Below are positions 1 through 56,914 of a stretch of 56,914 nt of DNA, one piece after another; within the stretch, counting starts at the first letter, position 1; each line of letters begins with the position of its first letter. Location of the stretch: the NCBI GenBank assembly GCA_964195005.1, contig CAXMOO010000089.1:1-56914 (forward strand). The letters are read 5' to 3'. The notes beneath the pieces are model-generated. The model ran no database searches. It was given only the letters and a program-made list of their open reading frames with translations, and was not told where the DNA came from. The stretch is from an uncultured Gammaproteobacteria bacterium (GTDB taxonomy: Bacteria > Actinomycetota > Acidimicrobiia > Spongiisociales > SHLN01). A program made the translations under genes and the position numbers.

Positions 1-177
1 GTGGTGGATGCCGATGACAAGCGCCGGGCCCGGCTCAACTGCATAACTCATCTGTTGAGCGTGATCCCGTACGAGGATGTGACTCGACCGGCCCTCGAGC
101 TCCCACCCCGCGAGGACTCAGGGGCGTATGTGCGCCCGCCCTTGACCGACCAGACCTTCGTGCCCGACAAGTACTGA
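1..177 (+). CDS. C-terminal fragment of an unidentified protein (gene runs off the 5' window edge)
   Basis: Frame +1 is open from position 1 to TGA at 175-177 (...LNCITHLLSVIPYEDVTRPALELPPREDSGAYVRPPLTDQTFVPDKY*). It is absent from the ORF track because it has no start in the window. No family recognised. Confidence 0.3.
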   Translation: MVDADDKRRARLNCITHLLSVIPYEDVTRPALELPPREDSGAYVRPPLTDQTFVPDKY

Positions 178-180
178 CCT

Positions 181-1017
181 CTAGCTGGCGCCTGCAACAA
201 CGGCCGTGACGATGCCTTCTGCCTCTTGGACGATGATGATCGACCCGTCGGCTTGGAACCATGAGGCGGACCGGTCGCCGCCGACGTTGACCTCGGCCGT
301 GGGCGTCCCAAGCTCATTGGTGTATTGCGCGACTACGTCGTCAAATGAGGCGTCGGTCATGAAGGTCACCCCGGACCCCGGACCCACATTGATTGTCTGC
401 ACCTCCACGTTTCCGGGCGGGATCAGCCCGGCCGGGAAGTTGTCCGGAAGGTCGTCCGAGACAACCACTGGAGGCAGAGTGCCATCACTCAACGGCACGG
501 TGCCATCCGGTGCATCCCCGCCGTTGCCGCAATAGTCGTCGATCGCATCGCCCGCAGCCTGGTATTCGGCGGAGTCGAAGGCCAGAATCCGTGGGTCATT
601 CTCGAAGACGTCGAGGTTGTTGAGGACGTCATAGTCAATCTCGTCGAGTACATCGACCAGGTCGCTAAATCCGCCCAACAGAAGATTCACCTCATCTCGG
701 ATTTCACTCGGGGCTGCGTCAGCTGCCTGGTTGGCGACCTGGAGCGTCGTCTGGAAGGCATCTTCGATGCTCTGCGGTGGCAAAGTAAAGGCGCTTCTCA
801 GTGCGTCGCCAAACTCGTCGTCAAAGTCACAAAACTCGGTATTGGCGCCGGGTCCGTTGTCGCCGTTGCTCGAAGTCGTGGTGGTTGTCGTCGCTTGGTC
901 TGAGCCGGACCCCGCACTGGTAGTGGTGGTTGTAGTGGCGTCCCCACTGTCGTCTCCGCCGCCGCCACATGCGGCTGCCACCAGCAACAAGGCTATTCCG
1001 AGAATCAGTTTTTGCAC
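181..1017 (-). CDS. secreted lipoprotein, function unknown
   Basis: 278-aa ORF. The N-terminus MQKLILGIALLLVAAAC has a signal peptide and a lipobox Cys. A Thr/Ser/Gly linker (TTTTTTSAGSGSDQATTTTTTSS) precedes an acidic domain. Confidence 0.7.
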   Translation of the reverse strand: MQKLILGIALLLVAAACGGGGDDSGDATTTTTTSAGSGSDQATTTTTTSSNGDNGPGANTEFCDFDDEFGDALRSAFTLPPQSIEDAFQTTLQVANQAADAAPSEIRDEVNLLLGGFSDLVDVLDEIDYDVLNNLDVFENDPRILAFDSAEYQAAGDAIDDYCGNGGDAPDGTVPLSDGTLPPVVVSDDLPDNFPAGLIPPGNVEVQTINVGPGSGVTFMTDASFDDVVAQYTNELGTPTAEVNVGGDRSASWFQADGSIIIVQEAEGIVTAVVAGAS

Positions 1018-1145
1018 GTAGAGGCCCCCTGAATAGTCGCGATCTTGAGCGCCAAGCTAACTCATTGCGACGAGCGATGTTCCGCTCCAGCTCCGTTTCT
1101 CGCTAGCTACCCAGAGTCACCGCCCTCTCAACCGGGGCGATGAAC

Positions 1146-1646
1146 TCATCTGAGGAGCAGGACTTTCTCGACCGCGTCTTCTCGCTCGACGGTGAAGCCG
1201 CACTTTTCCAACACGCGAAACGAGCCGACGTTGTGGTTGGAGACGTAGGCATGCAGCGGGCGGATGGGAACCAACTCGAGAAACAGGGAAAGAGCTTCGG
1301 TGGCAAAGCCCTTCCCCCAGAAACTCTGGCCAAGCCAGTACCCGACGTTGTGTTGATCGTCTTGTCCCCAGCACACGACGTGGCCCGCTACCTCCCCATC
1401 GAAAACGATGATGCGCTTGATGACCGTTCCATCCTCGAGCACCTTGCGCCAATGAGCCATGTGAGCGTCATGGACCCTGGCAGGAACGTTCGCCATCTCA
1501 ACCGAAACCGGATCCTTCTGGTGATCAAAGAGGACGAGCAAATCGTCTTCGTTTACTTCCCTCAGTGAGACGCGAGTGGTTTCTTCTATCGCCATCTGGT
1601 CATCCCGTTTGGATGGCAACTTCGTAGGCGAGGCTCGCTTCATCAC
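1146..1646 (-). CDS. GNAT family N-acetyltransferase (RimJ/RimL-like)
   Basis: 166-aa ORF containing ...GYWLGQSFWGKGFATEALSLFLE..., typical of the GNAT acetyl-CoA binding region. An alternative start lies at 1595 (MAIEETT). Confidence 0.75.
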   Translation of the reverse strand: MMKRASPTKLPSKRDDQMAIEETTRVSLREVNEDDLLVLFDHQKDPVSVEMANVPARVHDAHMAHWRKVLEDGTVIKRIIVFDGEVAGHVVCWGQDDQHNVGYWLGQSFWGKGFATEALSLFLELVPIRPLHAYVSNHNVGSFRVLEKCGFTVEREDAVEKVLLLR

Positions 1647-1752
1647 CGAAGGCGGTCATCACCAGCCGTAGTTCGATATCGGAACCGGCAGTCAGCCCGG
1701 CGTCTAACGGAGCTTGCCACTCCTGGGCGGACCCGCCCACTGCTGTATGAGG

Positions 1753-2247
1753 TCAGGTGGGCACATACTCGTCGGGAGTGTCAGCCAGCCCACGATTCTC
1801 CGACAAGAAGAAGTTGATCGGACCGGAGCTCGAGACCACGTTGAGGTGATTGTCAAATACCCCACCGGTCGGCACGCCGGGCCGGTCCTCGAAGTCGGAC
1901 CAATCAACGGTGGCGCAGCCCGACAACGGATGGTCGCGATCGCAGGTGTTCTCCGGTCTGCCGACATCGCGGAGCCGCACGACAAGCTCGCCGGTGACGC
2001 CGGCGGCGGCTTCTGGAACCCCTCCGGTCAGGACGAAAGTCTCGTGGAACCCGGGATCTTCGAAGCCATTAGCCGCCGGGATCTGGATCGAACCAGAAAG
2101 CAGGATTACGTCTGTCCCGACCACCCCAGCGGGAGTGGAAGTTGAAGTGGCCAATGAGGTGGCCGAACCTGTCGACGATGCGGTCGAGTCGGCACTGCCG
2201 CAGGCCGCCCCCAAGGAGACAACAACGGTTAGCAGCATCAGGCGCAT
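1753..2247 (-). CDS. secreted lipoprotein, function unknown
   Basis: The ORF track extends to 2541, but that would overlap tam. The internal ATG at 2247 gives MRLMLLTVVVSLGAAC (signal peptide and lipobox) followed by a Ser/Thr linker. Confidence 0.6.
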   Translation of the reverse strand: MRLMLLTVVVSLGAACGSADSTASSTGSATSLATSTSTPAGVVGTDVILLSGSIQIPAANGFEDPGFHETFVLTGGVPEAAAGVTGELVVRLRDVGRPENTCDRDHPLSGCATVDWSDFEDRPGVPTGGVFDNHLNVVSSSGPINFFLSENRGLADTPDEYVPT

Positions 2248-2291
2248 GGAAGTGAGAGTAGTGGGGGTCGGCAAAGCCTGATCCGGGCTGG

Positions 2292-3053
2292 CTAATTGGC
2301 CTGAGCGATCAGGAATAGCCTGCTGAACGGGAGGGTGGTGACGCCATCTTCCCCAGTGGGATAGGCATCGAGGTAGCGAGCCCGACAAGTTTCCGAGAAA
2401 CGATCCTTTTCGGACCCTTCCAATGCCGCCAGCACGGGCCGGAGTACCGAGCCCGTTACCCACGTCCACACCGGTTCGTCCCCCGTCAGCAGTTGGTAGT
2501 ACGTAGTCCGCCACAGGTCGACTCTTGCCGGCTGCAGCCACTGCGCGTACTCGGCTGGTTGGGAGAGGCGATCACGCATCAGTGCCGACCGCGCCTGCTC
2601 CGGCCATTCTTCTTCGTCGAGAACCCGGGCGGGGATGACGTGGGTTGGCGCCTTCCAGTTGTCCGGCATCTGGACGGCCATGGCCCCACCAGGGGCGAGG
2701 TAGGAACGGAGTCGGGGAAACAACGCCGCGTGATCGTGGACCCAATGGAGCACCGCGTTGGAGAAGAGCAAGTCCACCGGCTCCTTCGGCTGCCATGTCC
2801 CAACATCGCCGACGACCCACTCGAGGGATGGGTGGTCGACACGAGCGCGTTCAACCATCTTCTCTGACGAGTCGATCCCCACGATCGACGCTTCGGGCCA
2901 CCGCTCTGCCAGATGGGCCGTGAGATGGCCGGTTCCCGAGCCCAGGTCGACGATGCTGCGGGCGTCGATGTCCGGTATTCGAGATGCGAGCTCCAGGCCC
3001 GGCCGCGTGCGGTGATCGGCGAATCGCAGGTAACGGTCCGGATCCCACGCCAT
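2292..3053 (-). CDS. tam: trans-aconitate 2-methyltransferase
   Basis: 253 aa. MAWDPDRYLRFADHRTRPGLELASRIP...VDLGSGTGHLTAHLAERWPEA...IVGIDSSEKMVERAR...FSNAVLHWV is colinear with Tam-family proteins, including the SAM motif I. Confidence 0.85.
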   Translation of the reverse strand: MAWDPDRYLRFADHRTRPGLELASRIPDIDARSIVDLGSGTGHLTAHLAERWPEASIVGIDSSEKMVERARVDHPSLEWVVGDVGTWQPKEPVDLLFSNAVLHWVHDHAALFPRLRSYLAPGGAMAVQMPDNWKAPTHVIPARVLDEEEWPEQARSALMRDRLSQPAEYAQWLQPARVDLWRTTYYQLLTGDEPVWTWVTGSVLRPVLAALEGSEKDRFSETCRARYLDAYPTGEDGVTTLPFSRLFLIAQAN

Positions 3054-3157
3054 CCGCCGAGCCTAGGTGAGGACCATTCGGTAGATAGCCAATCCGCTCC
3101 GTCCTGCCTGAGTCACCCAGGACCTACGCCGAGCTGAGAGGTCCATTTTGGTTGGCC

Positions 3158-3517
3158 CTAGTTGCTCACCAGTGCGCGGTGTCTAAAGCTGATCTCACCT
3201 GTTTTCACGCCGCTGACGAGGATGAACAGGGCGATGGCCGTCGGGATGAACAAAGCCCAGAAGAAGCCGGCGCCGGGCAGACCAACGCCGACAACAAGAA
3301 GCCAAGCCGCCAGCCGCGGTGCTTTGAGGCGAACAACCAGTCCAGTCCCGGCCACGGCAGCAATTCCAAGGAAGATAAGGCTAAGGCCCGCTCTACCTGC
3401 AAACGTACGAGGCGACCCCTCTCCTTCCTCGAATAAGAACATGAAAGAAAGAACTAAAAGAAGACCCGTCCAGATTGCTACCAGCCACGACCACCATCCT
3501 GTGATTACCGAACCCAT
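3158..3517 (-). CDS. small integral membrane protein (about 4 TM), function unknown
   Basis: The ORF track gives 3158..3697. The ATG at 3517 (MGSVITGWWSWLVAIWTGLLLVL...) removes the overlap with the upstream VOC gene. The sequence is hydrophobic throughout. Confidence 0.5.
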   Translation of the reverse strand: MGSVITGWWSWLVAIWTGLLLVLSFMFLFEEGEGSPRTFAGRAGLSLIFLGIAAVAGTGLVVRLKAPRLAAWLLVVGVGLPGAGFFWALFIPTAIALFILVSGVKTGEISFRHRALVSN

Positions 3518-3644
3518 ACCGAACCTCCCTGGCGTCCTAATTGACAGACGAACTTCGCGCCGATGTGGGTGACATGAAGATCGATCTCGCGTGAGGCATC
3601 CGTAGGCCATCCGTGCCTCACTCGACACCGCTCGTGGGCAAGCC

Positions 3645-4148
3645 TCAGCTAGGGCGAGCCCGTCCGGCGGCGACTCGCCAATGGTGATCGGTGCCATCGG
3701 CTCTATCCATGGCGTCGACAGCGCGGGCCGACTCCTCGCTGGTCAGCTCGCTGACCAGGCAGAACTCGTTGCCGAACGGGTCGGTCATCACCGCCCGGTC
3801 GATTACGGGTGGTTTCCCCGAAAAGGAGCCGGGTCTTGGGTAAATACTCGGCTCCTTCTTGATCGAGCCTCCGATGGCGACAATCTGGTGGACGGCCTCG
3901 TCGACATCGTCAACGGTCAGATCGACATGGTTCCGGTTGGCCTTTGAGCCCTTAGGTCCTTTAACCAGCTGCAGGATCATCTCGTGCTTCCAGGGATCGA
4001 GCCGGCCGAGATATGAGAAGCGGCCGGTGTAGCCACTGGTGATGACCGGGAGTCCAGTGACCTCGGACCAGAAGGCCTCTGCTATCGCCAGGTCTTCGAC
4101 ATCAATGACATGGCAGCGAAGTGTTCCGATTCCCATTCTGTGAATCAC
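3645..4148 (-). CDS. VOC/glyoxalase-bleomycin resistance family protein
   Basis: 167 aa. ...LRCHVIDVEDLAIAEAFWSEVTGL...NHVDLTVDDVDEAVHQIVAIGGSI... matches the VOC beta-alpha-beta-beta-beta pattern. The start is either GTG at 4148 or ATG at 4136. Confidence 0.75.
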   Translation of the reverse strand: MIHRMGIGTLRCHVIDVEDLAIAEAFWSEVTGLPVITSGYTGRFSYLGRLDPWKHEMILQLVKGPKGSKANRNHVDLTVDDVDEAVHQIVAIGGSIKKEPSIYPRPGSFSGKPPVIDRAVMTDPFGNEFCLVSELTSEESARAVDAMDRADGTDHHWRVAAGRARPS

Positions 4149-4154
4149 CTACCT

Positions 4155-4171
4155 TGACACATGGAATCTAC
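4155..4171 (-). promoter_or_regulatory. shared upstream motif (TAGATTCCATGTGTCA on the coding strand) with a -10-like TAGATT about 29 nt before ATG 4136
   Basis: A near-identical 17-mer occurs at 6025..6041, at the same spacing from the cyclase ATG at 6007. Confidence 0.35.
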
Positions 4172-4276
4172 GTTCATAGCGCAAAGGGAGTTTGGTGGCT
4201 AGATCGAACTGATCTGCGTGTTCGGTCGACAGTGCCCGAAAGAGGAGCAGCCCTGGCCTATCAGACCGGCTCCGCC

Positions 4277-6007
4277 TCAGCTTGTGAGAACCCCGGCCGC
4301 TTGCAGATCCGTCTTCCACTGTTCGACCAACGCGGGGTCCTGATATGGATTGCGTTCCAGCCATTCGTCCACCTCCACGGAGGGAAACCGATCGCGGATC
4401 AGTTCGCTGGTTGCTCGGGCTCGCCGATCGAGGCCCAATTCTGTCTGGGCCGCCGCCAGCACCAGCAGTGCCTCAAGATTCTTGGGCTGGTGGGCTAACA
4501 CTGTCTCGGCGATGGAGGCGGCATCCTCATAGCGGCCACCCATGTACAAAGAGCAAGCCTGTACCGTCGGATACCAGGGTTTCGTTACCGGCGTCATCTG
4601 CATCGCTCGACCTAAGAGGTCAACGGCCTTCTCCCATTGGCCCATATATCGACGGACGCTCCCTTCGAGGGCGTATGTGACGTCACAGGTCGGTCGGGTG
4701 ATGTGAGCCGACTCTGCTCTCTCTAGCGCAAGCTCCGCCTTTCCTTCCGACATGAGGATCGCCGCCTCGACCATCTGGCTCAGGCCGGTCGGGTCGCCTG
4801 TTGCCAGGCCCTTTTGGGCGTGAGCGCGCGCTTTCGCCAAGTGAGATTTAGGGTCGCTGCCGAACCTCTCGGCGGCACCCGTCCAGTGGGCAAAGGCAAG
4901 AAGTGCGTGACCGGCAGGCAGATCGGGATGAGTCTCTGCAACTTTGTCGAAGTGCTCGATGGCCCGCTCCCAACCCTCCCGAGTGCCGGAGTTCAGTTGA
5001 TACCAACCTCGATAGATGTGTTCCTGGGCTTCCGGGTCGCCGATTTCGGCGTAAATCCGGGCGGGCTCCCCGACAACCAGCTCAATCTCCAGCAAATGCG
5101 CCACCTCGGTGGCCACATCGTCGGAGAGAGCCGAGAGGGTGGCGGGGGTGGCTTCCCACCGATGTGAGAAAACGACATTGATGGTGGCAACGTCGACGAG
5201 CTTGGCATAAACCCTTATCTGATCGTCAAATTGTTGTATCCCGGTTTCCAGCATGTACTCGACGGGGGTGTCAGCCCTGTTTGGGTGCTGCTCATCGCTG
5301 GCGTCGATGACATTGAGATTTGGCATCCCTGCCAGGTGGTGGATTACGTCTGAGATGAGGAGGGCCCCTGCAGGGCGAAGCGAAGGATCTAGCGACTCGG
5401 TGTGGATGGGCAGAACTGCGACGCTCGGCGACTCCAGAGCGAGCAGTCGTCCTCGGCCGGCCTGCGGATCATCAGTCGGAAGATCGGAGAATTGGTATAC
5501 CTGGACCTGTTCAGGAATGTTCTTGAGGCTTTTCGGCCCCATCGATCGGAAGCGCAGGGCAGGCTCATCGAGGGCGCGGTAAACACTTCCGGAAACGCTC
5601 ACGCCGCCGGGCAACGCTATGGCCTGGATCCTGGCCGCAATGTTGAGTGCGTCGCCGAAGTATTGACCTTCTCCAGAAACCATCACCTCACCATGATCCA
5701 TACCCATCCTGAAACGGACCTGGCGCTGCGTGGGAAGGCCGGCGTTCTTGTCGGCCACAGCCTCGGTCACGGCGATTGCCGCCTGCATGGCCTCAGTTGC
5801 CTCATCGAACGCGGCCATGAAATTGTCTCCGACGAAATTGACTAACGTCCCGCTAGCTGCAACGACTGCTTCGGCGACGAGACTCTGGTAGAGGTCCATG
5901 GCGGCCGTGGTGGCCTGGAAGTCGTCTGCAAGGAGCCTGCTGTACCCGACGACGTCGGCGTTGAGGGCGACCATCTCGCGGACACTGGAGCTTGCTGGGG
6001 CGGTCAT
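4277..6007 (-). CDS. class III adenylate/guanylate cyclase with C-terminal TPR-like domain
   Basis: 576 aa. The N-terminal catalytic domain reads VALNADVVGYSRLLADD...LVNFVGDNFMAAFD...RFRMGMDHGEV...GDALNIAARIQ. The C-terminal half is helical-repeat, TPR-like. Confidence 0.85.
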   Translation of the reverse strand: MTAPASSSVREMVALNADVVGYSRLLADDFQATTAAMDLYQSLVAEAVVAASGTLVNFVGDNFMAAFDEATEAMQAAIAVTEAVADKNAGLPTQRQVRFRMGMDHGEVMVSGEGQYFGDALNIAARIQAIALPGGVSVSGSVYRALDEPALRFRSMGPKSLKNIPEQVQVYQFSDLPTDDPQAGRGRLLALESPSVAVLPIHTESLDPSLRPAGALLISDVIHHLAGMPNLNVIDASDEQHPNRADTPVEYMLETGIQQFDDQIRVYAKLVDVATINVVFSHRWEATPATLSALSDDVATEVAHLLEIELVVGEPARIYAEIGDPEAQEHIYRGWYQLNSGTREGWERAIEHFDKVAETHPDLPAGHALLAFAHWTGAAERFGSDPKSHLAKARAHAQKGLATGDPTGLSQMVEAAILMSEGKAELALERAESAHITRPTCDVTYALEGSVRRYMGQWEKAVDLLGRAMQMTPVTKPWYPTVQACSLYMGGRYEDAASIAETVLAHQPKNLEALLVLAAAQTELGLDRRARATSELIRDRFPSVEVDEWLERNPYQDPALVEQWKTDLQAAGVLTS

Positions 6008-6024
6008 AGGCTTTCCATGTCGGG

Positions 6025-6041
6025 TGACAGATGGAATCTAG
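6025..6041 (-). promoter_or_regulatory. shared upstream motif (TAGATTCCATCTGTCA on the coding strand) with a -10-like TAGATT about 28 nt before ATG 6007
   Basis: It matches 4155..4171 at 15 of 17 positions, with the same orientation and the same distance to the start codon. Confidence 0.35.
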
Positions 6042-6172
6042 CTGCCGGGTTGGCGTTGCCAGCGAGGGCGGCGCTGGATTGCCTCTTTCGAGAGTTCAGG
6101 TGGTAGTCCCGATCGCGGTCTCCTGGTTGTCGTCGAAGGGGGCTGTCCTCTATATGGCGCGATACTGGTCTG

Positions 6173-6565
6173 GTGACAAATCGCAACGTTCTCGCCGGCA
6201 CCCTCGAGCCCTGTGGCACCGATCCTCTCACCGGCTTCTACCGGGATGGTTCGTGCGAGACAGGACCTGAAGATCGGGGCAGTCATACGATCTGCGCGGT
6301 CGTGACGCAAGAGTTTCTCGACCATCAACATCGCATCGGCAACGACCTGTCCACGCCGATGCCCCAGTATCGCTTTCCCGGCCTCCGGCCCGGCGACCGA
6401 TGGTGTGTGACCGCTACCAACTGGCTACGAGCTCACCACGACGGAGTGGCGGCTCCAGTCGTGCTGGCGGCGACCCACGAAGGCGCTCTGGACGTCGTTT
6501 CGTTGGAGGCTCTCCAGGAGCACGCGGTAGATGTTCCTCGTGACCCCGGCTGTCTCGAGGTCTAG
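6173..6565 (+). CDS. DUF2237 family protein
   Basis: 130 aa with a GTG start. NVLAGTLEPCGTDPLTGFYRDGSCETGPEDRGSHTICAVVTQEFLDHQ...GDRWCVTATNWL is the characteristic DUF2237 pattern. Confidence 0.8.
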   Translation: MTNRNVLAGTLEPCGTDPLTGFYRDGSCETGPEDRGSHTICAVVTQEFLDHQHRIGNDLSTPMPQYRFPGLRPGDRWCVTATNWLRAHHDGVAAPVVLAATHEGALDVVSLEALQEHAVDVPRDPGCLEV

Positions 6566-6620
6566 ACGACACGGGGCGCTTCCGCGCTTAGGCTCACGGC
6601 CAATCACGAAAGGAAGCAAC

Positions 6621-7043
6621 ATGGCCCTCGATTCAACCGCAACCGCCCATTGGGAAGGCGACCTGATGTCCGGCGGCGGCACCACCACGCTCACATCCGG
6701 CGCAGGCGGCCCCTTCCCGGTCGACTGGAAGGCTCGCTCAGAAGAGCATGCCGGAAAGACCAGCCCCGAGGAACTGATCGCCGCCGCCCATGCAACCTGT
6801 TTCTCAATGGCGCTCTCCAATGGTCTGGGCCAGGCCGGCACCCCGCCCGATTACCTCGATGTGACGGCGACTGCCACCTTTGTGCCCGGCGAGGGAATCA
6901 CCGCAATGCGTCTTGTTCTATCCGGTGAGGTTCCCGGCCTGAGCGACGAGCAGTTCCGGGAAGCTGCCGCGGACGCCAAGGAGAACTGCCCGGTCTCGCA
7001 GGCTCTAGCCGGGAACGTCCCCATTACGCTCGAGATCAACTGA
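6621..7043 (+). CDS. osmC: OsmC family peroxiredoxin
   Basis: The ATG at 6621 is preceded by GAAAGGAAG. MALDSTATAHWEGDL...SPEELIAAAHATCFSMAL...AKENCPVSQAL carries the two OsmC Cys motifs. Confidence 0.85.
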   Translation: MALDSTATAHWEGDLMSGGGTTTLTSGAGGPFPVDWKARSEEHAGKTSPEELIAAAHATCFSMALSNGLGQAGTPPDYLDVTATATFVPGEGITAMRLVLSGEVPGLSDEQFREAAADAKENCPVSQALAGNVPITLEIN

Positions 7044-7150
7044 ACACCTGAGCCGGCCTTGTCGGATCGGATCTCGGATTGGCCGAGTGGATACCATGCG
7101 GATCGCCTGTCTGGGAGGTCTCACTGAGCCACAGCTCGAAACACGAGGAA

Positions 7151-7948
7151 ATGCTTGGGCAGTTCCGTGACTTCTACAGCGCTGCCGAATCTCCTGCAAT
7201 GCGAGAGCTAGAGCGGCGCGTCCTGGGTGGGGGCTATGGAGGCAACAGCTACACCACAGTGGATCAGGCGGCCGAGCTCGTTCAACTTCTCGAACTTCGT
7301 GATGACCTTGACCTGCTCGACGTCGGGTCGGGCGCCGGTTGGCCTGGACTGTTCCTCGGTCGCGAATCGGGTTGTCGGGTAACTCTGGCGGACATGACGA
7401 TTGAGGGGCCGGGTGTGGCACGCGTCCGGGCCGCCAGCGAAGGTATCAATGCCCGGTCGATCGTGGCTTCGGGTGGGTCGCTCCCGTTCAGAGACAGATG
7501 CTTCGATGCGGTAACCCACTCCGACGTTCTCTGTTGACTGTCAGAAAAGCTCTCCGTGCTGAGGGCGTGCAACCGGGTTCTCAAACCAGGCGGGAGGCTG
7601 GCCTTTTACGTGATTCACTTCCAGCCAGGTCTTTCCCTGCCGCGAAAAGCCTCACTGATCGAAGCACTTCCCGGTGTCGTCGACGCGCCTGCTCCATACC
7701 TAGAACTGATCGAACGGGCAGGTTTCAACAACGTTGCCGAGCGTGACGTAACGCCCGACTATCAAAGGACCGCGGCTATATGGCTGCGTGAGGCTGGAGA
7801 GCTGGAACCAGAGTTGCGGGCCGCGCTCGGCGACCAGGTCTACGAGGATAAGCAGGCCAATCGGCTGAGATCGATGGCGGCGATCGATGCCGGCGATCTC
7901 GGCCGGACGCTGTTTACCGCGACCGCGCCCTCTGCCGAACGCCCCTGA
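7151..7948 (+). CDS. class I SAM-dependent methyltransferase with in-frame TGA (7535-7537): candidate selenoprotein, alternatively a pseudogene
   Basis: ORFs 7079..7537 and 7556..7948 share one frame and are separated only by TGA (...FDAVTHSDVLC-TGA-LSEKLSVLRACNRVLKPGGRLAF...). Motif I (LLDVGSGAGWPG) lies before the TGA and the RVLKPGG motif lies after it. The likely start is ATG 7151, preceded by GAGGAA. Confidence 0.6.
7549..7566 (+). other. candidate bacterial SECIS-like hairpin
   Basis: GCUCUC-CGUGCU-GAGGGC forms a 6-bp stem (one G-U pair) with a 6-nt loop containing G. The stem starts 11 nt after the UGA, so the loop lies about 20-25 nt downstream of it. Confidence 0.35.
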
Positions 7949-8042
7949 TACCTGTGGAGCGGATGGTCGGAACCCTGACAATGTCCACCCGCCCAAGGCC
8001 GGGGGAAGGTTCCTCAATAGAGATACACAGGTGAGATACCAA

Positions 8043-8264
8043 ATGACGCTTTCAGCCCAAAACCCTGCCAATGCTCAGGCCATCGTGTGCTCGGGATGCG
8101 ATGGAGAGCTTGTTGCCACCCAGGTTGATACTCAGCTCTTCGTGCGCCTGCGGGGGGACGACTCAGGGTCCAGGTGGACCACGACCCAGCTAGAAGCGTG
8201 GACGTGCCTCGGCTGCGGCCGCACCGACCTGTATGCCGCCGAGCCCGGCCGGCTCGCCTCCTGA
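8043..8264 (+). CDS. small zinc-ribbon protein
   Basis: 73 aa from the ATG at 8043 (AGGTGAG lies upstream). Two CxxC pairs are present: IVCSGCDGE and WTCLGCGRTD. Confidence 0.5.
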   Translation: MTLSAQNPANAQAIVCSGCDGELVATQVDTQLFVRLRGDDSGSRWTTTQLEAWTCLGCGRTDLYAAEPGRLAS

Positions 8265-8273
8265 ACCCGAGCC

Positions 8274-9464
8274 CTACAAGGCCGCGAGGAAATCCGCCAT
8301 CCGCTCCAGTGCCTTACCCAGGTTCTCTTCCGAGTTGGCATATGAGATTCGCAGGTTTTCGATCCCGACGTTGCCGAAAGCGGAGCCGGCCAGCAATGCC
8401 ACGCCTGCCTCTTCGAGGAGCCGCCTGGCAAGCTCGTCGGCGGCGAGTGGCACTGCCGAGACATTGGGAAAGGCGTAGAAGGCTCCACGGGGCATGCGGC
8501 ATGAGACACCCGGGAGCTCGTTGAGCCCGGCAACTAGGAAGTCGCGGCGGCGGCGAAACTCTTCCTTCATGGCGGCCGGCTCATCTTGTGGCCCGTTCAA
8601 CGCTGCGATTCCGGCCAACTGGACAAACGGTGGCACGCACGAGGTCGAGTTCACGAAAAACCGAACCAGCGGGTCGACCAGGGGCCCCGGCACGGCGGCG
8701 TAGCCACAGCGCCAGCCGGTCATGGCATATGTCTTCGAGAGGCCGTCGAGCACCACCGTTCTCTCTGCCATTCCCGGGTACGACGCCACGCTGGCGAATT
8801 CTCCTTCATATAGAAGCTGCGAGTAGACCTCGTCGGAGAGGACCCATGCCCCCGACCCCGCCAGGAGCCCCGCCGTCTCCGCCGTCTCCTGGACTGTCAA
8901 CGCCCCTCCGGTGGGGTTGTGAGGCGAGTTGAGGATCACCAGCTTCGTCCGTGGTGTCAGCCGCTCTTCGAGGTCGGCAAGATCGAACGCGAAGTCCCGC
9001 TCCTCACGCAGGGGCAGGGCCACGGGAACCGCTCCCGACCAGCGGATCGCCGACTCGTAGATCGGAAAACCGGGGTCGGGATAGATCACCTCGTCGCCGG
9101 GGTTGCACACTGCCAGGATGGTGAAGAAGAGGAAAGGTTTGGCTCCCGTCCCTACCAGGACATGGGCCGGATCCACCTCGAAGCCGCGAGTGGAGGCCAG
9201 GTGCTGAGCCGCCGCATCTCGAAACTCCGCTAGCCCGGCCGGGGGCCCGTAGTGGGTGTGTCCGTTACGAATCGCCTCGGCTGCCGCGTCGCCGATATGA
9301 CGGGGAGTGTCGAAGTCGGGCTCGCCGATCTCGAGATGAATGATGTCCTGGCCCTGGCGCTCAAGCTCCTTGGCCCGGGCGAGCACACTGAAGGCCGTCT
9401 CGGTCCCGAGCCGCTCCAGGCTCGCCGCCAGGCCGGGAGTGGAAAGGGTGCTCACGAGTCGCAT
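8274..9464 (-). CDS. pyridoxal phosphate-dependent aminotransferase, class I (aspartate aminotransferase-like)
   Basis: 396 aa. IHLEIGEPDFDTP...NSPHNPTGG...LSKTYAMTGWRCGY are classic class I aminotransferase motifs, including the PLP Lys. Confidence 0.85.
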   Translation of the reverse strand: MRLVSTLSTPGLAASLERLGTETAFSVLARAKELERQGQDIIHLEIGEPDFDTPRHIGDAAAEAIRNGHTHYGPPAGLAEFRDAAAQHLASTRGFEVDPAHVLVGTGAKPFLFFTILAVCNPGDEVIYPDPGFPIYESAIRWSGAVPVALPLREERDFAFDLADLEERLTPRTKLVILNSPHNPTGGALTVQETAETAGLLAGSGAWVLSDEVYSQLLYEGEFASVASYPGMAERTVVLDGLSKTYAMTGWRCGYAAVPGPLVDPLVRFFVNSTSCVPPFVQLAGIAALNGPQDEPAAMKEEFRRRRDFLVAGLNELPGVSCRMPRGAFYAFPNVSAVPLAADELARRLLEEAGVALLAGSAFGNVGIENLRISYANSEENLGKALERMADFLAAL

Positions 9465-9705
9465 CGTACCCGGACCCGATAGCCACGCTCCAAACCCGAC
9501 TGCCCGGTTAGGGGCTGCTGTCGCCCTCGCCCGTTGCGGAAGACGGCGACACGCTCGCCAAAGTGGCGGAACAAGTTGCGAGGTCTTCCGGTTGCTCCGA
9601 ATTGGCCAGCCGAACAGAGACCAAATCGTGAGAGGCCCCAGATCCTGGAACGTCTCCGCTCCATATTCCTAAAGACCAGCCACTCGCACTGCCGAAGATT
9701 CCTAA

Positions 9706-12700
9706 ATGATGGGAAAGACGGACTCGGTGGTCGAGCCGGACGACCGCGCGCATCCGATTCCACCAGCCACCGAACGCGGGTTCGTGGCCCTGGTGCAATG
9801 GACGTCGCTGGCCTTCGCTCCCGTCTTGGCCATTGTCGCCTGGCTCAACCGCGACCTCCCGCTGGCAGCCGCGGCAATCGTCTCCTTCAGCTCGGGAATC
9901 CTCGCCTGGCAACAGCGGCTCCGCAATCATCCGCGACCCGTGCCGCTGGTGTTGCTGATAGTCACCCTCATGTCGGTGCTTGTGCCGCTTCAGTCTCCGG
10001 CCGTTCTCAGCGCCATGATGGTCTCGGTGGCCGCCTTCGCGGCAGTGGGGACCGTTTTTGTGTCTCGCCGCTTCTTCCTGCCGTACCTGTTTTATCTCGG
10101 AGCCATCTGGGCTGCCGAGCTGATCCTGCTGAATGACCACTTTCTCAAGCAAGCGCAGGAAGTCGATGCGCTCGGACAACAGCACAACATTTTCGGACTT
10201 GCCACACAGTTAGCCGTGTTCCTGGTTGCGGCCGTGGCGGTCAACAGCGTGAAGAATTCGGTGGGCAGAGCGGGAAGCCGGTACCAATTGCTCTTCGATA
10301 TGGCGCCGATCGCATTGTGGGAGCAGGACGCCACTTTGCTTGGGGAGTGGCTCCACGATCTTCGCTCCAAGGGTGTTGAAGACATTGTCGCCCACATGAA
10401 AGCCCATCCAGAGCTGATCGAGGAAGTCCTCGATCGGATCGTTGTGACCGACGTCAATCAGGCCGCAGCCGAGCTGGTGGGTGTGGAGAATCGTCATCAA
10501 CTGCTGGGGCGGATCCGGTCGGAGACAGTCACGTTGGACTCCCATCCGTCTTTCATCGCACAGCTCGTTGCCATTTGGGAGGGCAGGACTCGAATGACTA
10601 CCGAGTTCGTTGGCGACAGCGTCGACGGCGCTCGATGGGATGGCGTTCTCTACTGGCAAGCCGGATCGACCCTGGAGGGGATAGATCTCAGCAAGACGAT
10701 TGTGGCGATGCTCGACGTCACCGAGGCTAAGGCTGCTCAGCGCGAGCTGAGCGCGGCTTTGAACCGCCTCGAGGACAGCGAGCGTGAGTTCCGCTTACTG
10801 GCGGAGAACTCGACAGACCTGATAACGCGGCACACTCTCGATGGCGAGTTTCTGTATGTGTCGCCGGCCTCATTGTCCATACTCGGTTATGAGCCAGACG
10901 AACTCCTCGGGAGAAGCTTCTTTGACTTCCTGCATGAGGACGACCGATCCACCGTGCGCAGGTTGTATATCAAAGCCTCTGCCTCTGAAGCTCAAACCAT
11001 CACCTACCGGGCCCGGCACAAGTCCGGCTCATATGTCTGGTTAGAGACCACCGGCCATACCAATCTCGATCCGGAAAGCGGGGAAGTGGTCGAAATCCAG
11101 GCCAACTCCCGCGACGTCACTGAGCGCAAGCAGGCGGCAATCGAGCTGAAGGCTGCCAAGGAAGCGGCTGAGAGGGCCACGGAAGCCAAGTCGCAGTTCC
11201 TGGCGGCCATGAGCCACGAGATCCGGACTCCAATGAATGCCATCGTCGGCATGACCGACCTGACCCTCTCGACCGAGCTGACCCCCGAACAGCGCGAATA
11301 CCTCGGCACGGTCAAATCGGCCGTCGACGGCCTGCTGACCTTGATCAACGACGTTCTCGACCTTTCCAAGATCGAGGCAGGGCGCCTCGAGCTGGAACAC
11401 ATTCCATTCAGCCTGAGCGACACCGTGGGCGACACGGTGCGCACCCTGGCGGTCAAGGCGGCGGAAAAGGGCTTGCGCCTCGAGTACGAAGTCGATGACG
11501 AGGTGCCGGATGGCGTAATTGGTGATCCGGGCCGGCTCCGGCAGATTCTCTACAACCTGGTTTCCAACGCCATCAAGTTCACCCACGTTGGCAGCGTGGT
11601 AATAAGAGTGGGCCTTGAGTCCAGCGGCCCTGATAACCAGGCGGTGCTGCACTTCGCGGTGGAAGACACCGGAATCGGAATCCCCCATGACAAGCAGGAT
11701 CGGATCTTCGAGGTGTTCTCCCAGGCCGACGGCTCAACTACCCGCGAGTACGGCGGTACCGGGCTCGGACTGTCGATTGCCCGTCAACTGGTGGGCATGA
11801 TGCGCGGCCGCATCTGGCTTGAAAGCGAGCTGAGCCGGGGAAGCACGTTTCACTTTCTCGCCCAGCTGACGGCCATGCGTGAGCAATCCGATCTGCATCA
11901 GGCTCCGGCCAACCAGGAAGCGAATGACGGCCTGGCGTTCGTGATTTCCCACGTTGCTGCCGAGCGGCGCAACCTCGTGGAGATGCTCCGTCAGGTCGGG
12001 GTTACCCCCCTGCCGGTGCCCGACGTCGCGGCCGCGTTGCACGCTCTCCCCGGGACGATAAAGCGGGGTTCACCGCCGCAGGTGGTGGTGCTCGACGTCA
12101 ATGAGGGCGGCTTTGACGACGTCGGCGAGATTACCGCCGATCCCATACTGGCTGAAGTTCCGCTGGTGATCGTGACCTCAACAGGTCAAAGGGGAGAGGC
12201 CGCCAAGTACCGAGACCTGGGCGCCGCCGCCTACCTGACACGTCCGCTCGAGAACGGGGAATTGCTCGAGGCCATCCGAGCTGTTGTCGGCCTGCGCCGG
12301 GCTGGCGAATCTCAGCTGGTGACCCGTCACTGGCTGCGGGAGCGGAGACAACGGTTCCATGTGCTCGTCGCCGACGACAGCCCTACTAATCGCCACCTGG
12401 CCCAGAGTCTCCTGCAAAAGCATGGCCACACTGTTGTGACCGCCATGGACGGTCTTGAGGCGGTTGCGGAGTTCGAAAAAGGCGGCCTGGACGCGATCCT
12501 CATGGATGTTTCGATGCCGGGACGTGACGGCATTGAGGCCACAGCCATCATCAGGGAACAGGAAGCCGATTCCGATAATCACGTTCCGATCATTGCCCTC
12601 ACCGCCCACGCCATGGACGGCGATCGGAAACTCTGCCTGGCGGCGGGCATGGACGCCTACGTATCCAAGCCTTTCAAGGCCAACGAGTTGTTTGCCACGA

Positions 12701-13137
12701 TCGCCCAGCTGGTACGGGGGCCGGGCAAGGCCGTCGGCCTACCCATGGTGGAGGTCGAGGAAGCTATGGCAGACCTCGTTAACCACCGGGAGGCCTTGCA
12801 GCGGGTGGAAGGCAACCTGGACCTGTTGCAGGAAATGGTCGACATCTTCCTGGACGAGTACCCGTCGGTGAAGATGGCGATCCTCGAGGGCCTCGCCGAG
12901 GGCGACCTCGAGTTGGTAGCCAGTGGAGCCCATCAACTCCGGGGCAATCTGTTGACTTTTGCTGCTCACGGGGCCGCCGACCTTGCGAAGTCGGTTGAGG
13001 TGCGGGCCCTCGCCGGGGACCACGACGGCACGGAAGTCGCCTGGAATCGGTTGCATGACCTGATCATTCAGCTCGGTCCGGCCTTGAAGAGCTGGTACGA
13101 CGCGCCCTACGACGAGGCCGGCGGGGCAGGGGCTTAG
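9706..13137 (+). CDS. hybrid sensor histidine kinase/response regulator with PAS, HisKA, HATPase, receiver and HPt domains
   Basis: 1143 aa. It has N-terminal TM segments and PAS-like regions. It also carries an H-box (FLAAMSHEIRTPMNAIVGM) and a G-box (GGTGLGLSIARQL). Two receiver regions follow: a receiver-like region, then VLVADDSPTNRHL...ILMDVSMPGRDG...YVSKPF. The C-terminal HPt motif is GAHQLRGNL. Confidence 0.9.
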   Translation: MMGKTDSVVEPDDRAHPIPPATERGFVALVQWTSLAFAPVLAIVAWLNRDLPLAAAAIVSFSSGILAWQQRLRNHPRPVPLVLLIVTLMSVLVPLQSPAVLSAMMVSVAAFAAVGTVFVSRRFFLPYLFYLGAIWAAELILLNDHFLKQAQEVDALGQQHNIFGLATQLAVFLVAAVAVNSVKNSVGRAGSRYQLLFDMAPIALWEQDATLLGEWLHDLRSKGVEDIVAHMKAHPELIEEVLDRIVVTDVNQAAAELVGVENRHQLLGRIRSETVTLDSHPSFIAQLVAIWEGRTRMTTEFVGDSVDGARWDGVLYWQAGSTLEGIDLSKTIVAMLDVTEAKAAQRELSAALNRLEDSEREFRLLAENSTDLITRHTLDGEFLYVSPASLSILGYEPDELLGRSFFDFLHEDDRSTVRRLYIKASASEAQTITYRARHKSGSYVWLETTGHTNLDPESGEVVEIQANSRDVTERKQAAIELKAAKEAAERATEAKSQFLAAMSHEIRTPMNAIVGMTDLTLSTELTPEQREYLGTVKSAVDGLLTLINDVLDLSKIEAGRLELEHIPFSLSDTVGDTVRTLAVKAAEKGLRLEYEVDDEVPDGVIGDPGRLRQILYNLVSNAIKFTHVGSVVIRVGLESSGPDNQAVLHFAVEDTGIGIPHDKQDRIFEVFSQADGSTTREYGGTGLGLSIARQLVGMMRGRIWLESELSRGSTFHFLAQLTAMREQSDLHQAPANQEANDGLAFVISHVAAERRNLVEMLRQVGVTPLPVPDVAAALHALPGTIKRGSPPQVVVLDVNEGGFDDVGEITADPILAEVPLVIVTSTGQRGEAAKYRDLGAAAYLTRPLENGELLEAIRAVVGLRRAGESQLVTRHWLRERRQRFHVLVADDSPTNRHLAQSLLQKHGHTVVTAMDGLEAVAEFEKGGLDAILMDVSMPGRDGIEATAIIREQEADSDNHVPIIALTAHAMDGDRKLCLAAGMDAYVSKPFKANELFATIAQLVRGPGKAVGLPMVEVEEAMADLVNHREALQRVEGNLDLLQEMVDIFLDEYPSVKMAILEGLAEGDLELVASGAHQLRGNLLTFAAHGAADLAKSVEVRALAGDHDGTEVAWNRLHDLIIQLGPALKSWYDAPYDEAGGAGA

Positions 13138-13196
13138 AGGTTCCGGCCGCGTCTCTACGGCGAAATACAGTTCCCGACCCGTGAGATACTGAACTC

Positions 13197-15410
13197 ATGT
13201 CCGGCCGTGGCCTTCTGGCTGTTTGCGCGTTGTTTTTGCTTGGTTCCGGCGTTCCCTCTGCAGTCGCTCAAAGCACTGCGATCGTCGAAACCGTCCCGCC
13301 GCGACCTGCCAAGTCGACTGTTCCCGGCGACTCCCTGGGTGCTGTTCACCCCGACTTGGAAATCCTGGCGGATGTGGCGCTAACCCGACCCACCGGGGCC
13401 CTGACTGGGGACTCGCGGGGTCGATCCCGGATCAAAGGCACTGCTGCCGAGCTGCGGTCTCTCTTCGATCGCGGGCTGATAACCGATATGCGCCGGATCC
13501 CACAGATGTGGGAGGCAGGGATCGTGTCGGAGGGTGTCATCGGCAGCGATGTGGAAGCTTGGCATCGGGGAGGCTGGTTTGGGCAGGGTGTCAAGATTGG
13601 AGTGCTCGACTCTTCATTTACCGGATACTCCGAGCTCTTGGGAACCGAGTTGCCGGCAACGGTGACCACGCGCAGCTTCGACATCGACGGATTGGAGCAA
13701 GGAGACAACCGTCACGGCACTGCGGTCGCCGAGATCGTCTACGACGTAGCGCCTCTGGCAGGCATGGTGCTGGTCAACGCCGGGCCGGGCCGATTCGGGG
13801 AAGCCGTCGACTACCTCATTGCCCAGGGTGTGGACATCATCAATCTGTCCGCAGGTTGGCCGGTGGGACCGTTCGATGGGAGTGCCCAGCAGGACGCGAT
13901 TGTCAATCGGGCCATCGATGCCGGCATCGTGTGGGTGAATGCCGCGGGGAACGAGGCGGATCGGCATTTCTCCGGCACCTACCAGGACTCCAACTCGGAC
14001 GGCTGGGCCGAATTGTCCGGAACGGTGATCATCAACGACTTCACCATCCCCCCGGGGGCGGAGTTCGACTTGCTCCTCAACTGGACCGGGCCGGTCAGCG
14101 ATCTCGATCTCTGTCTTTGGGACCTCGATCGGATTCTCTCGCTGCCTCCCGCCGAGCAGGTGCCGGAGGATTGCTCGGAGGCTCAACAGTCCCTGCCCTG
14201 GCACCAGCAGCTCGAGGTCATCGAATGGATCAATACTTCGTCCGAGGAGCGCTGGTACGGGTTTTCCATCGCCGGGGACCCGCTGGCACCCCCATCCGGG
14301 ACTCCATACGACGTCTTCGCAGACGGCGTGTTCGATCTGTCGTTGCAGGTACCGGCCTCCAGTTTGCTGGTTCCCAACGCTACGGAACGGGTGATCAGCG
14401 TCGGGGCGGTGCCGTGGTTCGATCTCTCCGCCATCGAGGACTTTTCGAGCCGGGGGCCGACTGCAGACGGGCGGGTCAAACCCGATCTGGTGGCTCCAGA
14501 CCGGGTCAGCACGGAGTCCTTCGATGATGCTTTCGCGGGCACTTCGAGCTCCTCGCCCTATGTTGCCGGCCTGGCTGCTCTCTACCTCAATCTGCACCCC
14601 AACTCCAGCCCACTGGACGTTCGCCGGGAGCTGGGGATTCTGGCCGACGGCCTTCCAGCGGGATCTGGGAAGAACAGCACGTTCGGGTGGGGTTTAGCCC
14701 GCCTAGGTGATCCGCCCCGGGTTCGAGATTCGATCGGCTATCAGATTCCTTCGAATGCCCGATGGACGGTAAGGGACTTCGACGAAACCTCAGAGACTTT
14801 CACTTACGGCATCCCCGGCGACCAGAGACTCATGTGCGATTGGGATGGTGACGGCACCGACACCCCGGGTTTGTATCGCCCGTCGAGCGGCTTCATGTAT
14901 CTGCGAAACAGCAACGATACCGGCGTCGCCGATCTGGAGTTCTTCTTTGGGAACGCGGGGGACGTCCCCGTGTGTGGAGACTGGGACGGAGACGGAGACG
15001 ATACGCCGGGTATCTACCGCCCCACCCAAGGAAAGTTCTATCTGCGCAACACCAACGACACCGGTTTCGCCGACATCGAATTCCATTTTGGTCTTACCGG
15101 CGACGTCCCATTTGCCGGAGATTGGAACGGCGACGGCATCGACACGGTCGGCCTCTACCGGCCGTGGAATTCACTTGTGCTGATTACCAATGAGAACACG
15201 ACCAAAGTCGCCGACTCCCAGGTGTTCTACGGCATCACCGGCGACAGGTTCTTTGTCGGGGATTGGGATGGTGACGGTGTAGACAGTTTCGGGATTTTCC
15301 GGCCGTCGGACAGAACGTTCTACTTGTCGAATGATCTCGGTGGGGTGGCCGATGAGGTCGTACCTTTTGGCGTCAACCAGTCCAGGCCCATTGCCGGCTC
15401 CTTCGGCTAG
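13197..15410 (+). CDS. secreted S8 (subtilisin-like) serine peptidase with C-terminal FG-GAP/VCBS-like repeats
   Basis: 737 aa with a signal peptide (MSGRGLLAVCALFLLGSGVPSAVAQS). The catalytic triad contexts are GVLDSSF, HGTAVAEIV and GTSSSSPYVAGLAAL. Five C-terminal repeats follow the pattern GDWDGDGxDTxGxYRP...FYLRN...GxADxxFxFG. Confidence 0.85.
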   Translation: MSGRGLLAVCALFLLGSGVPSAVAQSTAIVETVPPRPAKSTVPGDSLGAVHPDLEILADVALTRPTGALTGDSRGRSRIKGTAAELRSLFDRGLITDMRRIPQMWEAGIVSEGVIGSDVEAWHRGGWFGQGVKIGVLDSSFTGYSELLGTELPATVTTRSFDIDGLEQGDNRHGTAVAEIVYDVAPLAGMVLVNAGPGRFGEAVDYLIAQGVDIINLSAGWPVGPFDGSAQQDAIVNRAIDAGIVWVNAAGNEADRHFSGTYQDSNSDGWAELSGTVIINDFTIPPGAEFDLLLNWTGPVSDLDLCLWDLDRILSLPPAEQVPEDCSEAQQSLPWHQQLEVIEWINTSSEERWYGFSIAGDPLAPPSGTPYDVFADGVFDLSLQVPASSLLVPNATERVISVGAVPWFDLSAIEDFSSRGPTADGRVKPDLVAPDRVSTESFDDAFAGTSSSSPYVAGLAALYLNLHPNSSPLDVRRELGILADGLPAGSGKNSTFGWGLARLGDPPRVRDSIGYQIPSNARWTVRDFDETSETFTYGIPGDQRLMCDWDGDGTDTPGLYRPSSGFMYLRNSNDTGVADLEFFFGNAGDVPVCGDWDGDGDDTPGIYRPTQGKFYLRNTNDTGFADIEFHFGLTGDVPFAGDWNGDGIDTVGLYRPWNSLVLITNENTTKVADSQVFYGITGDRFFVGDWDGDGVDSFGIFRPSDRTFYLSNDLGGVADEVVPFGVNQSRPIAGSFG

Positions 15411-15482
15411 TGCTCTGTCCAGTGGCGTCACTGGCCGTCCTGAACGCGACAAACGTTTACTGGTCGGGGCACTAGTCCAGAA

Positions 15483-15505
15483 GAGCCCCCCGGATAGAGG
15501 GGCTC
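15483..15505. terminator. hairpin between convergent genes (S8 peptidase and dodecin)
   Basis: GAGCCCC-ccggataga-GGGGCTC forms a 7-bp stem. It lies in the 114-nt gap between two convergent stop codons. Confidence 0.45.
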
Positions 15506-15524
15506 AGGTCTGGAATCCCACGCT

Positions 15525-15743
15525 CTAGCTGACTACGAAGGCGAGTTTGACGGTGGCGTTGTATTGGGTGACCTTTCCGTCAGATACCTTGGCAGTTTGG
15601 GCTATGACCTCTACTCCGGTGATGCCCTTGACGCTTTCGGAAGCCTTGCCGACCGCTTGTCCGACCGCATCTTCCCAGCTCTCGTCGGACACGCCGATCA
15701 CCTCAATGACCTTGATCGCGCCCTTGGTGATGTGACCGCCCAT
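15525..15743 (-). CDS. dodecin family flavin-binding protein
   Basis: 72 aa. ...VIEVIGVSDESWEDAVGQAVGKASESVKGITGVEVI...GKVTQYNATVKLAF matches the dodecin pattern. Confidence 0.8.
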   Translation of the reverse strand: MGGHITKGAIKVIEVIGVSDESWEDAVGQAVGKASESVKGITGVEVIAQTAKVSDGKVTQYNATVKLAFVVS

Positions 15744-15786
15744 TGTTTGTTCTCCTGTGTTGGCTGGTCGGCATAGTAATGAGCCT

Positions 15787-16599
15787 TCAGGCGGTGATTC
15801 CGAGCGCCAGAGCGACGGCAGCCACTATGACGGTCACAAGCACTCGCGTCCGTGGGGTCTTGCCGACCCTGGTCCAGGCGAAGGCAATGACCACTCCCGC
15901 CACCAGGCCTCCGACGTGGGCTTGCCAGGCAATTCCCGGCCTGGCAAGCGGTAACAGCAGGTTGATGCCAAGGATCGCCCCGATGCTCTGCAAGTTGGCT
16001 CGGCCCAGGGCCGTGTGTCTTCTTTGCCAGGCCGACAGCAGCCACGCTCCGAACAACCCGAAAACCGCTCCTGAGGCTCCCACCGCCGGGATGTCGCCTG
16101 CCAGCAACACGTATGCCGAGCTGCCGAGCAAGGCCGACGCCACGTAAAGACCTGCGAACGACGCCGACCCGACCTCCCGCTCGATGGCAGGGCCCAGGAA
16201 GTACAGGGCCACCATGTTGAAGAGGATGTGTAATCCGCCGGCATGCAGGAAGGCACTCGACAAGAGCCGGTACCACTCCCCGTCACGCACCAGCTGGGGA
16301 GTCAGCTGCCCGTTTCGAAAGAGCCAATCGTCGAGACCGCCGACACCGAGCAGATAGATGCCGACCGACACCACGAGAATTCCGAGGGTGACTGGAGGCA
16401 CCATGTTGGCGCGTCGTCCGAGCTGCCGGGCAGTGATGATTTGCGCGGTGCCTCTCTTCCGGGCGCATTCGGGGCACTTCTGCCCCACGGGAGAGTCAAT
16501 AGAGCAATCGGCGCAGATTGGTCGCTCACAGTCGGAGCACGCCAGGCCGGTTTCACGCCCCGGGTGTCGGTAGCAGGAGGGGAAGGTCGTCATCGACAT
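15787..16599 (-). CDS. rhomboid family intramembrane serine protease with N-terminal zinc ribbon
   Basis: 270 aa. CYRHPGRETGLACSDCERPICADC...CPEC forms the zinc ribbon. The rhomboid motifs are FLHAGGLHILFNM and GASGAVFGLFGA. Confidence 0.85.
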   Translation of the reverse strand: MSMTTFPSCYRHPGRETGLACSDCERPICADCSIDSPVGQKCPECARKRGTAQIITARQLGRRANMVPPVTLGILVVSVGIYLLGVGGLDDWLFRNGQLTPQLVRDGEWYRLLSSAFLHAGGLHILFNMVALYFLGPAIEREVGSASFAGLYVASALLGSSAYVLLAGDIPAVGASGAVFGLFGAWLLSAWQRRHTALGRANLQSIGAILGINLLLPLARPGIAWQAHVGGLVAGVVIAFAWTRVGKTPRTRVLVTVIVAAVALALGITA

Positions 16600-16641
16600 C
16601 TATAACCCGCCGCCGGCGGCCTTAGTTCCCCCCGACGCGAC

Positions 16642-16668
16642 TCAGGGGCAGCGGGAGGCTGCCCCTGA
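16642..16668. other. perfect 11-bp inverted repeat in the rhomboid/dnaX divergent region
   Basis: TCAGGGGCAGC-gggag-GCTGCCCCTGA. Confidence 0.5.
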
Positions 16669-16870
16669 ATCTTCCCTACAGCCTCGCTAGGTGAGGATGG
16701 GGAATTTCCAAGAGCCGGGCCGAGCTTGTGCAGAGCGTCTTGGCGTCTCACTCTTTTGGGCCCAGCGGCTCTTGTGATCTGTTCCACCAAGTATCGACCT
16801 TCCTTATCGCCCCGGTCAGGGTCGAAAGTCCCTATGGAGGGCAATTGGCCTGTCCGGGCCATGGGTTACC

Positions 16871-18625
16871 ATGCCCCCGGTGGAGTACCAGGCCTTCTAT
16901 CGCAAGTACCGGCCTCAGTCTTTTTCTGAGATAGTCGGTCAAGCTCATGTGACGTCCACGTTGCTGCGCGAGGTGGTCGAGGGAAAGGTCAGCCACGCCT
17001 ACCTGTTTGCCGGTCCCCGTGGAACCGGCAAGACGTCAACGGCACGGGTCCTGGCCAAGGCTCTCAACTGCCAGGACCGGGCGCCGGGAGGCGAACCATG
17101 CAATGTCTGCAGCTCGTGTGTCGGTGTCACTGAAGGCTCGTCCCTCGACGTCATCGAGCTCGACGCCGCCAGCCACAACAAGGTCGAGGATATTCGGGAG
17201 ATTCGAGTGAACGTCGGGACCGTCGCGTCCGTTTCGGGAGCCCGCCGTGTCTACATCCTTGATGAGGCGCACATGCTGTCACGAGCCGCCTCCAATGCCC
17301 TATTGAAGACCCTGGAGGAGCCTCCCGAGCACGTCCACTTTGTGCTCGCGACCACCGAGCCTTACAAATTGCTCGACACCGTCCGATCCCGCAGCCAACG
17401 TTTCGACTTCCATCCCATCGGCGTCGAAATCATGAGCGACTACCTGGGGACGATCGCCCGCCGGGAAGACTTCTCGGCAACTGGCGAGGGACTTACCGCC
17501 ATCGCCCGTCATGCCCGGGGATCAATCCGGGATGGAATCAGCTTGCTCGAGCAGGTCGCGGCCTTGGGAGATGGCTCGATTGACGTGCCGGGTGTTTCAG
17601 CCGCCCTGGGTTTGGTGGGCTTCGAGGCGTTCGACCGCCTCGCCAATGCCATCGTTGACGACGACCCCAAAGCCGGGCTCGAGCTAGTGGCCGAGATCGT
17701 GTCGGCGGGCTTCGATCTGCGCAGGTTCGTGTCTGAAGCCCTGGCTTACTTCCGGGGTGTCTTTCTTGCCCACTATGCCCCCAATATTGAAGAGATAGTT
17801 GATGAGTCGCCGGACCGCATCGACCAGTGGCGGCAGATGGCACGTCACATGCCGGCCGGAGACGTGATCCAAGCTATCGACCAGCTGTCAGAGGCCCTGC
17901 TTCGACTGAGGGAGGGTCGCGAGGAGCGTCTGGTCGTAGAACTAGCAGTCATTCGTCTAACGCGGCACGACACTGCGGCGGACCCGGTCTCGCTTGCTGC
18001 CCGGCTGGCCCGGCTCGAGGATCGCATCAACCAGCAGGGCGGCGCCGTCGCGCTAGCCCCCACCGATAGCCCTACCCCAGGGGCTGCTGAGCCAGCGTCG
18101 ACCACTCCCGATCCGCCACGTCGCAGAAGGAAGTCGGTCGGGGAAGAGTCGCCCAAGAGGGTTGAAACTACGGCTTTGCAGGATGATGGACCGAAAGCAG
18201 CTAGAGATATGGCACCGGCCCAGCTGACGATGAAGGCTGTGGAGTCGTCATGGCCGGCATTGGTCGGAAAGGTGCGGGCTGCCGCCGGCGTTCGTCGCTA
18301 CACCCTGCTGAAGGAGGCGGCCCCGGGGGAAGTGGAAGGCAATCAGCTCACGCTTCATGTCCCGGCTCACCTGACCTTTCACCTCGAGTCTCTCCAGGAG
18401 GACCAGGCACTGAGAGCCCTTGTCGAAGAAGCTGCCTCGGAGTTGCTCGAAGGGCGAGTTCGGGTTGTGTATAGCCCGGGTCCGATCGCCGAGACAGATG
18501 TGGCCGAGGTGACACCGTTGCGAGCTCCGGAAGCTCATGAGTTGACCGACGCCGTTGAAGGAGGCATTGACCCGACCGACCTGGTCAAGGACCTGCTCGG
18601 CGGTGAAGTAGTGGAGCCCCAGTGA
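16871..18625 (+). CDS. dnaX: DNA polymerase III subunit gamma/tau
   Basis: 584 aa. YQAFYRKYRPQSFSEIVGQ...GPRGTGKTSTARVLAKALNC...C..C..C...ILDEAHML. It sits in the conserved dnaX-ybaB-recR order. Confidence 0.95.
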   Translation: MPPVEYQAFYRKYRPQSFSEIVGQAHVTSTLLREVVEGKVSHAYLFAGPRGTGKTSTARVLAKALNCQDRAPGGEPCNVCSSCVGVTEGSSLDVIELDAASHNKVEDIREIRVNVGTVASVSGARRVYILDEAHMLSRAASNALLKTLEEPPEHVHFVLATTEPYKLLDTVRSRSQRFDFHPIGVEIMSDYLGTIARREDFSATGEGLTAIARHARGSIRDGISLLEQVAALGDGSIDVPGVSAALGLVGFEAFDRLANAIVDDDPKAGLELVAEIVSAGFDLRRFVSEALAYFRGVFLAHYAPNIEEIVDESPDRIDQWRQMARHMPAGDVIQAIDQLSEALLRLREGREERLVVELAVIRLTRHDTAADPVSLAARLARLEDRINQQGGAVALAPTDSPTPGAAEPASTTPDPPRRRRKSVGEESPKRVETTALQDDGPKAARDMAPAQLTMKAVESSWPALVGKVRAAAGVRRYTLLKEAAPGEVEGNQLTLHVPAHLTFHLESLQEDQALRALVEEAASELLEGRVRVVYSPGPIAETDVAEVTPLRAPEAHELTDAVEGGIDPTDLVKDLLGGEVVEPQ

Positions 18626-18635
18626 CCCGCAGAGG

Positions 18636-19004
18636 TTGCTGACCCCTACTACCCTCGCCGCTATGGGACGCCTACCAACAGACATGCAGAAGCTGCTGGA
18701 GCAAGCCGCCGCTATGCAGGCCAAAATGCAGGAAGCGCAGGCTGCCACTGCCGATCAGGAGTTCGAAGGCACCGCCGGTGGCGGGGTCGTAAAGGCAGTT
18801 GTCAAAGGCTCAGGCCAATTGGTTTCGATCACCTTTGATCCCGCAGTCCTCGATCCAGAGGATCCCGAGTTGGTGGGCGACCTTGCTGTGGCCGCTGTTA
18901 ACCAGGCTCAAGCTGCGGCCAACGATGCGCTGGCAGGAGGAATTAGCGACGCGGCGGATGGGCTCGACCTCGACGGGCTCGGGCTCGGCGGGCTCCTCGA
19001 CTAA
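18636..19004 (+). CDS. ybaB: YbaB/EbfC family nucleoid-associated protein
   Basis: ...[19 protein letters not shown]...[27 protein letters not shown]. The start is uncertain: TTG 18636, ATG 18663 or ATG 18684, all in frame. Confidence 0.85.
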
Positions 19005-19006
19005 CG

Positions 19007-19600
19007 ATGTTCGAACCTCCGGTTCAAAGGCTCATCGACGAGCTGGCCCGACTTCCTGGAATCGGCCGCAAGAGCGCCCAGCGCCTCGCCTTCCACATAC
19101 TCAATGCCGAGGAGGTAGATGCCGAGCGGCTGGCTAATGCGATCCTCGATATGAGACGCCAGGTGGGCTTATGTGAGCGGTGTTTCAATGTGGCGGCGGG
19201 CGTTGAATGCACGATATGTCTTGATACCCGTCGCGATCCATCGGTGGTTTGTGTTGTCGAGCGAGCACAGGACATTGTGGTCATGGAAAAGACACGGGAA
19301 TTCAGTGGGCGCTACCACGTTCTCGGCGGTTCGATTTCTCCCATTGCCGGCATCGGGCCAGATCAGTTGCATTTCCGAGAGCTCCTGGCCCGGGTCGACG
19401 CAGAAGGCCTCAAGGAGGTGATCGCCGCTACAAACCCGACAGTGGAAGGTGACGCCACGGCTTTGTACATTGCTCGGGTGCTCAAGCCGCTTGGCGTGAA
19501 AGTGACCCGCCTGGCAAGTGGTCTTCCGGTGGGCGGTGACCTCGACTACGCCGACGAGCTGACCCTGGGCCGGGCCCTGGTGGGCCGCCAAGAGCTCTAG
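19007..19600 (+). CDS. recR: recombination protein RecR
   Basis: 197 aa. [22 protein letters not shown] is the HhH motif, CERCFN...C.IC is the zinc finger, and a Toprim region follows. Confidence 0.95.
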
Positions 19601-19622
19601 TTCTTTCCCGGTTTCTCTGTCC

Positions 19623-19681
19623 TCCTGGGAGAGGACCGCTTGAGCGAAGCGAAGGCGAGGAGGGGTCTTGCTCCTCTCCCA
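19623..19681 (+). repeat. structured G/C-rich repeat (family 2), copy 1, 23 nt downstream of the recR stop
   Basis: The core tcctgggagaggaccgcttgagcgaagcgaaggcgaggagggg is 42/43 identical to the reverse complement of 51660..51702. The stem TGGGAGAGGA (19626-35) pairs with TCCTCTCCCA (19672-81). Confidence 0.75.
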
Positions 19682-19794
19682 CGGAGTGAAACGAAGTGGG
19701 GGAGGCTGGGCGGGGGTAGTTTCCAACAGCGGCGCCCTGAGTGAAGCGTTGGTGAGACCCGAGAGTTGCAGTAAGAGCGGGTCCGGCCGCGCAT

Positions 19795-20001
19795 CGAACC
19801 AGCAGTTGATTGTTGGGCACCGCCTTGTGCAAGGTCACCCGGAGGCAACAATTGTGGTGACGGCAAGCTGCCGGCATTCCTGCCGTTGGCGGGCACCACC
19901 CACCTTTGCTCGCCTTCCCCTCCCACTGCCTGCGAAGACTCCGCTAGGCAGGAGGGGATAAGCCGGCCAGACCAGCACCGAACCAGCAGTTGTTGTTGGG
20001 C
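19795..20001 (+). repeat. pair of direct repeats cgaaccagcagttg(a)ttgttgggc (19795..19818 and 19979..20001)
   Basis: The copies are 23 and 24 nt, differ by one indel, and lie 184 nt apart inside the recR/thiolase intergenic region. Confidence 0.6.
19917..19960 (+). repeat. structured G/C-rich repeat (family 3), copy 1
   Basis: cccctcccactgcctgcgaagactccgctaggcaggaggggata resembles 37141..37184 (ctcccactccgctccgaagactcccctccgcaggaggggat). It contains CCTGC/GCAGG and CCCCT/AGGGG pairings. Confidence 0.6.
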
Positions 20002-20019
20002 TGAGGGCGAAGGAGAAAG

Positions 20020-20056
20020 CTAGGGCGCAGGAACTCTCACGATCATCGCGTCGCCT
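20020..20056 (-). repeat. orphan duplicate of the last 37 bp of the thiolase gene, including its stop codon
   Basis: ctagggcgcaggaactctcacgatcatcgcgtcgcct is 37/37 identical to 20133..20169 (the codons for GDAMIVRVPAP*). Confidence 0.9.
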
Positions 20057-20132
20057 GCTTGTTGGCTCTTCGCCTGGTAGGTCATCGCAGTGTCGATGGG
20101 GCCCCAACCCCATCGACCGGCGACGCTCCGTC
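20057..20132 (+). mobile_element. 76-bp hairpin-containing insertion-like element (family 1), copy A
   Basis: The core ttggctcttcgcctggtaggtcatcgcagtgtcgatggggccccaaccccatcgaccggcg is homologous to 47510..47570. It has a 10-bp perfect stem, GTCGATGGGG (20092-101) with CCCCATCGAC (20108-117). It is flanked by 37-bp direct repeats. Confidence 0.55.
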
Positions 20133-21320
20133 CTAGGGCGCAGGAACTCTCACGATCATCGCGTCGCCTTGGCCGCCGCCGCCGCAGAGCGATGCTCCGC
20201 CGATGCCGCCGCCTTGATGGCGCAGCGCGTTGATCAACGTAACGATCAAGCGCGCTCCTGTCGCACCCAGCGGATGTCCGAGGGCAACCGCACCGCCGTT
20301 GACGTTTACCTTGTCATGCGGAAGATCGAGCATCTTGGCAGACCACAATGCCACCCCACTGAAGGCCTCGTTGATCTCCACCAGATCGAGGTCGGCGGGG
20401 GACAAGTCCGCCGTCTTGAGAGCCGTCTTCAGCGCCTCGGCGGGCCGTTCATGCAGGGTGGCGTCGACGCCGCCGATCTGCCCGTAGGAAAGAATCTCGG
20501 CCAGGACGGGTAATCCTTCAGCATCTGCGGCATCAGCGTCGGCCACCACAACCGCAGCTGCGCCGTCGGAAATCTGCGAGGCGTTGCCTGCCGTGATCGT
20601 GCCCTCAGCGCTGAAAGAGGCTTTGAGTGCGCCCAGGGTCTCAGCCGTGGAGTCGGGTCGGATGCCCTCGTCCCGGTCGACGGTCACCGGGTTACCTCGT
20701 CGCTGGGCCACTTCCACAGGGACGATCTCGTCAATAAAGGCGCCTTGGGAGGCCGACGCCGCTCGCTGATGGCTGGCGGCGGCCCACTCGTCCTGTTCGG
20801 ACCGGTCGATGCCGAGTCGGGCGCTATTCACATCGGACTGGGCCCCCATCGTGCACTGATCGAAGGAACAGAAAAGACCATCGTGTTCCAGCGCGTCGAT
20901 GATCCGGCCCTCGCCGTAGCCCATGCCGTATCGACCCTCGGGCAGAAGGTAGGGGGCTCCGGTCATTGACTCCATGCCGCCGGCGACGACAAACGTCGCT
21001 TCCCCCAGCCGGATGTCTTTGTCGGCCCAGCCGATGGCCGTCATCCCCGACAAGCACACTTTGTTGATGGTCGTGGCAGGCACCGTCAATGGGACTCCAG
21101 CCTTGGCGGCGGCCTGGCGGCTGGTGATTTGGCCGGTCCCGGCCTGGATGACGTGGCCAAACAGGACCTCGTCGATCTTCTCAGCTCTCAACCCGGCGCG
21201 TTCTAACGCGGCGCGGATGGCCACGGCTCCCAGGTCGACCGCCGATACGTTACGGAAGACGCCCCCGAACTTGCCAATCGGCGTGCGGGCAATGGAGGTA
21301 ATAACCGAGCTCATCGTCAA
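20133..21320 (-). CDS. acetyl-CoA C-acetyltransferase (thiolase II)
   Basis: 395 aa. ...INKVCLSGM... holds the active-site Cys. NVNGGAVALGHPLGATGARL and GGASLCGGGGQGDAM are the C-terminal thiolase signatures. Confidence 0.92.
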   Translation of the reverse strand: MTMSSVITSIARTPIGKFGGVFRNVSAVDLGAVAIRAALERAGLRAEKIDEVLFGHVIQAGTGQITSRQAAAKAGVPLTVPATTINKVCLSGMTAIGWADKDIRLGEATFVVAGGMESMTGAPYLLPEGRYGMGYGEGRIIDALEHDGLFCSFDQCTMGAQSDVNSARLGIDRSEQDEWAAASHQRAASASQGAFIDEIVPVEVAQRRGNPVTVDRDEGIRPDSTAETLGALKASFSAEGTITAGNASQISDGAAAVVVADADAADAEGLPVLAEILSYGQIGGVDATLHERPAEALKTALKTADLSPADLDLVEINEAFSGVALWSAKMLDLPHDKVNVNGGAVALGHPLGATGARLIVTLINALRHQGGGIGGASLCGGGGQGDAMIVRVPAP

Positions 21321-21430
21321 ATATTAGGTCTTGAGCGGGGTTTCTCTCTATGGCCCGGCCCGGTGGGCTACCGCAGAGCTTCCCCGAGGGCCTACGATCG
21401 TGATGTCCGGGAGTTCGAAGAAGGGCCCTG

Positions 21431-21835
21431 ATGTTCCTGATCAACCTTCACCACGTGGGAATCGCGGTTGCCGATCTCGACGCCTCGCTGGCCGAATATC
21501 AACGCCAGTACGGTGTGGAGCCTACCCATCGCGAGGTGGTGGAGAGCCAGGGCGTTGAGGAAGCCATGATTCCCCTTGGCGGCTCCTACGTGCAGCTGCT
21601 GCAGCCGCTGGCGCCGCACACCCCCGTGGGCCGCTTTCTCGAGAAGCGAGGCGAGGGAGTTCATCACGTCGCCTATGCCGTCGTCGATCTCAAACAGGCC
21701 CTGGCCCATCTAGAGGCGGAGGGTGTGGAGCTGATCGACAAGGAGCCGCGTACCGGCGGTGGAGGTACCAGAATCGCCTTTGTACACCCGCGAGCCCTGG
21801 CCGGGACGCTCATCGAGCTCGTGGAGCTGCAATGA
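21431..21835 (+). CDS. mce: methylmalonyl-CoA epimerase
   Basis: 134 aa. LHHVGIAVADLDASLAEY...VEEAMIPLGGSYVQLLQPL...PVGRFLEKRGEGVHHVAY.V.D matches the VOC-type epimerase pattern. Confidence 0.85.
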   Translation: MFLINLHHVGIAVADLDASLAEYQRQYGVEPTHREVVESQGVEEAMIPLGGSYVQLLQPLAPHTPVGRFLEKRGEGVHHVAYAVVDLKQALAHLEAEGVELIDKEPRTGGGGTRIAFVHPRALAGTLIELVELQ

Positions 21836-22044
21836 ACGTTGAACTTGACATAGTCGGTGGAGCCGACGAGAACGAAACGGCCGCCATCCTGGCAGCTATT
21901 CAGGCCTTGATTGCCGAGGAGGAGGAGGCGATCAGGGCGGCTACGGCACCTTCCCGTTGGAAAGCGGCTCCCCGAAGGTTTCCGCGCGATCCTTGGAAGA
22001 TCGAATCGCCAGAGTCCAATGTGGGAGATCCCGCGTCCGACTAG
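21832..22044 (+). CDS. small protein, possibly acyl-CoA carboxylase epsilon subunit-like
   Basis: 70 aa, with an ATGA overlap on the mce stop. ...ENETAAILAAIQALIAEEEEA...PSRWKAA resembles AccE/PccE-type peptides. The call is tentative. Confidence 0.4.
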   Translation: MNVELDIVGGADENETAAILAAIQALIAEEEEAIRAATAPSRWKAAPRRFPRDPWKIESPESNVGDPASD

Positions 22045-22106
22045 GAGCCTGCTGAGTGATGGCTGGTCGTCGAAATCGGCGACATGTTTTGCTCAGTGGG
22101 CTCCTA
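22042..22106. terminator. long hairpin whose base is formed by the two convergent stop codons
   Basis: TAGGAGCCTGCTGAG (22042-56) pairs with CTCAGTGGGCTCCTA (22092-106), giving 15 bp including 2 G-U pairs. TAG 22042-44 ends the + gene and CTA 22104-06 is the stop of the - gene. Confidence 0.55.
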
Positions 22107-23384
22107 GGCGATCTTGCGGGTCGGTTCGACGATCTGGGCCGGGGGGGCATGTGGGACTGGCAGGCGCAACGAGAACTTGGCCCCCCGGGGAAACGCATCC
22201 TCATACCAGAGCTCTCCGCCCATTGAACGGATGAGTTCTCTAGCGATCGGAAGCCCCAGTCCCACGCCATCCTCCGTGCGGTTGTCACCTTTTCCGACTT
22301 GCTCGAAGTGATCAAAGATGCGTTCCTGGTCTTCAGCCGGCACCCCGGTCCCGTTGTCGGTGATCGAGATGATGAAGAAGCCGTCGCGTTCTTCGCCGTC
22401 GACAAGGACCTCCTCGCCCCCGTACTTCCTGGCGTTGCCAAGCAGGTTGCGAAGAACCTGCTCCACTCGTCGCGGGTCTGCCATAACCGTGTGGCCGGCC
22501 GGGAGGACAACCCGCGCGTCGCGGCTGACTTCGTCCGGAAACACCAGCGAGATTATGCGGTGGGCGAGCGGGGCCGGGTCAAAGGCCTCGTTGTTGATCG
22601 TGAGCTTGCCGGCCTCGAGCCGGGGGATGATGAGTATGTCCTCGACGAGGTCGCGCAGGTGGGAAGCTTGATCATTGATGATTCCGAGGAACTCGCTGAT
22701 TTCCTCGCTCTGCAGTTCTTTCCAACCTGATTCGAGCGTGTCGGCGAATCCGGCGATCGATGTGAGCGGAGTGCGTAATTCATGGCTGACCATGGACACG
22801 AACTGGTCCTTTACGAGGTTGGTTTGCCGCTCGCTGGCCAGCAACTGTCGCTCGACATGGCGGATCTTATGCAGGGAGCTACTAGAAGCGGCAACAATTA
22901 TTGCGGTCATCGTAAGAAAGAGAATTGCCACGACAACGTTCACCACTCCATCGTCCACTGCCTCGGAGAGCGGGGCCGGAGAGAAGAAATGTGCCGCCGT
23001 CGCAAGTGAGGCCAGGTAGACCAGCAGGGGAACCGCCACCTTCGGCGGAGTTAGCAGGAAGGCAGAGACGATTACGTATGGTGCGGCCGCCAGCAGGAGG
23101 GTCGGCCAGGTTCCTGTGAGGAAGAGCACGGTGCCGATCGCGGTGGCGTCGACGACGACGATTAGCAGCACCGGGGGCTGGGTCTTACCCCAGCGTCGCA
23201 GGGTGACGAAACCGACGATCAGCAGCAAGGCCGACGCGACGAGCATCGCTTCGAGCCCGAGTTGCCGGCTCATGACCACAACCGCGACGGCTGCAAGCAA
23301 CCAGTTGGCGCTACGGGCAGTGTTGATCGTCGGCCCGATGTCGTCGTATTTGGGAAGACCGGGAGCGGACGCGTCCATTTCCAC
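22104..23384 (-). CDS. membrane sensor histidine kinase (no adjacent response regulator)
   Basis: 426 aa with an N-terminal multi-TM region. The H-box is FVSMVSHELRTPLTSI. The N- and G-boxes are LLGNARKYG and GVGLGLPIAREL. Confidence 0.9.
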   Translation of the reverse strand: MEMDASAPGLPKYDDIGPTINTARSANWLLAAVAVVVMSRQLGLEAMLVASALLLIVGFVTLRRWGKTQPPVLLIVVVDATAIGTVLFLTGTWPTLLLAAAPYVIVSAFLLTPPKVAVPLLVYLASLATAAHFFSPAPLSEAVDDGVVNVVVAILFLTMTAIIVAASSSSLHKIRHVERQLLASERQTNLVKDQFVSMVSHELRTPLTSIAGFADTLESGWKELQSEEISEFLGIINDQASHLRDLVEDILIIPRLEAGKLTINNEAFDPAPLAHRIISLVFPDEVSRDARVVLPAGHTVMADPRRVEQVLRNLLGNARKYGGEEVLVDGEERDGFFIISITDNGTGVPAEDQERIFDHFEQVGKGDNRTEDGVGLGLPIARELIRSMGGELWYEDAFPRGAKFSLRLPVPHAPPAQIVEPTRKIA

Positions 23385-23413
23385 TCCTGTATCGACCGTT
23401 TACGAGCAAACTT

Positions 23414-24253
23414 TTAGTGTCGCGCTTCTGCTAATTCCTGCCAGACTTCACGGCCGACCGAGAGGTCACCGTACCCCCGCCCGATTTCGAGGCCCGGTTT
23501 GTAGGTGCCGTGGTAATCGGATCCACCTGAGGGCACCAGGCCAACATCCCTGGCACGTTCCACAAGCTCGAGCCGGGTGTCCGGCTCGTATTCGGGGTAG
23601 TAGCACTCGAGTCCCACCAGACCGTGGCGGGCTAAGCGCCGCAGCTCCTGATCGAGGGTTGTGCCGGTCATCCCCAGTGTGTGGGGGTGGGCGACAATCG
23701 GAACGGCCCCCGATGCCCTGGCCAATTCGATCGCCTCTTCCGGTGGCAAGCGGTATCGCTCAACGTAGGCCGCCCGCCCCGAAGCCAGGTACAGGTCGAA
23801 CGCCTCCGGGATCGAGCCCACCACTCCCTTGCGAACCAGGACGGCTGCCACATGGGGGCGTCCAACACCCGTGCCACCGGCTTCGGCCACCACCTCCTCG
23901 TATGAGATATCCACGTCGAGCTTCTGCAGCAACTCGATCAGGTCGACGTTGCGTTGTCTACGGCCGGCCTGCAAAATCTCGAGCCGGTCTTGCAGCGGTC
24001 CCGGGCCCGGTTCCAGCCACAGCACCACCAGGTGCATGCCTCCAGGTTGCCACTCGCAGGACAACTCCACTCCAGGAATCAGCTCCACCTCGCTGGCGTC
24101 GGCTGCTGCGGCAGCTTCGAGGACGCCGTTGAGGTTGTCATGGTCGGTAAGTGCCACGGCTTCCAATCCGGCCGCAGCGGCGGCGGACACGATCTCGGCG
24201 GGACTGTCTGACCCGTCCGAGTAGGTGCTGTGGGTGTGGAGATCGACCGCCAT
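23414..24253 (-). CDS. PHP domain metal-dependent phosphoesterase (TrpH/YciV-like)
   Basis: 279 aa. MAVDLHTHSTYSDGSDSP...ALTDHDN...AHP.. Confidence 0.85.
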   Translation of the reverse strand: MAVDLHTHSTYSDGSDSPAEIVSAAAAAGLEAVALTDHDNLNGVLEAAAAADASEVELIPGVELSCEWQPGGMHLVVLWLEPGPGPLQDRLEILQAGRRQRNVDLIELLQKLDVDISYEEVVAEAGGTGVGRPHVAAVLVRKGVVGSIPEAFDLYLASGRAAYVERYRLPPEEAIELARASGAVPIVAHPHTLGMTGTTLDQELRRLARHGLVGLECYYPEYEPDTRLELVERARDVGLVPSGGSDYHGTYKPGLEIGRGYGDLSVGREVWQELAEARH

Positions 24254-24277
24254 GACCTAGTAACGCTGGCAGGCCTC

Positions 24278-25147
24278 CTAGCCCACCGTTATTTCCACGC
24301 TCTCGATGTAGATAGATTGAAGCGGACGCGACACTTCCCCACCGTGGTTGGGGCCGAGAGGAATCGCCAGGATGTCGACAATGGCGGGCTGGGTCGGGTC
24401 GAAGCTGCCGAAAATGGTGAAGTCGGTGTTGAGCCCCGAATCCCCAACGGTGAGAAACATCTGACTCCCGTTGGTGTCGGGCCCGCTGTTGGCCATGGCG
24501 AGGACTCCGGCGATGTAGGACGTTCCGTCCGGGGGGAGCTCGTCGTCAAATCGATAGCCGGGGCCGCCGGTGCCGGTTCCGGTGGGATCACCCATTTGGA
24601 TGACGAATCCTGGCACCAGGCGATGGGCGGGAGTCCCGTCAAAGTAGCCCTGGCGGGCCAGGAACACGAAGCTATTTACAGCCTGCGGAGCCCGGCTCGG
24701 GTCCAGATCCAGAGTGATATCCCCACATGACGTCTTGATGATCGCCGTGACCACAGCATCAGAAGCCAGGCCCTGGTCTTCGGGCTCATCGAAGCTCAAT
24801 GTCGCCGGCGGGGGTGGTGCTGTTCCCCCGCAGGCCGTCTCTTGCGAAGCAAAGAGCTCGTAACTGGTGGCCGTCGGGACATCGTCAACGATTGAGATTG
24901 TGGTTGTGGTTTCGCCCCCCGCTGTCGTGGTCGACCCGGCTGTCGTGGTAGTCGTGGTCGTCGCGGCGTCAGGTTCGTCATCGCCCTCGCTCAGCAGCGA
25001 AAGGAGAAATGCTCCGCCGAAGACCACGACGACCACGATCACAACGTTGCGTGCCAGGCGCTTGCGTCGTTTCCACTGTGCCGCTTTGTGTTCTGCCGCC
25101 AGGCGAACTGCCCGGTTCTCCTTTTGTCTCTGCCGCTTTTCGCTCAT
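24278..25147 (-). CDS. membrane-anchored cyclophilin-type peptidyl-prolyl cis-trans isomerase
   Basis: 289 aa with an N-terminal TM segment and a Thr-rich linker (ATTTTTTTAGSTTTAGGETTTT). The cyclophilin core reads FHRLVPGFVIQMGDPTGTGTGGPGY.FDDE...GVLAMANSGPDTNGSQMF. Confidence 0.9.
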   Translation of the reverse strand: MSEKRQRQKENRAVRLAAEHKAAQWKRRKRLARNVVIVVVVVFGGAFLLSLLSEGDDEPDAATTTTTTTAGSTTTAGGETTTTISIVDDVPTATSYELFASQETACGGTAPPPPATLSFDEPEDQGLASDAVVTAIIKTSCGDITLDLDPSRAPQAVNSFVFLARQGYFDGTPAHRLVPGFVIQMGDPTGTGTGGPGYRFDDELPPDGTSYIAGVLAMANSGPDTNGSQMFLTVGDSGLNTDFTIFGSFDPTQPAIVDILAIPLGPNHGGEVSRPLQSIYIESVEITVG

Positions 25148-25236
25148 GAGCCAGGGATCTTATCCGCTAGAAGCTCTTCGCCTCTGCGAATCCCCGCATG
25201 CTCAGTCCAGAGTCCCTCAAGCTCTACACTCGGCCA

Positions 25237-26472
25237 ATGCCCCTGGTTGTCCAGAAATATGGCGGAAGCTCGCTCGCCGATGCCGACCTCATCGCCAATG
25301 TTGCCCAGCGTGTCGTGGAAACTCGCAAGGGTGGAGACGATGTGGTGGTAGTTGTTTCGGCGATGGGCAACACCACGGACGACCTCATGCAAATGGCGCG
25401 GCGGATCAGCGACCAGCCGAGCGGGCGTGAGATGGACATGCTTCTCACAGCCGGCGAACGAATATCGATGGCGTTGCTGGCTCTCGCCATTCGCCAAGAG
25501 GGTGTCGAGGCTGCCAGTTTGACCGGTTCTCAGGCCGGGATCCTCACCGATGCCACGCACGGGGAGGCCAAGATCCGCGAGATTCGAGGGGATCGGATTC
25601 GCGAATACCTCGACAAGGGCCTGGTGGTGATTGTGGCCGGGTTTCAGGGTGTCGACCCGGAGAGCAAGGATGTCACGACTCTTGGTCGAGGTGGGTCCGA
25701 TGCCACTGCGGTGGCACTGGCAGCCGCGCTCGGCGCAGACCGGTGTGAGATTCTCACAGACGTCGACGGGGTCTATTCAGCCGATCCCCGTCTGGTGCCC
25801 TTGGCTCGCAAGCTCGATGAGGTCTCATACGAGGTGATGCTGGAGATGGCGGCCTCGGGTGCGGATGTACTAATGGCCCGGTCGGTAGAATTCGCCCGCC
25901 GCTTCGGCATTCCCGTCCATGTGCGGTCGTCGTTTCACGACTCCGCCGGAACATGGATCAAGGAGGAAACGATGGAACAGACAGTCATTACCGGCGTCGC
26001 CCACGACACCTCGGAAGCCAAAGTGACCGTCCATGGAGTGCCGGACCAACCCGGTGTCGCCGCCAAGCTGTTCGGTGAGCTGGCAGAGCACGAGGTGGAT
26101 GTTGACATGATTGTGCAGAACGTGTCGACTGCCGGACACACCGACATCAGCTTCACGGTGAGCGAGCTGAACATCGATCGGGCACGAGAAGCGGCAGAGC
26201 GAGTGTTGTCCGGGCTCGACGCGCAGGGAGTCGACGTCGACACCAACATCGCCAAGATCTCGTTGATCGGTGCCGGGATGCGCAGCCACCCGGGCGTGGC
26301 GGCCGACATGTTCAGGCAGCTGGCTGAGAATCAAATCAACATCGAGATGATCTCTACTTCACCGATTCGAATTTCGTGCATCATTTCAGCCGACAGATGC
26401 GATGAGGCGGTCAAAGCGCTTCATGACTACTTCCTGCCTCCCGATGATCTGGTTACTGAGGCTGCCCCGTGA
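25237..26472 (+). CDS. ask: aspartate kinase (alpha subunit reading frame)
   Basis: The ATG at 25237 gives [17 protein letters not shown]...[17 protein letters not shown] domains occupy the C-terminus. The ORF track starts earlier, at 25198. Confidence 0.93.
25972..26472 (+). CDS. ask: aspartate kinase beta subunit (internal in-frame start)
   Basis: AAGGAGGAAACG-ATG at 25960-25974 lies inside the ask frame and gives [20 protein letters not shown]..., the ACT-domain part. Confidence 0.55.
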
Positions 26473-27482
26473 GTGGCCCGAACGTCGCCATCGTCGGAGC
26501 AACCGGCGCAGTAGGAAAAGTCCTGCGCGAGATTCTGTTCGAGCGATCCTTCCCGGTCGGCAACCTTCGACTCATGGCATCCGAGCGCTCGGCGGGGATG
26601 GTCATCGGCACCGGGCTTGGTGACATCGAAGTGGAGAGCCTCGATGAGGCCGATCCCGGCGGCATTGATATTGCCCTGTTCTCTGCAGGGGGAGATCGCA
26701 GCAGGCAGCACGCCAGGCGTTTTGCTGATGCCGGGGCGGTAGTCGTCGACAACTCTTCGGCGTTTCGGATGGAGGCCGATGTTCCGTTGGTGGTAGTCGG
26801 AATAAACGATGTTGCCGTTCAAGGTCACAGTGGAGTCATAGCCAATCCCAACTGCACAACGATGGTGCTGATGATGGCTGCCGCTCCGCTGCATCGGGCC
26901 GCCGGACTGCGGGCGATGACCGCCACTTCCTATCAATCGGTTTCAGGCACCGGCAATCGAGCGATCCTTGAGCTAACGCAACAGGCTCAATGGTTTGCTA
27001 AGACGCCCGAGGCTTTGTTCGACGGCACCTGGGAGGAGCCCGATGTCAATGTATATGCCAGGCCCGTTGGCTGGAACGTGCTGCCGTACGCGGGCACGGA
27101 AGTTGAGCGCGGCTACACCGATGAGGAGATGAAACTGCGCGATGAGAGTCGCAAGATCCTCGACATACCGGTCCTAACGGTCGAACCCACCTGTGTCAGG
27201 GTGCCGGTGATGGTGGGTCATGGAGTGGCCGCCACTATGTGGTTTGAGCGCCCCGTTTCACCGGATGAGGCCGCCGAGCTCATTGCGGCCGCGCCCGGAG
27301 TCGAAGTCTGGGCCGACAAGGTGGCCACGCCGCTTGACTGCGCTGGTCGGGATGAAGTGCTGGTGAGTCGGATCAGGGAGACACTTGGTGAGCCGGGAGG
27401 CATCAATCTCTGGGCAGTTGGCGACAACCTGCGTAAGGGCGCAGCTCTCAACGCTGTCCAGATCGCTGAGTTGCTGATCTAG
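26469..27482 (+). CDS. asd: aspartate-semialdehyde dehydrogenase
   Basis: 337 aa. The GTG start overlaps the ask stop (GTGA). [11 protein letters not shown]...NPNCTT...SYQSVSGTG are the expected motifs. Confidence 0.93.
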
Positions 27483-27484
27483 GG

Positions 27485-27516
27485 GTTCCCCGCTCGGAGC
27501 GAAGCACCCGGGGAAC
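27485..27516 (+). terminator. stem-loop immediately after the asd stop
   Basis: GTTCCCCG (27485-92) pairs with CGGGGAAC (27509-16). An inner GGaGC-GAA-GCaCC extension is possible. There is no U-tract. Confidence 0.5.
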
Positions 27517-27616
27517 TAGTCCTTCCCGGTGCCCTTATCGTACGGTTAGTGGTATCGTCACCACTCTAAGTGCGGACGGTGGGGGGCCTCCTGAGGACGA
27601 GTCCAAGGAGAGTTCC

Positions 27617-28621
27617 GTGCAGAGGGAACGCTTGTTGACAGGCATTCGGCTCTGGGGGGTTCGCCGCATCCAGGTGGCCACCATTGCCAGAGCCTTGGCA
27701 GGGACCGCCTTGCTGGCCGTCCTGATTATCTGGCATTGGATCGCCGGGGCAGTCACCATCGGGGCGGCCGGGGTCGTTTACATCGATTCCCGGTTCCTCT
27801 ACAAGATTCAGGCCCGTCCGATGCCGCCGGGGAGAGGTTGGTTCTTCGGTGGTGAGTGGTTGCCGCTCACGCGGCTGGGAGTCACCGGCCATCTCCGTCA
27901 GCGCCAGGTGATCGATGAGCTGGCCAGCGTCTATGCGAATGGCGAAGCCGTCGAGCTTCTTGTGTGGGTGACCACAACCGACCGGACCGGACAACAGTGG
28001 ACGTTGGTGCAGGAGCAGTTCGGCGATGCCATCCCTTCGGTCACGGCCTCCGCTGTCGCCAAGATTGCTGGAGCCTGTGATCCCTATGTCGAGGCGGAGC
28101 AGCTGGTGATGGCCGAGATCGGGGTTCCGCTTTACAACGTCAAGGTGATCGGTTGGGGCGTCGACGGGTCGTTCAACACAACCCGCGACACGGTTGTGGT
28201 CGTTGGTGAGACTCAAGCCCCGGCCGGCTCCTTTGCACTCGCCGGTGATAACCGCAGCTGGCATCTGGTTGAGCTCCATCCCGACCCCGTTGCCAGGGCC
28301 CTTACGAAGTTTGATGCCGGCCGCTGGCAGGCGGCGGCGGTATGGGGCCTGACTGCTTGTTTGGACATGTCTTATCCCAACGCTCGGCCGCTGCTCGAGG
28401 AGTTGGTGGCAGAACCCTGGCGGAACAGGATGATGTTCGGCCGGGTCGGCCGCCTAACCGAAAGCGTGACAAGCGGGGGCACGCCGCGCCTCATGGTCGA
28501 TCCTGTAGTGATGTCGGTTGATCACGGAAAGATCATTGAGCGGCGCCAGTCCCGGCCCCGGTCGATCCGGGCCCTCAGTTGGGAGCGACCCACACAGCGT
28601 ACGCCCACCCGCTACGGCTGA
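27617..28621 (+). CDS. hypothetical membrane-anchored protein
   Basis: 334-aa ORF with a GTG start and an N-terminal hydrophobic segment (ALAGTALLAVLIIWHWIAGAVTIGAAGVV). No family recognised. Confidence 0.5.
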   Translation: MQRERLLTGIRLWGVRRIQVATIARALAGTALLAVLIIWHWIAGAVTIGAAGVVYIDSRFLYKIQARPMPPGRGWFFGGEWLPLTRLGVTGHLRQRQVIDELASVYANGEAVELLVWVTTTDRTGQQWTLVQEQFGDAIPSVTASAVAKIAGACDPYVEAEQLVMAEIGVPLYNVKVIGWGVDGSFNTTRDTVVVVGETQAPAGSFALAGDNRSWHLVELHPDPVARALTKFDAGRWQAAAVWGLTACLDMSYPNARPLLEELVAEPWRNRMMFGRVGRLTESVTSGGTPRLMVDPVVMSVDHGKIIERRQSRPRSIRALSWERPTQRTPTRYG

Positions 28622-28638
28622 GTACAATGCCTGTCTTA

Positions 28639-28712
28639 CGGGACGTGGCGCAGCTTGGCAGCGCGCAGCGTTCGGGACGCTGAGGTCGCGGGTTCAAATC
28701 CCGCCGTCCCGA
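28639..28712 (+). tRNA. tRNA-Pro (anticodon CGG)
   Basis: It folds by hand into a cloverleaf. The acceptor is CGGGACG/CGUCCCG (C1:G72). The D arm is GCGC-AGCUUGGCA-GCGC. The anticodon arm is CAGCG-UUCGGGA-CGCUG. The variable loop is AGGUC and the T arm is GCGGG-UUCAAAU-CCCGC. The discriminator is A73 and no CCA is encoded. Confidence 0.9.
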
Positions 28713-28768
28713 CCTCAAATCGGTTCACCTGATCTGCTGAGGGATTTGAACCCTCAAGAGAAAGCAGG

Positions 28769-28793
28769 TCAAATCCCGCCGTCCCGACCTCAA
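28769..28793 (+). repeat. direct repeat of the tRNA-Pro 3' end (att-like scar)
   Basis: tcaaatcccgccgtcccgacctcaa is 25/25 identical to 28694..28718 (T loop through 6 nt past the tRNA end). A T-arm-like palindrome, gagggatttgaaccctc (28739..28755), lies between the copies. Confidence 0.8.
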
Positions 28794-28826
28794 GAAAAGA
28801 AGCAGTCGGCAGTCAGCAGGCGGCGA

Positions 28827-30071
28827 CTACTTTTCGACTCGCAGGCGGGCTATTCGCCTGCGGTCCATCATGAGTACCGTCATGGAGCTGCCGTCGAGGA
28901 CTATGGCGTCGCCTTCTTTGGGTATGCGTCCCGCCTCAGTCATGAAAAGGCCGGCGACGGTCGAGTAATCTCCCCGCGGAAGCTCCATTTCCACTACTGC
29001 CTCGAGCTCGTCCACGTCAACCCGGCCATCGATGATCCACCGATCCGGCCCGGCCGGAGTCAGCATCGGTATTGAGGGGTCGTACTCGTCCTGCAACTCA
29101 CCGACCAGCTGGGCGATCACGTCTTTGGTGGTTACGACCCCTTCAACGCCGCCGTGTTCATCGACCACCACGCCGAATCCGAATCGACTCTTTCGCATCT
29201 CCTGCAACACGTCCAACACAGGCCGGGATTCAGGTATATAGGTGGGAGGGCGAAGGATCCGGTTGATGTCCTCCGGCGTTGCAGCAGCTTTGAGGCGGAG
29301 GACATCCTTGACTGCCAGGATCCCGAGGATCTCATCCGTGCTGTTGGCGACCACCGGGAACCGGCTGTGTCCACTGGTGGCAACCGCTTCTTCGATCTTT
29401 TCGGCAGTCACAGGGATTGGAATCGAGATCATGTCCACGCGGGGCGTCATCACCTCGCGAATCGGTCGGTCCTCTAATGAGAACAGCGCATCGATGATCT
29501 CTCGTTCCGCCGCCTTTATCTCGCCGGAGCTCTCACTGATGAAGGCCAGGGCGCGGATGTCGTCTTCGGTGACCGGAGCGATCCCGGTTCCGAGGTCTAG
29601 TCGGAAGAGTTTGAAGATACCTCGCGTGATGAGGATGAAAGATCGGCTTATGGGTTTGAGAACCGTCACCAGGGTCGTAATCGGCCCTGCCACCAATAGG
29701 GAGAACCGTTCCGGGTAACGATTAGCAAGGGTCTTGGGCCCGATCTCACCGAAAACGAGAATCAGCGCCGTGAGAGCGAAGGTCACGATCCACGGCCCCC
29801 ACGATTCCCCCGCCAGATCGATCAGCAATGCCGTGGCAACGGCTGCCGCCAGAATGTTCACGAAATTGTTGGCCACCAGCAGCGTTGACAGCGTTCGGTC
29901 CGGATTGCTCAGGAGGTCCTGGAGCTTGGCGCCTCGCCGGCTCTTCTCTGCGAGCTGGTGAGCTCGCTCCCGCTGGATACTGACCAGTGCCGTTTCGGAT
30001 CCCGAGAAGAAACCCGAAAGCACAAGGCAGATGCCCAATACCACGATGTACAGAATGTTGATGCCGCTCAC
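28827..30071 (-). CDS. CNNM/CorC/HlyC family transporter (DUF21, CBS pair, CorC_HlyC)
   Basis: 414 aa. The N-terminal DUF21 TM domain reads ...LSGFFSGSETALVS... A CBS pair follows (REVMTPRVDM...), then the C-terminal CorC_HlyC domain (..DGDAIVLDGSSMTVLMMDRRRI). Confidence 0.88.
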   Translation of the reverse strand: MSGINILYIVVLGICLVLSGFFSGSETALVSIQRERAHQLAEKSRRGAKLQDLLSNPDRTLSTLLVANNFVNILAAAVATALLIDLAGESWGPWIVTFALTALILVFGEIGPKTLANRYPERFSLLVAGPITTLVTVLKPISRSFILITRGIFKLFRLDLGTGIAPVTEDDIRALAFISESSGEIKAAEREIIDALFSLEDRPIREVMTPRVDMISIPIPVTAEKIEEAVATSGHSRFPVVANSTDEILGILAVKDVLRLKAAATPEDINRILRPPTYIPESRPVLDVLQEMRKSRFGFGVVVDEHGGVEGVVTTKDVIAQLVGELQDEYDPSIPMLTPAGPDRWIIDGRVDVDELEAVVEMELPRGDYSTVAGLFMTEAGRIPKEGDAIVLDGSSMTVLMMDRRRIARLRVEK

Positions 30072-30457
30072 GGCTGTTGGGTTGTCTCCTTTGAGCCGAC
30101 TGCGGCGTCTACGGCCTCGCGCAACTGATGGGGGCTGAACGGCTTGACGAGCCAGGAGTGCGCAGCCGCTCGTTTGGCAAGAAACCCATCCGCCAGCCGG
30201 TCGAGCAACAGCACCACCGGAACATCGGGGAAGTCGCCGGCCTGTGCGGCTTCCTTGAGGGCTCTGGTCATAGCCATGCCCCCCATGGTCCCCACCTGTA
30301 AATCCACTACTGCAACATCGGGGCGTTGTTCACCGACTGCGGCCACCAGGGTGCGGGGATCGTCGTGCTGGGCGACCTCGAAGCCGGGGAGACTCAATGC
30401 CGACTTGACCTCATTGATTACCCATTGGGTGTCCGCCACTACCAGGATTCTTGGCAT
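30068..30457 (-). CDS. single-domain response regulator (receiver only)
   Basis: The ATG at 30457 gives MPRILVVADTQWV...DVAVVDLQVGTMGGMAM...LVKPF, 129 aa. Its stop overlaps the CorC GTG start (GTGA). The ORF track extends to 30682. Confidence 0.75.
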   Translation of the reverse strand: MPRILVVADTQWVINEVKSALSLPGFEVAQHDDPRTLVAAVGEQRPDVAVVDLQVGTMGGMAMTRALKEAAQAGDFPDVPVVLLLDRLADGFLAKRAAAHSWLVKPFSPHQLREAVDAAVGSKETTQQP

Positions 30458-30536
30458 ACCGGCAGCGTAGCAACGTTGAGGAACCTTCCTCCTGCGGCCG
30501 TCCATCCAGCTCGGTGGCCGCCTTAAGATCCGTGCC

Positions 30537-31808
30537 ATGCTCCGACGCGTCCTGCCCTTATTGCTAACAGCATTCTTGTTAGGCGCGTCTGCTCCAGCTT
30601 CAGCTGAGGGTGATTTCATCGACATCATCAAGCTGAGTGGGCCACTCGACGAACGGGCCGTCGACTTCGCCATCGAAACCATTCAGGAGGTGGCCCCAAC
30701 CTCCGAGCTGATAATCCTTCAGCTCGATTCTCAAGCCACACTGACCAGCAAGCTCGAGCTCCTTATCGACGTCGTTGCCGAGCCGGCAGCTCCCCTGGCC
30801 GTGTGGGTGGGGCCCGAAACCGCGGTGGCCTACGGGGGAGCCGTGGAATTGCTGGCTGTGGCGCCGGTGCGGTTGGCCGCTCCCGGCGTAAAGATTGGTG
30901 CCGCTGAGCCCCTCGCCTTCGCTGATGTAGGGATCATTTCTGGCCTTGACAGGGCCGCGATTCTGGCCGCCACCGCCGTCGATATCGCGACAGGCCGCAT
31001 CTCGATCCTGGAGCCCATCCCCGGTCTCGTCGACGAGGTGCTTCCGGCACTCAACAGCGTGGTGCAAGCCCTTGACGGCCGAACGGTGACGGTTGGGGGC
31101 GAGGAGCGCACCCTGGTAATCACGGAGCCCTTCGATGATGGTGGCGAAATCCGCCGGCGGACCATCGAGACCCGATTCCACGAGCCCGGCTTTGTTGATC
31201 GGGCGCTGCGGTTGTCACTTTCCCCGGCGGTTGCCTATCTGTTCCTGCTCGTCGGGTTGGCGGTGGCTGCTTTTGAGTTCTATGCCGCCGGCGTGGGGGT
31301 GGCCGCGGCGGTGTCGGTGCTGGCACTGGGCCTGGGTGGCTACGGATTGTCTGAGCTGCCGGTCAACTGGTGGGGGGCATTTCTGGGGCTGGCTGGTTTT
31401 GGCCTTTATCTATATGACTTCCAGCGTCAGCAAATGCGGATAGCGTCTGCTGCCGGGACTTTGGCCCTTATCTTTGGAGGGCGTTATTTCGTGCCCGAAT
31501 CGCCTCAATTGTCGATGACGTGGCTCAGTGCCATCACCATCACGCTGGGGATTGCGGCGTTCTTCTTGTTTGGGATGACCACCGTGGTTCGGGCCCGGTT
31601 CTCCACACCCACGATCGGTCGCGACCACCTCATCGGGCGGCGGGGAAGAGCGGAAACCGCAGTCAGCCCCGAGGGCGTGGTGGTTGTCGACGGGGCTCGA
31701 TGGAGGGCCAATTCAGCCCGGGTTTCCGGTATCGAGGCTGGTGATGAGGTGGTGGTGGCGGCGGTTAGTGGCTTTGTCTTGGACGTAGATCCCGTTGAGG
31801 AGCAATAA
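30537..31808 (+). CDS. NfeD family membrane-bound serine protease-like protein
   Basis: 423 aa. A signal peptide precedes a ClpP-like N-domain, central TM segments and a C-terminal OB-fold tail (...VVVDGARWRANS...GDEVVVAAVSGFVLDV). Confidence 0.75.
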   Translation: MLRRVLPLLLTAFLLGASAPASAEGDFIDIIKLSGPLDERAVDFAIETIQEVAPTSELIILQLDSQATLTSKLELLIDVVAEPAAPLAVWVGPETAVAYGGAVELLAVAPVRLAAPGVKIGAAEPLAFADVGIISGLDRAAILAATAVDIATGRISILEPIPGLVDEVLPALNSVVQALDGRTVTVGGEERTLVITEPFDDGGEIRRRTIETRFHEPGFVDRALRLSLSPAVAYLFLLVGLAVAAFEFYAAGVGVAAAVSVLALGLGGYGLSELPVNWWGAFLGLAGFGLYLYDFQRQQMRIASAAGTLALIFGGRYFVPESPQLSMTWLSAITITLGIAAFFLFGMTTVVRARFSTPTIGRDHLIGRRGRAETAVSPEGVVVVDGARWRANSARVSGIEAGDEVVVAAVSGFVLDVDPVEEQ

Positions 31809-31822
31809 GCAATAAGCAATAA
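31802..31822 (+). repeat. (GCAATAA)x3 tandem heptamer giving TAA in all three frames at the end of nfeD
   Basis: gcaataa gcaataa gcaataa. TAA occurs at 31806, 31813 and 31820, one in each of the three frame phases. Confidence 0.9.
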
Positions 31823-31928
31823 GCGAAGAGCCTGCCTCCTGCCTCCTTACTCTTTTTCCTTAATTTTCCTGGCGAATTCGCGGTCTGGCTGGTAGCTTCG
31901 GGCCAGCTAACACAGGAGGATTTCCCCC

Positions 31929-32195
31929 GTGACCGTCGCTCCTAGCCGGGCCTGGCAGTCCGACGCGCTTTGCCGTGGGAATCAGGCGCAACTGTTCTTC
32001 CCTCCCACCACCATTGAGCGCAAAGAAGAGCGCGAGCGGCGTGAGACGAAAGCCAAAGCCATCTGCGGAGTGTGTCCGGTGCGCCGTGATTGCTCCGACT
32101 ATGCCGTGGGAATTCGTGAGCCTTACGGTATCTGGGGGGGCTACACCGAGGTCGAACGGCGTCAGTTGCTTGCTCAGGGCGTTACCCGGATCTGA
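31929..32195 (+). CDS. whiB: WhiB family transcriptional regulator
   Basis: 88 aa. The GTG start is preceded by ACAGGAGGA. ALC...C.VC.VR..C is the 4-Cys Fe-S motif, followed by GIWGG and a basic tail. Confidence 0.9.
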   Translation: MTVAPSRAWQSDALCRGNQAQLFFPPTTIERKEERERRETKAKAICGVCPVRRDCSDYAVGIREPYGIWGGYTEVERRQLLAQGVTRI

Positions 32196-33972
32196 CCCTC
32201 CGCAAATCACCATCCCGCACGGTGTGACCCTCACTGTCGAGCCACTCCAGTAGGGGTATTGCATATTTGCGCGTGAGTTGGAAGTGATCCCGGAACTGCG
32301 CCACCGTGAACGTTTCCGGCAAATTCGCAAGGCCATCGACTATCTGGATGATCTGCTCCGGTAGATAGCTCAAGTCGGGGCTGATTCTGATCAGTAGTCC
32401 CTGTCTGGCAAGTGCATGCACGAGGTCGTTGTTCAGTTCCAACTCCCGGACCCGGGGGACGGCCAGGCCCGCTTTGGTAAGGGCCGCCCGCGCTGCATCC
32501 CAGCTTGCTTCTTCAGACGGTCCCATCTGTGAGGCGAAATCACTTGTAGCCACCTCTGCCCCTAGATCGGCCAACTCGCTGCTGCCGGAGATCAAGGCGT
32601 TGAGCAGGTCGAGGTTGATGCGCAATTGGCTGGCGAGGCTTGCCTTCGGCATGCCTGCCCGGAGTGGGTTGGCTCGTTGGAACGTCCGGACGCTGTCCAC
32701 CGCAGACTGCGAGAGTCGAGCCTCCTCCGTTTTTGCCACGGCCGAAGGCCCCACTTTGATCGAACCTGTTGGAGTCCCTCCCCGGGTATGGGCAGCAAGC
32801 ACCTTCAGCAGGTCACGCCTGCGCCAGGCCAGCAGCTTCTCCGCTTGCTCGTCGGGGCTAGCCGAGTAGATCCCCTCGAGGGCCTCGATCGCCTGGGCAT
32901 GGTGGCGGCGTGATGGGGCAGGGTCGAGCACCCGCCCGCCCGCGACGACCGCCCGTCGCCCCACTTCACGGAGTATGAATCGATCACCAACTGCAACAGG
33001 CACAGGTGAGGTGACGGTGAGCAGGGCGTGCCCGGATCCATCTAGCTCGTTCGTCCCGATAAGCCGAAGCCGTGCGGGCCACGATCCGCTGCCCAGGTGA
33101 AGGTGGTAGGCGCCTCTGTCCCGCAGAGGGTCGTCGAGTCTGCGTACGGTCCGTAGCGTCACGAGGAAACGGTCTGATGAGGCCCACTGGCCGGGAGCCC
33201 CCAGCATCATTCCCCGTCCGACCTCGCCCGTATCCACTCCGCTCAGGTTGACGGCAGTGCGGTTGCCGGGCTCGATTGTCTCCAGGGACCGCTCGTGGCT
33301 CTGCAGGCTTCGGATCCTGGCCGCCCGGCCCGTTGGATACAACTCGACTTGATCGCCTGTCGTGAGCGGGCCCTCCAGCAAGGTTCCGGTGACGATCGTC
33401 CCGGCGCCACTGATCGAGAATGCTCGATCGAGCCACATTCGGGGGCGCCCGATATTCACGACGTCCTCGTCGCCAATCGCCTGGTCGAGCGCAGCCACCA
33501 GCTTGTCAACGCCCTGGCCGGAGAGCGAGTCGACCGGGATGATCGGGGCGGTTTTTGCGATTGTTCCGGCTAGCTGTTCGGCCACTTCCGCCGCGGCCAA
33601 TTCCGCCGTGTCGGCGTCGGTGAGACCAATCCGGGTGAGGGCCACTACCACCCTGGACACCTCGAGAAGATCCAGCACCGACATGTGTTCCTCGGATTGA
33701 GGCATCCAGCCCTCGTCGGCAGCCACCACCAGCAGCGCGACGTTGATGGCGTCGACCCCTGCCAGCATGTTTTTGATGAAGCGTTCGTGGCCTGGAACGT
33801 CGATGAAACCCACCTCGGTCCCGGACGGCAGCTCGGTCCATGCGAAGCCGAGATCAATTGTCAGGCCCCGCTCCTTCTCCTCCTGCCAGCGATCAGGATC
33901 CCGGCCGGTCAAAGCCTTGACCAGCGTCGACTTCCCGTGATCGACGTGGCCGGCCGTACCTACGATCGGCAT
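32182..33972 (-). CDS. selB: selenocysteine-specific translation elongation factor SelB
   Basis: The ATG at 33972 gives [42 protein letters not shown]...DVPGHERF. Long C-terminal winged-helix region. Its start overlaps the selA 3' end by 13 nt. Confidence 0.9.
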
Positions 33973-35303
33973 GCGAGGCGCAAAGTGTCGGTCACCAGCG
34001 AATCGTCGGTCGGATCCACTGCCCGCAGGTCGAGTAGCAACGCCCCTTCGTGACGGCGGGAGACAATCGCTACCTGTGCGGTCAGCAGGCGCATCCACAC
34101 ACCGTTGACGTCGGAATGCTCCACGCGAATAACCGGGCTTGGTATCACCTGGTGTGGCACCGAGCCGGCCCCAACCACCGACTCGCCGGCCGTGACCCGG
34201 CCGGTGCCCGCTTTGGCAACTATCGCGGCGGCTCGCTCCTCCAACTCGGCGAAGGGCTTGGCCACCATCGCCCAGAAAGGAACTTCGCCGCCGCGGCCAT
34301 CCGCGTACAGCTCGAGCGTGCGGGTCAAGCCGGCCAGGGTGGAGCCGTCGCAGCGCAAGGCTCGTGCCACGGGATGCCGGGCCATCCGCTTCACTAGGTC
34401 GGCGGTGCCGGCGATGATTCCTGCCTGGGGGCCGCCGAGCAACTTGTCACCGGAGAAGAGGACCAGGTCGGCACCGCTACTCACGGTTTGCCGCACTGCA
34501 GGCTCGCCGGCGAGCCACGGCGGCGGGGGGCCCTCCAGCCAGGGGGCTTCTCCATCGAGCAAACCGCTGCCCACGTCGGCGACGAGAGGGAGGTTGTGGC
34601 GGTGGGCAAGTTCAGCCAGATCACCGTAGGAAACTTCCTCAGTAAACCCGACGACCTGATAGTTAGAGGGGTGCACTTTGAGTATCAGGGCCGTTTCTGC
34701 TCCGATCGCATCCTGGTAGTCGTCGAGTCGGGTGCGATTGGTCGTGCCGACCTCCATCAGCCAGGCGCCGGAAGCTGCCATCAGTTCGGGGAGGCGGAAT
34801 GAGCCTCCGATCTCGATCAACTCGCCGCGCGAGACCACCACCTGGAGCTCGTTGGCAAGAGCCGTTAGTGCTAGGAACAGCGCTCCGGAGTTGTTGTTGA
34901 CCACCAGGGCATCTTCGGCTCCGGTCATCTGGGCTACGAGGTGTCTGGCGTATGCCGACCGGTTGCCCCGCTTACCTCCCGCGAGGTCGAACTCCAGGTT
35001 GCTGTAGCCGGTGAGCGACTCTTGCGCCGCGGCCGCGGCCGCCGGATGGACCGGGGCGCGGCCCAGGTTGGTGTTGAGTAAGACACCGGTGGCGTTGATG
35101 AGACGGGTGGGACGCATCCGCCCCAACCGTGCCAGCTCGATACGAGCCAGGTCGGCGGGATCGGGAGACTCGCCGTCCTCGATGAGGCGGCGCGACTCTG
35201 TGATTGCCTGCCTGGCAACCTCTACTGTTACCGCTCTTGCCCAACCGACATCCGCCAGGCTCGAGGAAAGCTCGTCGACCGACGGCAGTTCGCGCAAATC
35301 CAT
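33960..35303 (-). CDS. selA: L-seryl-tRNA(Sec) selenium transferase SelA
   Basis: 447 aa. LPSVDEL..., INATGVLLNTNLGRAP, NNNSGALFL and the PLP-Lys motif FSGDKLLGGPQAGII are present. Confidence 0.92.
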   Translation of the reverse strand: MDLRELPSVDELSSSLADVGWARAVTVEVARQAITESRRLIEDGESPDPADLARIELARLGRMRPTRLINATGVLLNTNLGRAPVHPAAAAAAQESLTGYSNLEFDLAGGKRGNRSAYARHLVAQMTGAEDALVVNNNSGALFLALTALANELQVVVSRGELIEIGGSFRLPELMAASGAWLMEVGTTNRTRLDDYQDAIGAETALILKVHPSNYQVVGFTEEVSYGDLAELAHRHNLPLVADVGSGLLDGEAPWLEGPPPPWLAGEPAVRQTVSSGADLVLFSGDKLLGGPQAGIIAGTADLVKRMARHPVARALRCDGSTLAGLTRTLELYADGRGGEVPFWAMVAKPFAELEERAAAIVAKAGTGRVTAGESVVGAGSVPHQVIPSPVIRVEHSDVNGVWMRLLTAQVAIVSRRHEGALLLDLRAVDPTDDSLVTDTLRLACRS

Positions 35304-35365
35304 GCAGCCAGGTTACGTCAGCCGCCGGGATTCGGTCCATGGGGTGCGGCTACGCTGCCTGGGCA

Positions 35366-37135
35366 ATGCGCTTCTGCTTCGATGACCAGCGGCCCGGCAG
35401 GGAAAAGCACTTCGGCTTTTCCGAGCCGCGCGAAGTGTTATGTGCCGGCGACCTATCCGAGGTGGTTGACGCGGTAGCGGCGGCCGAGCAACGCGCCTCC
35501 GGGGGACACTGGGTGGCCGGCTTTGTCGCATACGAAGCAGCTCCCGCTTTCGATCCGGCGCTGGTAGCCCATCCGGCAGTCAACGGCCTTCCCCTGGTCT
35601 GGTTTGGAGTTTTCGACGAGCGGCTTGATGTCTCCGGCTCAGGCCCTGCGGGCCAATACGAGCTCTCGGAGTGGGTACCCAACGTGGATCGAGCTTCTTA
35701 CAGCGAGTCCATCGCCACCATCCACCGTCATATCGCCGCCGGGGACACGTATCAGGTGAATCACACCCTGCGGCTCCGGGGCCGCTTTCGAGGCGATCCG
35801 ATGGTTGCGTATCGTCGGTTGATTTCGGCGCAGAGTGGGGGGTTCGGTGCCTACCTCGACATCGGCAGTCACGTGGTCATGTCGGCCAGCCCGGAGTTGT
35901 TCTTCCGCTGGGAAACGGATGCGCTCGTGACCCGCCCGATGAAAGGAACAATTCGCCGCGGGCGCTGGCAGGAGGAAGACGTCCGGCAGGCCGAGCTTCT
36001 CTCCCGGTCCGGCAAGGATCGAGCCGAGAACCTGATGATCGTCGACTTGTTACGCAACGACCTCGGCCGGGTTGCCGAGTTCGGGTCTGTGGAGGTAGAC
36101 GAGCTGTTTGCTCTGGAACGGTATGACACGCTCTGGCAGATGACTTCGACCATCAAGGCCACGCCCCGGCCTGATGTCGGCCTGGTTGATGTGTTCCGGG
36201 CTCTCTTCCCTTCGGGCTCGGTAACCGGGGCTCCCAAGGTGCGCACCACAGAAATCATCCGGGAGCTGGAGCCGGATCCGCGCGGTGTCTACTGCGGGGC
36301 AGTGGGGGTTTTGGCCCCGCCCGGCTCCGATGAGCCCCCGGCCCAGTTCAGTGTTGCCATCCGCACGCTGGTGATGGACCGGGAGGCGGGCACCGCAGAG
36401 TACGGCACCGGCGGGGGAATCACCTGGGAGTCCGAAGCCGGGGGCGAATACGAGGAGGCGATGTTGAAGGCCGAAGTGCTCACTCATGTCCGCCCACCCT
36501 TTTCTCTCCTCGAAACTATGCACTGGAGCCCGGATGGCGTGACTCGCCGGTCCCGGCATCTTGTCAGGCTGTCAACTTCGGCCGACTTCTTCGGTTACCC
36601 GCTCGATCTGAAGCAGGTCGAGAAGGCCCTCGACGGAATCTCCGGCGACAGCGAGCAGGCTGTGCGGCTCTCGCTCGCCGCCGACGGAGAAATTGGGCTC
36701 GAGTGCGGCCCGCTACCGGAATCCACCGGCTTTGTCCGGTTGGCGGTGGACACTGAGACAGTTGACCTTAAAGACATCTTTCTCTATCACAAGACCACCA
36801 ATCGGAGGCTCTACCAGGATTCCGCCGCGCGGTTTCCCCAAGCGGATGAAGTGGTCCTGGTCAACCCGGACGGCAACGTGACAGAAACGACGATCAGCAA
36901 CCTCGCGGCCCGCTTCGGGACGGTCTGGCTCACCCCGCCGCTCACCGACGGCTGTTTGCCGGGCACCTACCGCTCCGAATTGGTTTCGCAGGCGAAGGTC
37001 AGCGAGGCTTCGATATCGGTCGAGCGCCTCCTGGCCGCCGACGAGGTTGCCGTGCTCAACTCCCTGCGGGGTTGGCGGTCGGCATCGGTAATGATCCCCT
37101 CCCCACAACTCCTCCCCCTGGGGTGCGGGGATTAG
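35366..37135 (+). CDS. pabB: aminodeoxychorismate synthase component I fused to an aminodeoxychorismate lyase-like (class IV aminotransferase fold) domain
   Basis: The N-terminal part carries chorismate-binding motifs (SPELFF.W...RPMKGT..RG..., ...DRAENLMIVDL.RND., GSVTGAPK, YCGAVG). The C-terminal roughly 200 aa reads ...FLYHKTTNRRLY...ADEVVLVNPDGNVTETTISNL...WLTPPL..GCLPGT.R. The start is ATG 35366 or 35339. Confidence 0.85.
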   Translation: MRFCFDDQRPGREKHFGFSEPREVLCAGDLSEVVDAVAAAEQRASGGHWVAGFVAYEAAPAFDPALVAHPAVNGLPLVWFGVFDERLDVSGSGPAGQYELSEWVPNVDRASYSESIATIHRHIAAGDTYQVNHTLRLRGRFRGDPMVAYRRLISAQSGGFGAYLDIGSHVVMSASPELFFRWETDALVTRPMKGTIRRGRWQEEDVRQAELLSRSGKDRAENLMIVDLLRNDLGRVAEFGSVEVDELFALERYDTLWQMTSTIKATPRPDVGLVDVFRALFPSGSVTGAPKVRTTEIIRELEPDPRGVYCGAVGVLAPPGSDEPPAQFSVAIRTLVMDREAGTAEYGTGGGITWESEAGGEYEEAMLKAEVLTHVRPPFSLLETMHWSPDGVTRRSRHLVRLSTSADFFGYPLDLKQVEKALDGISGDSEQAVRLSLAADGEIGLECGPLPESTGFVRLAVDTETVDLKDIFLYHKTTNRRLYQDSAARFPQADEVVLVNPDGNVTETTISNLAARFGTVWLTPPLTDGCLPGTYRSELVSQAKVSEASISVERLLAADEVAVLNSLRGWRSASVMIPSPQLLPLGCGD

Positions 37136-37140
37136 CTCCT

Positions 37141-37213
37141 CTCCCACTCCGCTCCGAAGACTCCCCTCCGCAGGAGGGGATTTGCTGACTGCTGGCTGCG
37201 CTCCCACTCCGCC
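37141..37213 (+). repeat. structured G/C-rich repeat (family 3), copy 2, plus a partial internal repeat
   Basis: ctcccactccgctccgaagactcccctccgcaggaggggat is similar to 19920..19959. ctcccactccgc recurs at 37201..37212. gctcctctcccac is also shared with 19670..19682. Confidence 0.6.
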
Positions 37214-37236
37214 CGAGGGGTCGCGACAATAAGCGG

Positions 37237-37998
37237 ATGGACGTCACCCGCATTGTCGCTCCCAACCCGGGACCCTTTACCGGCGCGGGGACAAATTCGT
37301 ACATCGTGACCTCGGGCTCGGAGGCTCTGATAGTCGACCCCGGCCCCCTGATTTCATCGCATTTGGACGCTTTGCGGGCGAGTCTCGTGGGACTAGACAC
37401 GGTGGGGATAGCCGTCACCCATCATCACCAGGATCACGCCCCGGCCGCCAACCCTCTGGCCGCCGAATTGGGTGTCGTCACCTACGGTTTTGGGGACTTC
37501 GGGGGCTTTCAAGCAATCTCGCCGATTGCCGATGGAGAAATAATTCACATAGGGAATGAGGCGGTCACGGTGATCAGTTCGCCAGGGCATACCCCGGATT
37601 CGCTGTGCTTTCTGGCCGAAGATGCCCTCTTTGCCGGAGACACCGTGATGTCGGGCTCCACGGTCGTGGTCGATGACATGACCGCGTATATGGCGACGCT
37701 CGAGCGCCTGGCCGCCCTGGCTGTTGAGGAGATCTACCCCGGCCATGGCGAGCCGATCCACGGCGGGCCTGCTGTCATCGCGGCCTACATTGCCCACCGG
37801 CAGGAAAGGGAGAGCCAAATCGTGGCGGCCCTCGCCGCCGAGGCCCACTCGCTCGACAGGATCATCGCCGTGGTCTACGGCGATATTGACCCGGCTTTGC
37901 GGCCTCTGGCTCGCCAGTCGGCGCTGGCCCACCTCCACAAGCTGGTCGAGGAAGGCCGGGCGGCACTAGACGGTGACGTTTGGAGATCGTTGCTATGA
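37237..37998 (+). CDS. MBL fold metallo-hydrolase
   Basis: 253 aa. The metal-binding motif is VTHHHQDHAP. The pattern is glyoxalase II/hydroxyacylglutathione hydrolase-like (...SPGHTPDS..., ...PGHG). Confidence 0.85.
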   Translation: MDVTRIVAPNPGPFTGAGTNSYIVTSGSEALIVDPGPLISSHLDALRASLVGLDTVGIAVTHHHQDHAPAANPLAAELGVVTYGFGDFGGFQAISPIADGEIIHIGNEAVTVISSPGHTPDSLCFLAEDALFAGDTVMSGSTVVVDDMTAYMATLERLAALAVEEIYPGHGEPIHGGPAVIAAYIAHRQERESQIVAALAAEAHSLDRIIAVVYGDIDPALRPLARQSALAHLHKLVEEGRAALDGDVWRSLL

Positions 37999-39158
37999 GA
38001 CGCTCTCTGGCCGTTGTCTTCGCAGTGAGTGTGCTTGGGCTCACCGTGGTCGCTCCGGCCGCGGCCAGTCTCGAAGACGACCTGCGCGAGGCCCGACTGG
38101 AGTTGCAGTCCGCCGTCACCGACCTGGAGGCGGCCACCTGGGATCACCGGATCGCGTCTGACACCGGGGGCCTGATGCAGTTCGAGCATGACGAACTGTT
38201 GGAGGATGCCGCCCTTCTCACTTTCGACTACGAGGCGAGTCGAGATACTGCCTTGGCCCGTTCCCTGGAGGTGTACCACGGGCCGGCCGGGACTACCTGG
38301 GCAGAGCGCTCAGTGGCTGGTGTCTATTTGGAGGCCGCCCTTGTCGCCGACCGTGAGACCCTTCTTGCCAAGGCCGGCAGCGTGCGGGTGATGGATGAGT
38401 ACCTCGAGCAGATGCAGGCGGAGATCGACGCGTACGAGGCGGCCGCGGTGGAGGCCGAGACCCGGATGACCGAGCTGGCCGAGGATTTGGAGAGGCTCGA
38501 GGTCGTTGTGGCCGAGATCTCCACGGCCTACGAGGCCGAAGCGGCGTACAACGCCACCACCACGACTACGACGACCACCACGACCACCACCGTTCCATCT
38601 ACGACCACCACCACTGTTCCATCTACCACGACCACGACGACCGTGGGAACCGGAACAACCACCACCACTGTGCCGGACACGGGGCCGACTACAACGACCA
38701 CGACGACCCCCACTACTACGACCACCACGACTCTGCCTCCGCCGGTGGTTCTCGATGGCATGACATGCCCGGTGGCAGGGCCGGTCCACTTCATCGACAG
38801 TTTCGGCGCTCCCCGGTCTGGAGGCCGCACCCATCAAGGAGTCGACATGATGGCGGATCGCGGCACACCACTTGTTGCCATCGAATCGGGAACGATCGGA
38901 CGTCTCAACAACGGCGGCCTGGGCGGCATCACCATCTGGTTCCATGGCGACGGAGGGGACCAGTACTACTACGCGCACCTGGATGATTGGTCGCCCGGTC
39001 TCGCTGCGGGCCAGCACGTCGACGTCGGCACTCTGGTCGGCTATGTCGGCAGCACCGGTAATGCCCCCGACGCCTACCCCCACAATCACTTCGAGATTCA
39101 TCCCGATGGGGGAGCGGCGATCAATCCCTACCCCACGGTCGCCGCCCTCTGCCTGTAG
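37995..39158 (+). CDS. secreted M23 family metallopeptidase with coiled-coil and poly-Thr linker
   Basis: The ATG at 37995 overlaps the upstream stop (ATGA). The signal peptide is MRRSLAVVFAVSVLGLTVVAPAAAS. The M23 motifs are HQGVDM...YAHL...GSTGNAPDAYPHNHFEI. Confidence 0.88.
   Translation: MRRSLAVVFAVSVLGLTVVAPAAASLEDDLREARLELQSAVTDLEAATWDHRIASDTGGLMQFEHDELLEDAALLTFDYEASRDTALARSLEVYHGPAGTTWAERSVAGVYLEAALVADRETLLAKAGSVRVMDEYLEQMQAEIDAYEAAAVEAETRMTELAEDLERLEVVVAEISTAYEAEAAYNATTTTTTTTTTTTVPSTTTTTVPSTTTTTTVGTGTTTTTVPDTGPTTTTTTTPTTTTTTTLPPPVVLDGMTCPVAGPVHFIDSFGAPRSGGRTHQGVDMMADRGTPLVAIESGTIGRLNNGGLGGITIWFHGDGGDQYYYAHLDDWSPGLAAGQHVDVGTLVGYVGSTGNAPDAYPHNHFEIHPDGGAAINPYPTVAALCL
38556..38732 (+). 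repeat. low-complexity Thr-codon tract (ACC/ACG/ACT) with internal repeats of accaccaccRttccatctac
   Basis: It encodes TTTTTTTTTTTTVPSTTTTTVPSTTTTTTVGTGTTTTTVPDTGPTTTTTTTPTTTTTTT. Confidence 0.85.
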
Positions 39159-39217
39159 GACACCATGACCTCGAATACTTCTGAGATCCTGCCGGACCGT
39201 CCCGGTAGCCTGGAGTC

Positions 39218-40546
39218 GTGGCGCAGACTCGATATGCCAAGAGCGGTGAAATCAACATTGCCTACCAGGTCATCGGTGAGGGGCCGCCCGATCTCGTCTA
39301 CGTACCCGGCTGGGTAACCAACGTCGAGGTCATGTGGGAGGAGCCGGGTCTTACGCGCTTTCTCGAACGGTTGGCCTCGTTTTCGCGAACGATCACCTTC
39401 GATAAGCGAGGTATCGGCCTATCAGACCCGGTGCCGATTGGCGAGCTACCCGATCTCGACACCAGAGTGGAGGACTTGGGAGCAGTTATGGACGCGGCAC
39501 AGTCCGCACGGGCAACTCTCTTTGGCCACTCAGAGGGCGGAAGCACCGCTCTGGCATTCGCAGCGCGGTATCCGGAACGAATCGACCGCCTGATCCTGTT
39601 CGGCAGTTACGCCAAACGGCTCCGCTCCGATGACTACCCGTGGGCCCCGACGATGGAGGAACGGCTAGCCCAGTCGGAAGCCCACGAGCAAAGCTGGGGA
39701 GACCCGATCAAGATCGCCGAGTATTACGCGCCAAGTCGTGCCGACGATCAAGCCTTCATCGAATGGGTCGGTCGCTGGCTGCGTCTCTCGGCCAGCCCCA
39801 AAGCCGCTGCTGCCCTGAACAACGCATCTTCCTATATCGACGTGACCGATGTGCTGTCAGACATTCGGGCCCCGACGTTGCTGCTCTACCGACTCGAGGA
39901 CCAGGACGTAAAGATTGAGGAAGGCCGCTACATCGCTTCGAAGATCCCGGACGCGACACTGGTTGAGCTCCACGGTGTGGACCACTTCTTCTGGTCAGGA
40001 GACACCGAGCCTATCTTGCAAGAGATCGAGGAGTTCGTCACCGGATACCGGGCCGCCGCGGTCCCCCAACGAATCCTGGCGACTGTCCTGTTCACCGACA
40101 TTGTGGAATCGACGGATTTGGCTGCCTCCATTGGCGATACGCGCTGGCGCGACCTCATCGACCGGCATAACAGCGTTGTTCGGAGCGAACTGGCGAAATG
40201 GCGCGGTCAGGAGGTGAACACGACCGGCGACGGCTTCCTCGCGACGTTCGTGAACCCGGCGCAAGCCATTCGTTGCGCCCACGCGATTGCTGATCGAGTC
40301 CGGCCGCTCGGAATCGAGGTCCGCTGCGGCATTCACACTGGCGAGATCGAGATTATGGACAATGATGTTGCCGGGCTGGCAGTGCACATCGGGGCCCGCA
40401 TCGGCGCGATGGCTGAGACGGGAGGGGTGCTGGTCTCGAGAACGGTGAAGGACATCCTCGCCGGCGCCGGGTTCGATTTTGAAAGCCGGGGGACCCACTC
40501 TCTCAAGGGAGTGCCCGACGAGTGGGAATTGTTTTCCGTTACCTGA
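39218..40546 (+). CDS. alpha/beta hydrolase domain fused to a class III adenylate/guanylate cyclase domain
   Basis: 442 aa. The N-terminal hydrolase has the nucleophile elbow (FGHSEGG). The C-terminal cyclase reads ILATVLFTDIVESTDLA...TTGDGFLATF...IRCGIHTGEIE...GLAVHIGARI. Confidence 0.88.
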   Translation: MAQTRYAKSGEINIAYQVIGEGPPDLVYVPGWVTNVEVMWEEPGLTRFLERLASFSRTITFDKRGIGLSDPVPIGELPDLDTRVEDLGAVMDAAQSARATLFGHSEGGSTALAFAARYPERIDRLILFGSYAKRLRSDDYPWAPTMEERLAQSEAHEQSWGDPIKIAEYYAPSRADDQAFIEWVGRWLRLSASPKAAAALNNASSYIDVTDVLSDIRAPTLLLYRLEDQDVKIEEGRYIASKIPDATLVELHGVDHFFWSGDTEPILQEIEEFVTGYRAAAVPQRILATVLFTDIVESTDLAASIGDTRWRDLIDRHNSVVRSELAKWRGQEVNTTGDGFLATFVNPAQAIRCAHAIADRVRPLGIEVRCGIHTGEIEIMDNDVAGLAVHIGARIGAMAETGGVLVSRTVKDILAGAGFDFESRGTHSLKGVPDEWELFSVT

Positions 40547-40564
40547 TCCGCCTGGTGGATCAGG
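40542..40564. terminator. hairpin between convergent genes, including the cyclase stop codon
   Basis: CCTGATC-cgcctggtg-GATCAGG forms a 7-bp stem. Confidence 0.4.
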
Positions 40565-40567
40565 CAA

Positions 40568-42064
40568 TCAGTCGCCGCTGAACAACTGGGCTCTCACGGC
40601 CCCTTTCGGGTATTGGGTGGTTCTGATTTCGAGGTAGTAGTCGAACGGGGCGGCGATGATCATCGTCGTGACGAAAATGGGGTTGGCACCAACGCATCCT
40701 GTGCCGTCCCCGCCGAAGGTCAGGTTGACCACCCGGGGACCTCTGGCACCTTCGACAGCGTTGCGGAGAAGAACCGAGGAGACATTGCCCAGCCGTTGTG
40801 CCTCATACGAGGTGATGCAGACCCGACCGTTCGTCACCACCTCCAGCTCGATCTCGACGAAGGCGTCGGCATCCCCGTTGCCGGCAGGGACCACTCTGGC
40901 CCCGACCAGGCCCAGGTCCCATTGGCGCCGCTCGGCCAGCTGGCCCCGGAGTGCGCCACCGGGGAACTCAGCGTTGTGGAGGTTCAAGTAGTAGGTCTGC
41001 GGCTCATCGAGGATCTCCCGTGCCAGCTGCTCGGTGGTGGAGACACAGCCCGCCAGGCCGTTGCCGGGAAGGTTGAGGTCGACTTCTATTGGCCCGGCCA
41101 GGCCGGCCGCCCCAGTGTGGATATGGGCCTGGGTGAGTCCCGAGACTCCGCCCACTTGCAGTTCGTAACAGACCTCTCCCGAACCAGTGATTCCAATGGT
41201 GGCCAATCCCGATCCGTCGGAATCGCCCGGAGCCGGTGCCTCGGCAGCCCCGGACAGCTCTAGCTCGAAGGTGGCGGGGGCTCCGGGGATACGGCCGGCC
41301 ACCGGGCGCCAGTCGGCATGGTCAACGATCCGGGTCAGATCAGCGAAGCCCAGGGTGTTTTCGAACCGGAGAAACAGGGTTGAAGCGGACGGCCGCACCA
41401 GTCCTGGCGTGTCGGTCCCGTCGCCGGTCCAATCTCCTGACAACATGATGTCGTTGGGGTCGCCCCAGAAAAACGACAGGTCGGTGTTGGCCACGGCCGG
41501 CACTGACCCGGTTTGGTTGGTCATGTAGACGAGCCCGGTCGATTCCCGGTGTAACCCGACGGTGTCCTTGCCATCCCCGTTGAAGTCCCCGGCGAATGGT
41601 TTGTCGCCCTTCTTCCCGAAGAAGTATTCAATCTCGGCGGGGCCGGTGGTAGTCGCGTTGCGCAAATAGACCTTGCCCTCCGACGGACGGTAGACACCGA
41701 AGCTGTCCTTACCGTCTCCGTCCCAGTCACCGACGATGGGAATGTCGCCCGGGTTCCCCATGAACCAGCTCTCGTCGGCCACACCTGTGTCTCGCGTGTT
41801 ACGAACATACGCGAAGCCACTGGTGGAGCGGTAGAGGCCGGGCGTGTCGGTGCCGTTGCCGTCCCAATCCCCCAGGAAGGGGATGTCATTCTTGACCCCT
41901 TTTTTAATGATACGGCGACCACCGAGAATCCAGCGCCCTGAGGCCGGATTCATGAAGCCGACCTGCTCACCCTGGTCGGCTGCGTTCGCGGCCGAATCGC
42001 CGGTGACCACTACGGTCGTCATCACGACGAATCCGGTCACCATGAGTGTCAAGAATCGAGGCAA
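40568..42064 (-). CDS. secreted protein with FG-GAP/VCBS-like repeats and two CHRD domains
   Basis: 498 aa with a signal peptide. The repeats read LGDWDGNGTDTPGLYRSTSGFAYVRN...GDWDGDGKDSFGVYRP...GDFNGDGKDTVGLHR. The CHRD-like segments are ...AHIHTGAAGLAGPI... and ...YYLEIRTTQYPKGAVRAQL. Confidence 0.8.
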   Translation of the reverse strand: MPRFLTLMVTGFVVMTTVVVTGDSAANAADQGEQVGFMNPASGRWILGGRRIIKKGVKNDIPFLGDWDGNGTDTPGLYRSTSGFAYVRNTRDTGVADESWFMGNPGDIPIVGDWDGDGKDSFGVYRPSEGKVYLRNATTTGPAEIEYFFGKKGDKPFAGDFNGDGKDTVGLHRESTGLVYMTNQTGSVPAVANTDLSFFWGDPNDIMLSGDWTGDGTDTPGLVRPSASTLFLRFENTLGFADLTRIVDHADWRPVAGRIPGAPATFELELSGAAEAPAPGDSDGSGLATIGITGSGEVCYELQVGGVSGLTQAHIHTGAAGLAGPIEVDLNLPGNGLAGCVSTTEQLAREILDEPQTYYLNLHNAEFPGGALRGQLAERRQWDLGLVGARVVPAGNGDADAFVEIELEVVTNGRVCITSYEAQRLGNVSSVLLRNAVEGARGPRVVNLTFGGDGTGCVGANPIFVTTMIIAAPFDYYLEIRTTQYPKGAVRAQLFSGD

Positions 42065-42125
42065 AGCTCCTGTTCCCTTTGTTAGCGTGCCGGCAGGCTA
42101 GCTGATCCTAACCACCTAGCGTGGT

Positions 42126-43298
42126 TCAGGCTCCGAGTTGTTTCAGCCCTTCCACCAGGCGGTCGATGCGGGCGGTACACGTCTCATCTTCGACGGGCGG
42201 CACAAGCTCCACAACCCGCTTGGCGGCGCCGGACACAGCCAGAGCAGCCGGTGAGCCCGGCTCGCTCTGTATGACGGGGGTCCCGTCGTCCCCGCCGGCC
42301 ACTACCAGCGGATCCAGAGGAATGCTGGCAATGAGGGGGACACCCAGCTCATCAGCTAGCTCCTGACCCCCGCCTTCCCCGAACAGGTTGAAGTGTTCGC
42401 CGGATTCGGTGGTGAATCCGGCCATGTTCTCAACTACCCCGATGACGGGCATGAAACTGCGCCGGGCCATGTCGGCAACGCGGGACGCTACCTTCTGGGC
42501 AGTTTTCTGGGGCGTGGTCACCACCACCATCTCTGCTTGCGGGAGCAGTCGCGCCAACGCCATTTGGATGTCGCCCGTCCCGGGAGGCATATCGACTACC
42601 AGGTAGTCAATCTCGCCCCAGGCCACGTCTCTGAGGAACTGCTCTAATGCTTTGGAAAGCATCAGGCCGCGCCACATGAGCGCTTTGTCCTCATCGTCGA
42701 CGAGGAGACCTGTTGACACGAGCTTGAGGCCTTGAACCTCGAGGGGCTGAATTTGCTTGCTCTCGTTGGCTGTGAGGCGCTCCGACCCGACACCCAGCAT
42801 GCGGGGGATTGAGAAGCCCCAGATGTCGGCGTCGAGTAGGCCGACCTTGAATCCCTGTTGAGAGAGTGCCAGTGCCAAATTGACGCTGATCGACGACTTA
42901 CCAACACCGCCCTTGCCGCTGCTGATGGCAATCACCCTGGTGACCGGGTCGATCATGGTTGGCTCGGCATCCTCCCTGGCCTTCCAGCGGGCCCGGGCCA
43001 TCAGCTCCGAGCGTTCTTCCTGGGTCATCTCACCCATTTCCACGGTGACGCTTTCGATGCCGGGCAGAGCTGTGATCTTGCGCGTGACGTCCCCGTCTAT
43101 CTGATCTCGCATTGGGCAGGCGGCGATTGTGAGCGCTAGTTTGATGGTGGCCCTGCCATCAGAAACCTCGATTCCCTTGACCATGCCCAGTTCCACGACG
43201 TCGGCACCCAGCTCGGGGTCGACCACGCCGCGTAGGGCCCGTTCAATATCGGCTGCAGTGGTCATTGTCATCCAGGGATTCGGGGAAATGGCACTCAC
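42126..43298 (-). CDS. mrp: Mrp/ApbC/NBP35 family Fe-S cluster carrier ATPase with N-terminal DUF59 domain
   Basis: 390 aa. The DUF59 part reads ...VVDPELGADVVELGMV... The deviant Walker A is SGKGGVGKSS, and a CxxC-type region lies further along. Confidence 0.9.
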   Translation of the reverse strand: MSAISPNPWMTMTTAADIERALRGVVDPELGADVVELGMVKGIEVSDGRATIKLALTIAACPMRDQIDGDVTRKITALPGIESVTVEMGEMTQEERSELMARARWKAREDAEPTMIDPVTRVIAISSGKGGVGKSSISVNLALALSQQGFKVGLLDADIWGFSIPRMLGVGSERLTANESKQIQPLEVQGLKLVSTGLLVDDEDKALMWRGLMLSKALEQFLRDVAWGEIDYLVVDMPPGTGDIQMALARLLPQAEMVVVTTPQKTAQKVASRVADMARRSFMPVIGVVENMAGFTTESGEHFNLFGEGGGQELADELGVPLIASIPLDPLVVAGGDDGTPVIQSEPGSPAALAVSGAAKRVVELVPPVEDETCTARIDRLVEGLKQLGA

Positions 43299-43381
43299 AG
43301 GGTAGGCGGAAAACCTATCGCTAAGGTTCCGTTTGTTATTGCCGTATACTCATCCCAACCCCGTGACAGGAGATCTGTTCG

Positions 43382-43702
43382 ATGTTGACGCTTACGGCTC
43401 CGGCCGCTGAAAAGGTCAAGTCACTCCTCAAAGATGAGGGAGACGAGGCCATGGCTCTACGCGTGGCCGTGCGCCCCGGCGGGTGTTCTGGGTTTTCTTA
43501 CGAGATGTTTTTCGACGCCGAACTCGACGCCGACGATCAGGTTATTGAGTTCCACGGTGTCAGAGTGGTCGTCGATTCTGCAAGTGCCCCGCATCTCGAG
43601 GGCGCTGAGGTTGATTACAAGGACGGACTACAGGGTGCAGGGTTTGCCATAAACAACCCCAACGTTGAGCGCACCTGCGGCTGCGGACAAAGCTTCAACT
43701 AA
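43382..43702 (+). CDS. HesB/IscA/ErpA family A-type iron-sulfur carrier
   Basis: 106 aa. ...LRVAVRPGGCSGFSYEMFFD... and a C-terminal ...CGCGQSF. Confidence 0.9.
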   Translation: MLTLTAPAAEKVKSLLKDEGDEAMALRVAVRPGGCSGFSYEMFFDAELDADDQVIEFHGVRVVVDSASAPHLEGAEVDYKDGLQGAGFAINNPNVERTCGCGQSFN

Positions 43703-43707
43703 CCCGC

Positions 43708-44082
43708 ATGCCCAAGTCGGTTCCCGACCTCCCGTCTGCCCCCGCGGCACTCGGCCCCTATTCACCGGTCGTTGAAGCCAATGGTTTTGTTTTCATTTCC
43801 GGACAGGTCGCAGCCGATGCCGCGGGCGATCTGGACGGTGATGCTGGTGGGCAAGCGCGACAGGTGATGCAGCAGATCGGGAAGATGTTGGGTGATCTGG
43901 ATTTGGACTACGCCGACGTTGTCAAGACCACGATCTTTCTTTCCAACATGGACGACTTTGCATCCGTCAACGATGCTTACGGAAGCTTCTTCGAGGAGGC
44001 TCCTCCGGCCCGCTCGACGATTGAGGTAGCTCGGCTCCCGCGAGATGTAGCCGTCGAGATCGAAACTATCGCGGCCCGCTAG
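43708..44082 (+). CDS. ridA: RidA family reactive intermediate deaminase
   Basis: 124 aa. ...ALGPYSPVVEANGFVFISGQ...VVKTTIFL.NMDDFASVN..Y..FF...PARSTIEVA.LPRDV.VEIE. Confidence 0.9.
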   Translation: MPKSVPDLPSAPAALGPYSPVVEANGFVFISGQVAADAAGDLDGDAGGQARQVMQQIGKMLGDLDLDYADVVKTTIFLSNMDDFASVNDAYGSFFEEAPPARSTIEVARLPRDVAVEIETIAAR

Positions 44083-44090
44083 AGCACTAG

Positions 44091-44345
44091 CTACACGTAG
44101 TAGTCGTCTTCCAACTCCTCAGAACCGGGCTCATCGGCGCGGGTTTGGTGAACCCCTTCGAGGCGGCTGTGGAGGCGTTGCAGTTGCTCCCGGCTTTGAA
44201 GCTCAAAGTACAGGCGCCACGCGTCGGTGGACTTGACCTCCGGCTCGGGACTGCCTTCAGCACGAATCACGCCACCGTCCTGGGTGACCTTGCTCGCTAC
44301 TTTGCTCTCTCCAATGGTGTTTACGAACAGTGTCTTGATGGCCAT
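44091..44345 (-). CDS. small acidic hypothetical protein
   Basis: The ATG at 44345 is preceded by GAGGGGGAAAG. It gives 84 aa (MAIKTLFVNTIGESKVASKV...EELEDDYYV). The ORF track extends to 44582. Confidence 0.5.
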   Translation of the reverse strand: MAIKTLFVNTIGESKVASKVTQDGGVIRAEGSPEPEVKSTDAWRLYFELQSREQLQRLHSRLEGVHQTRADEPGSEELEDDYYV

Positions 44346-44434
44346 CGCTTTCCCCCTCGGATGGTCTGACCGATCCGAGTTTATCGGAGATTTCACCGGA
44401 GAACTCAACTGAATTGGTGAAGTAGCTTGGGACC

Positions 44435-44896
44435 ATGAACGCCGTTGGGTCCTTTTGGCGAGATTTCGCCGATGCCTCTGGGGTAGATGCTGGCTATTCC
44501 GCCTGGGCCTTCGGGAGTGATGAGGATCCTGGCCTGCAAGCGAAGCTCGGGTTTCTCGTGCGCGATGGGCCCAAGCGAGCAACCACCGGCTTGCTTTCCG
44601 AATACGAGCGGGAAGGCGAAGCTTTGCCCGAGGCAGGGGATTACAGCGTGATCCTCGACGGCCGGGGGGTTCCTCTATGCATCATCCGCACCACTCATGT
44701 CGAGTTGCGACCGTTCGGTGAGGTAGATGCCGAGTTCGCCCGGGTCGAGGGCGAGGGTGATCGATCTTTGGACTATTGGCGGCGCGCCCATCTCCGTCTT
44801 TTTGACCGGCCCGGCATCGAGATCGATGACGGAACCATGATGGTGCTGGAGCGCTTCGATCTGGTCTGGCCCCGCCAGGCGGCAGGCTCGAACTGA
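44435..44896 (+). CDS. ASCH domain protein
   Basis: 153 aa. ...FGSDEDPGLQAKLGFLVRDGPKRATTG...DAEFARVEGEGDRSLDYWRRAH is the typical ASCH/PUA-like pattern. Confidence 0.7.
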   Translation: MNAVGSFWRDFADASGVDAGYSAWAFGSDEDPGLQAKLGFLVRDGPKRATTGLLSEYEREGEALPEAGDYSVILDGRGVPLCIIRTTHVELRPFGEVDAEFARVEGEGDRSLDYWRRAHLRLFDRPGIEIDDGTMMVLERFDLVWPRQAAGSN

Positions 44897-44905
44897 AGCA
44901 GGCTC

Positions 44906-45922
44906 CTACGGCGAAGCCGCCCCGCAAACGGTTTCTGTAATCAGGCGGGTTACCAGATAAGGGTCGCAGTTGGCGTTCGGTCGCCGATCCTCGAGATAGC
45001 CGCGGCGTTCTTTCTCCACCTGCCACGGTATGCGCACGGAGGCTCCGCGGTCGGACACTCCATAGTTGTACTCGGTCCAGGGGGCCGTCTCGTGGAGGCC
45101 GGTGAGTCGCCGCTCGATGCCGGCGCCGTAGTTTTCGATGTGATAGTCGTGGTTCTTGCCGAGGGCTTCGGCTGCTGCGATGACGGCATCGTAATCCTCG
45201 CGCATCTGCGCCGTCGAGAAGTTGGCGTGGGCACCCGCGCCGTTCCAATCGCCCTGGATTGGCTTGGGGTCGAGCGTTGCCGAGATCCCGAAGTCCTCAC
45301 CGATGCGGTACAGAAGCCAGCGGGCAAGCCACACCTGGTCGGCGCAGGTCACCGGATCCAACGGGCCGATCTGGAACTCCCACTGGCCCATCATCACTTC
45401 TGCGTTGGTTCCCGAAATGGCGAGGCCCGCCTCGATGCAAGCGGTGGTATGTGCCTCGACCAGGTCGCGGCCGAACACTTCGTCGTCCCCTATGCCACAG
45501 TAGTAGCCGCCCTGCGGGGCCGGGTAGCCGCCGGGGGGCCAACCGAGAGGCCTGCCGTCTTTATAGAGCGTGTACTCCTGCTCGATTCCGAACCACGGCT
45601 CGAGGTGGCTGTAATGCTCGGTGGCTTCGGCGCACGCTCGTCGAGTGTTGGTGGCGTGAGGGCTCATGTCGGTGAGGAGTACTTCACACATGACGAGGAC
45701 GTTATCTCCCCCCCGGATGGGATCCGGCACCGTCATAACCGGCTGCAGGACGCAATCCGATTCGGACCCGGGGGCCTGGTTGGTGCTGGAGCCGTCGAAG
45801 CCCCAAATGGGAATCTCGGCGCCGGTTGGAAGCACGTTGGTCTTCGACCGAAGGAACTTGGTTGGCTCAGACCCGTCGATCCATATGTATTCCGCCCTAT
45901 AGGTCACGCTGTTTCCTTTCAA
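44906..45922 (-). CDS. glnII: glutamine synthetase type II (GSII)
   Basis: 338 aa. YRAEYIWIDG...LRSKT...IWGFDGSSTNQAPGSESDCVL.PV... and ...NGAGAHANFST. The length and motifs are those of the eukaryote-like GSII. Confidence 0.88.
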   Translation of the reverse strand: MKGNSVTYRAEYIWIDGSEPTKFLRSKTNVLPTGAEIPIWGFDGSSTNQAPGSESDCVLQPVMTVPDPIRGGDNVLVMCEVLLTDMSPHATNTRRACAEATEHYSHLEPWFGIEQEYTLYKDGRPLGWPPGGYPAPQGGYYCGIGDDEVFGRDLVEAHTTACIEAGLAISGTNAEVMMGQWEFQIGPLDPVTCADQVWLARWLLYRIGEDFGISATLDPKPIQGDWNGAGAHANFSTAQMREDYDAVIAAAEALGKNHDYHIENYGAGIERRLTGLHETAPWTEYNYGVSDRGASVRIPWQVEKERRGYLEDRRPNANCDPYLVTRLITETVCGAASP

Positions 45923-45996
45923 CCCGACGCTGCCCGGCGGTCGGATTCAGTCGACGAATTGTAATTCTCCACTGTCGGCTATGCCCATTGCGGACA

Positions 45997-46623
45997 TCAG
46001 GCTGCTTCGAAGGCCATCAGCTCGTCGACCTTTGCCTTGTAATCGGCGACGGCGGTTTCGAAAGCGACTAGAGCAGCCTTGCGTGCTTCGCCCGTGTCGG
46101 GGGATTTGAGGCCGGTCACCATGGCATTGGCCTGGTCGACCATCTCCTGAGCTACCGCCTTCATCTCATTGTGAACCGGGCCTATTCCTGGCACATCGGC
46201 CTCCGGTACCTCGAGGAAGCCCATGCTGTTGCGAAACGTTTGGACATCGTCCGCCAGGGTCTGCAACGCAGTTACTGCTGCGGAATACTGAAACCCGGTG
46301 GTTTCCTTGTTGTCGAAATCGCTATTTATGCCCTGGGCACGCGCCAGCAATTCATCGGCCTGAGTCACGCGAAAGCCCAGTTGGCGGTTGTACTCAGCCA
46401 GCACCGAGGGCAGGGTAGTGGTCGTCGCCGCGGATGCGGGCGTTGTCGTGTCTGTACTTCCTGCATCCAATGTGGTGGTCGTGGGGCTCGGTGTGGGATC
46501 CTCGGCCGCGCTGAGAAAGAGCCAGGCGCCGCCCATCATTGCCAATATGACAACGGGCAGGAGCCACCGGCCCGGTTTGGGGTCTGGATTTGGCTGCACG
46601 GCCTGGATCGTAGTCGCTCCCAT
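45997..46623 (-). CDS. membrane-anchored hypothetical protein with Thr-rich linker
   Basis: The ATG at 46623 avoids overlap with the divergent SDR gene. It has a TM segment (WLLPVVILAMMGGAWLFL), a TTTT-rich linker and a helical domain. Confidence 0.5.
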   Translation of the reverse strand: MGATTIQAVQPNPDPKPGRWLLPVVILAMMGGAWLFLSAAEDPTPSPTTTTLDAGSTDTTTPASAATTTTLPSVLAEYNRQLGFRVTQADELLARAQGINSDFDNKETTGFQYSAAVTALQTLADDVQTFRNSMGFLEVPEADVPGIGPVHNEMKAVAQEMVDQANAMVTGLKSPDTGEARKAALVAFETAVADYKAKVDELMAFEAA

Positions 46624-46667
46624 AGCCCCCACTTTCTCTTTCCCCGGCTCCGGGTAGCCTGGCTGCG

Positions 46668-47384
46668 ATGGAGATTTCGGGGAAGAGAGCACTGATCACA
46701 GGGGCAGCGCAGCGTGTCGGTAAGGGCGTAGCCCTGGCGCTTGCCGCGGCCGGTGCCGATCTGGTCCTTCACTACAACCGATCGGCGGATGCCGCGGCCG
46801 CCACGGGAGCGGAAGCCGAAGCGTTGGGCGTGCAGGTGGAGCTGCGACAGGCCGACCTCTCCGACCCTGCCTCAGTCGATGCGATCTTGTCTGAACCGGC
46901 GGACATCTTGGTGAACAGCGCCGCCGGATTCCCGGAGGACTCGCTGCTCGATGTGACGCCAGAAGCTTGGATCAGGACCCTCACTATCAACCTCAGTTCG
47001 GTTGTGTTCCTGACCCAGGCCTTCGCCAAACGGCTACCGGCGGACCGGAACGGTGTTGTCACAAACATGACCGATTGGAAGACGCAGCGGCCGTATACCG
47101 ACCTCCGCTTCAGTTACACGATCAGCAAGGGAGGTGTGGACACGTTCACCAGAGTCGCTGCTTCGGAGCTCGCCCCCCGTATTCGCGTGAACGCAGTTGC
47201 CCTCGGTGTCATCCTGCCCCCACCTGGTGCCGAAGACGGGTACGCCGAACGGCTGGCAGCGCGAACCCCGTTGGAGAGGGTCGGCGGAGTGGAAGTTGTT
47301 GCCGAAGCCGTTCTCCAACTGATCCGCAACGATTTCATCACCGGCGAGATCCTTCGAGTCGACGGTGGCGCTCATCTCCGCTAA
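46668..47384 (+). CDS. short-chain dehydrogenase/reductase, pteridine reductase/FolM-like by context
   Basis: 238 aa. The cofactor motif is ALITGAAQRVGKG and the YxxxK motif is FSYTISKGG. It lies directly upstream of folB and folK-folE. Confidence 0.75.
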   Translation: MEISGKRALITGAAQRVGKGVALALAAAGADLVLHYNRSADAAAATGAEAEALGVQVELRQADLSDPASVDAILSEPADILVNSAAGFPEDSLLDVTPEAWIRTLTINLSSVVFLTQAFAKRLPADRNGVVTNMTDWKTQRPYTDLRFSYTISKGGVDTFTRVAASELAPRIRVNAVALGVILPPPGAEDGYAERLAARTPLERVGGVEVVAEAVLQLIRNDFITGEILRVDGGAHLR

Positions 47385-47392
47385 CTAACTAA
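47382..47392 (+). repeat. TAACTAACTAA: three tandem TAAs, one in each frame, at the end of the SDR gene
   Basis: TAA occurs at 47382 (the SDR stop), 47386 and 47390. Confidence 0.9.
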
Positions 47393-47458
47393 CGTCTCAC
47401 TCATGGCAGCGTTGTTCTTTACTTCCCCCTCACGGAAACGGGGGTCAAGACCGTGACC

Positions 47459-47502
47459 TCTGAGCTCGATCAGATTCACATTCGGGACCTCACCGTCCAC
47501 GC
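47459..47502 (+). repeat. orphan duplicate of the folB 5' end
   Basis: tctgagctcgatcagattcacattcgggacctcaCcgtccacgc is 43/44 identical to 47592..47635. It is preceded by its own GTG at 47453. Confidence 0.9.
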
Positions 47503-47591
47503 TGTGTTTTTGGCTCTTCGGCTGACGCCTCATCGCTGTGTCGACGGGGCCCCAGCCCCATCGACTGGCGTGGTCGGGGGAGCTTCTGGTG
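47503..47591 (+). mobile_element. 89-bp hairpin-containing insertion-like element (family 1), copy B
   Basis: The core ttggctcttcggctgacgcctcatcgctgtgtcgacggggccccagccccatcgactggcg is homologous to 20062..20122. The stem pairs GTCGACGGGG (47540-49) with CCCCATCGAC (47556-65). The element is flanked by 44-bp direct repeats. Confidence 0.55.
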
Positions 47592-47969
47592 TCTGAGCTC
47601 GATCAGATTCACATTCGGGACCTCAGCGTCCACGCGATCATCGGGATCAATCCGTCTGAGCGGACCCAGCCGCAGGACGTTGTCGTCAACGCCACCCTCT
47701 TTGTCGACACCCGTCAGGCCGGAGTGAGCGACGAGATGCACGATTCTGTCAACTATTCGACCATCACCAAAGCCATGCATGCCCATATCGAGTCGGCGGC
47801 TCCTGGGTTGGTCGAACGCCTCGTCGCCGATTTGGCCCGCATTTGCTTCGAAACCGACCACCGGGTCAAAGAAGTTGAGATCACAGCGGAAAAACCGGGG
47901 GCGGTGACTTTCACCCGCTCCGTCGGGGTCACGATTCACCGCACGCGGGCCGAGGTGATGGAGCCATGA
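47589..47969 (+). CDS. folB: dihydroneopterin aldolase
   Basis: The GTG at 47589 is preceded by GGGGGAG. (M)[39 protein letters not shown]...DSVNYSTI follows the FolB pattern. The ORF track starts at 47538, inside the repeat element. Confidence 0.85.
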
Positions 47970-49066
47970 CCCGGGTCGTCGTCTCGGTCGGAAGCAATAT
48001 CGACAAGGAATCGAACCTTCCGGCTGCGATTGCTGCCCTCCAGCAGCATGACCACATCACATTGATTCAAACGAGCGACATCTTCGAATCACCGGCCATG
48101 GGGGGCGACTATCCACCGTTTCACAACGCTGCGGTCCTGCTCGAGACCGAGCTGGCGCCAGAAGAGCTGATCGCTTCCCTTAAATCCATCGAAAGCGCCC
48201 TCGGCCGAGTTCGAGAGGAAGACCCCAACGCTCCGAGAACTATCGACCTCGACATCATCTTGTACGACGACTTACACAACGCAGAACTGAAGATCCCCGA
48301 TCCTCACCTCGACGCGTATGCGTTCGTGGCGATCCCGGCAGCCCAGGTAGCAGGGGATTGGGAGATACCGGGCCGGAATAGAACAGTCGCTCAGATCGCT
48401 GAGTCAACGGCGGCAGGCGAACTACGAAAGGTAGACATGTCAGACAAAAAGGAGATCTCTCGGGACGAGGCCTTTGAGGAGTACGGACCGACGGATGAGT
48501 CGTTCAACCCTCGATATGAGGCTCTCGTTCGAGAGCAGCTCGAGATACTCGGGGAGGACCCGGAGCGGGATGGCATTAAGCGAACGCCCTTTCGCGTCGC
48601 CAAGTCGATGTCGTTTCTTACGAAGGGCTACACCCAGAGCCTCAAAGAAGTCATTAATAACGCCATTTTCGAGTCGCCGGACTCTGAAATGGTGATGCTG
48701 AAGGACGTCGAGTTCTATTCGATGTGCGAGCATCACATGCTTCCGTTCTTCGGGCGAGCTCACGTCGCTTACATTCCCGACGGCCGGGTGATTGGAGTCA
48801 GCAAGCTGGCCAGGATCGTTGACGTTTTCGCCAGACGGATGCAGATCCAGGAGCGGCTCTCGAATCAAGTTGCCGATGCTCTTATGGAGTGTCTTGATCC
48901 GCTCGGGGTGGGAGTGGTGATGGAAGCCGCCCATCTCTGCATGTTGATGCGGGGAGTGCAGAAGCAGAACAGCGAGATGGTCACCTCGGCATTGCGCGGC
49001 TCTTTCAAGTCAGATGCTCGCACCCGGAGTGAGTTCATGAATCTGGTAGGTCACGGACTGCGCTGA
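47966..49066 (+). CDS. folK/folE: bifunctional HPPK (FolK) and GTP cyclohydrolase I (FolE) fusion
   Basis: 366 aa. The N-terminal HPPK reads [10 protein letters not shown]...IFESPAMGG...[10 protein letters not shown]...GRVR...[13 protein letters not shown]...IPDPH. The C-terminal FolE reads [10 protein letters not shown]...[46 protein letters not shown]. The start overlaps the folB stop (ATGA). Confidence 0.88.
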
Positions 49067-49816
49067 GTGAGCGGGCCGGTCGAGCTGCGGACTATCGAGT
49101 GGGGGGATGGAGCGCGAACGCTGCTGCTGGTTCACGGTCTGGGAAGCAACGCCGCCGGTTGGTGGCGAGTCGGCCCCGCATTGGCAGAAGTAGGTTTCCA
49201 CGTCTTCGCCCCCGACCTGAGGGGGCACGGCGGCAGCCCACGGGCTGATCACTACCGGGTAGACCACTATGGTGCCGATCTTCTGGCGCTCCGCGATCGG
49301 TGGGATGCCGTGGTGGCGCACTCCCTCGGCGGCGGCGCGGCGACAACTGTCCTCAAGCAGAAGCCAGATTGGGCCGATCGGGTTGTGCTGATCGATCCGT
49401 TCCTCCTGATTCTGGATGAAGCCGTCGCCGTCGATTGGTTGATGGTGGACTTCGCTGAGGAACCAACCGTGGAGCGGCTTGCGAAGCGAAATCCCACCTG
49501 GCATGCGGAAGACACCAGGATCAAGGTGGAGGCGTTAGCCGAATCGGGCCCGGAAGTGATTAAGGCCACTATTACCGACAATCCCGGCTTCAACCTCGTA
49601 GCGGATGTCGTCGACATCCAGGTGCCGACTCTGCTGATTGGAGGCGACCCGGAGTTGCTCCCGCTGGTGCCCCCCGTCCTGGGTGAGAGCCTGGCGGGGA
49701 TGAATCCCAACATTGAGTTCCATACCATCCCCGGGGGCTCTCATTCGATGCATCGAGATGAGTTCGACGCCCTCATGAGTCACCTGCTCCGCTTTCTCAC
49801 CGATCAAGCCCCTTGA
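49067..49816 (+). CDS. alpha/beta hydrolase
   Basis: 249 aa with a GTG start. LLLVHGLGSNAAGW... is followed by the nucleophile motif VAHSLGG and a late His (GGSHSMH). Confidence 0.8.
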   Translation: MSGPVELRTIEWGDGARTLLLVHGLGSNAAGWWRVGPALAEVGFHVFAPDLRGHGGSPRADHYRVDHYGADLLALRDRWDAVVAHSLGGGAATTVLKQKPDWADRVVLIDPFLLILDEAVAVDWLMVDFAEEPTVERLAKRNPTWHAEDTRIKVEALAESGPEVIKATITDNPGFNLVADVVDIQVPTLLIGGDPELLPLVPPVLGESLAGMNPNIEFHTIPGGSHSMHRDEFDALMSHLLRFLTDQAP

Positions 49817-49847
49817 AACCGGCGGGTGCCGCCTATACGTTCCGGGA

Positions 49848-50666
49848 GTGGACCTCGACACCCAAACCTCCGACGACGAGCACCTCGAAGCGATCCCGTG
49901 GAGTCAGCTCATGGTTGAGGCTAAGAGCGATCGCCCCCTGCTCATCTATGTGGCTGCCGCCGCGCTACTTGCGTTGGCCGTAGGGGTGGCGGTGGCGCGC
50001 GGCTTGGGCCGATCCACGGTTGCAGAGCCTGCCCCGGTGGTGTCGACACCCGTGGCGAAGGAGGAACCGGCCACTCCTGATCCCATAAGTGAGGCCGACC
50101 TGCGGGCCCCGCTGGCACCCACCGGGGTTGGGGCCGGGGCGGTAATCGCTCGCGCCGAGTGGTTCGTCGCCGACTACTTCACACTCGACGGCGCAGGTGA
50201 TCGCCTTTCCGCCCTCCAGGAAGCGCTCGGATGGCGCCCACCTGCGATGCCAGGCGGTCCCACTACCTATGTTGAATGGGCCCGGGCGTGGGACTCGGTC
50301 GAGCTGGGTGACGGCCGCTACCGGGTTTTGGTGGCCTACCGGGCCATCTCCAGCCTTGACGGTGTGTTCACCCGTGGCCCGGCGCGAGCAGTAGCGGTGA
50401 TAATTCAGCTTGGAGTCGATGGCGGCACCCGGGTAGTCGATTTGCCCGAGCCCGTTCAGATCCCGCCGGGGCCTGCATCGACCGTCATCGCCGCTTCCGA
50501 TCCGGTGCCGGATGAAATCGCCGAGTTGGCTCGGGACCTGGCCAGGTCGTGGAGCGATGACGTCGCAGTGGTCGGAGGCAGTGAGCACGAAGAAGCTTGG
50601 AGGGTTGTGGTTGAGGTCGATGTCGCGTCGGGGCGCTGGCCAATGTTGGTTTGGGTAGGCAAGTAG
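49848..50666 (+). CDS. hypothetical membrane-anchored protein
   Basis: 272-aa ORF with one TM segment (LLIYVAAAALLALAVGVAVA). No family recognised. Confidence 0.5.
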   Translation: MDLDTQTSDDEHLEAIPWSQLMVEAKSDRPLLIYVAAAALLALAVGVAVARGLGRSTVAEPAPVVSTPVAKEEPATPDPISEADLRAPLAPTGVGAGAVIARAEWFVADYFTLDGAGDRLSALQEALGWRPPAMPGGPTTYVEWARAWDSVELGDGRYRVLVAYRAISSLDGVFTRGPARAVAVIIQLGVDGGTRVVDLPEPVQIPPGPASTVIAASDPVPDEIAELARDLARSWSDDVAVVGGSEHEEAWRVVVEVDVASGRWPMLVWVGK

Positions 50667-50938
50667 AGAGGCTCACCCATGGGTGGCTCTGTGGTGGCCC
50701 AAGCCCGACCGCCTTCTGGTTGCCCTTCCGGCGGTCCGGGGTCTTGGTCCTTGAAGGTCTTGCGACCCTCTTGTGCAATCGAGAGTGTCCATGGGTCCCG
50801 GTTACCGTTCGGCACCGAGGCGCCTCCTGGTTCGTTTCCCTTGATCTTCATGACCGCAGAGCGAGGTATCGGTCCACCTCTCGAATCCTTGAGACGTTTC
50901 TCTGAGCTACGGCCCGCCGGCACTACTCTCAAGGGTCC

Positions 50939-51625
50939 ATGTGGAGCGAACTCATCCTCGGCCTCGATCTTGCCCCGGGAGGCGAGATTTTGATGGCCGG
51001 TGAGGGCGTAGCGGAGATCGAGCTTCCCCAGGGTGCGGGTCAGCGCTGGAGCAATGGAGACCTGGTTGTCATCACTCGTGGCGATCCCCCGGCCGAAAGC
51101 GCGACCATCCTCGCGTCTGGATTAGAGGCAAACAGCATGGATCTGGTGATTCTCCGTGACGCCGGCGGATCCCATCGCAGGCTGCCGAAAGTTCTGCGGG
51201 AGGCTTATCGAGTGTTGAAGCCAGGGGGCGGGTTGCTCATGACCGAGCTAAATGCTGAGGCGCTTCTCGACTCGACTCCGCAGCACTACCTGCAGCGGCT
51301 GCTCTCCCAAGCTCATCCCCACGTCGGCGAGTACCTGCTGGATACTCACCCCGCAGCGCTGGACTTCGCCATCGAGGTTGTACGGGCCGGTTTCAAAGAC
51401 GCCGACTCATACAGCCTGGATTTCCCGCTCGGCCACTTCGACGACTATCAGGCCCATACCGACTTTGTCGCCGTGGACGGCTGGCGGGGGCTTGATCGCT
51501 TATCGGTGGACGATCGCGACCTGTTTCTCCTTGATCTGCCGGACCTCGTTAGCCGGGTCGTGCCCGGCGACAGCTTCTTCGACCTGGAGCCCATCACTGT
51601 GGCCCGGGGCTTCAAGCCTGTTTGA
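50939..51625 (+). CDS. putative class I SAM-dependent methyltransferase-like protein
   Basis: 228 aa. ...MDLVILRDAGGSHRRLPKVLREAYRVLKPGGGLLMTE resembles MTase motifs II and III. The N-terminal SAM motif is atypical. Confidence 0.5.
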   Translation: MWSELILGLDLAPGGEILMAGEGVAEIELPQGAGQRWSNGDLVVITRGDPPAESATILASGLEANSMDLVILRDAGGSHRRLPKVLREAYRVLKPGGGLLMTELNAEALLDSTPQHYLQRLLSQAHPHVGEYLLDTHPAALDFAIEVVRAGFKDADSYSLDFPLGHFDDYQAHTDFVAVDGWRGLDRLSVDDRDLFLLDLPDLVSRVVPGDSFFDLEPITVARGFKPV

Positions 51626-51630
51626 CGGAA

Positions 51631-51702
51631 GGGGGAGCAGCTCCCACCAATTACGGCTTCCCCTCCTCGCCTTCGCTTCGCTCAAGCGGTCCTCCCCCAG
51701 GA
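51631..51702 (-). repeat. structured G/C-rich repeat (family 2), copy 2, 28 nt downstream of the Nfu_N gene stop
   Basis: The reverse complement of 51660..51702 matches 19623..19665 at 42 of 43 positions. The stem pairs GGGGGAG (51631-37) with CTCCCCC (51692-98). Confidence 0.75.
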
Positions 51703-51729
51703 TGACAAAGAGGTCTCGGATGGAAGCTT

Positions 51730-51984
51730 CTATCTGAAGCGCTCCTCGAGGATTTGTTTGGCCTCCTCAGCGATAACGGCCCAATCGCCATCGGGGCCGC
51801 GGGTGAGCGTCACGAAGTCTGATGTCATGAAGACGCTCGTCACTCCCGGCAGGTTGGCCAACGCCTGGGCCGTAGGATCATCCGATTCCTGGCCGGCAAC
51901 GACGGTGGTTGGCCCCCCAACGTCCTGGCCGACGGTGAATTTGAGGGCGTTGGGGTTCGGCGTTTGCTCGATGCTCACTGGCAT
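51730..51984 (-). CDS. Nfu/NifU N-terminal domain (Nfu_N) scaffold-like protein
   Basis: The ATG at 51984 gives MPVSIEQTPNPNALKFTVGQ...LANLPGVTSVFMTSDFVTLTR, 84 aa. The ORF track extends to 52626, antisense to moaA. Confidence 0.75.
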   Translation of the reverse strand: MPVSIEQTPNPNALKFTVGQDVGGPTTVVAGQESDDPTAQALANLPGVTSVFMTSDFVTLTRGPDGDWAVIAEEAKQILEERFR

Positions 51985-52032
51985 GGCCCCATGGTAACCG
52001 GCGGGTGGTAGTTGTCGGATAAGAGTTAGCCT

Positions 52033-53034
52033 GTGGTCATGCTCGACACAATGCAACGGCCCTTGCAGGATCTGAGGATCTCGGTTACCGACCGGTGCAA
52101 CTTCCGATGTGGCTATTGCATGCCTAGAGAGATCTTCAACCGTGAGTATCAGTTCCTGGCTCGCGATCAGCTTTTGAGTTTTGAAGAGATCACCCGGGTG
52201 GCGCGAATCCTGGTTGAGAAGGGTGTGTCCAAGATCCGTCTCACAGGCGGTGAGCCCCTGCTGCGTGCCCAGCTGGAACGGTTGGTCGAGATGCTCGCCT
52301 TTGATGATGTGGACCTCACTCTCACCACCAACGGCTCGTTTCTGTCCCGTAAAGCGCAGGTACTGGCGGATGCCGGGCTGACGCGAGTGACGGTGAGCCT
52401 CGACTCCCTCGATGATGACGTTTTCCAAACGATGAATGACGTCGAGTTCCCGGTGGCGGGTGTCCTGGAGGGTCTCGAGGCCGCCAGTGCTGCGGGTCTG
52501 GGCCCCATCAAGATAAACGCCGTCGTGAAACGCGGTGTGAACGACCACACGATTCTGGAAATGGCACGGCATTTCAAGAACACCAGCCACATCTTGCGGT
52601 TCATCGAGTTCATGGACGTGGGGCACACGAATGGCTGGCGCCTCGATGACGTAGTGCCTGCCGCCGAGATTCTGGCGACGATTGCCGCCGAGCTGCCGTG
52701 CGAGCCTGTGGAGCCCAACTACACCGGTGAAGTGGCCCGTCGCTATCGCTTTCTGGACGGAACCGGGGAGTTCGGGATCATCTCGTCTGTCAGTCAGCCC
52801 TTCTGTGGCAACTGCACCCGTTTGCGGCTGTCGGCCGAGGGAGTTCTCTACACCTGTCTTTTTGCGACGGATGGGAACGATATCCGAGCCATTCTGCGGG
52901 AAGGGGCGTCGGATGAGGATCTGGCGAGTTTCGTCGACAACGTTTGGAAGGCCCGCACCGACCGGTATTCCGAACTGCGCTCATCTCAAACCAGCGGGCT
53001 CGACAAAGTCGAGATGAGTTACATCGGCGGCTGA
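52033..53034 (+). CDS. moaA: GTP 3',8-cyclase (molybdenum cofactor biosynthesis protein A)
   Basis: [18 protein letters not shown] is the radical SAM motif. ...LTGGEPLL... follows, and the C-terminal cluster motif is [13 protein letters not shown]. The start is GTG 52033 or ATG 52039. Confidence 0.93.
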
Positions 53035-53040
53035 CCCGGG

Positions 53041-53889
53041 CTACATGGGTCTGATCACGTGCCTGCGAACCCACGACGCGGTGGGTATGGCGATGATCCC
53101 CGCCCACAGCGGGCTCAGAGCGGGAGCGATGGGCCCACCGGGGTATAAGAACCCGGCTATCAGCACCGCTGCCACCAGGAGGCGAGCTGCCAGCACGCGG
53201 TTCTCGGCCAGCTGCTCCTTGCGAAAGTCACCCCGGGCTGTTGGTGGCCGCACCATGAGGAGCGCGGCCGCCACCGCCATCAGAACGATCGCCCCGCCGA
53301 TCCATTCTCCAACGGTCGGGGCTTCCCTGGCAAGATCGTCTGCCCACCAGGCGGCCGCTGCAACGGCGGCGACGGTCATCAATGTTGCCGTATAGAGGCT
53401 CCTGCTTGGTCCAGATGGATACAGGATGCGATCGGCGAATACGGCCAGGATCAACGCACCGGCGGCAGGCCAGTTCTCGGGCTGTGATCCAAGGTATGCG
53501 GAACCACCCACAAGGAGCGCTCCATCGAACCAACTTGGTGAGAGCCCGGTGGTGCGGACCACGATCCGGGCGGCAGCCAGTACGGCTATTGAACCGCTGA
53601 TAGAAGGTGGGCCGAGAATGAAGAATGGCAGTATTACCAGGGGCGCCATTGCCGCGGAAGCCGGTTCATCGGGGTCGAGCTCCCGGCCCAGTGCCCAGGC
53701 GAGAAACACTCCGACCAGAACTCGAAGGGCCCAAAACCAGGGCTCGTCGCCGGTTGTGCTGAGCCGCCAAAACAGTGTGGCGATCGCGGCTAGTCCGGCA
53801 ACGACGAGCGCGTAGCGGTTCGATCTATCGCGCAGGTCGATCGTCCGTGCGATGCCGGTGGTGATTCGGGGTCTTTTTGATGAAGCCAT
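53041..53889 (-). CDS. polytopic integral membrane protein, function unknown
   Basis: 282 aa with about 8 hydrophobic segments. No family recognised. Confidence 0.5.
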   Translation of the reverse strand: MASSKRPRITTGIARTIDLRDRSNRYALVVAGLAAIATLFWRLSTTGDEPWFWALRVLVGVFLAWALGRELDPDEPASAAMAPLVILPFFILGPPSISGSIAVLAAARIVVRTTGLSPSWFDGALLVGGSAYLGSQPENWPAAGALILAVFADRILYPSGPSRSLYTATLMTVAAVAAAAWWADDLAREAPTVGEWIGGAIVLMAVAAALLMVRPPTARGDFRKEQLAENRVLAARLLVAAVLIAGFLYPGGPIAPALSPLWAGIIAIPTASWVRRHVIRPM

Positions 53890-53961
53890 TCGGGTGAGCT
53901 AAAAGCTAGTGGGCACAGTGCACGGAGGGAGCTCTGCTCTCGAAGGGCGTAACCTGCCACC

Positions 53962-55068
53962 GTGGTCATGTTGCGATTTGCCATTTACATTTTGGGTCTG
54001 GCGCTGGTTGCCGGGACGTTGCTGTCGGTGACCAGGACGGTGGTGCTTCCCCGCAGCGCCCAGAGCCTGCTGGGGCGAATGGTTTTCCGTTCGGTAAGTG
54101 CGGTTTTCAGGATTATTGCCGGCGAGCGAAGCTCCTTCGCCTGGCGCGACCAGGTGATGGCGCTGCTAGCCCCGATTGGCTTGCTGACGCTGATTGTGGT
54201 TTGGGTGATCCTGGTTTTGATTGGCTATATGGGGATGTTCTGGGCGGTGCAGGACCAGGGCTGGTCGGAGGCATTCTTCATCAGCGGCTCTTCGCTTCTC
54301 ACTCTGGGATTCGCCGGAGCCGAGACCTTCTGGGAGCGGCTTCTCGCTTTCACCGAGGCGACTATCGGCCTCGGTCTGGTGGCTTTGCTCATTTCCTTCT
54401 TCCCTGCCCTCTATTCCAACTTTCAGCGCCGCGAACGCAAAGTCGGCGAGCTCGAAGTTCGGGCCGGCACTCCGCCGTCGGCGGTCGTCTTTGTACGTCG
54501 TCATCACGCCATCGGCTGGCTCGGCGACATGCGCCGAGTATGGCTCGACTGGGAGGCCTGGTTTCTCGACATACAGGAAAGTCACACGTCCTACCCGGCG
54601 TTGAACTTTTTTCGGTCGCCGATGCCCGACCATCATTGGGTCACGGCCGCAGGCACAGTCCTGGACTCGGCGGGGCTGGTAGTGGCAGCTTGCGATCTTC
54701 CGGATCAGCCGGAAGCGCAAGTCTGCATTCGCGCCGGCTTCATCGCGCTGAGACGAGTCGCCGACTTTTTCGGGATCGAATACGACCCCGATCCGGCACC
54801 CGACGACCCCATCAGTATCAGCCGAACCGAGTTCGACGAAGCATACGCTGCGCTGGCTGAAGCTGGGGTGCCGCTCAAGCCCGACATCGATCAGGCCTGG
54901 ACAGATTGGGCCGGCTGGAGGGTGAACTATGACACCGTGCTGCTCGACCTGGCAGAGCTGACAATGGCGCCATACGCTCCGTGGACTGCCGACCGTTCTA
55001 GTCCCCGGCACGTACAGCCCCGGTTGCGTCGCTGGGGCAAGCGGGTCGCCGTCAAACTCACGCCCTAA
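53962..55068 (+). CDS. membrane protein with possible ion-channel-like pore region, function unknown
   Basis: 368 aa. TM segments flank ...FFISGSSLLTLGFAGAETFWERLLAFTEATIGLGLVALLISF..., which is reminiscent of a pore helix and filter but lacks the canonical TxGYG. A soluble C-terminal half follows. Confidence 0.4.
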   Translation: MVMLRFAIYILGLALVAGTLLSVTRTVVLPRSAQSLLGRMVFRSVSAVFRIIAGERSSFAWRDQVMALLAPIGLLTLIVVWVILVLIGYMGMFWAVQDQGWSEAFFISGSSLLTLGFAGAETFWERLLAFTEATIGLGLVALLISFFPALYSNFQRRERKVGELEVRAGTPPSAVVFVRRHHAIGWLGDMRRVWLDWEAWFLDIQESHTSYPALNFFRSPMPDHHWVTAAGTVLDSAGLVVAACDLPDQPEAQVCIRAGFIALRRVADFFGIEYDPDPAPDDPISISRTEFDEAYAALAEAGVPLKPDIDQAWTDWAGWRVNYDTVLLDLAELTMAPYAPWTADRSSPRHVQPRLRRWGKRVAVKLTP

Positions 55069-55151
55069 CGAGAGAAGGCCCGCCGAGGCCGCTCTTCAGG
55101 ATCGCCGGGACCGGGCGGCCCCTTGCATGGTGCCGTTACCCGGTCACATCG

Positions 55152-56258
55152 CTACATAACCGCTCGCAACGCCTGAATGAATCGCAACGCGTTCTCCTTG
55201 CGAGCGCCGAAGCCCATCAGCCCGATTCGCCAGATCTTGCCGGCATATTCCCCGAGGCCCCCACCGATTTCGATGTCCATGTCGTTGAGCAGCACCTGCC
55301 GCAAGTCGTCTTTGACGCCCGGGGGAAGCCGGGCCGAGGTCAAATGCGGTAAGCGATAGTCCTCGGCGGCGAACAAATCGAAACCCATGTCGACCAGCTC
55401 ACCCTGCAGGAACTCGCCGACCTCACGATGCCGGTTCCAGCGCTCTTCGAGGCCCTCTTGCAGCACGAGGCGGAGACCCTCCCACAGTCCGTAGATCATC
55501 GAAATCGGTGCAGTGTGATGGTACGAACGGGAAGCCTCGCCGTCTTCCCAGTATTGGCGAATCATCGAGACATCGAAGTACCACGATTGCACCGGCATGG
55601 TGCGATCGGCGACGGATTGCAGGGCGCGGCTGGAGAAAGTTATTGGTGCGAGCCCGGGGGGAACACTGAGACACATCTGAGTGGCGGAGAAGCAGACGTC
55701 GATACCCCATTTGTCGACCTCGAGGGGGACACCTCCCAACCCGGTAACGGAGTCGACAATCAGCAGCGGCGCCGGGCCGATCTCGCGCCGTATCAGTTCG
55801 ACCGGCGTGTGGGCTCCGGTCGAGGTTTCTGCCTGGACCACAGCCACCGCCTTGGCGTTCTGTTCCCGGGCCACCTTGCCGAGCTCTTCGGCGTCGGTGA
55901 TGGCGCCCCAGGGGGCGTCAACCGTCGTTACCGCCGCGCCGACCCTGGCGGCGGCATCGGCCATACGGGCGCCGAACAGACCGTTGACGCCGACAACGAT
56001 CGAGTCTCCCGGCTCCAGAATATTGACGACTGCCGCCTCCATCCCGGCGCTACCGGTGCCCGGGATCGGAAAGGTGAGGCGATTGCGAGTGCGAAACACC
56101 TGGCGCAGATGCTCGGCCGTCTGGTCCATGATTCGAACGAACTCCGGATCGAGGTGGCCGACCACGGGCTTGGTCATTGCCCGGAGGACGCTGGGCTCGA
56201 CCGGCGAAGGCCCGGGGCCGAGCAGCAGCCGGTGGGGAGGTGTGAGCGGGGACTTCAT
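55152..56258 (-). CDS. class V aminotransferase (serine-pyruvate/alanine-glyoxylate aminotransferase-like)
   Basis: The ATG at 56258 gives MKSPLTPPHRLLLGPGPSPVEPSVLRAM..PVVGHLDPEF..., 368 aa. The ORF track extends to 56795, antisense to the next gene. Confidence 0.85.
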   Translation of the reverse strand: MKSPLTPPHRLLLGPGPSPVEPSVLRAMTKPVVGHLDPEFVRIMDQTAEHLRQVFRTRNRLTFPIPGTGSAGMEAAVVNILEPGDSIVVGVNGLFGARMADAAARVGAAVTTVDAPWGAITDAEELGKVAREQNAKAVAVVQAETSTGAHTPVELIRREIGPAPLLIVDSVTGLGGVPLEVDKWGIDVCFSATQMCLSVPPGLAPITFSSRALQSVADRTMPVQSWYFDVSMIRQYWEDGEASRSYHHTAPISMIYGLWEGLRLVLQEGLEERWNRHREVGEFLQGELVDMGFDLFAAEDYRLPHLTSARLPPGVKDDLRQVLLNDMDIEIGGGLGEYAGKIWRIGLMGFGARKENALRFIQALRAVM

Positions 56259-56294
56259 TACGGAGACGGTACCAGGCGTCGTTATTGTGATTCG

Positions 56295-56914
56295 ATGGAG
56301 CTGAGAGATCGGGTTGTGGTGGTCACCGGGGCGGGAAGCGGGATCGGGGCGGCGTTGGCCCGGCGCTTCCATAGGGCGGGCGCGCGACTGGTGGCGGTAG
56401 CGGACATCGATGTCGAATCGGCCCGGGGAGTAGCTGAGGGCATAGGTGGCCTCGCGTTCGGGCTCGATGTCGCCGACGGGAACGCGGTGGCGGTAATGGT
56501 GGAGGAGATCACCGCCGAACACGGCCCCATCGACCTCTTTTGTGCCAACGCCGGCATCGCGGTCGGTGGCGGTGTCGAGGCTGGCGATGAAGCGTGGCAA
56601 CGCATCTGGGAGGTCAACGTGATGTCCCAGGTCTATGCCGCCCGGGCAGTGCTGCCGCAGATGATCGCCCGCGGCGAGGGTTACCTGCTGCTGACGGCCT
56701 CTGCCGCCGGCTTGCTCACACAACTCGACGCCGCTCCATACTCCGTTACCAAGCACGCATCGGTCGCCCTGGCCGAGTGGCTGGCCATCACCCACGCCGG
56801 GGATGGAATCAGGGTGTCTTGCCTGTGCCCGCAGTTTGTCAACACTCCCATGGCCGAGGCGGCTTCCATCACTCCCGGGTCTGCCGCCTGGGTTCAGAGC
56901 GTTCTCATCGAGCC
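56295..56914 (+). CDS. short-chain dehydrogenase/reductase (3' end beyond the window)
   Basis: Read by hand from the ATG at 56295: MELRDRVVVVTGAGSGIGAALARRF...CANAGI...YSVTKHA. It is not in the ORF track because there is no stop inside the window. Confidence 0.8.
   Translation, partial: MELRDRVVVVTGAGSGIGAALARRFHRAGARLVAVADIDVESARGVAEGIGGLAFGLDVADGNAVAVMVEEITAEHGPIDLFCANAGIAVGGGVEAGDEAWQRIWEVNVMSQVYAARAVLPQMIARGEGYLLLTASAAGLLTQLDAAPYSVTKHASVALAEWLAITHAGDGIRVSCLCPQFVNTPMAEAASITPGSAAWVQSVLIE

Follow-up and report, generated by a model that had tools for sequence, protein, structure and literature searches.

We report a bacterial methyltransferase gene in which a single in-frame UGA codon is very probably read as selenocysteine (Sec), giving one class I SAM-dependent methyltransferase of 265 aa. 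The gene lies in a stretch of 56,914 nucleotides (57 kb), referred to here as the window (Table 1). The Sec reading draws on the pairing of Cys and TGA at one column of the protein family, on TGA orthologues in other genomes, on conserved sequence downstream of the codon, on a hairpin specific to the Sec forms, and on the selA and selB genes of the window. The initial annotation had proposed that the TGA is recoded to produce a Cys-Sec dyad just after strand beta4, and the homologue column, the orthologues and the hairpin lend support to this proposal.

Table 1. Features of the window relevant to decoding of the methyltransferase gene
Feature	Position	Strand	Details
Methyltransferase CDS	7151..7948	+	265 aa, Met1-Pro265; one internal UGA; terminal stop TGA 7946-7948
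SAM-binding motif I, LLDVGSGAGWPG	7313..7348	+	aa 55-66; homologue conservation
Signature H123-S-D125-V-L-C128-U129-L-S-E-K133	7517..7549	+	turn directly after beta4
UGA, putative Sec129 codon	7535..7537	+	adjoins Cys128 codon TGT (7532-7534); Cys/TGA in other genomes
Putative bacterial SECIS hairpin	7549..7566	+	GCUCUC/CGUGCU/GAGGGC; begins 11 nt after UGA
selB, Sec-specific elongation factor	32182..33972	-	TIGR00475, 333.5 bits vs cutoff 242.25, full length
selA, L-seryl-tRNA(Sec) selenium transferase	33960..35303	-	TIGR00474, 448 bits vs cutoff 267.9, full length

A class I methyltransferase gene with one internal UGA

Two open reading frames, 7079..7537 and 7556..7948, share one frame and are divided by exactly one stop, a TGA, as described in the initial annotation; the sequence around it reads ...FDAVTHSDVLC-[TGA]-LSEKLSVLRACNRVLKPGG..., and the gene likely starts at the ATG assumed there (position 7151). 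SAM-binding motif I is located 5' of the TGA and the motif RVLKPGG 3' of it, which bears out their earlier placement. Across homologues, G59, G61, G63 and P65 of motif I are invariant and W64 nearly so, and D81, the acidic residue at the end of beta2, is invariant as well. The Pfam domain Methyltransf_11 matches residues 56-152, that is, across the TGA (7.5e-16; 59 bits against a threshold of 21.2), and full-length homologues of approximately 270 aa cover 97% of the window protein. Given the GxGxG of motif I, the acidic end of beta2, the domain score and the modelled fold (see below), the product is a class I (Rossmann-fold) SAM-dependent methyltransferase.

The UGA codon occupies a conserved cysteine position

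The column of residue 129 is Cys in 119 of the 120 full-length homologues and Ser (TCA) in the remaining one. The motif enclosing it, H-[S/T]-D-V-L-C-C, is invariant; in the longer signature of Table 1, scored over 120 Cys forms and 73 Sec forms, little or no variation is seen at H, D, V, C, C/U and K. When species-representative genomes were searched with a DNA pattern in which TGA was obligatory, the same TGA in the same motif was recovered from 83 other species-level genomes, against approximately 0.02 chance pattern matches expected. The hosts of these TGA forms are mostly Actinomycetota, and also Chloroflexota, Gemmatimonadota, Dormibacterota, a few Proteobacteria and others; the TGA form is present, for example, in the complete genomes OZ252109.1 and OY970120.1 and on the 3.3-Mb contig CAWDIH010000001.1. 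The initial annotation had asked whether the aligned column is TGA or Cys elsewhere, and both are found.

Nearly all of the 83 TGA loci have approximately 130-170 open codons upstream of the TGA and approximately 131 downstream, and about 70 of them align across residues 4-260 with an identity of 37-51%. Residues K133, I155, D199, G248 and R252, all encoded 3' of the TGA, are conserved in at least 90% of the 73 Sec forms, and the conservation of post-TGA residues in Sec forms equals that in 217 Cys forms. No additional stops or signs of decay were found downstream of the TGA in the orthologues. These observations bear on the view that the gene is a decaying pseudogene, which would have lost its full-length product when a nonsense mutation turned a Cys codon into a stop (TGC/TGT to TGA). 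The Cys codons of the 119 homologues are indeed one substitution away from TGA, and gene callers handle such genes as truncated, the truncation of Sec forms falling exactly at ...DVLC (for example, P0145). However, 83 genomes from several phyla have the same TGA as the only stop in an otherwise open frame, with similarity over the whole length, the invariant residues beyond the TGA are kept as strongly as in Cys forms, and a hairpin specific to TGA forms is kept at synonymous sites; independent decay would not yield such common features. The pseudogene explanation is therefore extremely improbable and effectively refuted.

The in-frame TGA, taken alone, would also speak for a genetic code that assigns TGA to Trp or Gly (codes 4 and 25). 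In the window, however, TGA is an ordinary stop, ending 10 of the 19 confidently identified genes, including the methyltransferase gene itself and the neighbouring OsmC gene, and the aligned residue in the homologues is Cys, neither Trp nor Gly. Already refuted by stop-codon usage, an alternative code has a negligible probability.

A hairpin specific to the UGA forms

The small hairpin that the initial annotation had noted shortly after the UGA is present and comprises a 6-bp stem (7549-7554 with 7561-7566) and a 6-nt loop, CGUGCU (7555-7560), with a predicted energy of -8.3 kcal/mol; its motif occurs once in the whole window. The bSECIS model calls for a loop of 3-9 nt, a stem of 4-16 bp, an energy of at most -7.5 kcal/mol, a G at loop position 1 or 2 with a G or U after it, and a spacing of 16-37 nt (PMC13188914). 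The window hairpin agrees with this model in loop, stem, G-U, energy and spacing (17 nt), as expected of the SECIS-type element for which the initial annotation had suggested looking, and it is specific to the TGA forms.

All Sec forms have the hairpin in common, in the near-invariant form GCUCUC-CGUGCU-GAGAGC, 11 nt past the UGA. The stem is fully paired (6/6) in 70 of 78 Sec forms and in 3 of 108 Cys forms, and the mean hairpin energy is -8.6 kcal/mol in the former compared to -3.1 kcal/mol in the latter. Third codon positions within the hairpin carry 1.45-2.0 bits in Sec forms versus 0.2-1.0 in Cys forms. Since the hairpin belongs to the UGA forms only and its synonymous sites are fixed, it points to a constraint acting on the RNA and not to a by-product of coding. 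Pairing of the stem in register reaches 98.1%, against 32-69% when the partners are slid. A compensatory change from U-A to G-C was found at one stem pair in four loci; stem covariation thus involves one pair and probably a single event in one clade, being limited because the element is nearly invariant, and the RNA support for the hairpin comes mainly from the contrast between Sec and Cys forms.

The hairpin was judged by this in-register comparison in place of a generic MFE/z-score, the generic fold of 7535-7600 being no better than that of shuffled sequence (z = -0.01), a measure that is uninformative in GC-rich sequence. A longer SECIS with a lower stem (columns 7-10 against 38-41) was considered and rejected, its pairing of 45% being no better than in shuffles. 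An Rfam scan of the window returned tRNA-Pro as the sole match; bacterial SECIS elements are not usefully represented in Rfam.

The contrast between Sec and Cys forms also bears on the reading of the TGA as a TGC, TGT or TGG that was miscalled in sequencing or assembly. The window derives from metagenome assemblies, and its nearest homologue differs by one base at this codon (TCA), showing that single-base differences, real or erroneous, occur. Against an error, the window carries both the Sec-form hairpin and the Sec-form codons of KLSVLRA, which are almost absent from Cys forms, and the TGA is found in 83 independent assemblies, long-read chromosomes and a cultured strain among them. The chance that the codon is an error is exceedingly small.

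Selenocysteine machinery and predicted decoding

The selA and selB genes, reported in the initial annotation to lie in the window, both score above their curated cutoffs (Table 1). selB overlaps the end of selA, and identical metagenome contigs have it annotated as a gene of 596 aa whose product carries SelB winged-helix domains. ARAGORN and Rfam found no selC (tRNA-Sec) in the 57-kb window, Pfam found no selD among its suitably sized ORFs, and no Sec machinery was found in the flanks searched around the other 200 loci. In the proposed decoding, SelA would make the Sec-tRNA(Sec), the mRNA hairpin would serve as a bacterial SECIS element, and SelB would bind this hairpin and bring the Sec-tRNA(Sec) to the ribosome. 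The resulting product would bear a vicinal Cys128-Sec129 dyad in the turn that follows strand beta4.

Sec insertion in bacteria is typically inefficient, and some termination product is therefore to be expected. A broader alternative is that translation mostly stops at the UGA, or continues past it with no selenium inserted, and that the hairpin is only a generic read-through or pausing signal; the products would be an N-terminal fragment, perhaps with a separate C-terminal piece starting from GTG 7556, or a protein with near-cognate Cys or Trp. The GTG that opens the downstream ORF would suit this alternative, as would the selC and selD results for the window. However, neither half of the gene holds a complete methyltransferase fold, and the GTG lies within the conserved hairpin, where it encodes the conserved Val of KLSVLRA. 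In its geometry the hairpin is a precise match to the SelB-dependent SECIS model, with the loop G-U 18-19 nt past the UGA, selA and selB are present, and the exchange is strictly with Cys, which is a Sec signature. We consider termination or selenium-free read-through highly improbable and prefer decoding of the UGA as Sec.

Position of the dyad and possible chemistry

In the AF2 model of the Cys-form homologue P0002, which is 52% identical to the window protein (pLDDT 93.9), the dyad is found in a short helical turn immediately after beta4. The model matches solved methyltransferases with TM values of 0.7-0.8, the top Foldseek matches being PMTs (TM 0.74-0.81), and the fold neighbours of the window family are PMT, RebM and TleD. 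In a profile alignment to PMTs, with an identity of approximately 20-25%, the signature segment is matched to SRD(A/T)ILH..K of the phosphoethanolamine methyltransferases, and the Sec column falls on the His of ILH and D125 on the PMT Asp (PfPMT D128). The His of the PMT dyad lies 4.8 A from the SAM methyl (PMC4357015). From the alignment and the model, we infer that Sec129 occupies the position of the PMT catalytic His (PfPMT H132), a few angstroms from the SAM methyl.

At such a position, the dyad may serve in the active site to bind or activate a soft methyl acceptor (chalcogen, metalloid or thiol-type), or else may form a redox-active selenenylsulfide. The further proposal that the dyad is the working centre of an unrecognised class of chalcogen or metalloid methyltransferases, unrelated to ArsM, is speculative and, in our estimate, unlikely. 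In one version of this proposal, the dyad would keep a soft atom (Se, Te, As, Hg or the sulfur of a persulfide) in place while it is methylated; in the other, the selenolate itself would take the methyl group, giving a covalent Se-methyl relay. If the dyad were such a centre, selenium would have been selected for its nucleophilicity and not for redox catalysis.

A metalloid or chalcogen methyltransferase, as suggested in the initial annotation, is a possibility at which the gene context weakly hints. No conserved operon or gene context was found, and the associations are confined to a minority of loci: after removal of antisense shadow ORFs and pieces of the methyltransferase gene itself from the context clusters, 21 loci have an ArsM-like methyltransferase near the gene and 14 have an ArsR-rhodanese regulator. 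The OsmC neighbour of the window gene is not recurrent at other loci, and three Cys-form gene contexts are mutually unrelated. Elsewhere in the window, a glutamine synthetase gene (44906..45922) suspected of being truncated encodes a complete short type II-like enzyme and is thus no evidence of poor assembly.

Significance of the family

In the open-access literature, a class I methyltransferase with a vicinal C-U is absent from the selenoprotein review tables of 2022 and 2026, and likewise from the GOS, Sargasso Sea, Olavius selenoproteome and deep-Sep papers and the Actinomarina preprint. The family is almost certainly a widespread selenoprotein that gene callers truncate and that has no entry in the catalogues checked. 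It would add a selenoprotein family with members in at least 83 species-level genomes, whose Sec forms standard pipelines cut at the UGA or flag as broken, and it would place selenium, as part of a rare internal Cys-Sec dyad, in the inferred active site of a class of enzymes that is not redox-active. The hairpin differs even between Sec and Cys forms that are close relatives, so that nature has provided a very clean experiment on how a SECIS is constrained. The near-invariant SECIS of 20 nt could be used as a query in sequence searches and, in high-GC bacteria, as a compact cassette for recoding, and the prediction is directly testable in a cultured carrier, Pseudonocardia adelaidensis JCM 18302, which has the gene on NZ_BAABJO010000035.1.

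Comparison with known systems

The gene resembles bacterial selenoprotein genes that have Cys homologues and an in-frame SECIS and are served by SelA, SelB, SelC and SelD, such as E. coli fdhF, in having an in-frame UGA at a conserved Cys position, a stem-loop just 3' of the UGA with a small loop containing G-U (here at 17 nt and below -7.5 kcal/mol), accompanying selA and selB genes, and repeated Sec/Cys interchange within the family. It differs from them in that the carrier is a SAM methyltransferase and not a classical redox enzyme, in that the sequence of the putative SECIS varies unusually little from phylum to phylum, and in that only the short 6-bp upper hairpin is kept, a lower stem in fixed register being unsupported.

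Methyltransferase selenoproteins described so far include Sec-ArsM (UxxG), ArsM/AhpD and ArsM/DUF2284 fusions, MduS (CxxU) and methyltransferase/UXPK-star (PMC13188914). The window protein shares with them a class I domain, a predicted Sec close to the side of the substrate and perhaps a chemistry of soft elements, but it is a single-domain protein with one Sec, and its vicinal C-U after beta4 is neither UxxG nor CxxU. The NCBIfam models of these proteins gave 26-39 bits against cutoffs of 263-575. MduS, UXPK-star, ArsM/AhpD UU and ArsM/DUF2284 UU (26-39 bits, cutoffs 380-575) were rejected on these scores and on the vicinal C-U motif, and ArsM/AS3MT was rejected with 36 bits for PRK11873 (cutoff 263). 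The best NCBIfam match, the DVU_1556 family methyltransferase model NF045667 (9.2e-16; aa 41-223), was likewise rejected, with 57.9 bits against a cutoff of 155; no NCBIfam model attains its cutoff for the window protein.

The initial annotation had likened the segment to that of ArsM-type enzymes, with a substrate-binding Cys a few residues upstream. The register of this comparison holds: when we set the segment against that of AS3MT, the Cys of SNCV, one of the conserved As(III)-binding cysteines of ArsM/AS3MT, falls four residues upstream, at D125. The family assignment does not hold, as the ArsM model failed. ArsM structures are distant profile matches (1e-8 to 1e-9) and do not appear among the 50 best Foldseek matches.

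The best profile and structural matches are PMTs (PfPMT, AtPMT1/2) together with RebM, AtmM, TleD and MitM (E approximately 1e-27, TM 0.7-0.8), with which the window family shares the segment F-D-x-x-x-x-x-D-x-x-x-[His/Sec]-x-x-x-K after beta4. In contrast to PMTs, the family has Cys/Sec in place of the catalytic His (PfPMT H132), preceded by an invariant Cys, and an invariant His (H123) ends beta4; a PMT-type N-methyltransferase is therefore unlikely. Phosphoethanolamine N-methyltransferase was accordingly rejected as an assignment: of the Tyr/His dyad (PfPMT Y19, H132), the His column is Cys/Sec.

Mammalian thioredoxin reductase ends in GCUG, an adjacent Cys-Sec pair that can form a selenenylsulfide and that is Cys-Cys in versions from other lineages. 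The predicted dyad of the window protein is similar in being a vicinal Cys-Sec that could form such a bond and that has Cys-Cys counterparts in homologues. In thioredoxin reductase, however, the pair is carried on the flexible C-terminal tail of a flavoenzyme, whereas here it would be internal, in the putative active-site turn of a methyltransferase.

A methyltransferase gene interrupted by an in-frame TGA

A single stop codon, TGA, breaks an otherwise continuous reading frame shared by two ORFs in the region 6900-8100 (see the table of features), and the translated sequence around it is ...FDAVTHSDVLC-[TGA]-LSEKLSVLRACNRVLKPGGRLAF... Comparison with homologues indicates ATG 7151 as the likely start codon. 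When the TGA is bridged, the product comprises 265 aa and matches Pfam Methyltransf_11 at residues 56-152 (7.5e-16; 59 bits, gathering score 21.2); this match crosses the stop, and therefore neither half of the gene encodes a complete domain. Re-reading confirmed everything the initial annotation had reported here, namely the common frame, the single TGA, the incomplete halves, and the hairpin position.

Features of the window discussed in the text
Feature	Coordinates	Strand	Remarks
Small ORF	6173-6565	+	Precedes the OsmC gene; no NCBIfam match
OsmC-family peroxiredoxin	6531-7043	+	TIGR03562, 154 bits; directly upstream of the methyltransferase
Upstream ORF	7079..7537	+	Same frame as the downstream ORF
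Methyltransferase	7151..7948	+	Class I, SAM-dependent
In-frame TGA	7535-7537	+	Only stop interrupting the frame of 7079-7948
Hairpin GCUCUC-CGUGCU-GAGGGC	7549-7566	+	Exactly 11 nt past the UGA
Downstream ORF	7556..7948	+	Same frame as the upstream ORF
selB	32182..33972	-	Well above curated cutoff
selA	33960..35303	-	Well above curated cutoff
Poly-threonine ORF	37980-39158	+	Long threonine tracts, TTTTTTTTTTT...VPSTTTT; region C-terminal to them resembles, by eye, an M23-type peptidase
Short glutamine synthetase	44906-45922	-	~338 aa; Gln-synt_N and partial Gln-synt_C match; seemed truncated at first, but has its own stop codon and reads as a complete enzyme, type II-like

Cysteine and TGA at the same position in homologues

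A search of a 5.8-billion-protein collection returned 347 homologues. Among the best 120, all full length (~270 aa), the column aligned with the TGA (position 129) contains Cys in 119 proteins and Ser in the other; the column before it likewise has Cys in 119 of these 120, and the motif around this dyad, H-[S/T]-D-V-L-C-C-L-x-x-K, is essentially invariant. Their alignment also shows invariant G59, G61, G63, and P65 in motif I (W64 nearly so), as well as invariant C75, D81, F118, K133, and R252.

Homologues with TGA at this position (Sec forms) were sought in a set containing a single genome for each GTDB species, using a degenerate DNA pattern, F-D-x3-H-[S/T]-D-V-[L/M]-C-TGA-[L/M]-x2-K, for which we estimate ~0.02 matches by chance. 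The pattern matched 83 loci, all homologous to the window protein, and ~70 of them align from residue 4 to 260 across the TGA at 37-51% identity. In nearly all, ~130-170 open codons precede the TGA and ~131 follow it, as in the architecture of the window gene. The majority belong to Actinomycetota (Acidimicrobiia, Ilumatobacteraceae, Mycobacteriales, Streptosporangiales), including the cultured Pseudonocardia adelaidensis JCM 18302; the remainder comprise Dehalococcoidia and other Chloroflexota, Gemmatimonadota (including Longimicrobiales), one Dormibacterota, and two Proteobacteria.

When 73 Sec forms were aligned with 217 Cys forms (Cys codon at position 129), K133, I155, D199, G248, and R252, all downstream of the TGA, proved at least 90% conserved in both groups. 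In Sec forms, the part after the TGA is therefore translated and subject to purifying selection, which rules out both a pseudogene and a sequencing error at this site.

A conserved SECIS-type hairpin specific to Sec forms

In essentially all Sec forms, nucleotides 12-31 counted after the U of UGA read AAGCUCUCCGUGCUGAGAGC, which folds into a 6-bp stem whose loop is CGUGCU or, in some, CGUGUU. Control loci of the Cys form, 120 in number and matching the same DNA pattern with TGY, were taken from metagenomes and compared in register.

Comparison of the hairpin element in Sec and Cys forms
Property	Sec forms	Cys forms
All six stem pairs formed	70/78 unique sequences (other 8 have five)	3/108 (mode three pairs)
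Third-codon-position information inside the element	1.45-2.0 bits	0.2-1.0 bits
Local folding energy (mean)	-8.6 kcal/mol	-3.1 kcal/mol
Encoded peptide	KLSVLRA, nearly fixed	Variable

When pairs were counted explicitly, 98.1% of stem cells were paired in register versus 32-69% with the partners slid. Covariation is limited to one pair: in four Acidimicrobiia loci, pair 19-28 changes from U-A to G-C, a Ser-to-Ala substitution (UCC to GCC) being matched by the synonymous change AGA to CGA. Nine sequences, including the window, carry U-G wobbles in the stem. The published bacterial SECIS model specifies a loop of 3-9 nt with G within its first two positions followed by G or U, an upper stem of 4-16 bp, a UGA-to-loop distance of 16-37 nt, and an energy of at most -7.5 kcal/mol (PMC13188914). 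With a 6-nt loop starting C-G-U, a 6-bp stem, a spacing of 17 nt, and -8.3 kcal/mol, the window hairpin agrees with every constraint. The window contains a single copy of the motif, and a search for a fixed-register lower stem below it found no support for one.

Selenocysteine machinery and genetic code

The selA and selB genes overlap by 13 nt. Many bacteria have compact sel clusters, but here neither selC nor selD adjoins selA and selB, and neither tRNA-Sec nor selD was found within the 57-kb window, whose sequence matches are metagenome contigs only. A WhiB-family gene, called on identical metagenome contigs, follows selA and selB on the opposite strand at ~32,000. TGA terminates 10 of the 19 confidently identified window genes; thus, the genetic code is standard. 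The Cys column, the recurrent TGA, the Sec-form hairpin, and the presence of selA and selB support the selenoprotein proposed in the initial annotation, and we consider it very probable that the methyltransferase is a Cys128-Sec129 selenoprotein.

Enzyme class and position of the dyad

No NCBIfam model matched the window protein at its cutoff: the best, the DVU_1556 family, reached 57.9 bits against 155, and named methyltransferase selenoproteins reached 26-39 bits against 380-575. The nearest solved structures to the family profile are RebM (3.7e-28), Arabidopsis PMT2 (2.2e-27), and MitM, with ArsM a distant match (~1e-8). We modeled P0002, a Cys form 52% identical to the window protein, with AlphaFold; in this confident model (pLDDT 93.9, pTM 0.91), the C-C dyad lies in a short helical turn immediately past strand beta4, and the best Foldseek matches are phosphoethanolamine methyltransferases (PMTs; TM 0.74-0.81), TleD, AtmM, and RebM.

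Profile alignments place H-S-D-V-L-C-[C/U]-L-x-x-K in register with S-R-D-T-I-L-H-I-Q-D-K of PMTs, so that the catalytic His of PMTs falls on the Sec column and their conserved Asp on D125. By our residue count of the PfPMT sequence, these are H132 and D128, and PDB entry titles for mutants H132A and D128A likewise point to both as mechanistic residues. The equivalent His in PvPMT and the methyl group of SAM are 4.8 A apart (PMC4357015). We therefore infer that Sec129 is an active-site residue beside the methyl donor. The ArsM resemblance suggested in the initial annotation holds for the register, as our comparison with the AS3MT segment places the SNCV cysteine four residues upstream, at D125, but not for the family (ArsM, 36 bits against a cutoff of 263).

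Gene context and possible function

Gene context is not conserved across loci: the adjacency to OsmC recurs in no other locus, and three Cys-form contexts are mutually unrelated. In a minority of loci, mostly Sec forms (e.g., L028, ~-2974..-2155 from the TGA; L067, +449..+1121; L026, -1724..-413; and L015), nearby genes encode another class I methyltransferase that is ArsM-like (21 loci), a regulator combining ArsR-HTH with rhodanese (14 loci), an MFS transporter, a DsrE-like protein, or a Glyoxalase_6 protein. The second methyltransferase at Sec-form loci has an ISNGVINLC segment and lacks the ArsM cysteines. The ArsR-HTH-rhodanese, ArsM-like, MFS, and DsrE-like genes may constitute a sulfur or metalloid stress module. 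Our best guess is that the thiolate-selenolate dyad would bind or activate a soft methyl acceptor, or cycle as a selenenylsulfide. The enzyme may act on a metalloid or chalcogen, as the initial annotation suggested.

Evolution and comparison with known selenoproteins

A rough NJ tree, built after masking the columns of the dyad and hairpin, intermingles Sec with Cys forms and has a minimum of ~10 state changes; the closest relatives of the window protein in it are Cys forms. The closest homologue of all, P0001 (L204:122-931; 60% identity), has TCA (Ser) at the TGA site, and its gene keeps a perfect SECIS hairpin, GCUCUCCGUGCUGAGAGC; either Sec changed to Ser very recently, or the contig, which is 1.3 kb long and of low coverage, carries a base error. 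P0121, a Cys version 84% identical to the P. adelaidensis Sec form (L057), still encodes KLSVLRA, which suggests a recent Sec/Cys switch. Together, the two cases point to recent interconversion, and the near-identical SECIS across phyla favors a Sec form that arose once and was then repeatedly lost to Cys. P0145, a 146-aa relative of L057 named 'SAM-dependent methyltransferase' in its source, ends exactly at ...HTDVLC; thus, gene callers cut Sec-form genes at the UGA.

The 2022 and 2026 review tables of prokaryotic selenoproteins list ArsM (UxxG), MduS (CxxU), two fusions of ArsM, the UXPK-star protein, and methylated-DNA-protein-cysteine methyltransferase. In the open-access literature, neither these tables nor the papers on GOS, the Sargasso Sea, Olavius, and deep-Sep include a class I methyltransferase that has a vicinal C-U. 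The C-U methyltransferase family has good support, is widespread, and can be tested in a cultured strain, and its decoding mechanism is the same as that of the ordinary bacterial Sec system.

Follow-up and report, generated by a model that had tools for sequence, protein, structure and literature searches.

Two gene ends duplicated around the same short sequence

The question raised by this locus is why the end of a thiolase gene stands twice, on either side of a short hairpin-containing sequence, and what that sequence is. Within the window (the whole stretch of 56,914 nt that was analyzed), the final 37 nt of the gene, stop codon included, are repeated without a mismatch (20020–20056 and 20133–20169, 37/37 bp in a self-comparison of the window), and the 76 bp between the repeats (20057–20132) contain a perfect 10-bp stem (hairpin at 20092–20117), just as an earlier note on this DNA had described. 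We call the insert element E and the copied gene terminus t. The thiolase ORF (20133–21314, minus strand) matches Pfam Thiolase_N/Thiolase_C, and E follows its stop codon in the orientation opposite to the gene.

The same note had reported a homologous core at a second locus, beside the duplicated end of another gene, and this too is borne out (Table 1). The gene is folB, whose first 44 coding bases occur twice with one mismatch (47459–47502 versus 47592–47635), and the two copies of E are 83% identical over 64 nt (20059–20122 versus 47507–47570). A degenerate 28-nt core pattern matches the window at only these two copies, with 0.00 matches expected from 100 shuffles. Here E is part of an operon-like row of genes, where it lies on the same strand as folB, between that gene and a short-chain dehydrogenase (SDR) gene, and it supplies the ribosome-binding site and GTG start codon of folB. 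The start at 47589 is supported by relatives, which begin M[A/S]ELD.... The distal copy is preceded by what appears to be the original ribosome-binding site and GTG, at 47453. It keeps ACC (Thr), as does the relative P0121, and the window's functional copy has AGC. A mini-ORF of 53 codons opens in the distal copy, crosses E and ends in a TGA that overlaps the real folB start; an ATGA overlap is present in E'.

Table 1. Features of the two loci in the window
Feature	Position	Strand	Remarks
Distal t copy, last 37 nt of thiolase including stop	20020–20056	−	Detached from gene body
Left strand of closing stem P1, GCGTCGCC	20048–20055		Inner 8 nt of distal t
Element E, copy 1, 76 bp	20057–20132	+	nhmmer E-value 4e-20
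Copy 1, left end GCTTGTT	20057–20063
Copy 1, conserved GGCTCTTCG	20064–20072
Copy 1, TCATCGC	20082–20088
Copy 1, hairpin P2, GTCGATGGGG/CCCCATCGAC	20092–20101 + 20108–20117		10-bp stem; loop CCCCAA
Copy 1, post-hairpin GGCGACGC	20119–20126		Complementary to t inner end, 8/8 from exact junction
Copy 1, linker TCCGTC	20127–20132
Proximal t, functional thiolase 3' end (GDAMIVRVPAP)	20133–20169	−	Stop 20133–20135
Distal (upstream) copy of first 44 coding nt of folB	47459–47502	+
Element E, copy 2, 89 bp	47503–47591	+	nhmmer E-value 3.5e-19
Copy 2, conserved GGCTCTTCG	47512–47520
Copy 2, TCATCGC	47530–47536
Copy 2, hairpin	47540–47565		One C/A mismatch
Copy 2, post-hairpin GCGTGGTCGG	47568–47577		Complementary to t inner end CCGTCCACGC, 9/10
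Copy 2, ribosome-binding site GGGGGAG	47576–47582
folB GTG start, within copy 2	47589–47591
Proximal copy, functional folB 5' coding end	47592–47635	+	Gene 47589–47969, PF02152

Structure of the element

E has a conserved core of about 62 nt in a total length of 75–90 nt. Read on the plus strand, the order is t, a conserved block, a 10-bp G+C hairpin, a complementary segment of 8–13 nt, a short linker, and the t that is joined to the gene. The conserved single-stranded block is TGCTTGTT-GGCTCTTCG-...-CTCATCGC. It is enclosed, together with the hairpin, by a closing stem (P1) formed by the inner end of t and the post-hairpin segment. The sequence of this segment differs at each junction type: cognate pairs score 7.5–8.5 versus 4–6.5 for non-cognate classes (shuffle p = 0.008, 0.034 and 0.002, one value for each of three classes of junction), and all the alignments begin exactly at the junction and at the foot of the hairpin. 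The thiolase copy with its immediate flanks has a folding z-score of −4.0 on both strands, with 0/200 shuffles equally stable, and on the minus strand P1 plus P2 is the MFE and centroid fold of both window copies. Across the alignment, changes in the hairpin are pair-breaking only, none being compensatory.

In three other copies (L002, L003 and L006) E supplies the stop codon. The earlier idea that the element integrates at gene termini while regenerating them is partly right; what stands is that E provides these stop codons and, at folB, the ribosome-binding site and GTG. Because E is sense to folB and antisense to thiolase, it has no simple single role at the RNA level. Neither a promoter consensus nor an intrinsic terminator (a G+C stem-loop with a T/U run) was found on either strand of either window locus. 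The window encodes no transposase or integrase, in agreement with the note, and no reverse transcriptase or HUH-type protein.

A dispersed family in uncultured Acidimicrobiia

E homologs occur on metagenomic contigs in at least five unrelated gene contexts: thiolase, folB, livM-like, pspA-like/infA and DUF427/NfeD (homologs at L001, L002, L003, L006/L014, L008 and L012; about ten copies in all, sampled from incomplete contigs). E is small, dispersed and non-coding, as had been proposed, and is neither a local accident nor restricted to the two loci of the window. By the names of the metagenome-assembled genomes, its hosts are uncultured Acidimicrobiia. Two pattern scans of 185,579 reference genomes gave either no matches or chance matches without the 3' hairpin arm, and viral contigs gave none. 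Rfam had nothing around E at the gathering threshold or of relevance up to an E-value of 10 (the only gathering-threshold match in the window is tRNA-Pro), and a concatenated six-frame query of E-encoded peptides found no protein at an E-value of 10 or below. E is a dispersed family known solely from metagenomic contigs of uncultured Acidimicrobiia.

Two candidate functions of the element's own sequence were rejected. A hammerhead-like arrangement, GCGATGAG...CGAAGAGCC, fails at core positions and matches no Rfam model. A conserved small protein starting at the ATG in GCGATGA and running into the distal copy has its frame kept in the window, L034, L003 and L002, which are non-independent, and broken in L006.

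Length and number of the repeats

The flanking repeats measure 0, 0, 37, 39, 44 and 59–66 bp over the E loci. The copies without them (L001 and L008) also lack the inverted repeat of the closing stem, and the repeat in L006 takes in 19 nt of E. The earlier claim that insertion itself duplicates 37–44 bp of target is not supported in that form, given these copies without repeats, the lengths of 37–66 bp elsewhere and the age of the arrangement (see below). At gene boundaries the repeated unit is the gene terminus plus E, and its copy number ranges from 1.3 to 2.3 or more. L001 has three tandem 86-bp units. Among short-read contigs, L034 ends in t-E-t-E, and in L032 the final t-E-t is followed by 14 nt of another E; at thiolase, t-E-t alone is present in L030, L031 and the window. 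The contigs that end in t-E-t-E and the three-unit array point to a copy number of E that probably varies, as far as short-read assemblies can be read.

A simple tandem duplication of E plus t would be supported by a remnant of E on the left side, and no significant remnant was found left of the window's distal copies (908/2000 and 645/2000 shuffles scored as well). A CRISPR-like array was rejected because its "spacers" would be identical, repeats of a diversity-generating retroelement because there are no adenine-specific differences, and duplication of an integrase att site by an island or prophage because only 76–89 bp lie between the repeats and the window has no integrase. Beside its left end the L008 copy carries an 11-mer, CCCTGCCCGCC, whose only other occurrence is at the codons for GGGQG in thiolase, where it has the same place relative to E.

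The arrangement is old

The window and L034 share the thiolase junction, although the 4-fold sites of their thiolase genes are only 52% identical. Between the two genomes E matches at 64/78 positions and t at 31/37; within each genome the t copies are identical, which indicates concerted evolution. Since junctions are shared at near-saturated synonymous divergence and the repeats are still perfect, their perfection says nothing about recency. Perfect flanking repeats therefore reflect homogenization and not recent insertion.

Decayed remnants of E without repeats are found at thiolase in L044 and L045 and at folB in L039–L041 (0/1000 shuffles for L040 and L041); they sit at the same loci, in relatives of 84–91% protein identity. 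E identity across loci and lineages is 76–96%, versus 38–58% at 4-fold sites. These comparisons show a module of gene terminus plus E that is old, vertically inherited at both window loci and decaying in some lineages; where the module is kept, E changes far more slowly than synonymous sites. Because it has decayed in several lineages, E is dispensable, and its high conservation could come from selection on a still-active mobile element instead of a host function. As to empty sites in relatives, to which the earlier note had looked, there is none among six conspecific assemblies, and the more distant thiolase relatives L035–L037 are without E, counted as such because a similarity seen by eye downstream of their thiolase genes is not significant. 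Presence and absence among thiolase relatives is patchy.

Origin of the module

We consider the chances about even that E is an undescribed structured interspersed repeat of the MIRU/REP kind whose unit includes a gene terminus, that is, a minisatellite-like boundary element. The first t-E-t would have arisen when an E copy, in some cases bringing along bases of donor flank, was pasted in at a CGCC/GGCG microhomology, perhaps by a template switch during replication or repair or through a staggered break, and only events that regenerated the gene end would have survived. The t copies could then undergo slipped-strand or unequal recombination with each other, which would expand, contract and homogenize the module and could also remove it precisely. 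E may persist as a transcript boundary element that, depending on its orientation, offers either stop codons or a ribosome-binding site with a start codon, its stable stem-loop adjoining the gene end, as in REP and MIRU elements. Taken alone, the minisatellite model leaves three things unaccounted for: the formation of the first duplication, the presence of a target-complementary segment beside it, and the placement of the outer ends of the repeats exactly at the stop codon and directly behind the start codon.

An artefact of assembly, with the repeat collapsed or falsely expanded, would account for the contigs that end inside the repeat (L032, L033 and L034), but we regard its probability as negligible. 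Independent assemblies have the same arrangement (L030–L033 at thiolase, L038 at folB), and t-E-t with unique sequence on both sides was assembled separately for thiolase in L030, L031 and the window, and for folB in L038 and the window. These assemblies come from different samples and have private SNPs in one repeat copy (in the conspecific L030 and L031, one each in the distal thiolase t, the other t copy being unaffected); diverged versions of t-E-t also exist in other lineages. An active non-autonomous transposable element, with machinery encoded elsewhere that cuts with a stagger of 37–60 bp and so leaves a long target-site duplication at each insertion, is a more serious contender, if still an unlikely one. 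The clean order of flank, t, E, t and gene at two unrelated window loci speaks for it, the left end of E being consistent (TGCTTGTTGGCTC / TGTGTTTTTGGCTC) and the sequence outside the distal copy free of E remnants, as do the dispersal to at least five contexts, the patchy distribution among thiolase relatives and the L008 11-mer CCCTGCCCGCC, which suggests that donor flank was carried along. Yet L001 and L008 have no flanking repeats, elsewhere the repeats vary between 37 and 66 bp and that of L006 extends 19 nt into E, and orthologous junctions are common to near-saturated lineages with the repeats still perfect. Moreover, six conspecific assemblies offer no empty site, the right end of E is undefined, and there are neither intrinsic terminal inverted repeats nor a transposase in 57 kb.

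It is somewhat less probable again that the module is a selected cis-regulatory RNA device, in which the post-hairpin segment pairs with either t inner end (1:2 or 2:3, attenuator-like) and would thereby couple translation of the gene end or upstream mini-ORF to the structure of the thiolase mRNA 3' end or to access to the folB start. Pairing is kept while the complementary segment differs at three junction classes; for example, the step from junction J2 (after the GGG codons) to J1 (12 nt stopward) involves two substitutions, both of which restore pairing. The minus-strand fold of P1 plus P2 in both window copies, the overlap of the mini-ORF TGA with the folB GTG and the ATGA overlap in E', and conservation of E well above neutral sites also favor such a device. 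However, a switch needs only 8–13 nt of a repeat of 37–66 nt, E is sense to one gene and antisense to the other, hairpin changes break pairs and do not compensate, L006 does not keep the mini-ORF frame intact, L039–L041, L044 and L045 have only a decayed module, and neither a promoter nor a canonical terminator was found at the window loci. Lower still, though above artefact, we rate the idea that E is mobile and chooses its target by base pairing, perhaps with RNA mediation, like a bacterial SINE copied by target priming.

Some side observations fit a target-primed reading. Complementarity between the post-hairpin segment and the target falls exactly at the junction. The fixed end of E corresponds to the 3' end of a minus-strand transcript (...CGAAGAGCCAACAAGCAGG), and in L008 this end has 11 nt of donor flank attached. 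The opposite end varies or is truncated, and insertions leave repeats of 0–66 bp. To our knowledge, exact-junction complementarity, one fixed and one variable end, and long variable repeats are typical of target-primed retrotransposition and untypical of known bacterial DNA transposons.

Comparison with known systems

Most knowledge of small interspersed repeats comes from a small number of cultured groups, as with enterobacterial REP and ERIC, neisserial Correia and mycobacterial MIRU elements; the E family comes from an uncultured marine or sediment class of actinobacteria. Because its unit contains a piece of the adjacent gene and the complement of that piece, coding sequence becomes part of a minisatellite while the gene stays undamaged. 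Should the complementary segment prove functional or templated, the module would be a system in which to study base-pairing-guided target choice, the regeneration of gene ends and the concerted evolution of their tandem copies. E loci also break short-read assemblies, and could serve for strain typing in the way of MIRU-VNTRs.

By analogy only, E recalls the attC sites of integrons, with a core repeat on either side, an inner imperfect palindrome and an outer stem that pairs an inverse core with the downstream core. Unlike attC, E has no RYYYAAC/GTTRRRY; the nearest sequence, GTTGGCT at the left end, departs from the consensus and lacks an inverse partner. Its units, of about 113–138 bp, hold only the tail of a gene, unlike integron cassettes, and the window has no integrase. 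Insertion sequences of the IS1634/IS1549 type leave direct repeats upon transposition whose length varies from tens to hundreds of bp, but they are full-length elements with terminal inverted repeats and a transposase gene, neither of which accompanies E in the sequences analyzed. E is like a MITE in being small (76–89 bp), non-coding, multi-copy and dispersed, with a stem-loop fold and direct repeats at some copies. It differs in having no terminal inverted repeats of its own, its long-range inverted repeat pairing with the flanking gene copy, and in repeats that are long, variable and sometimes absent where MITEs make short duplications of fixed length. The 57-kb window contains no parent insertion sequence with matching ends and a transposase. 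Bacterial MITEs such as Correia, ERIC and RUP can provide expression signals (PMC3184786).

The likeness to the REP, BIME and REPIN sequences of Proteobacteria lies in a short G+C-rich hairpin, non-coding and placed at gene ends or between cistrons. REP and BIME elements are short extragenic G+C-rich hairpins that influence mRNA stability as well as translation near stop codons. REPs and REPINs are palindromes of 21–65 bp, as a rule arranged in inverted pairs and associated with a gene for RAYT, the REP-associated HUH transposase, whereas E combines one hairpin with a conserved unpaired block of 35–50 nt and with gene-end duplications; it occurs in inverted pairs at no E locus, and the window encodes no HUH-type protein.

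MIRUs are interspersed repeats of 40–100 bp from an actinobacterial lineage, intergenic within operons, with G+C-rich internal inverted repeats, small ORFs, ends that overlap the adjacent genes and a variable tandem copy number (PMC3184786). E is similar in its 76–89 bp, in its position at gene boundaries, with start and stop codons that it either overlaps or provides itself, and in what look like tandem units in L001, L032 and L034. Unlike MIRUs, whose flanks are tetranucleotide repeats, E units include 37–66 nt of the neighboring gene and a complementary segment, and the host belongs to the Acidimicrobiia and not to Mycobacterium. Because its flanking repeats are far longer than 4 nt, E is at most a MIRU analog, likened by description. 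Overall, E looks closest in kind to mycobacterial MIRUs and REP-type elements, more so than to a classical transposon.

A repeat element between duplicated gene ends

The window holds two copies of a hairpin-containing insert, E, each lying between two copies (t) of a piece of gene end, of which the proximal copy is the functional gene end and the distal copy lies off the gene body (see table). The earlier note had described a 37-bp duplication of the thiolase 3' end around a 76-bp insert, and a recurrence of the insert's core beside a different gene end; both were borne out, the second locus being the 5' end of folB, where the 44-bp repeat consists of the first 44 coding nucleotides. A degenerate 28-mer representing the E core matches the window at these two sites only (chance expectation 0.00), and an nhmmer profile found no third copy there. 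The t-E-t arrangement is also present in independent assemblies (L030-L033 for thiolase, L038 for folB; L001-L045 denote other contigs and assemblies of this lineage and its relatives), which rules out an assembly artefact. As the note had said, no transposase or integrase is nearby: Pfam scans of 30 ORFs in the window found only housekeeping genes, and no transposase, integrase, reverse transcriptase or HUH nuclease.

At folB, E provides the sequence GGGGGAG-N6-GTG. The upstream folB copy retains an apparent original ribosome-binding site and GTG, and it starts a 53-codon ORF whose terminal TGA overlaps the real folB start. An SDR-type reductase lies upstream of folB, and folB is followed by one 366-aa reading frame that, from its translation only, looks like a fusion of a FolK-like N-terminal region with a GTP cyclohydrolase I-like C-terminal region.

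Coordinates of E and of neighbouring features (window unless a contig is named)
Feature	Position	Strand	Details
Thiolase gene	20133-21314	minus	Thiolase_N/C
Thiolase last 37 nt, with stop codon	20133-20169		perfect second copy at 20020-20056
E, thiolase copy	20057-20132		76 bp, between the 37-nt copies
E hairpin, thiolase copy	20092-20117		GTCGATGGGG-CCCCAA-CCCCATCGAC
E, folB copy	47503-47591		83% identical to thiolase E over 64 nt
folB flanking repeats	47459-47502, 47592-47635		44 bp, one mismatch
Functional folB start	47589		GTG
ORF after folB	47966-49066		
tRNA-Pro(CGG) region	28639-28793		
tRNA-Pro last 25 nt + flank	28694-28718		perfect duplicate at 28769-28793
tRNA-Pro insert	28719-28768		50 nt; GGGATTTGAACCC at 28741-28753
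tRNA-Pro T-arm	28690-28702		exact reverse complement of GGGATTTGAACCC
Repeat family F	19601-19690, 51660-51711		GAGCGAAGCGAAGG between C-rich and G-rich arms
~30-nt direct repeat	19791-19820, 19975-20003		one mismatch, one indel
Dispersed repeat in ~155-nt insert	19930-19959		similar to 37152-37181
M23-peptidase tandem repeats	38545-38737		similar repeats at 875-939, 24917-24967
~150-nt intergenic element	L035 3760-3900; L036 3760-3900; L037 4030-4180; L003 1205-1350		AAAGGAGGGCCGGCTGTGAGGA...GAGGAGGCGTTGAGGCTGAGGAA...
Tandem units after thiolase stop	L035 3686-3745		three 20-nt units (CAACTCGAAGAGTTGGCCAC)
Tandem units after thiolase stop	L037 3720-3960		78-nt units

Distribution and structure of E

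Judging by the protein names of close homologues, the host is an uncultured member of Acidimicrobiia. The note had also called for a search of other genomes with the E core. Six further contigs with true homologues came out of a pattern scan of metagenomes (L001, L002, L003, L006 (= L014), L008 and L012). In 185,579 reference genomes two scans yielded either no match or chance matches only, a pattern scan of viral sequences gave zero matches, and Rfam contains no matching family. E lies at the thiolase 3' end in the window, L034, L002, L003 and L006, and at the folB 5' end in the window and L038; in L012 it is 11 nt beyond the stop of a livM-like gene, in L008 between the start of a pspA-like gene and infA, and in L001, as three tandem 86-bp units, in the divergent intergenic region DUF427/NfeD.

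The plus-strand consensus is (CGCC)-TGCTTGTT-GGCTCTTCG-(5-7 nt)-CTCATCGC-N-GT, followed by the hairpin and right end, GTCGATGGGG-CCCCNN-CCCCATCGAC-(C)GGCG... An extra small hairpin replaces the 5-7 nt between GGCTCTTCG and CTCATCGC in L006 and L008. The left end is well defined and the right end variable, a longer tail (...GGTC(A/G)GG..GCTTCTGGT) being common to L003 and the folB copy. GGCTCTTCG and (GG)CTCATCG form direct half-repeats 15 nt apart. All changes in the hairpin break pairs (C/A in the folB copy, T/T in L001, a base mismatch in L034), and the alignment of E copies contains no compensatory hairpin substitutions. We found neither a sigma-70-like promoter nor a canonical terminator at E.

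Flanking repeats and a target-complementary segment

The earlier note interpreted E as a small non-autonomous element whose insertion duplicates 37-44 bp of target. The long direct repeats at gene ends are real, but they are not a uniform target-site duplication: their length is 37 nt at the window's thiolase, 44 at folB, 39 in L003 and 59-66 in L006, and E in L001 and L008 has none. The L006 repeat extends over 19 nt of the right end of E itself, which indicates a former t-E-t-E array; its two t copies differ at five positions, all of them (5/5) synonymous third-codon positions, and both translate to GGGQGDALVVRVPPTT*, which is better explained if a diverged allele replaced the functional copy than by a fresh duplication. 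In L003 the duplicated stretch ends two codons before the native stop, the distal copy ending PGS* and the functional copy PEA*, with the last codons and stop coming from E. The L002 thiolase ORF runs 15 codons into E and ends at the TGA of GCGATGA.

The sequence-only note missed a further component. In all E copies with flanking repeats, the 8-13 nt straight after the hairpin complement the inner end of t, that is, the end abutting E's left end. The pairs are GCGTCGCC with GGCGACGC at junction J1 in the window and L034 (8/8), CCGTCCACGC with GCGTGGTCGG at folB (9/10), and, at junction J2, ...GACCGCCGCC with GGCGTCGGTCA in L003 (10/11), the matches in L002 and L006 being 9/10 and 11/13. Every alignment starts exactly at the junction and the hairpin foot, and cognate pairs score higher than pairs across junction classes (shuffle P = 0.008, 0.034 and 0.002 for the three classes, position not required). 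The two E copies without flanking repeats have no such segment. When the inner end of t and E are folded together, the complementary pair forms a stem (P1) that closes around the conserved block and the 10-bp hairpin (P2). On the minus strand, P1 plus P2 is at once the minimum-free-energy and the centroid structure of each window copy (z = -4.0 and -3.8); the thiolase copy also folds into it on the plus strand (z = -4.1).

Age and concerted evolution

The window and L034, whose thiolases are 90% identical, have the same E junction; their thiolase 4-fold sites are 52% identical and E matches at 64/78 positions. Junction J2, common to L003, L006 and L002 (38-42% 4-fold identity to the window), lies four codons (12 nt) further into the thiolase gene. 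In a C-terminal thiolase identity matrix the E lineages (these three, the window and L034) are interleaved with the E-less L035, L036 and L037, which contain no significant E remnant. L044 (91%) and L045 (88%) keep the first 12-15 nt of E beside the thiolase stop, the rest being gone and other repeats inserted next to the remnant. At folB the repeat is perfect (44/44) in L038 (98%), in L041-L043 (84%) the hairpin and the greater part of the distal copy are gone and E's middle and right end remain, and L040 (87%) and L039 (85%) have only the right half of E. Because of the shared junction and the remnants, we regard E as older than these splits, and the whole t-E-t module is probably so too. 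E has been eroded or lost in some lineages and is almost unchanged in others.

Between the window and L034, t is identical at 31/37 positions, yet it is identical within each genome; perfect repeats within old modules require homogenisation. L032 and L034 end in t-E-t-E, which, like the L001 array, suggests that the number of units changes. The modules are present in 6/6 conspecific assemblies, and individual repeat copies carry private SNPs. The window's folB E is 91% identical to J2 thiolase copies of other lineages and 85% to the window's thiolase copy, so the two window copies are not homogenising each other. Across loci and lineages E is 76-96% identical, compared with 38-58% at synonymous sites of host genes; the sequence of E is under some constraint, which could come either from selection to stay mobile or from a function at the level of the host.

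Other repeats in the region

The tRNA-Pro(CGG) gene has the same layout as E, in that the gene end is copied directly and its inner end, over a short stretch, in inverted form; its insert is unrelated to E apart from a similar ...AAGCAGG end. One copy of family F, a second dispersed repeat, lies directly behind the stop codon of recR; the other, 94% identical and inverted, follows another gene end. Homologues adjoin folB and thiolase in L039, L040 (0/500 shuffles for each of these two) and L044. The ~30-nt direct repeat surrounds a ~155-nt insert carrying another dispersed repeat, so small inserts bracketed by long direct repeats may be characteristic of this genome as a whole. The tandem repeats inside the M23-peptidase gene are imperfect and rich in ACC/ACG codons, encoding a Thr/Pro-rich linker. 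A conserved ~150-nt intergenic element near thiolase and recR in several relatives has no Rfam match and is absent from the window. Tandem units directly follow the thiolase stop in E-less L035 and L037, and this intergenic site is a repeat hotspot across the clade.

Origin of the modules

In L008, E has CCCTGCCCGCC beside its left end. The only other matches to this 11-mer across 272 kb of lineage sequence are at the GGGQG codons of thiolase (twice in L006, and in L035), the exact place of the J2 junction. Therefore, on this sequence match, a thiolase-linked E was probably the source of the L008 E, and a few nucleotides of the distal gene copy were copied with it. The first duplication and the complementary segment would, on the preferred explanation, have arisen in a copy-paste event at CGCC/GGCG microhomology, through a template switch or staggered break, and selection would afterwards have favoured events that regenerate the gene end.

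A transposon with long target-site duplications is a possible reading of the repeats, but it does not agree with the copies that have no repeats, the variable repeat lengths and the age of the modules. Insertion guided by base pairing, and possibly mediated by RNA, would accommodate the fixed 3' end, the variable 5' end, the donor flank carried over and the long repeats of variable length; we consider it improbable. The best-supported reading is that E is a structured repeat of MIRU/REP-like type, with the gene terminus forming part of the unit at gene boundaries, and that the module is old and evolving in concert. Its copy number is probably variable, and precise deletion through its repeats would be possible.

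Comparison with known families

E is not a classical MITE, since it has neither terminal inverted repeats of its own nor a fixed short duplication. By their defining tests it was likewise rejected as a REP/REPIN, an attC site, an intrinsic terminator or a member of any Rfam family. MIRUs are described as intergenic within operons, with G+C-rich internal repeats, tandem variability, and ORFs and ends that overlap adjacent genes (PMC3184786). Compared by that description, E resembles them in position, internal repeats and overlapping ORFs and ends, probably in tandem variability, and also in size and actinobacterial host class, but its long gene-derived repeats and target-complementary segment set it apart.

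Follow-up and report, generated by a model that had tools for sequence, protein, structure and literature searches.

What becomes of a gene when foreign DNA comes to stand at its start codon, and what kind of DNA is it? The 56,914-nt stretch analysed here (the window) raises this question at folB, which lies between a short-chain dehydrogenase (SDR) gene and a folK-folE fusion gene whose ATG overlaps the folB stop (ATGA at 47966; Table 1). The SDR stop TAA (47382-47384) lies inside a three-frame stop motif, TAACTAACTAAC, that is kept at the related loci L066, L067, L070, L071, L075 and L076. A preliminary description of this DNA held that an insertion had left folB active, and this stands: the complete FolB is encoded from 47589, is intact in 36/36 members of its 90% cluster and agrees at its N-terminus with homologues, which start 1-3 residues before LDQIHIRDL. 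The explanation that we favour as a whole, and hold to be reasonably probable, is that the insert (e2) belongs to a family of small (~65-90 nt) interspersed repeats of uncultured Acidimicrobiia, which are GC-rich, non-coding and for the most part palindromic. The gene seems still to be expressed because short relay reading frames would pass ribosomes across the insert.

Table 1. Coordinates of the features at the folB locus and of the sister copy at the thiolase gene.
Feature	Position	Strand	Basis or remark
Sister copy e1 with its flanking repeats	20020..20169	+	perfect 37-nt repeat
Upstream cistron, short-chain dehydrogenase (SDR)	46668..47384	+	ORF; Pfam adh_short on identical products
uORF1, 17 codons from ancestral folB ATG	47403..47456	+	frame analysis
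Older small hairpin unit (TTCCCCC..GGGGGTCA)	47423..47447	+	single match in window
Upstream folB-start copy, GTG ACC plus 44-nt repeat 47459-47502	47453..47502	+	repeat analysis
uORF2, 47 codons, reads through element	47453..47596	+	ORF list, frame analysis
Inserted element e2	47503..47588	+	86 nt if GTG counted as repeat
Conserved 65-nt family core (TGGCTCTTCGSC..TCATCGC..hairpin..YGGCG)	47509..47573	+	covariance model 89.1 bits, E=3e-18
Central hairpin	47540..47565	+	pattern match, folding
Shine-Dalgarno-like GGGGGAG, 6 nt before folB GTG	47576..47582	+	sequence
Downstream repeat copy, start codon plus 44 nt, folB's real first 16 codons	47589..47635	+	repeat analysis
folB, dihydroneopterin aldolase, 126 aa	47589..47969	+	PF02152, homologues
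Downstream cistron, folK (HPPK)-folE (GTP cyclohydrolase I) fusion	47966..49066	+	

A repeat-flanked element at the folB start

The insert is bracketed by two copies of the beginning of folB. As first described, 44 nt at 47459-47502 recur 133 nt further on, at 47592-47635, with one mismatch (43/44 identical, C/G at 47492/47625). Over a 3-nt indel (GTG ACC TCTGAG.. against GTG TCTGAG..) the repeat can be extended to the GTG itself, and the folB start codon, instead of coming with the element, may be a part of the target that was duplicated. Drawn to 47591, as in the preliminary description, e2 measures 89 nt. The GTG at 47453 does open the 47-codon frame reported there, and the reading-frame list gives exactly the peptide that was quoted. 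Two positions needed correction: the TGA of this frame lies at 47594-47596, 5 nt after the first base of the GTG at 47589, instead of at 47593-95, and the gap between GGGGGAG and that GTG had been given as 7 nt. The same arrangement is found in independent ENA, JGI and Logan assemblies and is therefore no assembly error of this contig. The repeat-flanked element at the folB start is confirmed as real. Nested upstream of the duplication is an older hairpin unit of a different repeat type, which has a homologous stretch in L075 and a related unit in L066/L076.

A sister copy, e1 (20057-20132), stands between repeats at 20020-20056 and 20133-20169 that consist of the last 34 nt and the TAG stop of a minus-strand thiolase gene (20133-21314). 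Scanned throughout for non-coding-array direct repeats of 20 nt or more with copies within 600 nt, the window yields three pairs in all: those at folB (44 nt) and at 20020/20133 (37 nt), and one of 25 nt at tRNA-Pro. The homology proposed between the two inserts, in the same orientation, proved significant: their 65-nt cores are 80% identical, and a covariance model scores e2 at 89 bits and e1 at 85 bits. The next matches are the reverse strands of the same two hairpins (16.5/16.3 bits), the best match elsewhere in the window reaches 10.5 bits, and this search, run with its filters off, returned no further family copies in the whole window. The 28-nt hairpin pattern likewise occurs in the window at the e1 and e2 sites only, with 0 expected.

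The element family and its relatives

The core pattern of the covariance model reads TGGCTCTTCGSC..TCATCGC..GTCGAYGGGGCCCCARCCCCATCGAC..YGGCG. Its central hairpin, GTCGACGGGG-CCCCAG-CCCCATCGAC in e2, has one C/A mismatch on the plus strand that becomes G-U on the minus strand. Elements are 76-89 nt long and contain short read-through frames only, with no transposase gene inside. The left arm, GGCTCTTCGSC, pairs imperfectly with the right arm, terminal inverted repeats are weak, and the outermost 6-25 nt differ between e1, e2 and the copy at L070. Copies at unrelated loci were found in other metagenomes, at the 5' end of a pyruvate-dehydrogenase E1 gene (L060) and upstream of infA (L061). Moreover, a sister subfamily with the same hairpin (subfamily B) adjoins tRNA-Val, where it forms 90- or 126-nt tandem arrays in L007 and L011 (2.5-3 units) and stands as a single unit in L052.

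The family was found only in Acidimicrobiia among the genomes and metagenomes scanned. Both large DNA scans used exact hairpin patterns only, and the window holds two copies in 57 kb. The metagenome scan with the exact hairpin gave two loci only, the genome scan with a free loop gave mostly unrelated perfect hairpins (Micrococcales, myxobacteria, Acidobacteriota), and the scan of viral contigs gave no match. Concatenated element peptides, which are too short for significance, had 0 hits at E<=10 among 8000 word-sharing candidates from a large protein database. No Rfam family matched the element, even at a permissive threshold, and promoter and terminator patterns and TRF returned nothing relevant at the region. 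Pfam identified no integrase or transposase among 10 larger ORFs of the window, including one adjoining tRNA-Pro, and no master element for the family was found.

By analogy, the element appears to behave most like the mycobacterial MIRUs (Supply et al. 1997; reviews PMC3184786, PMC12548453), which both reviews describe as inserting at start codons and carrying coupled ORFs. Both are 40-100 bp GC-rich units with internal inverted repeats and without transposase, in the actinobacterial phylum. As in MIRUs, e2 stands at a junction in an operon-like run, co-oriented with SDR and folB; open frames overlap the neighbouring start and stop codons (GTGA; GTGTCTGA) with the coupling geometry kept; filled and empty sites occur between relatives; and units may stand in tandem (VNTR), as the tRNA-Val arrays of subfamily B and, short-read artefacts aside, the repeats at contig ends would suggest. 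The resemblance suggested in the preliminary description thus extends to the coupled ORFs at start codons but not to the flanking repeats, which are 37-47 bp long and not 4: 44-47 nt at folB, 40-46 nt at L070 and 37 nt at the thiolase gene, against a tetranucleotide. Since MIRUs have 4-nt flanking repeats, the e2 family is an analogue and not a member. A sequence relation to MIRUs is not expected, the host class is Acidimicrobiia, the repeating unit would be element plus gene piece, and e1 is placed antisense between convergent genes, away from any operon junction.

With MITEs the element has in common that it is short, non-coding, dispersed, able to form a long hairpin and flanked by direct target repeats, with no transposase inside; the target duplication has empty (L071) and filled (L070, window) sites and is of atypical length. 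Unlike MITEs, it has seemingly weak terminal inverted repeats, variable outermost bases, duplications several-fold above the usual 2-10 bp and no known parent IS. Long target duplications are otherwise a trait of certain autonomous insertion sequences, of which IS1549 is from an actinobacterium. They are variable (8-514 bp) in IS1549/IS1634 of the IS1634 family (PMC2266710) and 27-28 bp long in the IS1202 subgroup (bioRxiv 10.1101/2022.12.17.520857). The 37 and 44-47 nt seen here fit the 8-514-bp range, an analogy of length only, since those elements are 1.5-2 kb long with a transposase and no such gene or ends were found here.

Rickettsia palindromic elements (RPEs), RUP and SPRITE are repeats fused in frame with genes (PMC3184786). 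As with RPEs, small palindromes are here tolerated in or at the ends of coding sequence because reading frames stay open, and the element is in frame with the gene in L070 and L060. However, RPEs join the protein, whereas here the gene start is duplicated and the element in the window is read in an out-of-frame leader. REP/BIME sequences are likewise short GC-rich intergenic hairpins that are sometimes clustered, but REPs lack target duplications and the present family has no conserved GTAG-type tetranucleotide (GTAG is in e1 and not in e2, L070, L060 or L061). A REP/RAYT element was rejected on the long duplications, on GTAG being confined to e1 and on finding no RAYT gene among the ORFs checked.

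Age of the insertion and origin of the flanking repeats

Related folB loci give the insertion its polarity. The comparison of folB upstream regions that had been proposed as a check yielded both an empty site, L071, with a single sequence copy and a folB ATG 17 nt after the SDR stop, and a simple filled site, L070. Degraded insert remnants are present in L066, L067 and L075, and the locus in relatives carries several kinds of nested small hairpin units. The junction between element and folB is identical in L070, L066/76 and L067; a sister species (L077) has an orthologous e1 copy with identical thiolase junctions. Because related species share the same element/gene junctions at both loci, the insertion is old: judged from these alignments, the folB insertion is ancient and common to related species. 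Flanking repeats differ at 1/44 and 2/40 positions within genomes versus 7-10/44 between genomes at folB, and the thiolase repeats of L077 are 36/37 identical and carry 5 substitutions relative to the window, each in both copies. Near-identity within a genome, combined with lineage-specific substitutions in both copies, points to concerted evolution. On this evidence, an ancestral folB would have received an element at its 5' end, with duplication of a 44-47 bp target that spans the start codon (or begins just after it) and runs to codon 16, and e1 would have duplicated 37 bp on inserting at the stop codon of the thiolase gene. Concerted evolution would have kept the copies alike, most simply by unequal exchange in a [repeat + element] minisatellite; homogenisation was probably VNTR-like. 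Contigs L004, L064 and L077, which unless misassembled reach their ends as repeat-element-repeat-element, fit such a minisatellite.

Long flanking repeats were confined to inserts that overlap one end of a coding sequence (e1, e2, L070, L077), and none stood above shuffles at L060, L061, L024, L047 and L052; a decayed repeat seen by eye at L060 was discarded for the same reason. L005 was considered as an empty site and is explained instead by alleles with ACC in both repeats.

Three other accounts of these repeats and of the hairpin between them have to be weighed. That each lineage owes its near-identical copies to site-specific insertion of the element that is recent and happened repeatedly at one target (or to its excision and return there), rather than to an old insertion and concerted evolution, is unlikely. 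It would explain why repeats are far closer within a genome than orthologous copies are and why e2 resembles the L070 element (82%) no more closely than it does copies at unrelated loci (80-82%); CGATCATCG, found in the window at the two target sites and nowhere else, and the hot-spot character of the folB locus, with its several types of small hairpin unit, also fit. However, the element/gene junctions agree to the nucleotide between several lineages, and do so at two loci, a subfamily-specific 26-nt left part is common to e2 and the L070 element, and the L066, L067 and L075 remnants fit decay of one old insertion. Moreover, the first base of the non-coding repeat in L077 has the window state while the coding copy differs, and a search of the collection with nine constructed MTSELDQ.. 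FolB sequences found no excised allele in the species. It is improbable that the repeats are secondary, having arisen by slippage or tandem duplication around a pre-existing hairpin as a 133-nt minisatellite of 1.3 copies. Contigs L004, L064 and L077 do run repeat-element-repeat-element to their ends (possibly an assembly artefact), the related unit at tRNA-Val forms true tandem arrays, and the repeats evolve in concert, but duplication of [element + gene end] gives E-X-E-X and what is seen in the window, L001, L062, L063 and L070 is X-E-X with unique flanks. The upstream copy in L070 also lies exactly where the empty site has its gene start, and TRF finds no tandem array at folB or elsewhere in the window. 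We would give equally little credence to the idea that the hairpin spread as a cis-acting signal of the host, in RNA or in DNA (mRNA stabiliser, attenuator, terminator or protein-binding site), and that at folB it is regulatory and not neutral or selfish. Its stem and loop sequences are kept across Acidimicrobiia genera, cores are 80-88% identical versus ~75% for adjacent coding DNA between relatives, the L070 stem shows two compensatory pair changes, and e1 directly follows a stop codon as subfamily B directly follows tRNA-Val; yet the orientation to transcription varies (e1 antisense to thiolase, e2 sense to folB), a T-run is lacking, neither terminator patterns nor Rfam gave a match, and several lineages have had the hairpin deleted or replaced at folB with the gene kept. 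An intrinsic terminator was rejected, as no terminator-like site lies on either strand and no T-run follows the hairpin.

For the mover of an old, target-duplicating element, the nearest known model would be a transposase with long, variable staggered cuts, as reported for IS1549/IS1634. The fit to a MITE is weak: the outer ends are not conserved, and terminal inverted repeats as weak as these seem to be are unusual in a MITE mobilised by a transposase. One cut may be anchored at a coding boundary, at base 1 of the start codon in folB and at the final base of the stop codon in the thiolase gene; copies may derive from master units co-transcribed with tRNA-Val, by SINE-like retroposition or templated repair, an origin that the non-conserved outer ends and variable duplication length fit; and the [gene-end + element] unit may persist as a minisatellite, each unit with a relay ORF. 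Joined into one reading (an undescribed mover, cuts ~4 helical turns apart, a coding-boundary anchor, tRNA-Val master units and a self-homogenising minisatellite), these elements make a proposal that we regard as very improbable. CRISPR-like or Cas1-type integration was rejected because the insert is a conserved family and repeat length varies; nor is this a CRISPR array: each locus has only two copies of its repeat, which is itself a piece of a host gene, and it is the 'spacer' that is conserved. Integrase att sites were rejected since each locus has its own repeat sequence. For an element of <90 nt it is unusual to be flanked by target duplications of 37-47 bp that have stayed identical across species-level divergence.

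Reading frames across the insert

Prior to insertion, folB would have started at an ATG 17-18 nt after the SDR stop without a Shine-Dalgarno sequence; as the ancestral site lacks one, the gene was probably translated by termination-reinitiation. In the window this old start would now open short frames that take ribosomes over the inserted DNA. uORF1 begins with an ATG that follows the SDR stop by 18 nt and corresponds by homology to the ATG with which folB starts at the empty site L071, as well as to the first ATG in L070, L075, L066 and L067. Its stop (TGA, 47454-47456) overlaps the GTG at 47453 (GTGA), and the overlap of uORF2 with folB is GTGTCTGA. Ribosomes would accordingly end uORF1 on the start codon of uORF2, cross the element in uORF2, terminate 5 nt inside folB and restart at GTG 47589, aided by the GGGGGAG upstream. 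From this arrangement of frames we infer that the uORFs are translated and that folB depends on them. The translationally coupled leader of the preliminary description gains comparative support from open relay frames at five other filled loci, but consists of two uORFs in series and not one.

The claim that the element supplies a ribosome-binding site fared less well. GGGGGAG does precede the GTG, and a G-run stands at the same spacing in L067, L073 and L070 and is absent from the empty site L071; it is, however, missing from family copies at other loci (e1, L060, L061) and is thus no intrinsic feature of the family. It may have arisen at the folB locus itself. Folding predictions pair the run with the left arm of the element both in the window and in L070, and the predicted structure around it in the window is no better than in shuffles (z = -0.8). 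Ribosomes travelling along uORF2 would melt the element hairpin, which is predicted to pair with the G-run.

It is possible, but doubtful, that the mini-ORFs are incidental, that folB is initiated independently at GTG 47589 via GGGGGAG, and that the open frames are by-products of GC-rich sequence and a built-in TGA. Frames this long are stop-free in 20-38% of shuffles (a probability of 0.2-0.38 per locus, for 62% GC DNA and loci that are not fully independent). The TGA at +5, at which the relay frame of other filled loci usually ends, is intrinsic to folB codons 2-3 (xCT GAG), so any +2-frame ORF ends there. Furthermore, a G-run at Shine-Dalgarno distance occurs in all filled lineages and could suffice for initiation alone, and the leader of L070 is simply in frame with folB. 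On the other side, the frame anchored at the ancestral ATG is open to the folB start in 5/5 other filled loci, despite very different inserts, whereas the other two frames carry stops in 9/10 cases at filled loci. The window also keeps the precise GTGA overlap between uORF1 and uORF2, and the ancestral site without a Shine-Dalgarno sequence suggests a long dependence of folB on coupling. The uORF/folB overlap geometry is repeated in L067, L066 and L075.

The relay of short frames, if it operates as proposed, suggests that 120-205 nt of foreign DNA can be accommodated at a start codon within an operon provided that an open frame leads ribosomes to the next start. The loci form a natural series on coupling, from empty through simple filled to nested or decayed sites, with one- and two-step relays, and make the 'harmless insertion' strategy of MIRU-type elements testable outside mycobacteria, in an abundant uncultured class. 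Lastly, the element units break short-read assemblies, several contigs ending at them, and mislead gene callers, which placed starts inside the hairpin and called uORFs and antisense ORFs as genes.

Repeats and hairpin inserts in the window

Across the whole 56.9-kb window, just three pairs of non-coding direct repeats are 20 nt or longer and lie within 600 nt of each other: at the folB start, at a thiolase locus and at a tRNA-Pro gene (see table). The duplication of the folB start, claimed in the preliminary description, was recovered in this direct-repeat search with its single mismatch and its spacing, and independent assemblies from ENA, JGI and Logan show the identical arrangement. The window itself is one complete contig of an NCBI Acidimicrobiia MAG. 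Also as claimed, the DNA between the folB repeats (e2) is homologous, in the same orientation, to that at the thiolase locus (e1). Their 65-nt cores share 80% identity, and the hairpin GTGTCGAYGGGGCCCCARCCCCATCGAC occurs in the window only at these two sites (0 expected). When the whole window was searched with a covariance model of five copies, these sites scored 89 and 85 bits; the next matches, at about 16 bits, were only the same hairpins read on the opposite strand, and no other window match exceeded 10.5 bits. The GTG at 47453 opens a 47-codon frame as described. The initial observation is therefore confirmed with small corrections: the stop of this frame is TGA 47594-47596, not 47593-95, and GGGGGAG lies 6 nt, not 7 nt, before the folB GTG.

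One boundary of the folB duplication is the folB start codon, and one boundary of the thiolase duplication is the last base of the thiolase stop. The folB start codon may have been either duplicated with the target or supplied by the element: a 3-nt indel directly follows it both in the window (GTG ACC / TCT.. vs GTG / TCT..) and in L070, a related folB locus (ATG / GAG.. vs ATG GCT / GAG..). The 9-mer CGATCATCG, which resembles the element's own TCATCGC, occurs in the window three times, always on the + strand. At the thiolase locus it lies within both repeat copies, 8 nt from the edge, and at folB it spans the right-hand end of the repeat. The 9-mer may act as a target motif, or its placement may be coincidental (post hoc probability about 0.02, with offsets differing by 16 nt).

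The repeat of the third structure corresponds to the half of tRNA-Pro(cgg) that holds the T-loop and 3′ acceptor, and its insert, on the minus strand, resembles another tRNA's T-arm and 3′ end. No similarity was found between this insert and e1 or e2, and the adjacent gene encodes a CNNM/CorC transporter, not an integrase. Elsewhere in the window lies a coding tandem repeat, mostly of ACC, ACG and ACT (Thr) triplets.

Features of the window and of comparison loci (L numbers)
Feature	Locus	Position	Description
Thiolase repeat	window	20020/20133	perfect, 37 nt
Element e1	window	20057-20132
tRNA-Pro(cgg)	window	28639-28714
tRNA-Pro structure	window	28694-28793	perfect 25-nt repeat around 50-nt hairpin insert
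Thr-triplet repeat	window	38545-38737	within ORF 37980-39158
SDR gene	window	46668..47384 (+)	short-chain dehydrogenase
Three-frame stop TAACTAACTAAC	window	47382-47393	end of SDR gene
uORF1	window	47403-47456	17 codons from ancestral ATG (47403)
Small hairpin unit	window	47423-47447
uORF2	window	47453-47596	47 codons
folB repeat	window	47459-47502, 47592-47635	44 nt, 1 mismatch, 133 nt apart
Element e2	window	47503-47588 (or to 47591)
GGGGGAG	window	47576-47582
folB	window	47589..47969 (+)
folK-folE fusion	window	47966-49066	366 aa
9-mer CGATCATCG	window	20040-20048, 20153-20161, 47635-47643
Own-subfamily copy	L060		5′ end of pyruvate-dehydrogenase E1 gene, read in frame
Own-subfamily copy	L061		between small divergent gene and infA
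Sister subfamily	L007	3514-3783	2.5-3-unit tandem array, units of 90 or 126 nt
Sister subfamily	L011	6791-7131	2.5-3-unit tandem array, units of 90 or 126 nt
Sister subfamily	L052	1275-1345	single unit
Sister subfamily	L047	1290-1420	unit + partial unit; tRNA absent from stretch examined
Other spacer hairpins	L066	560-690	SDR-folB spacer
Other spacer hairpins	L075	1030-1200	SDR-folB spacer
Other spacer hairpins	L076	1040-1200	SDR-folB spacer
Miscalled ORFs	window	19835-20113 (-), 47538-47969 (+)
Miscalled ORF	L062	4202-4480
Miscalled ORF	L075	1014-1208

A dispersed element family

The core of the element begins with (A/T)TGGCTCTTCGSC and, after a short spacer, continues with TCATCGC, a 10-bp stem closed by the loop CCCCAR, and YGGCG; as modelled, a complete unit can form one long, imperfect hairpin. 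The L070 copy carries two compensatory base-pair changes in the stem. Comparison of the element with Rfam and searches for a terminator-like tail or a promoter pattern found none. When one genome of each species was scanned, hairpins carrying this loop occurred only in Acidimicrobiia MAGs. A metagenome scan added two copies, L060 and L061, which belong to the window's subfamily and lie at unrelated loci. Element cores are 80-88% identical between genomes, equal to or above neighbouring coding DNA. The copies are dispersed and hairpin-forming and no transposase or integrase was found among ten of the larger window ORFs; therefore, the element is a member of a dispersed, non-autonomous, hairpin-forming repeat family. 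A sister subfamily with an identical hairpin (GTCGACGGGGCCCCAACCCCATCGAC) lies directly downstream of tRNA-Val in other Acidimicrobiia MAGs; in its arrays the element is what stays constant, and the variable stretches look like flanking repeats that have diverged.

Other hairpins were also observed. Similar perfect hairpins (GTCGATGGGGCC..GGCCCCATCGAC) are found in myxobacteria and Acidobacteriota (L016, L030 from Minicystis rosea, L033, L058), and GTCGATGGGGAG..CTCCCCATCGAC hairpins lie just past gene ends at many Micrococcales loci (L006-L059; Isoptericola, Microbacterium, Brachybacterium). Both are probably unrelated hairpin repeats or terminators.

Insertion at folB and its age

FolB homologues start 1-3 residues ahead of LDQIHIRDL. 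Full FolB is obtained only from the downstream start, because the 47453 frame enters the element out of frame; as first proposed, the insertion has left folB intact. The upstream regions of relatives, a comparison that had been suggested, form an empty, filled and degraded series. At the empty site (L071, 87% FolB identity) the SDR stop is followed by 17 nt and ATG GCT GAG CTT GAT, with the sequence in single copy and the Shine-Dalgarno (SD) motif absent. The simple filled site (L070, 88% FolB identity) comprises the old ATG with 40-46 nt of folB, the element, ATG GCT GAG and the remaining folB. The window has this structure plus an older, small hairpin unit between the ancestral ATG and the upstream repeat. 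In the degraded versions (L067, L066/L076, L075) the hairpin has been deleted or substituted by other sequence, further small hairpin units have come in, and the upstream repeat is down to 7 nt or gone; the right end of the element still joins folB at the unchanged nucleotide. Several other small GC-rich hairpin units, for example CTTTCCTTCCCCTTCAGGGGGAAG and CCCGACCTCGGCCTTTGGCCTCGGCC, were seen in the SDR-folB spacer of relatives; this junction is a hot spot for small repeats.

Tandem duplication would yield E-X-E-X (E, element; X, flanking repeat); the observed X-E-X between unique flanks is explained by target duplication upon insertion. The SDR-linked lineages differ from one another by 17-29% in folB+folK DNA, and by 33-34% from an outgroup with a different upstream gene (L073). 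A neighbour-joining tree rooted on this outgroup put the empty L071 outside the filled lineages, a weak placement because the branching is close to a star. Within genomes the folB repeats differ at 1/44 (window) and 2/40 (L070) positions, orthologous copies at 7-10/44, and each genome's pair carries its own substitutions in both copies. Moreover, a sister species (L077; 90% thiolase identity, sample shared with L075) has the same thiolase insertion with junctions equal to the window's; its repeats are 36/37 mutually identical, and each of the two departs from the window at the same five positions. In L062 and L063, both from the window's species, the non-coding thiolase copy has a single private change each, and three contigs of different assemblies (L004, L064, L077) run repeat-element-repeat-element up to their ends. 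These sequences are most simply read as a single old insertion at each locus, after which unequal exchange in a [repeat + element] minisatellite homogenised the repeats. The main alternative is repeated site-specific re-insertion; however, we looked for an excised allele in the window's species and found none.

MIRUs are described as GC-rich units of 40-100 bp that contain inverted repeats, lie in operon junctions and are flanked by tetranucleotide repeats; their ORFs overlap neighbouring gene ends, and insertion at start codons keeps coupling (PMC3184786; PMC12548453). The resemblance to MIRUs noted in the preliminary description holds for the mode of working, but the window family lacks the 4-nt repeats and its hosts are of another class, and it is therefore a MIRU analogue, not a member. 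Target duplications are of 8-514 bp for IS1549/IS1634, variable and with no mechanistic model (PMC2266710), and of 27-28 bp in the IS1202 subgroup (bioRxiv 10.1101/2022.12.17.520857), but these are full-size insertion sequences, whereas the window element is sub-100-nt. A literature search found no report of long target duplications for a sub-100-nt element. A classical MITE fits poorly, since the outer ends of the copies are not conserved. The element is a MIRU/MITE-like repeat with exceptionally long, co-evolving target duplications; its role at folB, like the enzyme that would have mobilised it, is inferred.

Proposed relay frames and folB expression

The three-frame stop TAACTAACTAAC is kept at the same position in L066, L067, L070, L071, L075 and L076, lineages about 25% apart in coding DNA. 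The ancestral site, without an SD motif and 17 nt past this conserved stop, points to putative translation of folB by termination-reinitiation coupled to the SDR gene. In the window, successive frames overlap: GTGA joins the TGA of uORF1 to the GTG start of uORF2, whose own TGA lies 5 nt within folB, and ATGA joins the folB stop to the start codon (ATG) of the folK-folE fusion. This fusion of folK (HPPK) and folE (GTP cyclohydrolase I), a single protein, is kept in relatives. L067, L066 and L075 each have one uORF from the ancestral ATG (36-64 codons) ending at the same +5 TGA; the L076 uORF ends at +10, and the L070 leader is in frame with folB. At these five loci the ATG frame is stop-free, and the other two frames contain stops in 9/10 cases. 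Shuffling gave a stop-free frame with probability 0.2-0.38 per locus, jointly about 0.007 with L066 and L076 counted once.

Judged from these frames, folB is probably expressed through a relay, in which ribosomes would pass from the ancestral ATG via uORF1, then uORF2, to the folB start. The coupled leader proposed initially was largely right in spirit and is backed by this comparative evidence, with two uORFs in the window and a function at folB that is inferred. As to the proposed ribosome-binding site, every filled lineage has a G-rich SD-like run at a fixed distance ahead of the new folB start; the run is missing from e1, L060 and L061 and is therefore not a family property. In the window and L070 it is predicted to pair with the left arm of the element, a pairing that a ribosome on uORF2 would open and for which folding predictions were not clearly better than shuffles. 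Lastly, gene callers were misled at these loci: they placed ORF starts at an ATG within the hairpin (MGLGPHRH.., MGPQPHR..-FolB) and annotated a relay uORF as a 64-aa gene.
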